Assembly: GCA_951406725.2 (NCBI GenBank)
Contig: OX597820.1
Location: 117,180,001 to 117,244,000 of the forward strand
DNA: 64,000 nucleotides
Direction of reading: 5' to 3'
From: Octopus vulgaris
Lineage: Eukaryota
Notes under the pieces: model-generated
Database searches by the model: none
What the model was told of the DNA's origin: nothing
What the model saw: only the letters and a program-made list of their open reading frames with translations
Translations under genes and position numbers: made by a program
Shown here: piece by piece, positions 1 to 64,000 of the stretch
How the letters are laid out: each line of letters starts with the position of its first letter
Position numbering within the stretch: the stretch's first letter is position 1

Positions 1-1517
1 GCACGTTCGGTCCCTCAGGGATGTCCCCTCTCATCGCTTCTCTACGTATTGACTCTCAAGCCATTATTGCAGAAGCTGGCAACTCTGAGGGGCATCCCGC
101 GAGAATTGGGATGTGGGATGAGCGTGTCTGCATATGCGGATGACGTCACTGTCATAGTGTCTAGCCACAAGCATATCGAGCAGGTCGGCGAGACACTGAA
201 AGACTATGAAGCGGTTACAGGAGCGAAAATCAACCAGGAAAAATCAGTGGGCTTGTAACTCGGCACCTGGAGAAACAAGCCCATGCCGTCCACCAGTGCC
301 TCCATCATGGGACGCTGGACCGACAGTCCGGTCGAGTTGCTCGGGGTCTGGTTTGGTCCGGACCTCCAAATGGAGAAGAACTGGAACGAGATAACGAGTA
401 GGGTGGTAACTCTCGCCAGGCAATGGGCCAAGAGGAAACTGTCCCTAAAAGGTCGGGCAGAGGTGGCGAACTCGTACATCGCGTCCAAGATCTACTACCG
501 CCTGACCGTCGTGCCTTGTCCCGACACTACCATCACCAAACTAGAACGCATTCTCTTTCGCTTCTTGTGGAAAGGATGCGTCCCGATGGTCAGGCGATCC
601 ATTTTCTGTCAACACCCGTTAAAAGGAGGACTGGGCATGCCGTGGTTGATGATGCGCAGACACGCGCTGAGACTGCGACATCTCTGGCTCTATGTAGACG
701 ACGGTGAACAGGTGTGGTCGCCGTTTGTGAGGCACGCTTTCCCGCAGCTCGTCTCCATGACCGAACTGCAGTCGTGGATCAAAAATAGGCCGAGGAAGGG
801 CGAATGGCACCGCGAGTGTCGCGTTGCTCTCAAGCAACTATGCCGTCCCGGGTCGACCTGGAGTGACTTCAACACAACCAAAGCATTCTATAGGGGATTA
901 GTGGAGGGGAGGTACGACGACAAGCTCGGGGCGAACCTGGACGTCGACGAGGAATACCTGACCCGCCTGTTCAGGACGACTTTCAGGCCAGGGCCCATGA
1001 ACAACTTCCAGAGATCCCTAGCCTGGCAGAGCTACTGAGAAGCACTACCTGTTCGGGATAAGCTCTACAGACACGGCTTGAGAAACACGGAGCCGACCTG
1101 CCCGAGATGCGGTCAGAGTGACGAAACCGTTCTGCATGCACTTGTGCAGTGTCCAACAATTTCTGACCTGTGGGCCTATGTCGAACAACTGCTGTCACGT
1201 GTGGGACGAGTCGGTTTATCAGCTGAGTCTATCGTCAATATTGTCACGCCTCCTTCCTTCAAACGGGAAGGAAGAGCTATTTTCATCATCCTTGTGGCTA
1301 TGGCGAAAGAATGTATCTGGTGGACACGTCTGAAAGGATTGGAGACAAACACTTTCCTCTCTGATCAGTCTCTCATCAACTTCTTCAAGTATCACTTGAA
1401 AAGGAAAGTGAGAGTAGAGAGGCAAGTTTTGTCTAGCGAATGTTTTAAAAAAGATCGGTGAATGAAGCAAGGATGGCACGTATGAATGACAAAGCCACCT
1501 TGAGCATAATCTTATGA
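1..1517 (+). pseudogene. Disrupted LINE ORF2 (reverse transcriptase plus zinc knuckle)
   Basis: One reading frame (ORFs 49..258, 283..1038, 1078..1461) broken by in-frame stops at 256-258 and 1036-1038. Confidence 0.9.
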
Positions 1518-1892
1518 ACCCGGAAATTTAAAACAGAGGGTTACCTACTTCCAAACAAATGTGGTAATATGTAACAATATTGACCGAGGTTACTGTGGTC
1601 TTTTCCGTAAGCTTTTCTTCCCACGGATAAACCTTATCTGATTCACCCTTTACACCTTACATCATGACACTGTGATACACGATCCTATTGATGGTTTTTT
1701 TCTTTTGTTTATTTTCCTTTTTCTTTTTTTCTTTTTTTCTTCTTCTTCTTTCCCTTTTACGATCCCTTTTGATCGAAAACCTACCCCACCATTTTTTTTT
1801 CTTTCCCCAAAAAAGAAAAGCGCTACTTTGTAATCTGTCCCGTCTGTGTGCAGCCCTGTGTGGCTAATAAAGAAGCATATCTATCTATCTAC
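1..1892 (+). mobile_element. Tx1/L1-clade non-LTR retrotransposon, 3' part (RT end, zf-RVT, 3' UTR); 5' end lies outside the window
   Basis: SVPQGCPLS and AYADDV RT motifs, GAKINQEKS, LSLKGR, KGGLG and the C-terminal CPRC..ETVLHALVQC zinc knuckle. T-rich 3' UTR, AATAAA near 1865 and a short (TATC)n tail. Confidence 0.93.
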
Positions 1893-2490
1893 TGATCAAA
1901 GGAAATCATTGCTTGTGTCCATTAGTTGAGTCATGATGAGCAAGCAAACCAGCAGGGATTGTGGCTCATTGATTTTTGTTGTTGTCACTTAAAGTATGCG
2001 GAACCCATGCTCCATACTTCTGAATCTTTCCCATCAAGTGAAGACGCTTCTCTATAGCAGTGTGGGAGCATTCCATTTTCTCTGCCAGTTCCCTTGTTGT
2101 TTGAGGAGAATTTTCATGCAAAAGTTGGCTTAATTGCTCTTCATCGAACTCAACTGGACGGCCAGTATGAGGTGCGTCTTTGAAGTAAAAATATCCATTT
2201 TTGAACTTGACATACCAATCATAAGCAGTTCTTTCAACTATGGCACCCTCTCCATACACAGCACAAATGTCGCGAGCAGCTTTTATGGCCTTAGAACCTT
2301 GATTAAAAGCAAAAAGAAGGAGGTGTCGAAAATGCTCATTTTTTTAAAACTTGACATTCCATTTTAATGATCTGAAAAGAAACAAAAATTATCTAAGATT
2401 AACTAGAAAAAGAACAAAATAGATTCCAAAATGATTCAAAAATACAATTTTTGAAAAAATAGATTCCAAAATTTAAAAAAAAACAGTGGG
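1893..2490 (-). mobile_element. mariner (Mos1-like) transposon 5' fragment, truncated by the Tx1 LINE
   Basis: ORF 1966..2259: YGEGAIVERTAYDWYVKFKNG, GRPVEFD, TTRELAEKM, WVPHTLS (mariner HTH and WVPHEL-like motif). Confidence 0.9.
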
Positions 2491-2837
2491 AATATTTCAG
2501 ATGTATATGGTACTTAAATTGAGGCACCAGAATTTAGTATGGTATTATCCATATAATTTCAAAATAAGGTGATTAAAATCAAAATAAGCAACATGGATAT
2601 CCAGAGGTAATGCAGTACAATCGTTTCATGCAACTGCATTTAATTGAACAATGCAATCATTACATCAATTTAAAATGTAGAGCAATCTTCAGCTGCACAA
2701 AGACATAGAATTTAATTACATTAGAAGGACACAATGGTATATTAAATTGATGTAATGAAATGATTGCATTGTTCAATTAAATGGAGTCGCATGAAAAGAC
2801 TACATTACCTCTGGATATCCTTGTTGCTTATTTTGAT
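2490..2837. mobile_element. Inverted-repeat (pseudo-LTR-like) non-autonomous element, hammerhead family H2
   Basis: Arms of about 95 bp at 2578-2672 and 2741-2837 are reverse complements. The left side extends about 90 bp further. Confidence 0.7.
2610..2698 (-). ncRNA. Type-I hammerhead ribozyme motif with enlarged helix II
   Basis: Minus strand reads GUGCAG-CUGAAGA-U-UGC..(about 55 nt)..GCA-U-GAAA-CGAUUG-UA-CUGCAU. Helix I GUGCAG/CUGCAU, canonical core, GUA cleavage triplet. Confidence 0.65.
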
Positions 2838-2864
2838 ATATATATATATATATATATACAAGTG

Positions 2865-3247
2865 TGATAGGTTGACAGAGCGGCTATTCGAGTATGATCA
2901 TTACCAGCGTTGCCTTACTGGCCTTATGCCTGTGCTAGTAGGGTGCCAAGAACACCATCCAAGCGTGATCGTTGCCAGAGCAGCCAACTGGCTTCCGTAC
3001 CCGTGGCACGTAAAAGGGCACCATTCGAGTGTGATCGATACCAACGTTGCTTTACTGGCACCTGTGCAGGTGGCACGTAAAAAGCACCCACTACACTCCC
3101 GGAGTGGTTGGCGTTAGGAAGGGCATCCAGCTGTAGAAACTCTGCCAGATCAAGACTGGAGCCTGGTGCAGCCATCTGGTTGCCAGCCTTCAGTCAAAAT
3201 TGTCCAACCCATGCTAGCATGGAAAACGGACGTTAAATGGTGATGAT
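2865..3247 (+). mobile_element. RTE 3' UTR-derived repeat with tandem ~66-bp units and GAT tail
   Basis: GTGGCACGTAAAAAGCACC units, then GGAAGGGCATCCAGCTGTAGAAAC...CCAACCCATGCTAGCATGGAAAACGGACGTTAAA; same as the 3' UTR at 29880-30463. Confidence 0.85.
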
Positions 3248-3424
3248 ATATATATATATATATATATATATTGTATGTATGTATGTATGTATGTATATGT
3301 ATATTTATATATACATACATCATCATCATCATCATCATCGTTTAGCGTCCGCTTTCCATGCTAGTATGGGTTACATATATATATATATATTTATATATAT
3401 ATGTATATATATGTATATATATTC

Positions 3425-3712
3425 TCCTCTCGAAGACAACATACGAGCGTTCAGCTTTTGCCAAATGACCTACAGAAATGCTTTGTTTATAGTGATCAAA
3501 TGTTCGTTCCACACATTAGCTCACTCTCTCCATCAAATCAACATTACCTGAACAGGTGTACAGTGTGCCCCCCACACCAGGTGTTGAAGTTATCACAGGG
3601 CAAGATGAGATGAAGTATTTTGCTCAAGAACACAATGCCCTGCCCAGTCTAGGAATTGAAACCATGGTCTTGCAATCGTGAGTGCAACTCCTTATCCACT
3701 AGGCCATGTACC
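3425..3712 (-). mobile_element. tRNA-derived SINE, family C
   Basis: Reverse complement has A box (TGGCCTAGTGG), a B-box-like GTTTCAATTCC and GTGTTCTTGAGCAAAA. Related copies at 14207, 45400 and 58028. Confidence 0.7.
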
Positions 3713-3847
3713 CTCACACATACACACACTCACTCATATATGTGTGTGTGTGCATGTGTATTTGTGTGGGTGTGTGTGTAGGTATGTAGATGACACAAAC
3801 ACATGAAAACGCATGAATACATACATACAAACGATACACACACACAC

Positions 3848-3882
<35 letters not shown>

Positions 3883-3944
3883 TACACACACATACATACA
3901 TATATACATACTTTACTGTAGGTATGTAGATGAAATTAATATTG

Positions 3945-4107
3945 TCACTTAGCGGTTCGGCAAAAAAGAGACCAATAGAATAAGTACTGGGCTTACAAAG
4001 AATAAGTCCCGGGGTCGATTTGCTCGACTAAAGGCGGTGCTCCAGCATGGCTGCAGTAAAATGACTGAAACAAGTAAAAGAGTAAAAGAGTAAAAGAGTA
4101 AAAGAGT
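3945..4107 (+). mobile_element. SINE family A, 3' fragment with (GAGTAAAA)n tail
   Basis: Matches the 3' half of the full copies at 23870, 26195, 36162 and 54745. Confidence 0.85.
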
Positions 4108-4149
4108 ATTGTAGTTAGGCCAAACTCTAGTAACTGTAATGTTGAAACC

Positions 4150-4560
4150 AAGAGGAGTATAATGGAGAGCATCCAGCAAATAGTTAACTCCATCCACCAA
4201 AGTATAAAGCCAACCATAGATTACCCCACTAGGTACCCTAACAAGAGACTCCCTGTCCTTGATACTGAACTTTGGTTAGAGACTGTGAACAACAGAGTGC
4301 AGCTCCTCCATTCCTATTACATGAAACCCGTAACTTCCAAATACGTTGTTCACAAGAACTCAGCTTTGTCACACAACATGAAAATCAACAGACTGATAGC
4401 AGACTTAGGATAATGAACAACGTGCACTCCCCCCCCTCACCACTACCACTATGCGAACCCTATGAAACAATGAAACATGTGTGGAACTTCATGCACCACA
4501 TGCAATTCTCTGGATATGACCAGAAAGACAGGGTTCGGGTAAACAGGGGAGATAGAAAGA
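4150..4560 (+). mobile_element. Penelope-like element (PLE) reverse transcriptase C-terminal/thumb fragment, frameshifted
   Basis: NSIHQSIKPTIDYP..RLPVLDTELW..HSYYMKPVTSKYVVHKNSALS (ORF 4162..4413), continuing in another frame to FMHHMQFSGYD. Typical PLE LPFLD / Y.KP / L..SGY motifs. Confidence 0.8.
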
Positions 4561-4763
4561 AGTTAGAAAGCATTATACGTAATCGAATCCACTTCATGCT
4601 TGAAAGATTCACTACATATATATATGTAGCTACAGGAGGTTATTTAGATGGCCAATCATAGCGTGACCAATGATTTCACATCATTACTGGTCTAATTTTT
4701 AGAATATACTTCTTTTTCAGATATATGATCCACTGATGATGATGATGTTGATGATGATATATA

Positions 4764-5070
4764 TCTTTATATATAAAATTGAAGTTGTGTGTGTGAGACT
4801 CTGTCTCCTACGATTTAGATTCCTAACTACTCCCACATTTTGCGGTGCAGTTTAACCGAATTCGGGTATCTTATAGTCATCATTCATATTGAGCCCTTCT
4901 GGGTATTAGCGCGCGTCTACGATGAGTCTACGATTTAAAAAAAAAATTTACCATCATTTTTCCGCATTTTTAATGATTTTTGCTCGGGTTATATAAGGGA
5001 AGTAACTCTCTAAAATGCTTATATAGTTATTTCCCTTACAAACCCAAGCAACGCCGGGCGATACTACTAG
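4764..5070 (+). mobile_element. Non-autonomous Helitron
   Basis: 5' TC after an A and 3' CTAG before a T, with subterminal hairpin CCCAAGCAACGCCGGG. A near-identical copy lies at 16352. Confidence 0.85.
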
Positions 5071-5117
5071 TATGTATATTTATATATATATATACACAAA
5101 CACACACACACGTGTGC

Positions 5118-5281
5118 AGTGGGCTTCTTTCAGTTTCCGTCTATCAAATCCACTGACACAGCTTTGGTCAGCCCATGGCTATATTTGAAGACACTTCTCC
5201 AAGGTGCCACACAGTGGGACTGAACCTGGAACGATGTTGTTGGGAAACAGACATCTTACCACATAGCCATCCCTGCACCTG
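5118..5281 (-). mobile_element. SINE family A, 5' (tRNA head) fragment
   Basis: Reverse complement reads GGATGGCTATGTGGTAAG...GGTTCAGTCCCACTGTGTGGCACCTTGG. Confidence 0.8.
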
Positions 5282-5439
5282 TATATATATATATATATAT
5301 ATATATACTCACACACATGCATTGCAGATTGTATGTGTGTATGAATGTGCATATATATATTGTAGACAAGAGTATGTGTGTATGTTGTTGTTATTCTGTT
5401 TGAAGTTACAATTCTAATAATCAATGCATGCATCTATGC

Positions 5440-5477
<38 letters not shown>

Positions 5478-5685
5478 ACAAATTCTGTATGAAGAGAGAT
5501 TAATTGTTTTTTTTCCTGAATTTTTCATCAAAAGATCCTCTTCTCAAAGAACAATCAGTGAACCGTGACCTTGGTGATGATTTATACAGATCAGCTTCTT
5601 CATAACCACCAAATAAAGATAAAAAGAAAGAGCAGCGACCACAACCACCACAACCTCCACCACCCTTACCATTCTTCTCTTCTAT

Positions 5686-5725
<40 letters not shown>

Positions 5726-5832
5726 CCATCATCATCACCATCATCATCATCATCATCATCGTCATCATTGTCGTCATCGTCATTGTCATCATCATCATCA
5801 TCGTCATCATCGTCATCGTCGTCGTCATCATC
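5686..5832. repeat. (ATC)n/(GTC)n microsatellite
   Basis: Direct reading; source of the poly-D/H/S ORFs. Confidence 0.95.
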
Positions 5833-6424
5833 TTTGTGGTCATCCTTTTCTTTTTTCCATGTCACTTATCAGATTGTTAAATTATCGAACGAAAAAATAA
5901 TCCCAAATCAGTCAATTAAAACATCATTGACATTAAATATTTTAGCATTAATTATCATCGATTGGGCTTAGAGCTAATTTATGATGGTTAGTTTATGTGA
6001 GGAGGGTGGGGATGTTTTCAATTTAATCAACTGTGATAGTTCTACGCAAGAAGAAAAGTAAAACACACTGCAGCAGGAATTGAACTCAGACCATCGAGGT
6101 CTGAAACAAAGATATCGTAAGTTGACAACTGTACATTGCTCTCAACTTTCCACAATATGACAAGGAAGTCCAAGCTAACCAGAGAGAGACTCACTCTGAT
6201 TACTTGACCTGCTGGAGAGGATACAACAGCCAAATCTCTCTCAAATCACATTTAGCATCATCACCACCATCATCTTCATCATCATCATCATCACCACCAC
6301 CACCACCACCACCACCATCATCATCATCATATAACTTCCATTTACCATGCTGGCATGGGTTGGACCGTTCGACAGGTACTAGCAAGGTTGGTAGCCACAC
6401 CAGGTTCCATTGTCTGTTTATATA

Positions 6425-7534
6425 TATATATTTATATAAAACTGAGAATGTGTGCGTGTCTGTCTGTCTGTCTGTCTGTCTCCCTAAAACTTGAGAACTC
6501 CACAACCAATTTCATTCAAATTTTACACATGCTTTACTTAGGGTCCGGGCGAGCCCACAGCAATATCATATCTTCTCCACTACGATTCCCTAAAACTTGA
6601 GAACTACACAACCAATTCCATTCAAATTTTACACATGCCTTACTTAGGGTCCATGTAGTTTCAAATGTTCAACTTCTTGCCTAGAGCGAGCCTATAGCAA
6701 TATCATATCTTCTCCACTATTTCAGTATTACGTGTTAAAAGTGAAACAAAAACATTTCTCTATTTTATGTCAGATACTTTCACTTTAACAATAAAAATAA
6801 TAATAACAATTGAATTATATGTAGTAAGTAATAATTAAAATCAAACTAAAGTATAATATAATCATAACATAAAAAAAAAGAAAAAATAGCAATTGGTATA
6901 AAAATGCATCAATGATTTGAACTTGAATAAGTGGTTTCACATGAATGGGAATAAAGTAAAAATAAGATTAGCGTGCAGAAATGGAATAGTCCAGATGGAT
7001 AATAAAAAATTAAATTAAAGAAAAGACTATTGTCTATAAAGTATACAATGTAGAGAAAAAAGAAGATTTGAACACACCTTCAAAAAGTGTCTTGGTGCGA
7101 CTATGAAAGGTAAATTCGTCACAAGAGAAGCAAGGTTCGAGTCAACAGAGCATGCAAGGGAGTACTCGACTCGAACTTGCAAAGTGGAAATATTTTATTT
7201 TTACCTTTATATCTGGGACGTAGGACATCCCGGAAAAAAATTTTAAATGCCCCCCGTCTCCCCCCAGAAGTAGAGATAGGCTGGATTGTAGCCACACTTC
7301 TATACAAGAGGGAGGACAAGATACAATTGATCGAAATTGCAAGAGACAGGCTTACAATTCCAGTCTGTTATTTGGAGTATTGTTATCACTAGCGATATCA
7401 AGATATAACTTTGTATTTTGTATTTTATGTGTAGATGTATATATATAGATGTACATGTAATATGTACACATATATATACATGTATATACATGCACTAGCA
7501 CTATGACCCGACAACGACAGGTCTTTAATGCTAG
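6425..7534 (+). mobile_element. Non-autonomous Helitron (longer family) with an internal ~100-bp duplication
   Basis: TATATAAAACTGAG start, GACC..GGTC subterminal hairpin, CTAG|T end at 7531-7535. Segment 6482-6580 is repeated at about 6588-6720. Confidence 0.7.
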
Positions 7535-8207
7535 TATATATATATATATATACAAACAGTTTATAGCTGTTCCTGTTGATGTCGTTCAAAAGAACTGCTA
7601 ACCAAGCCTAAAGCACAGCTGCAAGATCAAGGCATGTTAAAGGCCAACTTAATTGCAAGCTGATCTGACCGATGCCTCCATAAGACACTCACGTGTGCAA
7701 GCATGTGTGCGTGTGCATGCATGATATATATTTTACATTTACAACAACCTGGATATAGATGTGCTGATCTTTAGGGTAAATGTATTGCAGGCTGCAAGTA
7801 ATTGTTCAAATAAGAAGACTATTTCTCTCTCTCTCTCTCTCTCCCCACCTCACTCTGTATATATATACGTGTATGTCTCTGAGTGTGTGTGTGTGTGTGT
7901 ATGTATATGCATATGTGCGTGCGTGTATATGTGTACAGATATGTGTGAATATACATATATATATATTTACGTACGTATGTATGTATATGCACATGTGTGT
8001 ATGTATATGTGTATATGTGTGTGTGTGTGTCTATATATATATATATATATGAACATATATATATATACATATATATATATACACCCTTCAAATCCTAAAA
8101 CAAATTCTCCAATATTTTTCCCTGCATGGCAATTCACTCCTCTCCACACACACACACACACACACACACGTGGAGAGAAGTGAATTGTCATATGTATATA
8201 TGTATGC

Positions 8208-8240
<33 letters not shown>

Positions 8241-8251
8241 TGTATGTATGC

Positions 8252-8287
<36 letters not shown>

Positions 8288-8328
8288 TTATGCATGTATG
8301 TATGTATGTATGTATGCATGCATGTATG

Positions 8329-8369
<41 letters not shown>

Positions 8370-9084
8370 GCATATCTGTGCATACAATTTATAATGTCTA
8401 TTCTTGAGATTTGCAAAGCGTTTCAGCACCACTGTACAATATGAAAATGCATTCAACAATGCTGAACAAACAACACACACACACACACACTTAGATTCGA
8501 ACACACTCTCATACAGCAAGCTTAGACCTCGCACGTATTCTTTGCATTTCAGTATTTCTGATAAGTCACATGACGTAGACACAAAATAGAGGACAACATT
8601 CCGTTTCGCATGTTTGGTTGAATGGTAAGAAAGACAAATAAATGGTAGAGAGAAAGCATGACAGAAAGTCTTTGAAAAGACAATTCATTTGTCAACTCGT
8701 GTCTGGCCAAACACAGAGATAAGCTTAGTAATATCCAATCCTTCGTAGTTTATCAGCCATAACAGCATACTATCTCATACATAATCATTTGATATCTTGT
8801 GGTTTCATATATACATATAATGTATCATTCTAGTATCATTACAGATAATTGATGATTGTTAAAGCAATTCAGAATTTAATTAATATTAATGAGAGACTCA
8901 TAAAATGCTGCTAAATTTAATAGCGGCTGAACGTAGTTATTATAGACTGTAAGAAGATTCCTACTGTTTCCAATGGTTTCCATCAGGTTGTCTGTCTTTA
9001 GAGAAGGTGGTGCTGGGGGTGGGTGGAGGTGGGTGGGGGTGTTGAATAAAAAAAAAACTGTCCACTGAATTGTACAAATTATTG

Positions 9085-9834
<750 letters not shown>

Positions 9835-9835
<1 letters not shown>

Positions 9836-10345
9836 TTAACACCCATGTTCCATGCTGGCATGAATTGAATGGTTTGTCAGGATCTGATGGGCCTCCATCA
9901 ACCGTATCATGATCCAATCCTCAGGGTTTCTACACATTGATGCCCTTCCTAACGTCAACCACTTTACAACATTTATTCAGAGCTTTTTCTTTTGTGCCAC
10001 GAGCATTTGAGAGGCTGCCATGCAGCGTTCAAGATTATGGGCTCCAATTAGGGAGAAGGGACCTTTATGCTTGGAGAAGAAGGGATAGAGCAGGGGTAAG
10101 ACATGAGAGAAAGGCCCAGAGCAGAAGCAGAATGGGTTTCTTGCTGTAGAGAAGTGACATGACTACTCACATTTTAGAAGAGCAGATGGATTGGTGAAGG
10201 TGGAAAAATGGTAAAATAGGGGTGACGAAGCATCAGAGTTGGGCTTCAAGGTATGAGGTGGGTAGGAATAAGTGGGGCACCAAGAGTGGGGTGGGGTGGG
10301 GTGAGGAGAGGATGTCAGATAGCATGGGGCAGCAAAACAGAAATG
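9835..10345 (-). mobile_element. Non-autonomous retroposon with an RTE-type 3' end and a purine/pyrimidine-skewed body
   Basis: CCATGCTGGCATG..GATGCCCTTCCTAA tail motif. Similar copies at about 19368-19745, 34830-35300, 38810-39170 and 62430-62990. Confidence 0.6.
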
Positions 10346-10459
10346 ATGATGAAGTAATCAGGGGCATATTTTAAAACTGTGACAAATGGTCTATTCATTA
10401 TTTACATTATTTACATTATTTACATTTGACGGATATTTGTCCTCATCTTATTTGTTGTT

Positions 10460-10505
10460 AACACAATGTTTCGGCTGATATACCCTCCAACCTTCATCAG
10501 GTGTC
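10460..10505 (-). ncRNA. Minimal type-I hammerhead ribozyme motif (H1)
   Basis: GACAC-CUGAUGA-A-GGUUG-GAGGGUAUAU-CAGCC-GAA-ACAU-U-GUGUU. Confidence 0.8.
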
Positions 10506-10574
10506 TTGGGGAAATTTCGAACCCGGGTTCTCATTCCTAAGGTATTTTTCAATGTTATTATTATTATTATTATT

Positions 10575-11131
10575 GAGTGAGAGCAGTGCATGCCATCGAA
10601 GTGACACTGGGGTAAAATATATGAAGCCCAGTATACCCATCATGACTACCCATCTGATAAGAGTACTCCAGGCACATGCATCACAACCATATGTGCACGA
10701 CATGGTGATCTCATATCAAGATAAACAGCACATGACCTTGCAGGTGGGGCCCAGTTAGAATTTTCTTCTGGTCAAGTAACCCATCCCACTCAAAAGGTCC
10801 CTGAATAAGGATTGTTTAAGGATGTTGAACAAACCACCCATGTTTCCAAAGGTAAATTTATTCAAACCTCTAAGAATTCCTTTCAACACACGGTGATGAT
10901 GCTCCCCCACTACTTCTGCTCGTGATCAGAGATGCACATATCGTCAGCCACTAAGGGACATGGTCAACTGGTTAAGATCAAACAACTGACAAGCAAATCT
11001 GTGGTATTGAGCAGAATATTCGCTGTAGCCCATCTTTTATACCAAGACAAAGCAATGTACATGATAACACTTCCAATCAGTTAAGATCAAAACCCTTGAG
11101 AGCCACTGTCTGGTACTGCATCAGGGCATTT
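10575..11131 (-). mobile_element. ~550-bp non-autonomous element flanked by (TAA)n, probably Dong-dependent
   Basis: Three copies in the window (here, 22030-22513, 56338-57110), all abutting TAA/TTA repeats. No ORF. Confidence 0.75.
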
Positions 11132-11142
11132 ATTATTATTAT

Positions 11143-12915
11143 TAGTATTCTATGTTTGACTTTTACTTTATATTTGTACAAGTTGGCTCCAAGTCTCACC
11201 CAGAGACCTCAAGAGACAACAGGTTGGAAGTTCATGTTGTTGTTATGCCTAGTGTACCATATATTTGGTTTTGTATTTAGTGTTGTACTAGTGAATGTCT
11301 AAAAAAAAAAAAGAAACATACGAAAATTATGTTTGTTTTAAAACTTGAGATTACATAGAAAGTATTTTGTGTAGGATATGAGCAGTTCCCATGAGCACTA
11401 TCTTTTGAATTTCTGCCATTTTGGGGTTTCCTGGTATCTGAGTTAGGTAGCAATCAGCCCCTTTTGCTATCATTCCCAGGGCACCTATGACAACAGGTAT
11501 TGTTTTAGTCTTCAGCTTCCACATTTTGCTGATTTCTATTTCAAGATCTTTATATTTGCTCAGTTTTTGGTAGGTCTTGACAGATACGTTTATATCGATT
11601 GGTACAGTCATATCAATGAGGAGGCATGTTCTTTGTCTGAAGTCTTTCAATATGATGCCTGGCCTATTCACATCTATCTTTCTGTCAGTTTGAAAGGGGA
11701 AGTTCCAGAGGAGTGAGATGTGGTCATTTTCAAGCACTGGAGGTGGATTGTGTTCCCACCAGTTTTTTTCATGGGGCAAATCCAGGCTTTTGCAAATTAC
11801 CCAGTGAATATATTGTGCAGCTCTATCATGCCAGTTGAGATACTCTGTAGGCATAAGAAGACTGCACTTGGAGACAACATGATCAATGGTTTCATTTTGT
11901 TGTTGACATACACATGTTGGGCTACTGCCGTTCTTTAATATGTTGGCCTGGTAGTTCCTTGTTGGTAGGCATTGATCTTGAGCTGCTATGATAAACCCTT
12001 CTGTTTCAGATTTTAAGCCAGAGCCATTAGCCATTGATGGATCAGGGCTTTGTCAACATCTGCATTATTCGCTCTCTTTGGGTATTTGCCATAGAGAGGT
12101 TTTTCTTGCCATTTATCATTCAAAATATCTAAGGCAGCAGTTTTAGCACGGGTTTTCATGCGTTTAGCTTTTTCTGTGCTTGTTTCTTGTATGTCTAATT
12201 CCGAAATTTGTCGTATTCGGAATTCACTTAGATATTCCTTTGCCTGTTTTGTTACTGAGTATGATGCTTTCTTGTTTTCATGTTTTGAGACAAGTTTTTA
12301 ACATCCAGTCCTCAGAGTTTTTCAGGTAGGTGTCTAGGCCAATTGTAGCAATCTTCATTGTTATTGCCAGTTGTAAAAGTCCACGACCTCCCTCTTATCT
12401 TGGCAGATAAAGTCGTTCTATATCTGCCTTAAGGTGGTGCATTCTATGCATTGTCAACAGTTTTCGTATTTTTCTGTCAAGATTACATATTTCAGTAATT
12501 GACCAGTTAACGATATTGAAACTGTAAGTCACGACTGGTATGGCTAAAGCATTGATCGCTTCAATCCTGTTTCTCGCATTCAGCTCTGTCTTGAGTATTG
12601 CTCTTACTCTGCGATAACATTCTTTCCTGATCCTTTCCTTCATCACTGAATGCTTTATTCCATCCCCTTCAATTACCCCTAGGTACTTGTAGCTCTCCGC
12701 TGGGTCTAATTCTTTTATGACATTCTGCTGGTCAAGGTTAACGTTAGATGTTTCTGTCATTTTTCCTTTGATAAAGGTAGCTTTTGCACATTTCTCGAGG
12801 CCAAATTGCATTCTGATGTCATCACTGAATTATTTAACAATCGCTAGTAAGCCCTTGAGTTGTTGGTCATTTTTTTTCAAAGAGCTTTAAATCATCCATG
12901 TAAATGATATGATTT
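11143..12915 (-). mobile_element. R4/Dong-clade RLE non-LTR retrotransposon, 5'-truncated and decayed
   Basis: HIIYMDDLKL and MQFGLEKCAK (RT), IIAAQDQ, CCHC (C.C..ETIDHVVSKC), WHD, RPGI..LLIDMTVP, KLSKYKDL, IPVVIGALG (REL endonuclease). Both ends sit in (TTA)n. Confidence 0.93.
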
Positions 12916-12918
12916 ATA

Positions 12919-12971
<53 letters not shown>

Positions 12972-12976
<5 letters not shown>

Positions 12977-13044
12977 TCACTGCCTGGAATCAAACTCAGA
13001 ATCTCAGGGTTAGTAGCCTGCGCTCTTAACCACCATGCTATATG

Positions 13045-13050
<6 letters not shown>
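12972..13050 (-). promoter_or_regulatory. tRNA-like head (internal Pol III A and B boxes) of family H1
   Basis: Reverse complement GGGCATATAGCATGGTGGTTAAGAGCGCAGGCTACTAACCCTGAGATTCTGAGTTTGATTCCAGGCAGTGACC: A box TAGCATGGTGG, B box GAGTTTGATTCC. Confidence 0.75.
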
Positions 13051-13129
<79 letters not shown>

Positions 13130-13181
13130 CAACATCGAAAAATAGCTTAGGAATGAGAACCCAGGTTTGAAATTTCCCCAT

Positions 13182-13227
13182 GACACCTGATGAAGGCTGG
13201 AGGGTATATCAGCCGAAACATTGTGTT
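13182..13227 (+). ncRNA. Minimal type-I hammerhead ribozyme motif (H1)
   Basis: GACAC-CUGAUGA-A-GGCUG-GAGGGUAUAU-CAGCC-GAA-ACAU-U-GUGUU, with a perfect 5-bp helix II. Confidence 0.82.
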
Positions 13228-13674
13228 AACAACAAACAAGATGAGGACAAATATCCATCAAATGTAAATAATGTAAATAATGTAAATAATTCCTCATCTC
13301 TTAAAAATAGAACCAAATGTTATATTCATTTGAAGAATTAAAGTTCAGAATTCCTGCTTGGTAATGATTATAGCACTAACGATATATCATTGTTAATTGG
13401 TGAAGACATTAAATTTGGCTGCATATTCCCACAATAGACACCTGTTTCATTAGTTTGCTAGTCTTGAGTTCAACTTCCTTTATGCAAATGTACGGAGGAG
13501 GTCAGAAGAGTGAGGCTGGTGGCTCACAGGTCTCATCTCTGTATTAGTGGAGATGTAAAGTCATTTATGAAACTGATGGTTCATATGTTGTTGTTGTTGG
13601 TGGTGGTGGTGGTGGTGGTGTTTAATTACAAGTCAGACACATTGAAGTTATTGGAGAGATGGATGTTAAAAGGT

Positions 13675-13998
13675 AGATGACGATGATGATGATAATGAGG
13701 TGGGGGATGAGGACGACGACGACGATGATGATGATGATGTTGATGACGACGACGACGACGATAACGATAATGATGATGATGACGATAATGTTGACGATGA
13801 CGATGATGATGATGATTAGGTGGGCGATGAGGATGCTGATGATGATGCTGATGATGATGGTGATAATAATGATCATGTTGAACATTATGATGATGCAGAA
13901 GAGGAGGGGGAAGGGGAAGATGATGATAATGATGATGACGACGATGATGATGATGAGGATGAGGATGACTACGAAGAGGAGGAAGAAGAAGATGATTA
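13675..13998. repeat. Degenerate (GAT)n/(GAC)n microsatellite
   Basis: Direct reading. Confidence 0.9.
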
Positions 13999-14206
13999 TG
14001 TCTGTGTGTGTATATGTGTATGTGTAAGTATACCTCTGTGTGTGTGCATGTGTGTGTGTGTGTTGATGTTTCATCTAAATTATTGTAAATAGTTTGATAA
14101 GAAGTTGTGGACATCAAAGAAATTTGGTGGCAAGGTACGAATGTAATTTTAGGAAACAACAAATATGAACTGACCTGAAAATAGCCGTTGGCCGTAATGA
14201 GAGGTG

Positions 14207-14460
14207 AAGGCATATGGACAAGTGGTCAAGACATTGCACTCACAATCACAAGATCATTGTTTCAATTCCTTGATTGAGCAGTATTTTGTGTTCTTGAGCG
14301 AAACATGTCTTTTCATCTTGGTCCAGTCCACTCAGCTGTAAATGTGCAACCCTAAAACAGATGAGTGTCTTGCTCAAGGGGAAGGTTGTCATCTCAGTCA
14401 CTTATACGTCATAGAGACCAGGTAACCAACCTGATGGGTCCTTAGAACTCAAAACAATAC
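14207..14460 (+). mobile_element. tRNA-derived SINE, family C
   Basis: GGCATATGGACAAGTGGTCAAG...GTTTCAATTCC...GTGTTCTTGAGC. Confidence 0.65.
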
Positions 14461-14479
14461 TTAATATATATTCTTTAAT

Positions 14480-14670
14480 ACTCCAGGCACAAGGCCCGAA
14501 ATTTTTTGGGTGGGGACCAGTTGATTAGATTGACCCCAGTACACAACTGCTACTTAATTTATCAACCCCGAGGGGATGAAAGGCAAATCTGAATTCAGAA
14601 CGTAAAGACAGATGAAATACCACTAAGCATTTTGCCTGGCGTGCTAACATTTCTGCTTGATCACTGCCTT
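14480..14670 (-). mobile_element. tRNA-derived SINE, family B (degenerate)
   Basis: GACCCCAGT..TACTTAATTTATCAACCCCGAGGGGATGAAAGGCAAA..CAGAACGTAAAGACAGATGAAATAC. Confidence 0.75.
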
Positions 14671-15454
14671 AAATACTTAATACATATTGAGAGTGCCAGC
14701 CCTTCATATATCAACCCCACAACAATAATGGTGACAGCAATGATGAATTCCAGCTCCCATAACAGACAATTCTCTCTCATCTGCTACAATCTTGCACCAA
14801 GCACCAATATGAAAGGATCTCTCAAGGCTAATAAAATCAGTATTAAGTGTCCTAACAAGACACCTACATTAAGTTGGATATAAGGATTACCTTTTGGTAC
14901 TACTACTGCTTCTGTCAGTAATAATTAATGAAGATGACAGCAATGATGGTTTCTTGAGCCAAAAAGCAACTGGGAATTTCATGAGTAGTTCTTTAAAGTC
15001 ACTCAATATATTGATTGCTGAAGACAAATCTGTCTCCAACAAGCTCCCACCAGGCATCGTTGAAAAGATGAGTTTGCTCAAAATACTATGATTTTGTGTT
15101 GTGATTGTATAATCACAAGAGAAGAATTGGATACAAGAATTCCTAAGAATTGTTACTTTTATTGACATTGAAAAGGATTTATGAGTCAACATGAGCCAGG
15201 CTTTTTATGGAATAGTCTAAGATTTTAATCACAGATTCAAGATGGCATGAAATGAGCCAGATTTATGGAGTTAAGATCACTTAGTTACAGTAGAAATGCT
15301 AGATTAAAAAAAATCTGTGAACTAAGAGTTAGAATGTGCTTTCCAAGTGATTCTTTACAAATCAGTCTGATAGTTTCTTTTAGGTGCAGTTTAGGATATA
15401 TACCTGCTTAGCAGCTGACCTTGGAGCAGTTTTCCAATGAGGGTCTCAATGTGT

Positions 15455-15855
15455 TCATCATCATCATCATCATCATCATCGTTTAGCGTCCGCTTTCCAT
15501 GCTGGCATGGGTTGGACGGTGCAACTGGGGTCTGGGAAGCCAGAAGGCTGTACCAGGCCCAGTCTGATCTGGCAATGTTTCTACGGCTGGATGCCCTTCC
15601 TAATGCCAACCACTCCATGAGTGTAGTGGGTGCTTTTTAAGTGCCACCGGCACGGAAGCCAGTCAGGGCGGCACTGGCAATGGCCACGTTCGGATGGTTC
15701 TCTTATGTGCCACCAGCACTGATATCACAGCAACAATTTCCATTCATGCTGATCAATTTTGATTTTTGATTTTTTGATTTTAATTTTTGATTTTTTTGAT
15801 TTTCACTTGCCTCAACAGGTCTTCACGAGTAGGGTTTTGTGTCCCAGGAAGGAAA
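15455..15855 (-). mobile_element. RTE 3' UTR-derived repeat with (ATC)n tail
   Basis: Reverse complement of the 29950-30463 UTR, including CGTGCCGGTGGCAC.TAAAAAGCACC. Confidence 0.85.
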
Positions 15856-16049
15856 TGAATGACAAACCCTCTCAAATCACACCCTGCCATTTAAAAAAAA
15901 AAAAAAATTAGTGATGGCTGAAATGTCTTCATGGTCCACATGATTAGGCTTGGCCTAGATCTAAACACAGTACATTGGTTTCTTTCTGACTATTCCAGAT
16001 CATCTTCAAAATGGTTATGTTATTAATTGTCATTCTAAATATTATGACA

Positions 16050-16850
16050 TCATTCCTCAGTTCAGTTCCTCCTCTACTCCTGACCACATTGGACAGCAAG
16101 TTGATGCCACTGGTTTCTGTTGGCTGCAGTTTTCACTACACCTGGCCATGTCAGTTATGAATGTTCTGCACCATGTAGTTTTTCGGCCTTTCTCTCCTTC
16201 CTTTTCCTTCTGTTGGTGTCCACTTGAAAGCTATTTTAGAACGACATTATTTTCAAAACAGGCATATCTGACCAGCTAGTTTTCCATTTTGTCTTGGTGC
16301 TCTTTAGAATGTCTTCGTTGGTCTTGTGTGTACAGTCTTAGAATTCTCATATCTTTATATATAAAAGTGAAGTTGTGTGTCTGTCTCCTACGATTTAGAT
16401 TCCTAACTACTCCCACATTTTGCGGTGCAGTGTAACCAAAAGCGGGTATCTTATAGTCGTGATTCATATCGAGCCTTTCTGGGTATTAGCGCTCGTCTAC
16501 GATTTAAAAAAAAATTTACCATCATTTTTTCCCATTTTTAATGCATTTTTTTGCTATTATATAAGGGAAGTAACTCTCTAAAAATGTATTATTAAATCTC
16601 AGAACGTAAAAAGCTACAGTAACACCCCCCCCTTTGTGGTTAGCCATATTGAGATGGCTATTATACTTTACATCTCTAAAAATGCTTATATAGTTATTTC
16701 CCTTTCAAACCCGAGCAACGCCGGGCGATACTGCTAGTTTCTTAATAAAGACTAAATTATGTTTAGAATCTCATCCAGTTCAATTAATTACCAGGAATAA
16801 GAACCAGAATTTTTGGTTGGTTGATTTGAAACAGACAAGCAGCTTGTTCA
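16050..16850 (-). mobile_element. Old RTE/RTE-X LINE 3' remnant interrupted by a Helitron
   Basis: Minus strand gives SKIAFKWTPTEGKGRRERPK and TAANRNQW, the RTE C-terminal W.P.GKR.RGRP and A.DR..W motifs. Confidence 0.65.
16352..16737 (+). mobile_element. Non-autonomous Helitron
   Basis: A|TC start, CCCGAGCAACGCCGGG hairpin, CTAG|T end. Homologous to 4764-5070. Confidence 0.88.
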
Positions 16851-17695
16851 GAAGCGGACATTTAAACTTTTGCAAAGGGTTAAAAATTGAGGATTTTTAT
16901 AATAGATTGTAATGCTGACTTCATCCAGTTCGAAGCAATGTGAGAGTCACTCAATTTGTTTGAAATAGCCACCATATGTACCTCAAACCACACTTTAATC
17001 ATCTTAAAAATGGAAATAATCCAAATACGATCCTAGCATGATTGTAATACTTTTAATTACAGGCCTGTTTAATGAAGGCAGATTTGGAGTCAAAAGATAG
17101 CAACTTGTGACAAATATCATTTGTGCTAAACGGGCATCCAAACCACGAGATTCTTCGTTTACCAGCTTAATTATCATGAAGACCAAAGATATGCAATTAG
17201 GCTGCATAAGTCTGTGAAATAACATTTTCTCAATCTATACTTTGAAACAAATTTCACAATCTCTCTTGAAAAGAAACACAACACTAAGTGTTTATATCTA
17301 TAGAGAAACGTATACAAAGTTCAATATATTGATGTCTTACTAATTTAAACTATTATAAAGTCTCTGTTTACATCTAAAGATATTAGGAAAATTCTTCAAC
17401 AGAGTCTTGTATTCATTTAGTTTTGTGTCTTGTTGTGTTTGGTTAGCATTGTTTCAAGTTTCTTGGAAAGTTCAATATGTATTTTAGAGAAATTTATTTT
17501 GAAAATAAGACTGAAGAAAATAAATACATCAAACAGAGGTTCTAGAATGTTGTAACCTAATTACAAAAACATGCATGTGTTTGTGTGTGTGTTCTTGTGT
17601 GTGGGGGTGTGAGTGTATGTATATACGTTTGCGTAAGCCTGTGCGTGCAAACGTGTGAATTCATGTGAATGTATGTATATGCATATATATGTGAA

Positions 17696-17746
<51 letters not shown>

Positions 17747-17896
17747 GTGTGTGTAGACCTATGGGCAGCACAGACTGATAGATAGCTACTCAGACAGTTA
17801 AATAGAAACAAAGTTAATATAAGCATATAGCTAGGAACACAAACATATATACATGTATATGTACAAACACATGCATATGCATACGCACGCACACAT

Positions 17897-17936
<40 letters not shown>

Positions 17937-19048
17937 GGAGTGAGAGAGAGAGACATATATAAAGATATATCTAATCATTCCTACATGTACAGCCACTGAC
18001 ATATAACATACATGATGCAAGTGAACAGAATATAAATCCAATTATTTTACCATTTCCAATAAACGAACAAAGAAATTCTCGAGAAATTCTTAAGAAATTC
18101 TTAAGATAAAAATTGAGCTTCTAAAAAAAAAAAATCGTAAGTCTTTGATTTTTCAAATTATGTACTGAAGTAAAAAAAATAAATAAATAAATTTATAGAT
18201 AAAAACAGAGATATGCAAAAGAGTATACGAAGCTAGATTCTAACTTTGGTTGATGGTTGAATTAAGTTTAATCAGAAAACGAAATTTTTTTTTTTTTTTT
18301 TTGTGTAAAATTCTTAAAATTATTTTAAAATCATTTTATATTTTTATTTTCACTCCAAAATAATATTTGCAGAAAAATAATAAAGGAATTGGTAAATATG
18401 TTAGTGTGTGTCTATGTATGGATGAATAACATATGTGCATGTATGTATAAATATCGTCTCTGTATATATATATATAAATACTATGGAAATTGAGGGTGAA
18501 AGAAAGGAGTTGTCTTAGAGGAACAAAAAAATGATGCTTTCATCCAGTGAACAATGTTTTTATTGTTGTTGTGGTTGTTGTTGCTGTTGTCTTGTTTCTA
18601 TTGTTATTAATATTTTGTATAAAGGTGTTGTTAGTTTTCTTTAGGTTTATTCGTCAGTCTTCCAGTGATCAATATATAATTAGCATGAGTCAAGAAAGAG
18701 AGTCAATGAAATCGATACATCCACCTGCAACACAAAAGGTATAAAACTGTGGCTTTGTGTCAGTGTTATAGATTATCGCCAGTAATCCACGTGTAAAAGG
18801 AAGAGAGTGGAGGGGACAGTGAAACGCTGGTATACGCAGGACAGTGGACAGAGACAAGAGAACTTCTTATTCAAGAGACGAGAGACATAGAATTGGAACA
18901 GCATCGTTTTTGCTTGTTTGAGAGCAAAACAAGAACCTGCATGAAGTCCATCAACAACTACAGCCACGTAGGGATGACCTAGGGCTAAAAAAGCAACACC
19001 AATCGATGCCGCTGAAGCTGCTGTTCAGAAATGTTTTAACTCTAGCAT

Positions 19049-19276
19049 TTAACCCTTTCGTTAATGTATTTATTTTGAGATGCTTTGTGTTTCTTTCAAT
19101 TACTTTAGATATAACAAAGAATTTAGTAAAATAACTTAGTTATCATTCAGCCAGTGTTAGAAACATGAATTGTGACTAAGGTTTGGTGGAAGATTTTAAT
19201 TCAAAACTTATGAAAACAAGACATTTGTACTCAGAGCCAGAAGTGGTTTCAAGCAGGTTGATGTCAAAAGAGTTAA
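19049..19276. mobile_element. TTAA-flanked piggyBac-type MITE, with a partial second copy at about 19300-19370
   Basis: TTAA-CCCTTTCG ... CAAAAGAG-TTAA termini. Related to 42192-42557. Confidence 0.65.
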
Positions 19277-19810
19277 GAATTGTTTCTCTATTATATATTT
19301 TAACCCTTTTGTTACTGTATTTCTGTTAAGATGCTCTGTGTTTCTTTCAATTAATTTTAGATGTAACATTTAATATCCATTGTCCATGCTGGCATGGGTT
19401 GGACAGTTGGACTGGGCTGGCATGCTGGAAGGCTGTACCAGGCTCCAGTCAGATTTGGCAAGGTTTTCTATAGCTGGATGCCCTTCCTAATGCCAACCAC
19501 TCCAAGAGTGTAATGGGTGCTTTTATGTTTGTATGTGTGTGTGTGTGTTGGGGGCTCATGGAGGAAATAACAATGGACCAAGATGTTTGGTGATATGAGG
19601 TTCTAGAAAAGACCCATCCATGAAATTGAGTGCTAGAAGAGCTGTGTCCCACCCACATGTAGCAACACACTTTTTCACCCCTCTCTACCCTAAGAAACCG
19701 AACTACATCTCTTCTTCCAAACTGCATCTTTCTCTTCCTCACATTTCCTCTTCATAAACATTTCCGGAGGGTCCTAACGATTCTACCAGCCTGTTGCCTT
19801 TTTGATGATG

Positions 19811-19865
<55 letters not shown>

Positions 19866-19885
19866 TGATAATAATAATAATAATA

Positions 19886-19993
<108 letters not shown>

Positions 19994-20365
19994 TCAAAAC
20001 GGCATTACAATATCAAAACTGCCGACAAGTGGTATAATCACCACCCTGAAGCAGTAACTGAAGGAGAAAATGTAACGATTCTGTGGGACTTTCCAGTACA
20101 TACAGACCGAACCATCAAAGCCAATAAACCAGATATTGTTGTGAAAGAAAAAAAAAATAAAGTTTGCTTATTGATCGACATGAGCATCCCCTGTGATCAT
20201 AATATCTCGGCGAAAGAGTTTGACAAGCTCAGAAAATATAAAGACCTGCTCATTGAAATTGAGAAAATGTGGCATCTCAAGGCGGTTACAATACCAGTGA
20301 TCGTAGGAGCACTAGGAATGATCAAGAAGGGAACCGAAAATTATATGAGAATGATCCCTGGCTTA

Positions 20366-21656
20366 CGAGGGACGTTCAATAAGTAATGCCTCTGAGCCAC
20401 TTGCAGTTATTTGATCTAGCTGAAATTTTGCATGTGCAATTATTCATATCTCTATAGATTAAGTGGCAAATTACAGCTCTGAACTAATTGTAGTTTCTGA
20501 TTTACAGGTGTTTGAACTAAGTCAAGTGTGAAATGGAGCCTGTTGAGTGTCGAGCAGTGATCCGGTTTTTGTATTTGAAAGGACGCACACCACGGGAGAC
20601 TTTTGATGAAATGAAAGTAACTTATGGTGATGATGCCCCATCATATGACCTTGTAAAACGCTGGCATCGTGAATTCAAACATGGTCGGAACTCTGTGGAA
20701 ACAGCTCCCAGATCTGGTCGCCCCCTTCTGCTATTGATGAGGCATCTGTCCGTCAAGTTGAGGCTGCCATTTTGGAAGATCGACGCATAACTATTCGCCA
20801 AATAGCCCATGAGATCAAGATTAGTACTGGGTCTGTGGAAACTATCATTCATGACCATTTGCATATGCAAAAGGTGTCTGCTAGATGGATTCCCAGGTTG
20901 CTCACACCTTTCCAGAAGCAAGAACGCGTCGAGTGCTCGAGGATGAATTTGGAGATGTGCCAAGAAGATGAGTCAAAATTTTTCAAAAGACTGATTACAC
21001 AGGATGAAACCTGGGTCTATCACTATGATCCAGAGACCAAAGCCCAATCAATGCAGTGGAAGCACCATGACTCACCTCCTCTAAAGAAGGCAAAGGTGCA
21101 GCCCTCCGCTGGCAAGGTCATGCTCACAGTCTTCTGGGACCAGGATGGAGTAGTGATGACAGATTTCCTGGCAAAGGGTACCACAATTACAGGAGCTTAT
21201 TATGCTTCACTTTTGAGGAAATTAAGAGAAGCTATCAAAATCAAGAGGCAGGGCAAGATCAGCAAAGGCATCCTCCTCCTGTAGGACAATGCTCCGGTCC
21301 ACAACTCGCGTGTCGCCAGATCAGAAGCACAGGCGTGCGGCTATGAACTCCTCCTCCATCCCCCTACTCTCCTGACCTTGCACCCTCTGATTTTCTCCTC
21401 TTTCCAGCCATGAAGTTGTTTTTGAAAGGAAAGCATTTCCCAGATGATGCAGCCTTGATTTCTGAAGTCACGTCGTGGTTGGAGGACTAAGCTGGGGTCT
21501 TCTACAAAAACGGTCTCCAGAGCTGCATCAAATGATGGGAGAAATGTGTACCTCTTGGTGGTTCCTATGTAGAAAAAGACTAATAACTGTGCCAAGTTTC
21601 GTTGCTCTACTGTTATGGGAAGTGGGTCAGGGGCATTACTTATTGAACGCCCCTCG
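20366..21656 (+). mobile_element. Full-length mariner transposon with TIRs and TA target duplication
   Basis: TA-CGAGGGACGTTCAATAAGTAATGCC ... GGCATTACTTATTGAACGCCCCTCG-TA, with TA at 20364-65 and 21657-58. Confidence 0.97.
20533..21583 (+). pseudogene. mariner DD34D transposase, disrupted by one frameshift near 20725 and several stops
   Basis: CRAVIRFL, RSGRP, WIPRLL, ITQDETW, KVMLTVFWD, *DNAPVH, HPPYSPDLAPSDF. Confidence 0.93.
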
Positions 21657-21932
21657 TACCATCCCTGCAAGAAATGCAAAAGATTGTCTTAACTGGTACA
21701 TCACACGTATTGAGAAGAGCATTATCGATGTGAGAACTATTACTACCCATGTATTTTAATTTAACTTTAAAAAAAAAAAAATGAACGAACTAGTGAGTTT
21801 AATTTAATGGCCTACCAATGTATACTATGAGTTTCTTTGCCCTAGGAGTCGGGAAGATACTCGGCAAGAAATGGAAGCAAATTTGAAAGAAGAAGAAAAA
21901 AAAAAGATAATAATAATAATAATAATAACAAT

Positions 21933-21986
<54 letters not shown>

Positions 21987-22029
21987 TGTTATTATTATTA
22001 TTATTATTATTATTAATATTATTATAATA

Positions 22030-22512
22030 ATTGCTTTGTCTTGGTATAAAAGATGGGCTACAGCAAATATTCTGCTCAATACCACAGATTTGTTTGTCAG
22101 TTGTTTGACCTTAACCAGTTGAGCATGTCCCTTGGTGGCTGACGATGTGTGCATCTCTGACCATAAGCAGAAGTAGTGGGGGAGCATCATCACCGTGTGT
22201 TGAAAGGAATTCTTGAAGGTTTGGATAATTCACCTTTGGAAACATGGGTGGTTCATTCAACATCCTTAAACAATCCTTATTCAGGGACCTTTTGAGCAGG
22301 ATGGGTTACTCGACTAGAAGAAAATTCTAACTGGGCCCCACCTGCAAGGTCATGCACTGTTTATCTTGTTATGAGATCACCATGTCGTGCACATATGGTT
22401 GTGATGTATGTGCCTGGTGTACCCTTATCAGACGGGTAGTCATGATGGGTATACTGGGCTTTGTATATTTTACCCTTGTGTCACTTTGATGGCATGCACT
22501 ACTCTCTCACTC

Positions 22513-22513
<1 letters not shown>
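22030..22513 (+). mobile_element. ~550-bp TAA-associated element, 5'-truncated copy
   Basis: Reverse complement of 10575-11055, followed by (TAA)n. Confidence 0.8.
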
Positions 22514-22547
<34 letters not shown>

Positions 22548-23031
22548 GAACAATTATAATATTAATATTAATAATTTCAAATTTTGGAGAAGAGGTTAAG
22601 TTGATTACATTGACCCCAGTACTTAACTGGTACTTATTTTACAGAGCCTGAAAGGATGGAAAGCAAAGTCAACCTCTGTGGAATTTAGCAACTGTGTGCT
22701 AACAGCTCAGCCAGATTACTGCCCTAAAGAACGCTGAAATATTAAGCAAAATCTGTGAATCATTTTTTCTTCACCAGAATGTGAAATATATTCCTTCTTT
22801 TTTTTTGTGTTTAGGTGAATTCTGAATTATGACTAGTAACAAGGTACTACAATATACAATATATCTCATATGTATTGATTTCTCTCAAGAGAATATCTTT
22901 GCCATAAGCAATAAAATCAATCAGATCTGCAGTAGCTTTAGGCTTAGTTGAGTTTCCTGCTTAAATATTCCATTCGCAAATATTCACCAAAGATTTCTCC
23001 TCCTTTGGAGATTATTTTGAGAAAATCTTTA

Positions 23032-23191
23032 GGGATAGGTGTGGCTGTGTGGTAAGAAGTTTGCTTCCCAACCACATGGTTCCGGGTTCAGTCCCATTGT
23101 GTGGCACCTTGGGCAAATGTTTTCTACAATAGCTTCGGGCCGACCAAAGCCTTGTGAGTGGATTTGGTAGACGGAAACTTAAAAAAGCCTG

Positions 23192-23224
<33 letters not shown>

Positions 23225-23520
23225 AGTGTGTTTGTGTGTATGTATGTATATATGTATGTATATATGTATGAATGAGTGTGTTTGTATGTGTGTGTGTCTT
23301 TATATTGCTGTTTGTTCCCCAGTACAGCTTGATAACCAGTGTTGGTGTGTTTACATCCACATAATGTAGCAGTTTGGCAAAAGTGATTGATAGAATAAGT
23401 ACCAGGATTTAAAAAAATGTACTAGGAGTGACTCATTCAACTAAAGGCTCTTCAAGGTGATGCTCCAGCATGGCCTCAGTCTAATGACTGACTGTAAAAG
23501 ATAACAGGTAAAAGATAAAA
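23032..23520 (+). mobile_element. tRNA-derived SINE, family A (older copy)
   Basis: GTGGCTGTGTGGTAAG..GGTTCAGTCCC head, GTGAGTGGATTTGGTAGACGGAAAC core, internal (TG)n and an A-rich tail. Confidence 0.85.
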
Positions 23521-23570
23521 AAAAAGATCATATAAAGAAATTTCCTGATCCAGTTTGCTCCAATATCTAT

Positions 23571-23602
<32 letters not shown>

Positions 23603-23836
23603 CATCAATCAATCAATCAACCAATCCATCAATCAATGAAATATGTGTGTATGTGTGTGTAGATACATATATCATCATCATCATCATTTTAAGGCCATTT
23701 CTCCCCTGCCAAAACAGGAATGAGCCTTGGGAACCCTGTGATTTTTTCCTTCTCCTTTCGGTTTGTTTATTTGATGCAGTTCTTTTAATACTCAAGGCTT
23801 TCCTTGATGCCAACCTTTTAGTCCCCATTTGCAACA

Positions 23837-24084
23837 CACAGGGTGTGGTTTCAAAAGGTTGCAAGACCCTCTTTACTCTTTTACTCTTTTACTTGTTTCA
23901 GTCATTTGACTGCGGCCATGCTGGAGCACTGCTTTTAGTCGATCAAATCGACCCTGGGACTTATTCTTTGTTAGCCCAGTACTTATTCTATCGGTCTCTT
24001 TTGCCGAACAGCTAAGTGACGGGGACGTAAACACACCAGCATCGGTTGTCAAGCAATGCTAGGGGGACAAACACAGACACACAA

Positions 24085-24137
<53 letters not shown>

Positions 24138-25580
24138 TACGACGGGCTTCTTTCAGTTTCCGTCTACCAAATCCACTCACAAGGCATTGGTCGGCCCGGG
24201 GCTATAGCAGAAGACACTTGCCCAAGATGCCACGCAGTGGGACTGAACCCGCAACCATGTGGTTGGTAAGCAAGCTACTTACCACACAGCCACTCTTGCG
24301 CCTAATTATGTTTAATAAAAAATAACTTATTTACACAAGTTTTACCATCATCTCCTTCGAAATAGTCGCCTTGTGCAGCACTATATCGGTCTCAGCATTC
24401 CTGCCACTTTTGGAATCCAGCCTGAAGGTTGTTTTCCATAAGCAAGTCAGGACCTTCAGCAATTCACTCTGGACCTTGACAATGGTGTTAAAATGGCAAA
24501 CCTTTGAGCTGCATTTGCATCTTGGGGAAGAGATGGAGATCCATAGATGCTAAATCTGGCAAATAGGGTGGGTGTGGAAATGATACCATGTTGTCTTTGG
24601 CAGGAAGCTCACGAGTGGGAAGAGTGGAGTAACACGATGCATTGTTATCTTGAAGAATCCTATTCTTCGTATTCTACAGATCCGGTCCCTTTTATTAAAT
24701 GTCTACCTTCAAATGCTTCAAAACATCACAGTAGAACTCCCAATTGACCGTCTGATCCTGAGGGACGAATTCTTGATACACAATATGGCGGGTGTAAAAA
24801 ACAATGATGAGTATGACCTTGAGTGAGCTGCGGTTCTGTTGTGGTTTCTTTGGTCGTGGAGATGAAGGCCTCTTCCGTTGTGACAACTGCTGCTCCATCT
24901 CAGGGTCACACTGGTAGACCCCAGCTCTCATCACTGCTGATGATCCTTGACATGAAGGATGGGGTCATCAGCGATACATTGACAGAGATCTTGACAGACT
25001 TTGATGCAATGTTCTTTCTGCTCAGTGGTCAGCAGGCAGGGAACAAACTTGATAGAGACATGCTACATGTTCGATTCAGACATCAGGATTGCCTGCACAG
25101 ACCCATACAACAGACCAACATCAGAAATGTCATTGATTATCCTCTGACAATCTTCATGCACAACCTGATGAATTTTCTCCCCGTTTCTGGGGATGATGAT
25201 TAATGAAGGTCTTTCAGATTCCTCATCGTCTTCCAGAGATGTTCATCCCCTTTTGAAGGGCTTGTGCCACTCAAAACATTGCATACGACTCATTGCCTCA
25301 TCACCATAAGCTCGCCAAAGCCTACTCAATGCCTCTGTAACAGACCTCCCAAGTTTAACGGAAAATATCACGTTGGCTCTTTGTCCCTGTCCATTACAAA
25401 ATCACAGACACACGTGATCACAAAAACACAAATTTCACAACTTGCAAAGTAAACACAGCAATGCCACTCGGCACACTGCCTAATGAAGGTTACTGCTAGT
25501 TCTCACTGCGCACACAACCAAGTGCTGCCATCTGTTGGCGTGCTACACAACTAGTCCTGGAACTTTTTGATGCCACCTCA
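23837..25580 (-). mobile_element. Degenerate full-length mariner with a SINE inserted near its 3' TIR
   Basis: Minus-strand C-terminus GFQKWQEC..QGDYFEGD, EFVPQDQTVNWEFYCDVLKHL. TIR-like GAGGTGGCATCAAAAAGTTCCAGGAC at 25580, with a degenerate partner at about 23840-23868. Confidence 0.82.
23870..24303 (-). mobile_element. tRNA-derived SINE, family A, full length
   Basis: AGGCGCAAGAGTGGCTGTGTGGTAAG head through to the (GAGTAAAA)n tail. Highly similar to 26195, 36162 and 54745. Confidence 0.92.
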
Positions 25581-25762
25581 TAATGTAACCCTTCTCAACT
25601 TTTTATCATTTAATGAGGCCCAAATATTCTCCCAGTTTTATATTCAAGCCAGCCAGATCTGGTCTCTCACACCTACCCTACAATGTCATGCTAAAAGTAA
25701 ACAATTACATTGTTTACATTATATACATTTGATGAATATTTGTCTCCATCTTGTTTGTTGTT

Positions 25763-25808
25763 ATTACAACATTTCAGCTGATATACCCTCCAGCCTTCAT
25801 CAGGTGTC
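25763..25808 (-). ncRNA. Minimal hammerhead motif (H1), helix I damaged
   Basis: GACAC-CUGAUGA-A-GGCUG-GAGGGUAUAU-CAGCU-GAA-AUGU-U-GUAAU. Confidence 0.7.
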
Positions 25809-26062
25809 TTGGGGAAATTCCGAACCTGGGTTCTCATTTCTAAGGTATTATTTGATGTTGCTGTTGTTGTTTTTGTTATAATTATTATTATTATTATTAT
25901 TATTCAGGTCACTGTCTGGAATCGAACTTAACTACTACGCCATATGCCCGTGACCAGAATAATAATAATAATGATAACAATAACAACAACAACAACAACA
26001 ACAATAACAATAACATCGAAAAATACCTTAGGAATGAGAACCCAGGTTCGAAATTTCCCCAA

Positions 26063-26108
26063 GACACCTGATGAAGGCTGGAGGGTATCTCAGCTGAAAT
26101 GTTGTGTT
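26063..26108 (+). ncRNA. Minimal hammerhead motif (H1)
   Basis: GACAC-CUGAUGA-A-GGCUG-GAGGGUAUCU-CAGCU-GAA-AUGU-U-GUGUU. Confidence 0.78.
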
Positions 26109-26194
26109 AACAACAAACAGGATGAGGACAAATATCCGTCAAATGTAAATAATGTAAATAATATACATAATTCCTCATCTCTTAAGTACAGAAC

Positions 26195-26604
26195 TCTCTC
26201 TTTCTCTTTTTTTACTCTTTTACTTGTTTCAGTCATTTGACTGCGGCCATGCTGGAGCACCGCCTTTAGTCGAGCAAATCGACCCAAGGACTTATTCTTT
26301 GTAAGCCCAGTACTTATTCTATTGGTCTCTTTTTTGCCGAACTGCTAAGTGACGGGGACGTAAACACACCAGCATCGGTTGTCAAGCAATGCTAGGGGGA
26401 CAAACACAGACACACAAACACACACATATATATATATATACATATATACGACAGGATCTTTCAGTTTCCGTCTACCAAATCCACTCACAAGGCATTGGTC
26501 GGCCCGGGGCTATAGCAGAAGACACTTGCCCAAGGTGTCACGCAGTGGGACTGAACCGGGAACCATGTGGTTGGTTAGCAAGCTACTTACCACACAGCCA
26601 CTCG
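26195..26604 (-). mobile_element. tRNA-derived SINE, family A
   Basis: Near-identical to 23870-24303. Confidence 0.92.
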
Positions 26605-26974
26605 TGTATAATTATATAATTAGTTCAAAATAATGGGAATACATAAGCATCACATGTGACAGACTAGTTTGAATTTTGAAGGGTTAAAGTCAGAATAATC
26701 TTAAAGTCTTTTTGGCAAATAGCTTGAGTTATTGTTTCTAAAATGGTTTGGGCTGAGACAATTACCCTCTCTCCACTTGTAGAGTGTTTTTTTATATTTT
26801 AAGAGAAAACAATTGTTTTTTTTTGTTTTTTGTTGTTTTTTTTGTATATATTTGATAAGATTAAAAAATATCAACAAGGAAAGTTAAGTAAAAGTATTTT
26901 CAGAAGTTATTGCCAAGAATGTGACACAAGGAAATCCATAGTAACAATCATTGGTAATGTAACAGTTTGGTTCT

Positions 26975-27068
26975 GACGATGAGGAAGATATGGACGATGA
27001 TGATGATGATGATGGCGACCATGATAATAATGAGAATATTGATGACAATGATGATGATGATGATGATA

Positions 27069-27099
<31 letters not shown>

Positions 27100-27450
27100 C
27101 GATGGTGATGATGACAATGATCATGTTGATGATGATGACAATGATGATGGCGATGGTGATGATGATAATGATGATGACGATGGTGATGATGATAATGATG
27201 TTGATGATGATGACAATGATGATGACGATGGTGATGATGATGATGATGACAATGATGATGATGATGATGACAACGACGATGATAATGCGAATATTGATGA
27301 CAATGATGATGATGATGATGACAATGATGATGACGATGGTGATGATGATGATGATGATGATGATGACAACGACAATAATAATAGTGAGAATATTGATGAT
27401 GACAGCAACAATGACGACAGCAATGGTGGTGGTGGTGGTAATGATGAGGA
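26975..27450. repeat. Degenerate (GAT)n microsatellite with recurring GAGAATATTGATGA variants
   Basis: Direct reading. Confidence 0.92.
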
Positions 27451-27794
27451 TAATTCTTTATTTGCCACAAGGACAATGAATATAAGACTTTAGGTCGTTC
27501 AGTTTCACAACTGTAGAGGCTTTTTCTTACACTCAACATACACATCTTTGTTGTTCTAATCATCCACTTCATACCTCTGCTTCTCTACTTTTCCATTCAG
27601 ACTTCAGTCGAAAACATCATCACAGAATTAGTCAGTTCTCAGTCAAGACCATTCCCTTTCTACATAAGTTAGTGACCATATCTCACTCATAAATTCCACT
27701 TTCAGTCATGATTTCTATGGTTCCTTCCTCCTCTTATGGTCAACCACTTTACAGATTGTACTTGCAAATCCATTTTAAAGTCACAGGTCACCTT

Positions 27795-28242
27795 TTGTTA
27801 GTGCTGGTCATGCTGGTGGCACTTTAAAAGCACCATTCACCTGTGATCATTACCAGTTCCACCTGACTGGTTCCCGTGCCAGTGGCAGGTAAAAACACCA
27901 TTCAAGCGTGGTCAATACCAGTGCTGCCTGACTGGTCGCCTGCCAGTGGTATGTAAATTGTACCATTTGAGTTCTGCCTGACTGGCTCCCATGCCAGTGG
28001 CATGTAAAAAGCACCATTCAAGCATGATTGATGCCAGTACCGCCTGACTGGCCCTCATAAAAAGCATTCACTACACTCCTGGAGTGGTTGGCTTTAGGAA
28101 GGGCATCAAGCTGTAGAAGTATTACCAGATCAAGATTGGAGCCTGGTGCAGCCTTCTGGCTTGCCAGTCCTCAGTCGAACCATCCAACCCATGCCAGCAT
28201 TGAAAGCGGACGTTAAACGACAATGATGATGATGATGATGAT
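27795..28242 (+). mobile_element. RTE 3' UTR-derived repeat, about 4 tandem units, (GAT)n tail
   Basis: Repeated TGCCAGTGGCA.GTAAAAAGCACCATTC units followed by the standard tail. Confidence 0.85.
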
Positions 28243-29427
28243 GCTTTCACCACTTTTCCATACAAAGGCACAAAAGTGATGACCAACCACAGACCAGTGT
28301 CATTTTCAATGTCTCTTAAGGTGACTCTTGTATTTCTTTGTCCCACAGACTGAGGGACAAATGAATAAACTGATGTACATCTGACAACTTCAGCCCATGT
28401 TTTCACTGAGTCTTCAATTTTAAAAGTGTAACAAATTGGGTTTTAACTTTTGTCGTTTTTTGCTAGTCATGGAGGATAAAATGTGTTTTCTTGAAGGAGC
28501 ACATAAAAAGAAGAACTGTAACAAAGCAACAAGAAATTCCAAACAATAAATAATTTCCCAAAACTTTTGAAAGTTACTCTTGAAAATTCCACAAAACTAT
28601 GGCCACCCTAACCCCTGAAGCAAGTACCTTCCTCCCTGCTGTCTTCCTTCAATCTGCAGGTACATGCTCAGAGTAGGCCTGTTCACTCAGACAATGTTTT
28701 CCACTCTCATCCATCTTTCACCAAGGAAACAACATTTCTCTCCCTCCCCTGGATAAATTGATGAGAGGTTGACAAAAGAGGAACATGTCTGTTTTCAGTT
28801 CTTTCATTCTGGTCCAAGGCACAACAGCTTTTACTAAAACCACCAGACAGTTAAAGACTGCCTGTCTTTCCTAGGAGACAATGTTGACTATGGCAGGATT
28901 TGAGCCCAGAAAATAAAGGGACATAAATACTGCAACATATTTTACCTGACACTCTATCATTTCTGCCAATCTGCCAAAATATTGACCAACAATCTAGCAA
29001 TGATTTTACAATAATGTTGTATCAGATATAAGGAATCACTTCTTGAAATATCTATTGAAATATGGATTAAACAGCCATGGATTGGATTTCTATAACAACT
29101 TTCTGACACTATAAGGGTTAACAGAGAGTACTGCAGGGTCTCAGAACTGTTAGGGCCTCAATATTTGTTATAATTCAATAGTGGTATGGTGTTAGAAGAA
29201 TTTTACCAAATTCCTTAGAGTTCAGATATGTTCTTATATATACTGAGAAGAAAATCGTTCTATGGCTACAGTATGACAGAACAAAAAGATCTCAGGGGCC
29301 CATCATCATCATAATGATCATTGTTTAACATTAATTTTCCATAATGGTATGTTTTGGATGGTTTGAGAGAAGCCAAGAATGACAACAATGATGATGATGA
29401 TGAATATTTGTCATATATATATATATA

Positions 29428-30463
29428 TTACCTCTGCTGGTGACAAAGGGCCTCTCACTCAGAGTAAAAGGTAGACTGTATGATGCATGTGTATGAACAG
29501 CCATGCTACATGGCAGTGAATCATGGGCCGTGACTGCTGAGGACATGCGTAAGCTTGCAAGAAATGAAGCCAGTATGATCGGCTGGATGTGTAATGTCAG
29601 TGTGCATACTCAACAGAGTGTAAATGCTTTGAGAGAAAAGTTGGACCTAAGAAGCATCAGATGTGGTGTGCAAGAGAGACGACTGTGCTGGTATGGTCAT
29701 GTGTAGTGTAATGGATGAGGAGAGCTGTGTGAAAAAGTGCCACACCCAAGCGATTGAGGGAACCTGTGGAAGAGGTAGACCCAGGAAGACCTGGGATGAG
29801 GTGGTGAAGCACAACTTTCGAACATTAGGCCTCACCGTGGCAATGACTATTGACAGAGACTTTTGGAAATATGCTTAAGAAGACCCAGCAAGCCAAGTGA
29901 GACCATAACCTCGTGGCTTATGCCAGGGGTGTAACCAGCCCACTTATGCGTACCTTTCCTTCATTGGACACTAAACTCTACTTGCGAAGACCTGTTGAGG
30001 CAAGTGAAATTGAAATTGAAATCAAATTTGATGACTGACATCTGTGCTAGTGGAGTGCTAAGAGCACCATCCGAGTGGGATTGTTGCCAGAGCAGCTGAT
30101 TGGCACTTGTGCCAGTGGCACGTAAAAAGCACAATTTGAGTGTGATCATTACCAGCGTTGACTTACTGGCACTTGTGCCAGTGGCATGTGAAAAAAACAT
30201 CTGAACAAGGTCATTGCCAGTGCCGCTGGACTGGATCCTGTGCAGGTGGCACGTAAAAAATACCATTTGAGCTTGGCTGTTGCCAGTAACGCCTGACTGG
30301 CCCCCGTGCCACTCTCGGAGTGGCTGGCATTAGGAAGGGCATCCAGCCGTAGAAACTCTGCCAGTTCAGATTGGAGCCTGGTGCAGCCATCTGGTTTGCC
30401 AGTCAAATCATCCAACCCATGCTAGCATGGAAAGCGGACATTAAGCGATGATGATGATGATGA
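29428..30463 (+). mobile_element. RTE-clade LINE 3' end (ORF C-terminus, structured 3' UTR, (GAT)n tail)
   Basis: KGRLYDACV..MLHGSESWAV..ERRLCWYGHV..GRGRPRKTWDEVV..DRDFWK. Confidence 0.92.
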
Positions 30464-31184
30464 TATCATAAAGATCTCACAGATATTCTAAAAGTTATGG
30501 AGTAGCCTTAATTTGCATCATAAAACATTTTCAAATATTCTAAAAGTTTATAGATATGATATAAAAGTATCGTATTTTATTATTTCAGTATATTCTGAAA
30601 TATTATCGATATCTCAAACTGATATAACATGTTGATATAGAATATGCTCTGAAATTACAGACTTAATAAAATCAAAGAGGAATACCACATTAATTATTGA
30701 TTCCACACAGTCTTTTAATAAATAGTTTTGATGATTATTTTCAGTTGGTGCCAAAGAATGGTAATGAATCAGTAACTTGGACATTTTTAGCACATTGAAG
30801 ACTTAAAGAAGTCTGTGTTGTCCAATTTCTTCATCTCTAATCAGAAGCCAGGAACCAAATTAAGATCGTCTCTTGATGTTTCAATTCAAATGATGCTTTA
30901 TTTACAGTGCTTTTTTTTTTATAGTTTTTTTCATTATCTACAGTTCCATAAGGTGACACGTTGGCAAAATTGGTAAATTGTTTGATAAGATACTCAGCAA
31001 CATGTTTGCCAGTGTCTTACATTCTGAGTTCAAATATTCCAAGGTGACTTGGCTTTTCTTTCTTTCAATGTTGATGAAATAAGTATCAGTTGAACACCAG
31101 AGTTGATGTAATTGATTAGACCATTCCTCCAAGATTTCAGGACTTTTGCCTATACTCATCCTCCTCATCCTCATCATCCTCATC

Positions 31185-31872
31185 ATCATCATCATCGTAT
31201 AACATCCACTTTCCATGCTGGCATGGGTTGGACAGTTTGACTGAGGTCTGGAAAGCCAGCATCTGCACCAGGCTCCAGTCTGATCTCGCAGTGTTTCTAC
31301 AGCTGGATGCCCTTCCTAATGCCAACCACTCCATGAGTGTAGTGGGTGCTTTTTACATGCCACCAGCATCAATCATATTTGGATAGTGCTTTTTACTTGC
31401 CACCAGCATGGAGGCCAGTTAGTGGGTACTGGCATCAGCTACGTTCGGTTGGTGCTTTTTATGTGCCACTGGCATGGGGGCCAATCAAGCGGACCTGGCA
31501 TTGACCACATTCAGATGGTGCTTTTTATGTGCGACCGACATGTGAAACCAGTCAGTGGGCACTGGCCACAGCTACGATATTGGTTTTACATAACTCAACA
31601 GGTCTTCTCAAGCATATGATATTGTCCGACACATCAGGGGTATTCTAACAGGGCTGGACATGCATGGCTGCAATCTCACTTTAGTTGCCGGGTCTTCTCA
31701 ATCACAGCATATCTCCAAAGGTCTCGGTTTCATGTCATTGCCTGTGTGAGACCCAATGTTCGAAGGTCAGGCTTCACCATCTCATCTCATGTCTTCCTGG
31801 GTCTACCTCTTCCACTGGTTCCTTCTACAGTTAGGGAGTGGCACTTCCTCACACAGCTGTCCTCACTCATAT
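31185..31872 (-). mobile_element. RTE-clade LINE 3' end
   Basis: Minus strand gives SCVRKCHSLTVEGTSGRGRPRKT, then a UTR with tandem units and the tail. Confidence 0.88.
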
Positions 31873-31884
31873 GTAAAAGAATTA

Positions 31885-32112
31885 TTATTATCATTTATGG
31901 ATGTTGCACAGTATACAATATCTTGAGGTTGTTGATTCGTTAATCTTGAAAGGAATAAAAGACATTACCAAAAGATGTTACCAAACATTATCAAAAGTAA
32001 AAAGCACCGGTTCTGGTTCCACATAAAAAGCATTGGTGCAGACAGTACTTTATGTAATATGTGTGCAGTTCCAAGTAGTGCTGATGTTTGGTACTTCATC
32101 AAGGCATTTATT
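31885..32112 (-). mobile_element. Short Dong-derived element between TAA/CAA repeats
   Basis: Starts AATAAATGCCTTGATGAAGTACCA and encodes TSALLGTAHILHKVLS, the same terminal motif as the Dong ORF at 11351. Confidence 0.7.
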
Positions 32113-33420
32113 ATTGTTGTTGTTGTTGTTGTTGTTGTTGTTATTATTATTATAAAGGTAGGAAACTAGCAGAATCACTGGAGCATTGGACAAAATGTTC
32201 ATTGACATTTCTTCCAGCTCTTTATTATCTGAGTTCAAATACTGCCAAGGTCAACTTTGCCTTCCTTTCTTTTAAGGGTCAATAAAATAAGGACCAGAGG
32301 TCAGCTAATCTCTCTTCCAAAATTTTCTGGCCTTGTATCGAAATTTGAAGCAGTCACTTATGATGCTTAATGGATATGGCTTTCTCAATGAAGTCTTCAC
32401 TTCTAAAATAGATTGAATACAACTCAATGTGGATTCATATTTCTTTTTAATTAAGTGGTAAGTTGTAAATAAATTTTTATATTTCTTCCATCAGGTAATA
32501 TCAGCCAGAAAATGGGGAAACTGAGCTGAGAGTTCTGAATAAAAAAAGAGATACAAGAAGTAAAACGGCAGATCTATGAAGCTGATCTGAAGCATGAATA
32601 TATCCATGTTATCAACGTACAGGCCATATGGGAATCAAAGAACCCATGTGATTAACTTTATGGTAGTAACGGTACTTCCATTTCAGCTAGACTACCAAAT
32701 TATTCTTGAACTAAAAATAAGTCATCTTCATCTTCTTATCAAGTTTCACCTATATTTCCAAATAAAACCAAAACCTTGTTTCTATCTAGGGTTGTTTGAT
32801 AGATCCATGTCAAAAAAAGCATCCTGGCTATCCTGTTTCAGTTATTCTGATCTCCTGTTTTATTTTGGTCTCTGCTAAAGAAGCCCAGAGTTTTAACCAA
32901 ATTTCGGCAAATCTATGGAATCATTCCTAATTCATAATATTGATTTCATTGAACCCTACAGAATTTTCATCTTTTTTTTTTTGTTTTTGGTATTGAACAA
33001 ACGACTGTATATTATAATAAGAAAAGGTTCTTGGTTATTCTATCGATTTCAGAGAACATTATTATTTTATAGAATCAAATTTGATAGAAAGTCTAACCCA
33101 GAACATGGACTCAAAAACACAAACTGCTAACCACAGAAGACAGATTGACCATCTACTGTTTCTACAAATTCCTCCACCAGAACTTAAAAGATGTTAATAC
33201 ATGTTAAATATAATATTTTGATATCTCAGTCATTCATCACCGTCGTCACCATCATCATCACCAGCAGCAACATCACCACCACCACCACCACCACCACCAC
33301 CACCAAAACCACAACCACCACCACCACCACCACCACCACCACCACCACCACCACCACCACTACCACCATCATCGTCATCAGCATCAGCATCACCACCACC
33401 ACTACCACCACCACCACAAC

Positions 33421-33640
33421 CTATTTCTTTACTACCCACAAGGGGCTAAACACTGAAAGGACAAACAAGGACAGACAAACGGATTAATTCGATTATATCG
33501 AACCCAGTGCGTAACTGGTACTTATTTAATCGACCCAGAAAGGATGAAAGGTAAAGTTGACCTCAGCGGAATTTGAACTCAGAACGTATGGCAGACGAAA
33601 TACCACTAAGCATCTTGCCCGGCGTGTTAACGTTTCTGCC
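33421..33640 (-). mobile_element. tRNA-derived SINE, family B, inserted in (GGT)n
   Basis: Matches 56779-57010 and is flanked by CCACCACCACAACC on both sides. Confidence 0.88.
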
Positions 33641-34444
33641 ACCACCACCACCACCACCACAACCATCATCATCATCAGCATCACCATCACCACCTGCCTG
33701 ACCCTTCCCACCAAATTGGTGGCCCTTTTGCCTTTGTCAAAAATTATAGAGGAAGGTAATTGGTAGAACTGCAGCATCATCTGATGGAACAGCTTGTAGT
33801 ATTCAGTTGTAGTCCTTTATGTTCTGAGTTCAAGTTCTGCTGAAGTCAACTTTGTCATTTTGTCCCTCAAGAGTCGATGAAATAAAGTACCAGTCAACTA
33901 TTGGGGCTGATATAATCAACTGATCTTCTCTTTTCTTAAATTTCATGCCTTGTGCCTACGTTAGAAACTATTGTCATTTCTTGTTATATTAATGAGAAGG
34001 TAGTGGTGGTGGCGGTGGTGGTGGTGGTGGCAGCGGTGGTGGTGGTGGTGGTGGTGGTCATGGTGATTTTTGTTATGATGGTGATGATGGAACTGGTGGA
34101 TATGAGTAGCAGAAATGTAAATATAGATTATTAGGTGAAAAAAAAAAAAAAAAAAAAAAAAAGTTACAAAATAACAATCGAATCATTTTTTATATTATTG
34201 GTGTTATTGTTAATTCAGAAATCCTATTTATAAAATAACTTAATTGTTTTATTGATGTCTTTTTTGTAAAAGAAGGAAAAAGTACAATTATGAGTAAAGT
34301 GAATTCACACTGGAATTGGACTTTTAGAATAAAGAACAAAAACAACAGCAGAAAGAAATCTTCAGAACCGACAACGAGTCAAAGAGTGAAGCTTCGTGGG
34401 ATTTCTCAAACTGTGCGAAATATTTGGTGATTCTGCTTGAAAAC

Positions 34445-34830
34445 ATTGTCGTTGTCGTCGTCGTCGTCATTGCTATTGTCATTGTCTTCGTTGTTGCTGT
34501 TGTTGTCATTGTTGTTGTCATCACCATCATCATCATCATCATCATCATCACCACCACCACCACAATCATCATTGTCGTCGTCATCATCATCATCATCATC
34601 ATCGTCGTCGTCATCCTCATCATCATGTTCACCGCCATCATCATCATTACCACCACCACCACCATCATCATCATCACCACCACCACCATCATCGTCATCA
34701 TCATTGTCATCGTCATCATCATCATCATCATCTTCACCACCACCATCATCATCATTGTCGTCATTGTTGTCATCACCATCATCATCATCATCATCATCGT
34801 TGTCATCGTCGTTGTCATCATCGCCATCAT
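34445..34830. repeat. Degenerate (ATC/GTC/ACC)n microsatellite, the tail of the adjacent RTE-tailed element
   Basis: Direct reading. Confidence 0.9.
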
Positions 34831-35376
34831 TTAACATCCACGATCCATGCTGACATGTGTTGGATAGTTTGAAAGGCTCTGACGGGTCCAGGGCCCGTAT
34901 CATGTCCCAACATCTGCTTTGGCATGGGTTTTTACAGCTGGATGCTCTTCCTAATGCCAACCACTTAACAGAGCATACTGGGGGTTAGGTTTGTGCCACT
35001 AGCCCTGATGCGGTCACCATGCAGCCTGCAAGACTACAAAACCTGGTGGGTGGGGAGGGATGGATGTGAGGAGATGAGGGGTTAAAGAATGAGAGAAGGG
35101 AATGAAGGAGGGATGAGAATGTTCTTGTTTTAGAAGAGCTGTGTGGCGACCCACGTTTAGGAGAGAGGAGGAGAATGATCAGCAGGGGCTGCAAGTGCAG
35201 GTGGTGCCTCAAGGTACAGGGGGACAAGTAGTGTGGTCAGTAGGGGGCTTGCAGAGATACTATGGAGAAGCAAGCAATAGCAGGGATGGAAGGTAAGCAA
35301 CTGCTGTGAAGATTGGGTCATATTGTTGAAGGAAAAACAGAAAGAAAGAAAAAACAGAAAACCTTATATTGGATAA

Positions 35377-35758
35377 AGTCATTCTTTTCTACTCTAGGCA
35401 CAAGGCCTGGAATTTTGGGGGACAGGGACAACTGGCACTTAATTTAACGACCCCCAAAAGGATGAAAGGCAAAGTCGACTTCAGTGGAATTTGAACTCAG
35501 AACATAAAGACAGACAAAATACCTATTTGTTTTACTACCCACAAGGGGCTAAACACAGAGAGGACAAACAAGGACAGACAAAACGGATTAAGTCGATTAC
35601 ATCGATCCCCAGTGCATAACTGGTACTTAAATTATCGACCCCGAAAGGATGAAAGGCAAAGTCAACCTCAGTGGAATTTGAACTCAGAACGTAATGGCAG
35701 ACAAAATACGGCTACACATCTTGCCCGGCGTGCTAACGTTTCTGCCAGCTCTCCGCCT
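35377..35758 (-). mobile_element. Dimeric or self-nested SINE, family B
   Basis: Two copies of the GGATGAAAGGCAAAGTC..GGAATTTGAACTCAGAAC body with different tails; flanking direct repeat TATTGGATAA at 35367 and 35759. Confidence 0.8.
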
Positions 35759-36161
35759 TATTGGATAAGGTAATTGTAGATACAATATATCTGAATAACT
35801 GGTGAGGTGGCCATGGTAGGCATGGTTTAGATCATTAGTCTGCTGTAACACAGCTAAGTTGGGACCATGCAACAACAACAACAACAGAAACAGCAAACCA
35901 GTTCAAAGTTCTAACCATTTCACATTTCGTCATGATAATTCAACCTGGAAATTACTTTAAGACCACAATATGTCTCTGGAGTACTCAGCCACTTACACAT
36001 TAATTTCACAAAAAAAGAATTCACTCAACCAAACAACAGAATGCTGATGGAGAATTCACCACATTTCCATTCTATAGGGGGCAGCATAGGACCAAGTTCT
36101 GAACAGTAGTAGGTAAAAATTGCTCTCAAAGCCTTACCGTTTTCAAGAACTTCAAGATGAT

Positions 36162-36572
36162 ACTCTTTCTCTTTTTACTCTTTTACTTGTTTCAGTCATT
36201 TGACTGCGGCCATGCTGGGGCACCGCCTTTAGTCAAGCAACTTGACCCCAGGACTTATTCTTTGTAAGCCCAGTACTTATTCTATTGGTCTCTTTAGCCG
36301 AACCACTAAGTGACGGGGACATAAACACACCAGCATCGGTTGTCAAGCAATGCTAGGGGGACAAACACAAACACACACATGCATATATATATATATATAC
36401 ATATATACGACGGGCTTCTTTCATGTTTCCGTCTACCAAATTCACTCACAAGGCTTTGGTCGGCCCGAGGCTATAGTAGAAGACACTTGCCCAAGGTGCC
36501 ACGCAGTGGGACTGAACCCGGAACCATGTGGTTGGTAAGCAAGCTACTTACCACACAGCCACTCCTGCGCCT
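36162..36572 (-). mobile_element. tRNA-derived SINE, family A, full length
   Basis: Near-identical to the other family A copies. Confidence 0.92.
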
Positions 36573-36870
36573 TGATGGTGATGATTCCAGCATATGTCAG
36601 TTGGCTGTGTCGGCTGTAAACACTGCAAAACATCATTGATTGGCAACGATCTGCTGACCTTTAGGTTGCCAATTCCACCATCCTATTAGCTTAGCCTCTC
36701 ACATAACTGTCTGCAGAGACAGATATGCGTGAGGGTCAAAGTTGAAGAGAGGCGTAGCTATATTTGCTGCCTGAAAGATGGCTGTAGAATATACATAATT
36801 AGAGCAAGATTAACATAACATAAATACAGAGAATATAGGACTTCGTTGCTGTTGTTGTTGTTGTTGTGCT

Positions 36871-36947
36871 TGTTGCATAGTTACTGTTGCATAGTTACTG
36901 TTGCATAGTTACTGTTGCATAGTTACTTGTTGCATAGTTACTGTTGC
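36871..36947. repeat. Minisatellite (TGTTGCATAGTTAC) x about 5.5
   Basis: Direct reading; period 14. Confidence 0.9.
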
Positions 36948-37639
36948 TATGGCTGATGTTATCATTTAGCTCCATGTTAACCCAGTTAGGATCAAAGATG
37001 CTCAACATTACCAAAAAGTTTGTGTTTTTTAATGAGTCTGTAAACTGCATTGTTTAATGTATCTCTTTTTCATTCTTTTTACTTGCTTCAGTCACTGGAC
37101 GGCAGGCCATGCTGGAGCACCCACTCTGAAAAATTTTAGTCAAGCAAATTGACCGCGGCACTTATTTTCATAAGCTTGCTACTGATTCTATCAGTCTCTG
37201 CTTGTCAACCAGTGGTGGGGGACAAATACATACACACACACACAAACACACACACTAACACACACATACTACACACACTCACTAACACACACATGCATGC
37301 ACTGCATGCACACACAAACACACACACACATGCATGCACACACACACACATACACACACACACACACACACGCACAACAGCAAAACCGTTGTGCTACACT
37401 TTGACAATTTTTGATATCTCGGCATCTGAAGCAGCTGGAGATACGACAGTTTGACCAAAAGAACCGGCCATTGGAAGCAAAAATAAATATTGAAGAAAAA
37501 AGCATCTGGCGCTGTTACTGAATATCCCTCTTTGAGAGATTTAGAAATAATAATGTTTCTATATTTTAATATTTGTAAGCAGTTTTGAAATAAAGGTAAA
37601 TATTTGATAATATTTAACAAATATGTTATATTTACATTA

Positions 37640-38256
37640 CGAAGGATCCATTGTAACTCCCCAGATTATAGCGTAACCTATCTGCAAGTCAACCACAAAT
37701 ACTTGTTGTGACAACCCCAAACTAAGGGTATTACCTATCCATGAGTATATATGGTTCTTCATTTTTGATGCCTTCAAGAGCAAATCAAGTTCCTGTGTAG
37801 CTCTCTCAACATGGTAGAGTAAATTCTGGGCTGTTGACAAATTGTCTTCAAGAAGGCAGATATCATCTGCAAATGCAAGTTCTTCTGAATGGCTCACAAT
37901 GACGGATCTGAATATCTGGACAGACAAGGAAGTTAGATGGTAACTACACCTATCCCTTGTGTATTGCCCTTAATATCCCTTGGCAGTTGCAGATGACTAA
38001 CAAGGTCTTAAATGGCAGTTTTCCAAAGATTTCAACTGTCATAAGAAAGTGTCATCTAATTCTTGCTGGACATGCAATGAGACACAGTGAAGCTGCTGTA
38101 AGAATTCCATCATGGTCCCCCGATATCAATCATGGATGTGATCACCCAAACCTGGCCTTCATTGAGGAAGACATTGGACTATATGGCAGTGTCTTACTGA
38201 TGCAAGACCATCATACATGGAGGAACCTCATAATGTCATCAACTGGAGTCAGTTAA
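37640..38256. mobile_element. Old RTE-type LINE with a 5' inversion
   Basis: Minus 37640-37895: LAFADDICLLED..AQNLL. Plus 37898-38256: GSE..LDG..LNIPWQ..TNKVL..LAGHAMR..MQDHHTWR. Confidence 0.75.
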
Positions 38257-38519
38257 TCTAAAAAAATTTAAAATATATATATACGATGGGCTTCTTTCAG
38301 TTTCCATTTACCATATCTATTCAGAATGCTTTTAAATTGGCCCAAAGCTATATTAGAAGACACTCGCCCAAGGTGCTACATAGTGGGACTGAACCCAGGA
38401 CCATGTGATTGGGAAGCAAGGTTCTTACCGCATGGCCATGCCTGCTACTTTTAACAGGTCAAACATGTACAGGTTATCATGTATAGGTTCTAACCAGTTA
38501 GCATTGCTTAGCCCCAGGG

Positions 38520-38800
38520 CATCTCCACCACCTCCACCACCACCACCAATACAACCAACAACAACAACAAAAACAATGCTATTGTTGAAGAAAAGAGACA
38601 ATCTGGGTTTTAAGTTGGAAGCAAAGAGCACCTGTTAAGACTGTAGGTGTTTAAAAAAAGAGCTGAACTGGTAGCAGCAGCAGCAGCAACAGTAGCAGCA
38701 GCAGCAGTAGGAAGAGGAGGAGGAGTAGTAGTAATAGTAGTAGTAGTAGTGGTGGTGGTGGAGAGCGGCAATGGTGGTGATGGTGATGATGATGATAATG
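38520..38800 (+). repeat. Local duplication, copy 1 (copy 2 at 39990-40330)
   Basis: A core of about 95 bp, TATTGTTGAAGAAAAGAGACAATCTGGG..GAGCTGAACTGGTAGCAGCAG, is nearly identical in both copies. Confidence 0.9.
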
Positions 38801-39359
38801 GTCTCTCTCTGCAGCTCCTCTTGATCATTCTCCGCTCCTCTTCTAAATGTGAGTAGCCATGCAGCTCTTCTGCAACAAGAAACCTGCCCTCGCTCAACCC
38901 TTCTCATATCCTCATCCCCTACCGTACAGCCAAACCCACACCATCAGGTTTTCTAGCCTTGTCAGCTGTATGGTGACCCCTCATTAGTGCCTGTAGCATG
39001 TACAAAAAGCACCCAGTCCTTGATGTAAAGTAGTCAGCATTAAGGAAAGCATCCAGCCATGGAACCATATCAAAGCAGACACTAGGGAACAATGTGGTCC
39101 TTGGGAACCGTTGGACCCTTATCGAACTGGCTAACCTATGCCAGCATGGATCAGGGGTGTTAAATGACAACGATGATGATGATGACAACGACGACGATAA
39201 TGATGATGGTGATGAGGAGAAGAAAGATGATAAGGGGGAGGAAATGATGATGGTGGTGCTGAGGATGACGGTCATCATCAAAGATGTTCCAGCCATGGCT
39301 GCCCCATCTGTCTTCAGATATACCATATCACGTTATTCAGTATGTCATCCCTATTTTTG

Positions 39360-39575
39360 ATGGTGGAAGTGGTGGTGGTGGTGGTGGTGGTGGTTGTGGT
39401 TGTGGTGGTGGTGGCGGTGGTGGTGGTGGTGGTGGTGGCGGTGGTGGCGGTGGTAGCGGTGGTGTCGGTGGAGGTGGTGGCGGTGGTGGCGGCGGTGGAG
39501 GTGGTGGTGGTGGTGGTGGCAGTGGCAGCGGTGGTGGGGGTGGCAGTGGTGGCGGTGGTGGTGGTGGTGGTGATA
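39360..39575. repeat. (GGT/GGC)n microsatellite
   Basis: Direct reading. Confidence 0.95.
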
Positions 39576-39989
39576 GTAGTGATGTAGTGATGATATTTCC
39601 AGCAACAGTGATCATGGTGGTAGTTGAAAAACACAGCAGCAACAGCAGCAACAGCACCAACAGCAGTGGTAGCAGCACAAGCAATTTTTTTCTTCCCCAT
39701 TTTACAATATTTTTCTTCAATAGTTTTTCTTCTTCTTCTTTTTCTTAATATCGAATGTCATTGACCTAATAAATAGAAGCACCGAACCAATGTGCAGAAT
39801 TTTAACCATCATCGGTCAAAAAACTCGAAGAAAAAAAAATGAGTGTAATCTCTGTAAAGTTGGAGAAAAGTTGAACAAAGAAGAGCCGGGTGGACGAGAG
39901 GAGGAGACAGGGTGCAGCGGAGAGCAGAGGATGGTCATAAATCATAGTGCAGCTGCCAGAAAGAGTTGAAAGAGAAGAGAACGGTGCAA

Positions 39990-40019
39990 TGCATCACCAC
40001 CACCACCACCACCACCACC

Positions 40020-40068
<49 letters not shown>

Positions 40069-40330
40069 GTATTGTTGAAGAAAAGAGACAATCTGGGTTT
40101 TTTAAGTTGGAAGCAAAGAGCACCTGTTAAGACTGTAGGTGTTTAAAAAAAGAGCTGAACTGGTAGCAGCAGCAGCAGCAGGAGCAGCAGCAGTAGTAGT
40201 AGTAGTAGTAGAAGACCGTGGTGGTGGTGGTGGTGGTGGTAGTAGTAGTAGTGGTGGTGGTTGATGACAAGGTAGCTGACAATGAGGGTAGCAATGGTGG
40301 TGATGGTGATGGTGATGATGATGCAGTCTG
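39990..40330 (+). repeat. Local duplication, copy 2
   Basis: See 38520-38800. Confidence 0.9.
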
Positions 40331-40490
40331 CTACTACATTGACAGATGGAACAATTAATCAAAGATTACATTTGAAAATATGGCATCAATGTATGTGTTT
40401 ACATGAGTGTGTGAGTGTGTGTGTGTGTGTGTGTACGTGTGTGTGTGCACGTGTGTGTATGGATGTATCTATGTATGTATGTGTGTGTAT

Positions 40491-40536
<46 letters not shown>

Positions 40537-41497
40537 ATGCATGTATCTATGTATGTGTGTGTATGGATATATATATATATATATATAATGTGTGTATGCA
40601 TGTATTTATGTACATATGTATGTGTGTATGTGTGTGTGTGTGTGTACATGTATATATTACTGGGGTCAATTTGTTTGACTAAATCCTTCAACATGGTGCC
40701 CCAACATGGTCACAGTCTAATGACTGACACAAAAAAACGATAAAAGGTACACATGTGTGTGCACACACATACACATGTACATGCACATACACACACACAC
40801 ACACACACACGCACATATGTTGTATTGAAAACATGGCTATTTTCCAGAATAAATTTCTTCTTATCAAGCTTCTGCATATCTTTTCAGTTTGTTCAGAGCA
40901 ATAACATTTTAAAGTCATTTTTATCAACATTTCTGGCCTATCTCAGCCTCATCATTAGGATATGGAGTCGTGTTGGCTTCAGCACTACTTAATTTGTGGT
41001 GGACAACTTATATCTATGCACTTTACTACCAGAATTTGACCTTTAGACTTTCATGTCATCAGACACATAATTTGGCTGTTAGAATTACTCATCAATCATC
41101 TGTTTATCTTGTTTAAATGTTTGTGTGTTGTTTGTGTGTTAAATTTAGCTTTGTGTTGTAATATGAGTTTTGTTTCTAGAATCAATCATCTATTTTTGTG
41201 GGAAATTCTATATTGTACAGGCATATTATCTGTTGATATGCTGTTTTTTTTCTTTTTTTACCCAACTTTGTTTTATGATGTGACATGTGATATGTTGTAA
41301 TTGCTCTTTGTTCTTAATATATGGTTTGACTACAAAAGAAAGTTGTTTCTGTCTGATCAATGTCACAGTTAGAGTCATGAAGTTTACTACTTTCACTTTC
41401 ACTCTTACAGTTAAATTTATAAATTACATACATTTGTCATTTGTAGATTGTCCTCAGGTGTATATGTTTGTGATGTGTTGTTGCTAAGGAGGTTTCT

Positions 41498-41549
<52 letters not shown>

Positions 41550-42191
41550 ACATCATCATCATTTAATGTCTGTTTTCCATTTTAACATTTTTTTCTATAT
41601 TTTATCAGATGATAAAGATAAGCATCTAATTAGAATAAAATAATTTGTCAGCCACACTCTTAATTCTCCCATCCATCCCTTCCTTTCATCTAAAACTAAA
41701 AAATTTATAGCAATAATATAAACACAATATAATGCATTTTTCCAACTGTGTTTATAGTTTTAAAGTTTTTTTTTTTTAAATTCTATAAACAGATTTTTTT
41801 CTTTTTACTGAAAAACAAACCTTAATAGGTAATTTGAAGTTATAAATGGACATTATTGTTTTCCACACGGCGTGAAATTAAGTGGCTTGGAATAAGAAAT
41901 TTTTACAACCATAAAATTGAATATTATATTGTTTATCATATTCTGCAACATTCCACAATCAAGTGTCAAGTATCATTGTTATTAATTTTTAAATCAATTT
42001 TATTGTTGTGAGGGCTGCTATTCACTATTTCTATATGAAATGCTGTTGCTTTCATATGAGCACATGACGTTTAACACCATCCTCTCACCAAAGGTTGACT
42101 GACTGCCTTGTGAGGGAAATTTAATGGAACTGGTAAATGAAAATTGTGCGGAAGTCTACTAGAGGAACTGTTCCTGTTCTTAGGTGATAAA

Positions 42192-42557
42192 TTTAACCAT
42201 TTTGATACCTACCCATTGAGTTCTAGTTCTGATACAAACTTCAAAATTACCTAAATAAAACTTTCCATCAAAGTTTCATGCTAACCTATGCCCCCCAAAC
42301 ACCAGCTTAATAATGACAAAACTTTTTTTACCAAATTCTTCATTATTTCCAATCTTAACTGAAACAAAGGCTGTACATTTCTACAGAAATATGGTAACAA
42401 AAGGATTAAAGTGGACTGAATTAAAACTTTCCATCAAAATTTCATGTGAATTTATACCCCAAACACCAGTTAAATAATAACAGTTATTTTATCAAATTCT
42501 TCATTATTTGTTAATCTTAACTGAAACATGTGCAGTATATCTCTACAGAAGGGTTAA
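42192..42557. mobile_element. TTAA-flanked MITE with a tandem partial duplication
   Basis: TTAACCATTTTG..CAAAAGGATTAA, then a repeat of AAAACTTTCCATCAAA..CTACAGAAGGGTTAA. Related to 19049-19276 in the opposite orientation. Confidence 0.6.
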
Positions 42558-42991
42558 CTCCTTGCCTGGACACTACCTTTGGGTACTTTTAGCAAAGTCC
42601 ACTCTGTTACTAAATTCTGGACTGAGTACAAATTTTTTTCTTTCTTCCCATCTATTTTAGAAACACCTGAAAAGGATCAGGGAACTTTAATTTCTCCTTT
42701 GACCGAGCAATTAAAACCAAAAAAGGGTCGTCTGCCAGGTGTTTATTTAACAACAGATTTTTCTGTTTTTTTTTTTTTGCTAGAATATGAAGAAGATGGA
42801 ACAGGGAAAGATATCAATGACTTAAATTATTTTTAGATGCATAAAGGTATATGAGGAGATGTACTCGTATAGCAAGTGATTTGATCTGAGATCGTGTGCT
42901 GGAACGAAAACAATTGCAGCATGGAAGGTGTTTGTAAGCCATTTAAGAAACACCCAAAAGCCGTTCGATTCACTTCAACATTTAAGTTTAA

Positions 42992-43041
42992 TTTGTCAAA
43001 ATATTTTCGTCGCTAAAATCCGTGACCTGTTCACTGACAAA
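42992..43041 (-). ncRNA. Minimal hammerhead motif with G3-C8 core variant (H3)
   Basis: UUUGUCA-GUGAACA-G-GUCAC-GGAUUUUA-GCGAC-GAA-AAUAUU-U-UGACAAA. Confidence 0.7.
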
Positions 43042-43063
43042 AATCCGAGATGCTGCATGGATT

Positions 43064-43114
43064 TTTGTCAGTGAACAGGTCGCGGTCTTAAAGCGCTGAA
43101 AATATTTTGACAAA
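43064..43114 (+). ncRNA. Minimal hammerhead motif with G3-C8 core variant (H3)
   Basis: UUUGUCA-GUGAACA-G-GUCGC-GGUCUUAAA-GCGCU-GAA-AAUAUU-U-UGACAAA. Confidence 0.68.
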
Positions 43115-43387
43115 TTAAACTTAAATGTTGAAGTGTATCGAACGGTTTTTGTGTGTTTCTTAAATGACTTACAAACACCTTCCACGCTGCAAAGGTATTT
43201 GAGATTTGTAGGAAAGGGTAAATGAGATTCTCTATCATGTGTTCAATTCCGAGGTGAAACACCAAATATTGGTTTCTAACATTGATACAAGACCGTAACT
43301 TGACAGAAGCAGATTTAGTTATGTCAGTCGCAGTTCTTGGCTGGTTCTCTATGTTGTTGACTCTGGAATGGTGAAAGACAGAATTAG

Positions 43388-43750
43388 GTTCAGGCATGGC
43401 CGTGTGGTAAAGAAGATCGTTTTGCAACTGCATGGTTCTGGATTCAGTCCCACAGCACAGCACCTCAGGTGCACATCATCTACTATAGTTCTGGGCCAAC
43501 CAACACCTTGTAAGTGAATTTGTTGACAGAACCCTGTTGCACATATTTATATATGTGTATATATGTGTATGTCTTTGTGTTTGTCTCTCATCACCTTTGC
43601 TTGACAACTCGTGTTCCCTTGTTCACATCCCTATAACTTAGGGGCTCAGTAAAAACAAAAGATCAAATGAAATAAGTCCTAGAGTTGATTTGTTTGACTA
43701 AAATCATTCAAATATGGCCACAGTCCAAAACCTTAAACAAGTAAAACGTA
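43388..43750 (+). mobile_element. Old SINE family A copy, followed by a young 3' fragment at 43771-43920 (minus) and (CA)n to 44066
   Basis: CAGGCATGGCCGTGTGGTAAAG..GGATTCAGTCCCACAG head and family A tail. Confidence 0.75.
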
Positions 43751-43962
43751 AGAGGTGTACAATTTTTTGTTTACTCTTTTACTCTTTTACTTGTTTCAGT
43801 CATTTGACTGCGGCCATGCTGGAGCACTGCCTTTAGTCGAGCAAATCGACCCCGGGACTTATTCTTTGTAAGCCCAGTACTTATTCTATCGGTCTCTTTT
43901 GCCAAACCGCTAAGTGACTTAAAACACACAGACACACACAGACACACACACACACACACAGA

Positions 43963-44067
<105 letters not shown>

Positions 44068-44959
44068 GTACTGGAATAGATTTGTTCGCCTAGAAAGCCC
44101 TTCAAGGCAGAGCCCCAGCTGGGCTGCAGTCAAATGACTGAAAGAAATAAAAAAAAAAATAATAAAAGATACAAAAGGCTTCTACACAGTTTCCATCAAC
44201 CAAATTCCACTCATTTAGTGTTGGTTAACCTGAGATTATTGAAAAAGATATTTTGCCCAAAGTGGTGTGCAGTGAGATTGAACCTGCAACAGCATGGCTG
44301 TGGAATGAGCCTATTAACCACACAACCATGCCTTTGATTATAAGGTCTGCTTGATCAGAACATGTCTGGGGTTAATCAACAACAGCTAATTTTATTATTG
44401 AAACCATGGAGCATGACAGATCATGTGACTCAGGGAGGAACTGCCATGTGGCTCAGTCGTTCAATAGTTTGCCATCATGCACTGGAAACCTGTTTGATGG
44501 AGTTCAACTTCAGTCTCTTCCTCATTCCTTTGTGCCTAATAAGTACCAGATGCCAACGAGGATTGAGTGTATCACGGTTGTAGATTACCAGTAAATATTT
44601 CAAAGGAGTCAACCCTTGAAATCATCAGTTTTTGTGTTCATTGATGCGTGAACAGACTCTGGCTGCTTTCACATTCTCTCTTTCTCTACTTGTTGGCTAA
44701 TTCTCTTATCCATTGATGCAAAAAGATGGGGAGTTAAGCCTATTGACTCATTACACCAGGGCTACACCAGATAAAGCTAAACAACATGTGCATATATATA
44801 TGTGTGTGTGTGTGTATGTGTGTGTTGATACATGTATATATATCATCATATCATCATCATCATCATCATCATCATCATTTAATGTCAGTTTATGTATGTA
44901 TATGCATGTGTGTATACACATTTGTACACACATGCACAGAAATATATATAGGCATTTAT

Positions 44960-44965
44960 ATATAC

Positions 44966-45005
<40 letters not shown>

Positions 45006-45007
45006 TA

Positions 45008-45075
<68 letters not shown>

Positions 45076-45076
45076 T

Positions 45077-45135
<59 letters not shown>
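44960..45135. repeat. (TA)n microsatellite
   Basis: Direct reading. Confidence 0.95.
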
Positions 45136-45139
<4 letters not shown>

Positions 45140-45399
45140 GTCTGCTTGGTTTCAGCTTAACAAGAGCATTATTTCTCTTATTTTGCTACTACATTTTTGC
45201 TAAGAATCTCTCTACACTGTTGAAAATTGCATATACACTCTTCTCTCCCCCTGTAGTGGGACACTGTGTCTGCAGAATGCTAGTCTCTCTCTCTCTCTCT
45301 CTCTCTTCCCCTCTCTCCCTCTCTCTTTCTCCCTCTCCCCCTCTTCTGGGTCTTCTTCTGCTGCTTCAATTAAAAATTCACCAGAGTGAATATATCTGC

Positions 45400-45680
45400 A
45401 CGAGGCCTAGTGGTTAGACTTGTTGCACTCACAATTGTGAGATCCTGGGTTCAATTCCCCGACTGTGTTCTTCAGCAAGACACCTCATTTCACTCAGTCC
45501 ACCCAGCTGTAAACAAGTGATCCCGTGATGGACAAGTCTTATGATCAGGAGGAATGTTGGCCAGCTCACCTATCCAGTGGCATAGCATCATTTGAAAGCT
45601 AAAGAAACGATAGAAAGTGCACTGTGACCAGTGATGTACAACAACATCTGATAGTCTGGTTGGTTATGTTATCATATGAT
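45400..45680 (+). mobile_element. tRNA-derived SINE, family C
   Basis: GGCCTAGTGGTTAGAC..GGGTTCAATTCCCC. Confidence 0.7.
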
Positions 45681-45962
45681 CTACCATTTTAGCATCCACA
45701 GATCCTGTGCATGACATATTTTTCACTACATTTTCTCAGGGGTCACATACCAAGATGTCTGCTGAGGGGAATTATTATTACTTTCATTATATTACTCTTC
45801 TGGGGTCAGTAAAATGAAATAGATGCCAGTCAAACATTGGGGTCAATGTAATTGACTCCCCCTCCCTTCAAAAACTGCTGCCCTGTGCCAAAATTTGAAA
45901 TCATTCTTACTGTTTTTGCTATTATGTAGTAAAGCATCTCTTGCCAACTTGCTAAGGTCAGT

Positions 45963-46347
45963 TATGAAAGGCTATCAAGACCTAACACCCAGAAAAACTA
46001 ATGGATGGGGGTCTAGTTTCAGCACACAATGCTTCAGCACACAACTCCTTGGTTTCAATGGTTGCCGTGCGTGACAGGCTTTGAACTGGTTGATTACCCC
46101 TCCCTCTGTCAGTGATTTGGTTCCATCTGGTTATCATCCGTTTCCCAACATAGAAAAACACTCGGCTGGACACCAGCATCACTGTGATGATGGCGTCTTA
46201 TCTCCTGTTGATGACCATTTGGACCAACATTACTTATGGAAGTGTGTGGACAATGAGAGAGGAACCACATTAAAAAATGAACTTCATTTGGTCACATTCC
46301 ATGAGAGTGTCTTGCTCAGCCTATCAACATTTCAGCCAACGCTCATA
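45963..46347 (+). mobile_element. Internally deleted mariner remnant
   Basis: PSVSDLVPSGYHPFPNIEKHSAG (YSPDLAPSDYHLF-like), WKCVD, and terminal TTTCAGCCAACGCTCATA. Confidence 0.7.
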
Positions 46348-46909
46348 ATGATAAAAAATATTATTATTATACCCGCATTTGCTTTAATGTTAACATTGAA
46401 AAAAATCCGCATTTTCCATTAAAAAATTTGGGTCAAGGTTTGTACCCCCTAAGTAAATTTTGTTGCTGGGCCACTGTGTCCCTGAGTGTTAGACATATGG
46501 AGTTCAAAAAGTGCACAAGGCTGAAGGCAACACCATCATAGCTATTTTGTGGAGCAGAGGGGATGACCATGGTACATTGAATAAACAGGCGGAATCAATA
46601 TTTTTGGAGTTTTGTGAAAAAGAAAAAAATTATGTCCATCTTCATCTGTGAGATAAAAATTGAAACTGTGTTGTTATGAATCAAACCTGATGTCCACATA
46701 ACCATTCTTGTCTCTATGTTTTATCTACATACACACGTTTGTATACAGCAATTGATGTTTGTATAAGATTACTTAAACAAACGTAAGAGTAATGTAGTGA
46801 AAGATGGACACAGCAGCTTCTTTATTAATTGGAATTTTCTGTCTTGGTTGGAGAAAGAAAATAAAACATTTGTAGGTGTACCTGTGTCACACTTTATCTC
46901 TTTTATGAA

Positions 46910-47180
<271 letters not shown>

Positions 47181-47804
47181 ACACGTGTGTGTTTCCACAT
47201 TTACATGAATGTTTGCATATACGTATGTGTAGCTATGTTTATATTTATGTATGCAGGTATGTGTGTATGTGAATGCGTGTATGTATATTTGTATGTATGT
47301 ATGTAGGTTTGTATGCGTACATATACCTATGTATATATGTATGTATATGCGTAAGAATGTGTGTGTGTGTGTGTATGCAGATGTTTTCCATTGAGATTAT
47401 CTCAGTTGAAGCTGATCACAAACAATATAAGGATTTTTTTTTTTTGGTTGCAGTCCATATTTGTGAATACATGAGTGGGTGTATATATACCCACAAATAT
47501 ACACATGTGAGTAAATGCAAGCTTATATTTATGGGTGTGTGTGTGTGTTGGTGTATTTGTTTGGATGTTATTAGTGTTTGTATCATTTTCGTAGACGAAC
47601 CATGGAAAACAGACATTACATGGAAAGGATGATGGTGTGTGTGTGTGTGTGTGTGTATTAATGTTTGGGTTTATGCTGAGTTATAAAAAAAAACGATTTA
47701 ACACTGAACTGTAATATTCTTGAATAATTTTTTTTTTTGAAGATTACATATTATTCCTTAATAAGAAACTGTGAAGTCATTGCCACCACTCTCCTTCAAA
47801 AGTC

Positions 47805-48776
<972 letters not shown>

Positions 48777-48778
<2 letters not shown>

Positions 48779-49968
48779 GGATGTGTAAAATATTTGAGGA
48801 TATATTTATGTTTATAAAAAAACAGATGTATAATAACATATAATACCTTTATTTATTAATGCTATGAGGATAAAAATAAATCTTCTTTTCTGTAATGTTA
48901 TTCAATAAAGCCACCTTCAACTTCAACAACTGCTTCTATATGAGATCTAAATCATCTACATGCTCAAATCAAGTGGTCCTGGTTCATTTTGGACATTACT
49001 CTGACTATGGCAGATTTCAAAGAATCTTTGATGTTATGGGCATGTTCATTGACCTCTCTCTCAATAACACTCCACATGTAATAGTCCAATGGATTGGGAT
49101 CTGGGGAATTAGGAGGCCAAATGCTAGGGGTCATGCGATCATGAAAATTTTCAACCATCCATTCCTGTATTACTAGAACCATGTGCGATAGTGCAGAGTC
49201 TTACTGAAACACACATGGCCTTCCATTGCATACACTGTCTATCCAGGGCTTAACAATTATTTTCAGGACCTCAATGTAGGTGGCAGAGTTAACTCTAAGG
49301 CCTTGTGGAAAGAAGTAAGGAGGCATCACATGTCCTTCATTGCTGACAACCCCTAAAACCATGACAGTTGCAGGAAATTTTGTATGCATAACACTTGGAA
49401 CTTCAGAAGGGTCTACACATAATCATCTGTCATTTCTTCTGTTAACTTTTTTATCTTGGTTAAGTTTTTCTCATTTGAGAAAAACCAAATCAAATCTTTT
49501 GCTGAATGTTTCAGTTTGTTTAAGAGCCTTTTAGATCTGATGTAATGATTTTCTTTTGCTTTTCTGACAAACTGACCTTTCCTCATCACATTTCTGACTG
49601 TTCCTTCTGACACATGGAGATCTTTTGCAGTTGACCTCATGGACTTTCTGGGATTGTAATCAATGGTCTGTTGAACTTGCCAGATAAATTCGGGTGTTCT
49701 GATGATTTCAGAGCATTAAGAATGCTTTTTATGCCTTGGTGATACATTTCTATCTTCAGTCTCTAGCTCCTTACAAACTTTGTAGATAAAAATCAGAAAT
49801 ATTTCTAAATCGCTATGCTCAGCCTTTATAACTGCAATAACAGAATGCCTCTTCATTTCTTGAGTAAGCTGAAGGTCTGGCATTATTATTTTCTGAAACA
49901 AAGATTATACAGAGTTATCAAAAAATGCAGCAATGACCCCAAAAAGGTATGTCCTCAAATATCTTATA
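48777..49968 (-). mobile_element. Tc1/mariner-superfamily maT (DD37D-type) transposon, decayed
   Basis: TKFPATVMVLGVVSNEG..VFQ*DSA..H and WPPNSPDPNPLDYYMW. TIR cores AATATTTGAGGATATA / TATGTCCTCAAATATC. Inserted in TA repeats. Confidence 0.88.
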
Positions 49969-50142
49969 TATATATATATAATGGCTTATTTTAGTTTCAC
50001 TCTACTAAATCCACTCCCAAGGTGCCACATAGTGAGACTGAACCCGGGACCTTGTAGTTGGGAAGCAGTCTTCTCTCCACACGACCATGCCTGCATCTAC
50101 ATATATAGATATAGATACATATATACATATAATATGTGTGTG

Positions 50143-50177
<35 letters not shown>

Positions 50178-50244
50178 ATTTCCAGATTCAGTGTCCCGAT
50201 CCAAATGTAAGCAATTCCAAACCAAAACAAAACACTTCTATTAG

Positions 50245-50421
<177 letters not shown>

Positions 50422-50526
50422 TCAAACAAGTATTGTTGGTGGTGATGACTGTGTGGGTGATTATTTTATAGTGATGGTCATGGTTCATACCAGTGACGGT
50501 GATGAGATAAATATCTTTTTGTTTTT

Positions 50527-50593
<67 letters not shown>

Positions 50594-50809
50594 CACTTGT
50601 ATCACGGGCACCATCAATAGAATTATCGCCCTCACAGTCATCATTACCACCAATATAAACACCACTGCTGCTGCTACTACTACTACTACTACTATATAGT
50701 CTCATACACACACACCCGCACCCACATGCCTATATCTGTGTCACATTTCGTTGTCTTTTTTACATCTGAAAGAAGCACCAATTCCCAAATTTCTGCTTCT
50801 TCCAACGTG

Positions 50810-50848
<39 letters not shown>

Positions 50849-51448
50849 CTCTCTCTCTCTTTCTTTCTCTCTCTCTCTCCATCTCTCTCCATCTCTCTCT
50901 CTCCATCTCTCTCTCTTTCTCCATCTCTGTCTTTCTCTCTCTCCATCTCTCTCTTTCTTTCTTCTCTCTCTCTCTCTTTCTTTCTCTCTCTCTCTCCATC
51001 TCTCTCCATCTCTCTCTCTTTCTCCATCTCTGTCTTTCTCTCTCTCCATCTCTCTCTTTCTCTCTTTCTCTCCATCTCTCTCTCTTTCTCTCTCTTCTTC
51101 TCTATCTCTTTCTCCCTCTCTTCTTCTTTCTTTCGCCAAATCCATCTCCATCTTTCCAACTCTCTCTCTCTTTCCTACCATCTCTCTCTCGCTCAATATC
51201 TCTTCATCTCTCTCTCCATCTCTCTCTTTCTCTCCATCTCTCTCTCTTTTCTCTCTCTCCATCTCTCTCTCTCTCTCATCTCTCTTTCTCTTTCTCTCCA
51301 TCTCTCTCTTTCTCTCTCTCTCCATCTCTCTCTTTCTCTCTCTCTCCATCTCTCTCTCTCCATCTCTCTCTCCATCTCTCTCTCTCCATCTCATCTCTCT
51401 TTCTCTCTCTCTCTCTCTCTCCATCTCTGTCTTTCTCCATCTCTCTCA
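50810..51448. repeat. Long (CT)n/CTCCAT polypyrimidine tract
   Basis: Direct reading. Confidence 0.95.
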
Positions 51449-51857
51449 TAAGTCGTCTACAGATAAAATTAACGTTCCATGAAATTCCAAGATTTGTCTT
51501 GTGAGAGGTGCAAACGAAAACCCACCACGAAGAGCTCAACCGACCAGAAATCAATAAAAACTCACTGACAAACCCCACCACATGGATAAACAACTTCCTA
51601 CAAAAATAGGGGACACTTCCAATTCCTGAAATATTCACCAGAGCAAACTTGGCAAATAGTAAATTGTTGTTCCTCTTTTAATTCATGGTTTTTGTTGGGT
51701 TTTTTTTTTTTTGCTTTTTTTTGTGGTAGACTTTGATTTATTCTTTTGGCCACTGGACTTCACTTCACCCCCCCCCCCAAACACCCCCACCCCACACATT
51801 CTTTTATTTTTGCAATTCTTATGTGTTAATTCTCTAATTAGATAAATAGGAGTCTCT

Positions 51858-52535
51858 TTGTGTGTGTATGTGCATGCGTGTGTGCATGCGTGTTCGTGTG
51901 TGCATGCATATGTGTGTGTGTGCATGGCTATGTGTATGTGTGCATGCACATGTGTGTGTACATGTGTATGTGTGTGTGCATGCATGTGCATGTGCATGTA
52001 TGTGTGTACGTGCATATGCATGTGTGCACATACATGTGCATGTGTGTGCATGTACATGTGTGCACATGTGCATGTGTGTGCATGTGCATGGATATGTGTG
52101 TGTGCATGTGTATGTGTGTGCATGCATGTGTGTGTGCATGTGCATGTGTGTGCATGTGTGTGCGTGTGCATGTGCATGTTTGTGTGTGTGCATGTGTGTA
52201 TGCATGCATGTGTGTGTGCATGTGTGTGCGTGTGCATGTGTGTGCGTGTTTGTGTGTGTGTGTGTGCATGTGTGTATGCATGCATGTGTGTGTGCATGTG
52301 TGTGCGTGTGCATGTGTGTGCGTGTTTGTGTGTGTGTGTGTGCATGTGTGTATGCATGCATGTGTGTGTGCATGTGTGTGCGTGTGCATGTGCGTGTTTG
52401 TGTGTGTGTGTGTGTGTGTGCATGTGTGTATGCATGCATGTGTGTGTGCATGTGTGTGCGTGTGCATGTGCGTGTTTGTGTGTGTGTGTGTGTGCATGTG
52501 TGTATGCATGCATGTGTGTGCATACATATGTGCAT
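51858..52535. repeat. (TG/CA) alternating purine-pyrimidine tract with higher-order repeats of about 60-70 bp
   Basis: Recurrent GTGCATGTGTGTATGCATGCATGTGTGTGTGCATG blocks. Confidence 0.92.
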
Positions 52536-52639
52536 GAAAGAAACAGTAGTAAAATGAGAGTGAAAGGAAGAGTGAGAGGATAGACGTTGTTAAGCCCTCA
52601 AAGGGTCATTGACTGCTGTGTTTAGCATTATATTAGGCC

Positions 52640-53172
52640 AGAGACCTCTGGAGATATGCAGTGATTGAGAAGACCCAGCAAGTAAAGTGAGGTCACAACC
52701 ATAGCCTATACCAGTGTCGCATAACCGACCCATTTAAAAAGTACCCTTGAATCATAGGGCGACACGCCATGCTTGTGGAGACCTGTTGTGTCTAGTAAAA
52801 TCAAAAATGGAAATTGTAGCTGTGGCTGATACCAGTGCCACCTGCCTGGCTCTCAAGCTTGAGGCACACAATAAGCACCATTCATGCGTAGGTTGTTGCC
52901 AGTGCCACCTGACTGGCTCCCCATGCTGGTGGCACGTGAAATGTACTATCTGAACGTGGTGGTCGATGCAAGCCCCCCCTGCCCTAACTGACTCCAATGC
53001 CCGGCAGTACATAAAAAGCACCATCTGAACATGGCCGATCCCAGTGCCGCGGTATCCAGCTGTAAAAACCTTGCCAGACCAGACTGGAGCCTGGTGCAGC
53101 CTCCTGGATTGCCAGTCCCCAGTCAAACCGTCCAACCCATGCCAGCATGGAAAACAGATGTTAAACGATGAT
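52640..53172 (+). mobile_element. RTE 3' end/UTR copy
   Basis: AGAGACCTCTGGAGATATGCAGTGATTGAGAAGACCCAGCAAG, tandem units and the tail. Confidence 0.85.
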
Positions 53173-53789
53173 GAGGAGATTTTCCTGCTCTCCCCACGGT
53201 GAGTTCAAATGCTGCCAAGGTTGACTTTACCTTCTGTCCTTCCAGGGTTGATAAAATAAGTACCAGTTGAGCACTGAGGTCAATGTAATTGACTAGCCCT
53301 GCCACGCCACCCTCACCCCCCAAAAAATTTGGAGCCTTGTGCCCCTATTGTGGAAAGAATTATGATAAGCTAGTAGACTCGTTAGCATGCCAGGCTAAAT
53401 GCTTGGTTGTATTTCACCCGTCATTACACTCTGAGATCAAATTCCACTGAGGTCAACTTTGCCTTTCACTTTTTTGGGGGTTGATAAATTAAGTACCAGT
53501 GAGACACTGGGGGTTGATTCATCGACACATCTTCTCCCCCAAAATGCCTGTTCTTGTGGCAAAATTTGAAACCATTATTATTGTTTTGACTCAGGTTCAT
53601 TCTTATTCCTGGTGAAATTTGTGTGGGTAGCAGGTTACTACCTGTAACCTTAGGTATCCACAATCTTTCAGAAGTCTTTCGAATGCTTAAGCCCCCACCT
53701 CCACGCCTGATGATCTTTCCTGTCCCTTAGAAGGCAAACTTTCCATAGAAGCTCTGAAGGACATTCTATTCCAACCTCTTTCGACCATT

Positions 53790-54650
53790 TGTTCAGAGAG
53801 ATATGCTGTGCTTGAGAAGACCCAGCAAGCCAAATGAGACCATCACCATGGCCTAAGCCAGTGCTGTGTAACCATTCCATTTAAGAGTACCCTTCAATCA
53901 CTGGACAATAAACTATGCCTGCGAAGACCTGTTGAGGCAAGTGAAATCAAAATCACTGACATGGCCAATGACAGTACCTATGTCTTTATTACCCACAAGG
54001 GGCTAAACATAGAGGGGACAAACAAGGACAGACATAGGTATTAAGTCGATTACATCGACCCCAGTGCGTAACTGGTACTTAATTTATCGACCCCCGAAAG
54101 GATGAAAGGCAAAGTCGACCTCGGCGGAATTTGAACTCAGAACGTAGCGGCAGACGAAATACCGCTCAGCATTTCGTTCGGCGCGCTAACGTTTCTGCCA
54201 GGCATTCTCTCGCCAATGACAGTACCGCCTGATTGACACCCGTGCCAGTGGGACGTTAAAAGCACTATTCGAGCATGGTCATTGCCAAGGCCACTGACTG
54301 GCTCCCGAACCAGTGGCATGTAAAAAAAAGCACCATTCAGGTGTGGTTGTTGCCAGTGCTGCCACACTGGCGCCTGTGCAGGTGACACATAAAAAGCACC
54401 ATTTGAGCGTAGCCGATGCCAGAATCCCCTGACTGGCCTTCATGCCAGTGGCATGTAAAAGCACCCACTACACTCTCAGAGTGGTTGGTGTTAGGAAGGG
54501 TATCCAGCTGTAGAAACCCTGCCAGACCAGACTGGTTCCTGGTGCAGCCTTCTGGCTTGCCAGCCCTCAGTCAAACTGTCCAACCCATGCCAGTATGGAA
54601 AGAGGGTGTTAAACGATGATGAGGACGATGATGATGATGATGATGATGAT
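53790..54650 (+). mobile_element. RTE 3' UTR copy interrupted by a family B SINE
   Basis: GAGAAGACCCAGCAAGCCAA.., tandem units and (GAT)n tail. Confidence 0.85.
53979..54211 (-). mobile_element. tRNA-derived SINE, family B, with a 15-bp TSD
   Basis: TSD GCCAATGACAGTACC at 53964-53978 and 54212-54226. Confidence 0.92.
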
Positions 54651-54744
54651 GATTTACTTATAGTAACCAATGCTCCAGTTTTTATAGGCACACCTTTACA
54701 GTTTTTATATTCCAAATTCTTGCAATTTTAAATTTTAAAGGATT

Positions 54745-55159
54745 ACTCTTACTCTCTTTTACTTGTTTCAGTCATTTGACTGCAGCCATGCTGGAGCACC
54801 ACCTTTAGTCAAGCTAATCGACCCCGGGACTTATTCTTTGTAAGCCCAGTACTTATTCTATCGGTCTCTTTTGCCGAACCGCTAAGTAACGGGGACGTAA
54901 ACACACCAGCATCGGTTGTCAAGCAATGCTGGGGGGACAAACACAGACACACAAACACACACACATACATATATATATATATACATATATACGACAGGCT
55001 TCTTTCAGTTTCCGTCTACCAAATCCACTCACAAGGCATTGGTCGGCCAGGGGCTGGCTATAGCAGAAGATACTTGCCCAAGATACCACGCAGTGGGACT
55101 GAACCCGGAACCATGTGGTTGGTTAGCAAGCTACTTACCATGCAGCCACTCCTGCGCCT
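54745..55159 (-). mobile_element. tRNA-derived SINE, family A, full length
   Basis: Near-identical to the other family A copies. Confidence 0.92.
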
Positions 55160-56310
55160 TGTATTTTTTTGTTTTCTTTCTTTACAATCCTGGAATCAAA
55201 CGGACAAGATGGATCAATTAGTGAGCAACATTGCTTTTCCTTGTCTATTATTGCTATCTTTGGTCTGTTATTTTGTAATTTCTTGTGTGTTTCAATAGGG
55301 AATTCCCACAGAATCTTACAATTTTCCAACTCCAGCAGTCATTTGACCCCATGTTCATACCATGGGTCTCCAGCTTCAAATCACCATTTCTAGCAAAGTT
55401 TCCAGTGTAAAACACATCTCTTTCTCTTTCTCCATCTCTCTCTTTCTCTCTCTCTCCATCTCTCTCTCTTTCTCTCTCTCCTTCTCTGTCTCTTTCTCCC
55501 TCTCTTCTTTCTTTCGCCAAATCCATCTCCATCTTTCCAACTCTTTCTCTCTTTCCTACCATCTCTCTCTCTCTTAATCTCTCTCCATCTCTCTCTCTTT
55601 CTCTCTCTCTCCATTTCTCTTTCTCTCTCTCCATCTCTCCAACTTGGTCATGCCTCCATTTCTTATATTCTTCCTGTGCCAATGTGTGGCATTCTCTCAC
55701 AATGTGTGCCACTATCTTGTTCCAAGTTCCACAGATTCTACATTTTTCTGACATATTCTCCCCATGTACATCTTTCCTCAAGTTGTTTGTTTTTATCACT
55801 TGATCCTGGCTGCTACAATTAGCCCCTCTGTTTCTGTTTTTGATTGCCTTTTTTTTTAACCAAGCCCTGGATTTTGTTCTACATACACCTTCAGTGGCTC
55901 TCCAGAATTGACCATAACATGTTCTCTTTGAATTTCATTCTTGTCCTTTTCTCTTATTCCACACTTGGTCACCAGTTCCTTATTCACCATCTTTAATAGT
56001 TTCTTTCTGCTGTTCTATAAATATTCTAGTAAGCGTTACCTTTCCATCTGTGCACACTCTTCTATAACAATTAAGCCTCTTCCACCCTGGTTTCTCTTTA
56101 GGTACTCCCAGTTGATATCAGCTTTCAGATGGTGGGTTCCATGCATTGTCAACAACTTTCTAGTTTTTCTGTCAAGTTCTTGTATGTCGTTTTTTGGTCC
56201 AGTCTATAATTCCAACTCCATACTTGATTAGGAGTATTGCTCTTGCATTTATTGCTTCAATAACATTTTTTGCATTCAGCTTTGACTGCAATTATTTTCT
56301 CACCCTTCTC
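55160..56310 (-). mobile_element. R4/Dong LINE fragment, decayed, with a CT-rich insertion
   Basis: SKLNAKNVIEAINARA, ETEGLIVAA, KCRICG..VAHIVREC..YKKWRHDQVG, KILWEFPIET..NNRPKIAII..LIDPSCPFD. Confidence 0.88.
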
Positions 56311-56337
56311 TCTGCTGGTGATTTGTTTCATTATTAT

Positions 56338-57110
56338 TGAGTGAGAGAGCAGAATATGCCATCAAAGTGACACTGAGGTACAAATAAATGAAGCCCAGTA
56401 TACCCATCATAACTACCCGTCTGATAAGGGTACACCAGGTACATGAATCACAACCATATGTGTGCGACATGGTGATCCCATATCAAGATTAGCAGTGCAT
56501 GACCTTGCAGGTAGGGCCCAGTTAGAATTTTTTCAGGTCAAGTAGCCCATGCCACTCAAAAGGTACCTGAATAAGGTTTGTTTAAGGATGTTGAATGAAA
56601 TACCCATGTTTCCAGAGGTGAATTACCCAAACCCCAAAGAATTCTCTCCAAAACATATGGCTGTGATTCTCCCCCACTACATCTGCTTGCAATCAGTGAT
56701 GCACATATCATCAACCACCTAGGGACATGCTCAACTGGTTAAGGTCAAACAAGCAAATCTGTGGTATTGAGCAGAATAAGGTGGCGAGCTGGCAGAAACG
56801 TTAGCACGCCAGGTGAAATGCTTAGTGGTATTTTGCCTGCTGCTACGTTCTGAGTTCAAATTCAGCCGGGGTCGACTTTGCCTTTCATCCTTTCGGGGTC
56901 GATAATTTAAGTACCAGTTACGCACTGGGGTTGATGTAATCGACTTAATCTGTTTGTTTGTCCTTGTTTATCCCCTCTGTGTTTAGCCCCTCGTGGGTAG
57001 TAAAGAGATAGGTATTGAGCAGAATATTTGCTGTAGCCCATCTTTTATACCAACACAAAACAATGCACATGATAACACTTCCAATCAGTTAAGATCAGAA
57101 ACCATGAGAG
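56338..57110 (-). mobile_element. ~550-bp TAA-associated element interrupted by a family B SINE
   Basis: Collinear with 10575-11105 once 56779-57026 is removed. Confidence 0.82.
56779..57010 (+). mobile_element. tRNA-derived SINE, family B, with a 16-bp TSD
   Basis: A box TGGCAGAAACG, B box GAGTTCAAATTC; TSD GGTATTGAGCAGAATA at 56763-56778 and 57011-57026. Confidence 0.93.
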
Positions 57111-57307
57111 CTAGATGGAAAGCTGGCAAAATCATTAGTAAGTCAGACAAAATGCTTAGCAGCATTTCTTCTAGCTCTTTACATTCTGGGTTCAAATCCT
57201 ACCAAGGCTGGCCATGCTTTTCATCCTTTCAGGGTTGCTAAATAAGTACCATTGAGTAGCGAAAGGTAGAGGGAGAGAGATGGAGTGAGAGAAATAGAGA
57301 AGGAGTG

Positions 57308-57354
<47 letters not shown>

Positions 57355-57852
57355 TGGTGAGAGAGAGGAGCACTGGAGGTGGTATTGAATTACACCTTCC
57401 CCTAATATTATTGGCCTTGATCCTAAATATGAAACAATTATTATTGCATCTGAATTAAAAACAATAAATTATCTCCAGCAAACTCCAACCTTTTTGACTT
57501 CATGGAACATGGAACAGCAAATAGAGACTCACCCGTGCATTTCCAGAAAAGTTTTTTAAAAATTGTTTGAATAAAAAAAAATATAGAAATCTGTTGTTTA
57601 GTTTGTTTTATTAATCATATTTGTGTATGACGACATTGTAAACAACATGTTTGTCAAAACAATCAAATATTACCATGGCTTCTCCAAAACCTTAAATTAT
57701 ATTTATTTTTTAAATTTCACAGAACACTTTGAAACCTCTTCCAGCATATTGTCAGGGGACCACTGCTTAACAAGGGTCACTTAACCTGTAAAAATTCACA
57801 GCCAAATCTTCCTCAAATTCAGCCTTGCCAACATATTAAAGAAAAAAATATG

Positions 57853-58320
57853 CACAGGCGTGGCTGCGTGGTTAAGAAGCTTGTTTCCCTACTTCTCAAC
57901 CATATGACCATGAGTTCAGTCCCACTGTGCAGCACCTTGGGCAAGAGTCTTCTACTATAGCCCCAGACCAATGAATGTACAGGAATTTTCTTGAAAGAAA
58001 CTGTGGGGAAGCTCAGTGTATATATACTTGGCTTGGTGGTTAGGGTGTTGCACTCACAATTGTGAGATCAGGGTTCAATTCCCAAACTAGGTGTTGCGTT
58101 GTGTTCTTGAGCAAAGCACTTCATTTCAAGTTGCTCTGCGATCATTTCGACATCTGACATGTGGCACCCAGTTGCACCTGTACAGGTAATGTCAATCTGA
58201 TGGAAGGAGTGAGCCTATATCTAGACAAACATTTGATCACTATAAACATATCATCTGCGTGGTTGTCCAATAAGAATTTGTTGGACCCTCATTCATCATC
58301 TAACGACAGGAGAGTCCATC
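57853..58320 (+). mobile_element. Adjacent SINE family A 5' part (57853-58015) and SINE family C (58028-58320)
   Basis: Two tRNA-like heads: GGCGTGGCTGCGTGGTTAAG..GAGTTCAGTCCC and TGGCTTGGTGGTTAGG..GGGTTCAATTCCC. Confidence 0.72.
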
Positions 58321-58339
58321 ATATATGTATATATATAAA

Positions 58340-59590
58340 GCATTTGGTCACCCTGCAGGGTTAAATACAAAACCTGCCAAAAGGGCAGATGAACTCTGAA
58401 GAGCCAACGACCATCCAAATAAGCAACTGTTGTTACTATTTATGAGGCTTATTAAGCCCTTACCTGCTTAGGACAGTAGCAATAATGGCAACTCCACTGC
58501 CTCGCAGCAATACCCACTTAAAGGAAAGGCTTTGGGAGTGAATACTGAGGATAAATCAGGGGCTGGAGTCCCTAAGGCAGTTTGATGTTGCAGACAACCT
58601 CATTCTGGCAACTCCTGAAGCACCACTGGTGCCAAGTCGCATTGGCCCCTGCCCTTCCCTTGGATAACACTGGTGGCAGTGAAGAAGGGAGACATATTGC
58701 ATGAGCAACTGCTGATCTCCCATGGAAAACTGCCCAGGCCTGTGCCCTAGAGAGGTCACTCCAGCGCCATCTCACAGTGGCAGCAAAACATGGAAAGCAG
58801 AAGTCCACCAGTTTTAAGCCTGCACATAATTGGCTTAAGAGCAAGGTGCCAGAGGTTGCTTTTAATGGAGGGAGAGGCCATTGTGCCTCACTGGACCACT
58901 ACCATTCGCTTCAAGCTGGGCAGCCCCCAGCCAGTTAGGTGCTGTCCCATCACAGCCCACCTGCTCCCCTGGGAGCGTGAAGCTAAGGGAAACTAACATC
59001 CCAAATCATAAGCTGTAAACATTGCAGCAAAAAATTGAACAAGCAAGCAATGCAGGAAACCAGTATTCAGACATGGATGCTGAACCATAAGGACCATGGC
59101 AACTGGTCAGTCAGAAGTCCTTTGAAAGATCAGCAACACACGCAAATCAGCGACAAAGTGAACATTGCAGCACTCCAGGAAACGAAACACTCAGATTCAG
59201 GGACCCTTCGTGAAAGAGACTATGCATTTTTCTGGCACAGGAGAGGCATAGATGAAGTCAGAGAGCATGGTGTCAGCTGTTCCAGGAAGAACTCTCTGCA
59301 AAAGTTGGTAGAACTCAACTGTGAAAGTTCAGAGCAGATATTCTCACTTCGATTGCACACACCTGTTGTGCCTATCAACCTTATCAGTGATTATGTTCCA
59401 ACCCTATATTCTTCACAAGACATCAAGGATAAGTCCTATGATCAGATTCCTAGGAAAATACAGGTGATCCCAAATGGAGAACAGCTGGTGCTACTTGGTG
59501 ACTGCAACACCAGAGTGGGCCCTGATCATGATTACTGGCCGAGGTGTCTGGGTCAGTACAGGCTTGGTAACATGAACGAAAATGGGCATG
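58340..59590 (+). mobile_element. RTE-clade LINE 5' part: GC-richer 5' UTR and APE endonuclease, 3'-truncated
   Basis: ORF 59035..59601: VNIAALQETK, REHGV, LISDYVPT, LVLLGDCNTRVG, GNMNENG. Confidence 0.88.
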
Positions 59591-59719
59591 GAAACAGGTG
59601 AGGACTGATTAGGAAAAGGGGTCTGGCCATAGAAAATCTGCCTCGACTAATTCTGTCTGAGCCATATAAGCTTGGAAATGTAGACATTAAAATGATGATG
59701 AGAATGATGGGATGATGAC

Positions 59720-59985
59720 AGTGGTGGTGGTGGTGGTTGTTGTGGTGGCGGCGGTGGCGGTGGTGGTGGTGGTGGTGGTTGTGGTGGCGGCGGTGGCGGT
59801 GGTGATGGTGGTGGTGGTGGTGGTGGTGGTGGTGGTGGTGGTGGCGGTGGCGGTGGTGGTGTGGTGGTGGTGGTGGTGGCGGTGACGGTGGAGGTGGTGG
59901 TGGTGGTGGTGGTGGTGGTGGTGGTGGTGTTGGCATTGGTGGCAGTGGTGGTGGTGGTGGTGGTGGTGGCAGTGGTGGTGGTGTC
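59720..59985. repeat. (GGT)n microsatellite
   Basis: Direct reading. Confidence 0.95.
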
Positions 59986-60039
59986 AGTGAGTGAGAGTCA
60001 CAGTAATAGCCCTTAATTCTGCAGCTGTCCCAGACTCGT

Positions 60040-60400
60040 GAGATTGTTAGGGATTGGAGTTCAGCTCAAACATCTGTCTGTGAAGGTTTGTAAGGAAACT
60101 TGCAGGAAAGGAATTCCAAAGATTTGCAATTCTGGTGAAGAAAGAAGAACTGAGCAAAAAATGGTTTGTGCTAAGCTTGGACGATGTGACATAAGGAGGT
60201 CGACAGAGAAGAGACAGGTGAGGTGAGTTTGGTTTCAGTAGAAAGGTTACGCAGCTTGTGAGCTCAGATAAGAGGACACCATTGTCATGGTAATGAAAGA
60301 GGCAAAGAATGGGATATTGCATCAGTGATTGTAGTGTTTTGGTGAATGGTTTCTTTGAAATGAAGTCCAGGATTCTATGCATGCAGCAGTGCCAACCAAA
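60040..60400 (-). mobile_element. CR1/Jockey-type LINE 3' remnant
   Basis: LCLFHYHDNG..SEL and SSFFTRIANLWNSFP (SFFPRT.RLWNSLP terminal motif). Confidence 0.72.
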
Positions 60401-61614
60401 GCTGGTGTCCTATTATAGGTCTTAACTCATTTGATATTCTTCATTTTTAACCTTTCATTTAAAAAATTTTCCTTTCATGATTTTCGTTTAATGTTCATTA
60501 AAGCTGAAATATTAACAAATCCATTTTTTCCTCTTCTGCCTCATCACCATTGTTCCAGTTTTCAATGTGCTTCTCTGTTGATACAACATTGTTAACATTA
60601 ATGTTTTGCTTTTAAAAGGACAAACAACCAGAAGTTATGTGACTTTGATAATATTCACTTTGCTCACACTATTCGTTTTTTGTTGTTCTTTTTCTTTTAA
60701 GTGGGTGTTTGTTTGTTTTTTTATTCCACCAAGATTATAACACCTTCAGCGAGAAGGAGAAAAAAAACCAAATAAATTTTACTCAAGAACTGAAGAAAAA
60801 GACGCTTCTTATATATCCATCAAATTCTTGAGACAAACAGTTTAGAAAAATTTAATTATACGTAAAAAGTTGTGCGCCAGCAGAATCGTTAAGATGTCAG
60901 ACAAAATGCTTTGCAGCATTTTTTCTGTATCCTTATGTTCTGAGTTCAAATCCAGCCAAAATCAATCTTGCTTTTCATCCCTTTGGAGTCGATAAAATAA
61001 AGAACCAGTCAAGTACTGGAGTCGATCTGATCAATTTTCCCCCTCCCCTCAAAATTGCTTGCCTTGAAGCATGCAATGGACCAGCGTTGCATTGTGGGTG
61101 ATGTTGCTATTTCAGTCACTTACCCACCATAAAAACCAGGTAAAAACCAGGTGAACAACCAAACGAGTCTGAAGGACTGGGGAGAAAAAACAAAAATCTA
61201 AAATATTATATTAAAAGCACTAATGTTGGTGCCACAGGAAAAGCATCCAAGTACACTTTGCAAAAGGGGTTGGAATTAGGAAGGGCATCCAGCTGTAAAA
61301 AAAATAGACAATGGAACCTGATACAGCTCTTCAGCTGGTCAGGTCCTGTCAAACCATCCAACCCATATCAGCCTGGAAAATAGGTGTTAAAGGATGATGA
61401 TCATCATCATTATCATCATCGTTTCAAAGAGAAAATAAACCGTCCCCTGAGTGAAACTTTCTAGTTTTCTTTTTCTATTCCTTGCTTTTTTTTTTTTCAT
61501 CCAGACCACTTTAAACGCAAACATAATATTGATCATCTTTTTTTGACCAGAAGGGCACATTTCAAGTGCGTTTCATGTGGTCAGATGATCAATAAAAAGT
61601 TTTATATGGATGTC

Positions 61615-62248
61615 AAAATCAAAATTGGTGACGTGGCTGATGACAGTACTGCCTGAGTGACGCTCCTGCCAGTGGAACGTTAAAAGCACATCCAAGCATG
61701 GTCGTTGCTGGGGCCACGGATTGGCTCCCATGCCAGTGGTATGTAAAAAGCACCATTCATGCATGATCGTCGCCAGCATCACCTTATAAGCATATGTGCC
61801 AGTGGCATGTGAAAAACAACATTCGAGCGTGGTCATTGCCAGTGCCGCAGGACTGGTTCCTGTACAGGTAAGCACATAAAAAAACACCTTTTGAATGTGG
61901 TCGTTGCCAGAACCCCCTGACTGGCCCTCGTGTTGGTGACACATAAAAAGCACCATTTCAGTGTGGTCGTTGCCAGAACCCCCTGACTGGCCCTCGTGTC
62001 GGTGGCACGTAAAAAGCACCATTTGAGTGTGGTCGTTGCCAGAACCCCCTGACTGGCCCCTGTGATGGCAGTACGTAAAAGCACCCACTACACTCTCGGA
62101 GTGGTTGGCGTTAGGAAATGCATCCAGCTGTAGAAATATTGCCAGATCGGACTGGAGCCTGGTGCAGCCTTCTGGCTTCCCAGTCCTCAGTCAAACAGTC
62201 CAACCCATGCCAGTATGTTAAGTGGACATTAAACGACAATAATGATGA
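61615..62248 (+). mobile_element. RTE 3' UTR copy with about 7 tandem 66-bp units
   Basis: TCGTTGCCAGAACCCCCTGACTGGCCC recurs at 61901, 61967 and 62033 (period 66), followed by the standard tail. Confidence 0.9.
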
Positions 62249-63173
62249 GGCCTTGAACAAACGACCCAAATGAAAAGCTCTGAGGCAAGGACTAACAAAA
62301 TCTGCTGGATGTAATCCCCCGACTCATCTACTCTTGGTGACTTTTTGGTGAGCCACAAGATGACTCATGTCACCCAGACACCCTACTCTTCAGATTGGAC
62401 CCTGCAGACTTTTCTGTTGCTCTCATCATCATCATCATCATCACATCCAACGTCCATGTCCCATCCTAGCATGTGCTGGATGGTTTGACAGGATCTGATG
62501 TGTCCAAGGACAGCTACATGCTTCAGTGTCAGTTGTGGTTTCTACAGCTGGATGCTCTTCTTAATGTCAACCATTTTATAGAGTCTGTTGGATGTTTTTT
62601 TTTTCTTTTGTGCCACCAACATGCAGATCAAAAGACTACAAAACCTGGTGAAGCGGGGTGGGTGAATTTATGTGAGGAGTTGAAGGTTTAAAGCACGGCT
62701 CTTCAAGGTGTGAAGTAAATAGGTGTTAGGGCAGTGGGACTGAGAGTGTAGTGGGTAGGTGTGTGTGTGTCGGGGTTGTTGCCAGAGTATATGGGTCAGG
62801 GGGAAAGCGAGAGATGGGAGGTAGGCAACAATTTTAAAGACTGGTTTTGATTGAAGAGTGGATGTAAGGAATATTGATGACCAATGGTACATGATTTGGG
62901 GGAAAGTAGAGGAAAGTAGAAGGCAGTGGAGGAGAGAGAGAGAGAGAGAAAGAGAGAGGAAGAGAGAGAGAGAGAGAGACCACATGGTTCGGTTGGCTGC
63001 AGGAGTGAATAACCCCTCTTAATGTTTATTAGTTTCAGATGATTGAAGACATCAAAGAAAATTTGCTTCGTGATTTGCCCCCTATCCATTAAAAGTAGAT
63101 TCCAGAATGTGTTCTAAAACTGGGGAAAAATGTTGAGAGTTTATCTATCAACAGTGGCTGGAAGAATTTTTTA

Positions 63174-63544
63174 TCTCTCTATATATAAACGGCAGTTTGT
63201 CTGTGTGTGTTTCTGTGTGTCTGTTAGGTTGTACCCTCTCCCTGACCACGGCTTTCAACCGATTCTGATGAAACTTGACACACACATAGCCCAATGTCAT
63301 AATTCAAAACTAACACAGCGAAAATTTTGAAAAGTTCCCCCAGTTCTGAAAAAATTCGATAAATTCGACATGGGGTCGAGAATCAGAAACACAAACCACA
63401 GACTGTCTAGGGGACACAACTCGACCTTTTTAACTAAAAAAAAAATTTACCATCATTTTTTTCCATTTTTTGGCTATAACTCTCTAAAAATGCTTTATAG
63501 TTATTTCCCTTACAAACCCGAGCAACGCCGGGCGATACTGCTAG
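63174..63544 (+). mobile_element. Non-autonomous Helitron sharing its 3' end with the 4764/16352 family
   Basis: A|TC start and CCCGAGCAACGCCGGGCGATACTGCTAG|T end, but a different 5' two-thirds. Confidence 0.85.
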
Positions 63545-63814
63545 TACCTCATAATTTCCAAAATAGATAAATAAATTTAAGAATTGAAGAAAGATATGAA
63601 TTGAAAATAGATTGTAATGTATTTTTAGGGAAAACCTTAAAAATCTATAAGAGTATGTATAAAAATTTGGTTTGTCTAAACATAAAAGACAGCAATCTTG
63701 TGAAAAAGATATTACTCGATAGACTGAAAGTTCAGAATAATTTATTGCTCAAATTAATGTCAGGGTTAGGGTATTGTTGGGGTTAGGGTTAGGGATTTTT
63801 CGATTGAATGTATA

Positions 63815-64000
63815 CTCTCTCTCTTTTACTTGTTTCAGTCATTTGACTGCGGCCATGCTGGAGCACCGCCTTTTGTCAAGCAAATCGACCCCAGGACTTA
63901 TTCTTTGTAAGCCCAGTACTTATTCTATCGGTCTCTTTTGCCAAACCGCTAAGTGACAGGGACGTAAACACACCAGCATCGGTTGTCAAGCAATGCTAGG
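63815..64000 (-). mobile_element. SINE family A, 3' half (continues beyond the window)
   Basis: CTCTTTTACTTGTTTCAGTCATTTGACTGCGGCCATGCTGGAGCACCGCC... Confidence 0.92.

Follow-up and report, generated by a model that had tools for sequence, protein, structure and literature searches.

A Penelope-like retrotransposon of Octopus vulgaris whose inverted 3′ ends carry a putative minimal hammerhead with a swapped G3-C8 core pair

A palindrome in a 64,000-nt stretch of the Octopus vulgaris genome (contig OX597820.1, positions 117,180,001 to 117,244,000; hereafter, the window) had been described from the letters alone, at 42913..43192 of the window, as a pair of twin hammerhead ribozymes with GUGAACA in place of the usual core. 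This raises the question of what kind of element the palindrome belongs to, and whether the double change at core positions 3 and 8 is an accident of this copy or a state kept by selection. The palindrome itself is real: its arms, at 42914-43046 and 43059-43192, are 134 nt each and 91% identical. The left boundary given by this sequence-only reading had to be moved, as the element begins 57 nt further left, at 42856, with a tail found on one side only. The full element extends over 42856-43190 and lies inside a 13-bp target-site duplication (TSD; 42843..42855 and 43191..43203) with 1 mismatch, which was the best flanking direct repeat. The left arm (42856..43047, minus strand) belongs to a subfamily with an 8-nt loop II and includes the tail of ~57 nt (42856..42912, minus strand); the right arm (43048..43190, plus strand) has no tail and belongs to a different subfamily, with a 9-nt loop II. 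The arms meet at 43047..43048 (plus strand), where AGATG (43048), preceded by a G, opens the right arm; this is the usual 5′ end of short copies. The palindrome consists of two 3′ ends (pLTRs), inverted and set back to back, that come from a high-copy Penelope-like element (PLE), an origin that the earlier reading had missed.

Each arm contains a minimal type-I hammerhead motif, located at 42992..43041 on the minus strand in the left arm (G3 43034, C8 43029, U17 42999) and at 43064..43114 on the plus strand in the right arm (G3 43071, C8 43076, U17 43107). The parts that had been described could be read in both arms, namely a 7-bp helix I (TTTGTCA/TGACAAA), GTGAACA, one extra purine, which is a G, GAA, the palindromic AATATT and U17. 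Helix II is complete in neither arm (right GTCGC/GCGCT, left GTCAC/GCGAC), owing to private changes at 43096-43097 that damage its base in the right arm and to an A10.4-C11.4 mismatch in the left one. Four public runs, bearing four organism labels, have majority letters other than those of the window at 43023 and at 43096-43097, and no other letters occurred at positions 3 and 8 among the matches listed in those runs. The helix II of GUCGC/GCGAC that had been assembled by combining the arms was nevertheless correct, because the family majority has the full helix; a consensus lacking helix II was thus not found. As a control for chance matches, an intact 202-nt arm was dinucleotide-shuffled and searched on both strands, with 0/20,000 matches to the strict descriptor and 3/20,000 to the relaxed one. 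The description as twin hammerheads did not survive in one respect: the motifs lie on opposite strands and therefore cannot dimerise in cis in the window copy, and a transcript through the palindrome is predicted to fold into a hairpin in which helices I and II have a pairing probability of 0.0.

The element DNA was searched for in the source genome (2.8 Gb), which returned 2,015 first-look candidates, of which 40 were scored. In long copies, the region upstream of the arm consists of a microsatellite-rich 3′ UTR of ~1 kb, preceded by a GIY-YIG endonuclease. Three such copies (L152-L154) carry a reverse transcriptase (RT) and endonuclease frame together with the same G3-C8 arm, ~1 kb past the stop codon; the frame is open over 839 and 1,025 aa in two of them and has one stop in the third. 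Compared with the 3′ end of the ORF-bearing copy L152, the left arm of the window copy shows 94% identity, and the right arm is 90% identical to the L152 arm. The three ORFs contain RT motifs, followed by a C-terminal endonuclease. The endonuclease passed the PF01541 cut-off in 2/2 fragments, and the Atlas neighbours carry RVT_1, HTH_animal and GIY-YIG domains. The full-length ORFs had no Pfam match at E<=0.01 and no PDB match, so the RT call rests on the motifs and the Atlas neighbours.

These features place the family, here called family A, among the PLEs with an endonuclease (EN+): an RT and, C-terminally, a GIY-YIG domain share a single ORF linked to the terminus, and 5′-truncated copies occur that have an inverted copy upstream of them and a tail on one side. 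The linker C-x3-C-x2-C in L152 and L154 conforms to the CX2-5CxxC of Neptune/Nematis PLEs and, being short, looks like the reduced Nematis form; Neptune/Nematis elements are likewise described with an RT, a Cys linker, a GIY-YIG domain, (TA)n targets, and tandem and inverted truncated copies (PMC8557442). In the RT of L152 (1336-3852), with the motifs placed by eye, we also observed that motifs A and B are set apart by a long insertion of ~60 aa, which P0001 and P0004 have as well; canonical PLEs with a C-terminal endonuclease are described as having no insertion-in-fingers domain (PMC8557442). A short ORF in the tail was considered as the start of a PLE ORF and rejected, as 19/19 tail-anchored copies enter unrelated flanks.

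Insertion architecture was assessed in a sample anchored downstream of the core, the first 100 of 7,647 matches, corresponding to 85 insertions: 48 inverted pairs and 37 single arms. Exactly one arm was tailed in 44 of the 48 pairs, neither in 4 and both in none; one locus outside this sample, L011, has tails on both arms. Short arms (n=43) end at positions 140-154 of 202, and exact TSDs of 8-18 bp flank 24/85 insertions. Pairs that mix the loop-II subfamilies, as in the window, made up 1/14 of the classifiable pairs in the unbiased set, and in a biased set of 29 loci resembling the window copy, the tail of mixed pairs was found on either arm (8 and 5). An identical junction was present in 8/100 arms (L274, L277, L310, L312, L313, L316, L335 and L350), and the palindromic unit itself must therefore have been amplified; this junction, shared by the L274-type palindromes, cuts one arm within the core. 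PLE features on record (PMC8557442) include 5′-truncated copies in inverted orientation, a tail on one side only and (TA)n targets, and an in vitro study found the PLE tail to be defined by two RT start sites (PMC11167929), the tail being 30-40 nt in the anole Poseidon element of that study and ~57 nt here. Taken by itself, the palindrome is nothing unusual for PLE insertion. A MITE with long inverted repeats and a chance hammerhead would also be short, high-copy and palindromic, and the recurrence of one fixed-junction palindrome in 8/100 arms is in keeping with it, yet we regard this explanation as refuted and give it practically no chance. Fixed-length TSDs and fixed symmetric ends are not what the copies show: TSDs vary between 8 and 18 bp, 37/85 insertions are single arms, junctions vary and the tail is one-sided; moreover, the arm runs on into the RT/GIY-YIG ORF, and the strict descriptor matched none of the 20,000 shuffles. 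A non-LTR retrozyme, with head-to-tail tandem units and a hammerhead in each, was rejected as well, since single arms and head-to-head pairs dominate.

As the earlier reading had supposed, the swapped core pair is no double accident; it is the state of the family. Genome-wide, 7,111 matches were exactly G3-C8, 422 had another base at position 8 and 29 were changed at both positions. Among the 76/100 arms of the downstream-anchored sample that reach the core, G3 was found in 75/76 and C8 in 75/76, with ~3 of these being junction arms whose match is coincidental, and the other core positions (U4, G5, A6, A9, G12, A13, A14, A15.1, U16.1, H17 and the G10.1-C11.1 pair) were all intact in 55/76. The 29 double-changed matches comprised 8 junction artefacts, and their commonest real class was the double transition A3-T8 (7/21). 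A canonical-core ancestral subfamily within family A was considered and rejected, with only 2 C3-G8 copies recovered (L088 and L090). When the first 100 of the 422 position-8 variants were counted by hand, 34 were G3-G8 and 16 were G3-A8; G3-G8 copies are scattered across subfamilies, and a dedicated sub-lineage was rejected, as 17 such arms had no diagnostic changes in common. Family A thus has G3 and C8 where the literal hammerhead core has C3 and G8, and the motif would escape CUGANGA-based searches, as had been proposed, because published descriptors demand ‘cuganga’.

Further families of the same genome revealed how this pair changes among relatives. Family B (L155-L181), a sister family found by protein search, has C3-G8 in 27/27 loci, frames open over as much as 1,312 aa, ~50% identity over the thumb and endonuclease, and a motif ~550 nt past the ORF. 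Young family B copies have C9 for the conserved A9 in 27/27 loci while keeping long ORFs, which suggests that the core can drift; A9 occurs in 4/14 distinct family B motifs, all from older-looking copies. Two more families came from pattern searches in which some core positions were specified: family C, with C3-G8 in 9/12, and the old family D, with G3-C8 in 18/28 (positions 3, 7, 8 and 9 left free in the pattern). Family E (L128-L151), a young, Neptune-like and more distant PLE of the same architecture with 781-aa open frames in many copies, has U3-A8 in 15/30 GIY-YIG loci. With C3-G8 in the sister families, U3-A8 in family E and G3-C8 in an old relative, the 3-8 pair covaries in nature. Majority sequences downstream of the core are 70% identical between A and D and between B and C, and 52-53% identical between A and B. 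A tree of 52 rows built from this downstream region only separated A+D from B+C at 99/97; it is unrooted, places one long-branch C row on the A+D side, and its bootstrap is incompletely settled. C3-G8 was presumably the ancestral state, judging from its prevalence in Fig. S3 of PMC4209133.

In 24/24 hand-picked aligned rows, positions 3 and 8 form a Watson-Crick pair (G-C in 13, C-G in 9 and U-A in 2), and U4, G5, A6, G12, A13 and A14 are invariant. Helices I and II show two-sided changes across 14 rows, with family D left out, and helix I is only 80% paired; since the rows are related, shuffle controls on them do not amount to probabilities. Families D and A differ at N7, in loop II and in how long helix III is, with helix III palindromic in both. 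At position 17 the majority is U in the G3 families and C in the older B and C copies; the U17 of the G3 families fits a remark, given as ‘data not shown’ in PMC3884650, that G3-C8 works worse with C17.

The window contains several other repeats. Three copies of one of these, with C3 at 13187 (+), 26068 (+) and 10500 (-), carry a canonical CUGAUGA minimal hammerhead with an extra A, a 5-bp helix II and a short helix III. An RT fragment at 4120-4583 has its relatives in families A and B, with 64% at the amino acid level to B, and at 42253-42550 lie two diverged direct copies, spaced by ~162-166 bp, whose pieces are 83-88% identical. Frames at 259-1035, 11354-12052, 20673-21281, 55257-55934 and 58987-59598 are open and resemble, by eye, fragments of non-LTR retrotransposons and of a mariner-type transposase.

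By its position and architecture, the G3-C8 motif belongs with the minimal hammerheads known from PLEs, and its core is, at the level of sequence, a new variant. It shares with the minimal type-I hammerheads of PLEs (Cervera and de la Pena 2014, PMC4209133) a place in a pLTR near the 3′ end, an extra nucleotide at 9/10.1, the G10.1-C11.1 pair, a palindromic helix III and a U17, which is common there; in both cases, copies are mostly truncated, and opposite-strand pairs are reported to lie 100-700 bp apart. The core sets it apart: 56/56 family examples in Fig. S3 of that study have C3 or U3 and none has G3-C8, whereas the core here is GUGANCA, and the extra nucleotide is G here, against a consensus of H with G in 1/56. 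In the active conformation of the hammerhead, positions 3 and 8 are joined in a tertiary pair (PMC3088659). Natural U3-A8 variants (Perreault 2011, PMC3088659; Cercyon PLEs of Schistosoma, PMC4209133) are compensatory at this same pair, as is family E; U3-A8, however, is reached by two transitions and keeps a pyrimidine at 3 and a purine at 8, whereas G3-C8 requires two transversions and inverts the pair. A close precedent is the C3G/G8C construct of the anole Poseidon PLE (Frangieh 2024, PMC11167929), which concerns the same pair in the same class of element, gave partial rescue in vitro and comes from a system with two RT starts. That change was engineered, as was a further G3-C8 rescue (PMC8495972); the G3-C8 described here is natural and fixed in >7,000 copies, in a motif ~1 kb past the ORF. 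In the literature covered, natural covariation at the 3-8 pair is reported as U3-A8, and G3-C8 appears there only as an engineered change. Natural G3-C8 was not found in the literature searched, the scope of which excluded Lunse 2017 and Przybilski and Hammann 2007, nor in the supplement of Perreault 2011, where even ‘cugauga’ occurs in one file only and the alignments are probably unsearchable. Priority for a natural G3-C8 is uncertain because Lunse 2017, a large survey of PLE hammerhead variants, lay outside the search.

Structure prediction separates a solo arm from the palindrome. In a solo intact arm, the predicted mean pair probability is 0.83 for helix I and 0.998 for helix II. Helix III, the palindromic AAUAUU, would form here only through a dimer, and the predicted energies favour this only slightly, at -27.2 kcal/mol for the hammerhead dimer versus -26.6 kcal/mol for two monomers; the dimer is not the cofold minimum, which lies at -31.3 kcal/mol. 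In the predicted minimum-energy fold, G3 forms a wobble pair with U17. The window element as a whole has a predicted fold of -209 kcal/mol, and no activity is predicted for the window copy, given that the two motifs in it are mutually antisense and damaged in helix II. Any activity would come from solo or tandem transcripts of master elements, because the two motifs of a palindrome are never sense on one RNA. Only 1/100 arms begins at the predicted cut site, and this one sits at a microhomology junction; genomic copies therefore derive almost entirely from RNA uncut at the site. Rfam gave no hammerhead match for the window locus among 150 of 202 rows, a result that is uninformative on the swap because canonical-core sisters were missed too. 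Contigs of presumed-RNA runs cover the arm and cannot show strand, ends or cleavage, and a depth step near the cut site was rejected as a cleavage signal because it is confounded by loop-length differences. The G3-C8 motif is probably functional in master elements, and the window copy is probably inert.

The 5′ ends of the copies may mark an RNA start. Of 100 arms, 42 start no more than a few bases away from AGATG, which lies ~58 nt upstream of the predicted cut. Across all fetched loci, a G precedes AGATG in 26/43 short copies that start there, and a pyrimidine does so in long copies; 9 of these 26 copies are junctions and may owe the G to the other arm. RTs can copy the cap. A splice acceptor at AG|ATG was considered, given a branch-point-like sequence and a pyrimidine tract upstream, and is probably not the explanation, as the short copies have no upstream-exon match in L152. 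An internal promoter may be proposed to yield a capped short RNA, probably starting at AGATG, a short way upstream of the motif, which RNA would be copied uncut by the RT/GIY-YIG protein of the element. Synthesis of cDNA would begin from two 3′ start points ~57 nt apart, and joining of the two cDNAs at their 5′ ends would leave a palindrome with one tail inside a TSD, the palindrome thus being a by-product of insertion.

The account that we favour, and hold to be probably correct, combines these observations: the locus would be a head-to-head insertion of two PLE 3′ ends, derived from short RNAs copied uncut and cDNAs joined, and carrying a minimal hammerhead whose 3-8 pair flipped from C-G to G-C with a single origin under selection on the fold. 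The flip likely has a single origin, in an ancestor shared by two related families, and was likely retained through selection for a self-cleaving fold that acts slowly, with the help of a dimer or of protein, in master elements; in other words, selection likely kept the active hammerhead fold. The main competitor accepts the PLE origin and supposes that the motif no longer cuts, the 3-8 pair being retained for the fold of a protein-binding or RNA-pairing element. Copying from uncut RNA and the A9C of young family B agree with it, as do reports that hammerhead mutants leave insertion in vitro unchanged and that anole RNA has no ends at the cut site (PMC11167929), and that PLE minimal hammerheads cleave poorly (PMC4209133). 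We nonetheless judge it somewhat unlikely, since what has been swapped and kept is the tertiary pair of the active conformation (PMC3088659), and the catalytic U4, G5, A6, G12, A13 and A14 are invariant in the 24 hand-picked rows. It is very unlikely that the double change was neutral, fixed by chance in the dead ribozyme of one master lineage and then amplified: a single origin on the tree would suffice for this, and G3-G8 copies are common and scattered over subfamilies, but families A and D both have G3-C8 at 70% downstream identity with N7 and loop II changed, and comparison with family B (52% downstream identity, found by a motif-free search) shows the other core bases to be the same except for the A9 of young B copies.

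Starting from the favoured account, we tentatively raise a further idea, which we think quite unlikely to be right: the minimal hammerhead might serve as an RNA dimerisation module, in which the palindromic helix III joins two short capped RNAs on a dimeric PLE protein, and from each of two 3′ sites, located on opposite strands of the target, the protein would start one cDNA. If true, this would explain the single tail in 44/48 pairs as well as the mixed-subfamily arms with the tail on either one, and the series of G3-C8, C3-G8 and U3-A8 would reflect selection on the active fold for insertion geometry. Irrespective of this idea, ‘cuganga’ descriptors undercount PLE hammerheads, and claims of a hammerhead-free PLE clade rest on such descriptors (PMC8557442). 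The occurrence of G3-C8, C3-G8 and U3-A8 in one genome offers a natural series for asking whether PLE hammerheads must cleave.
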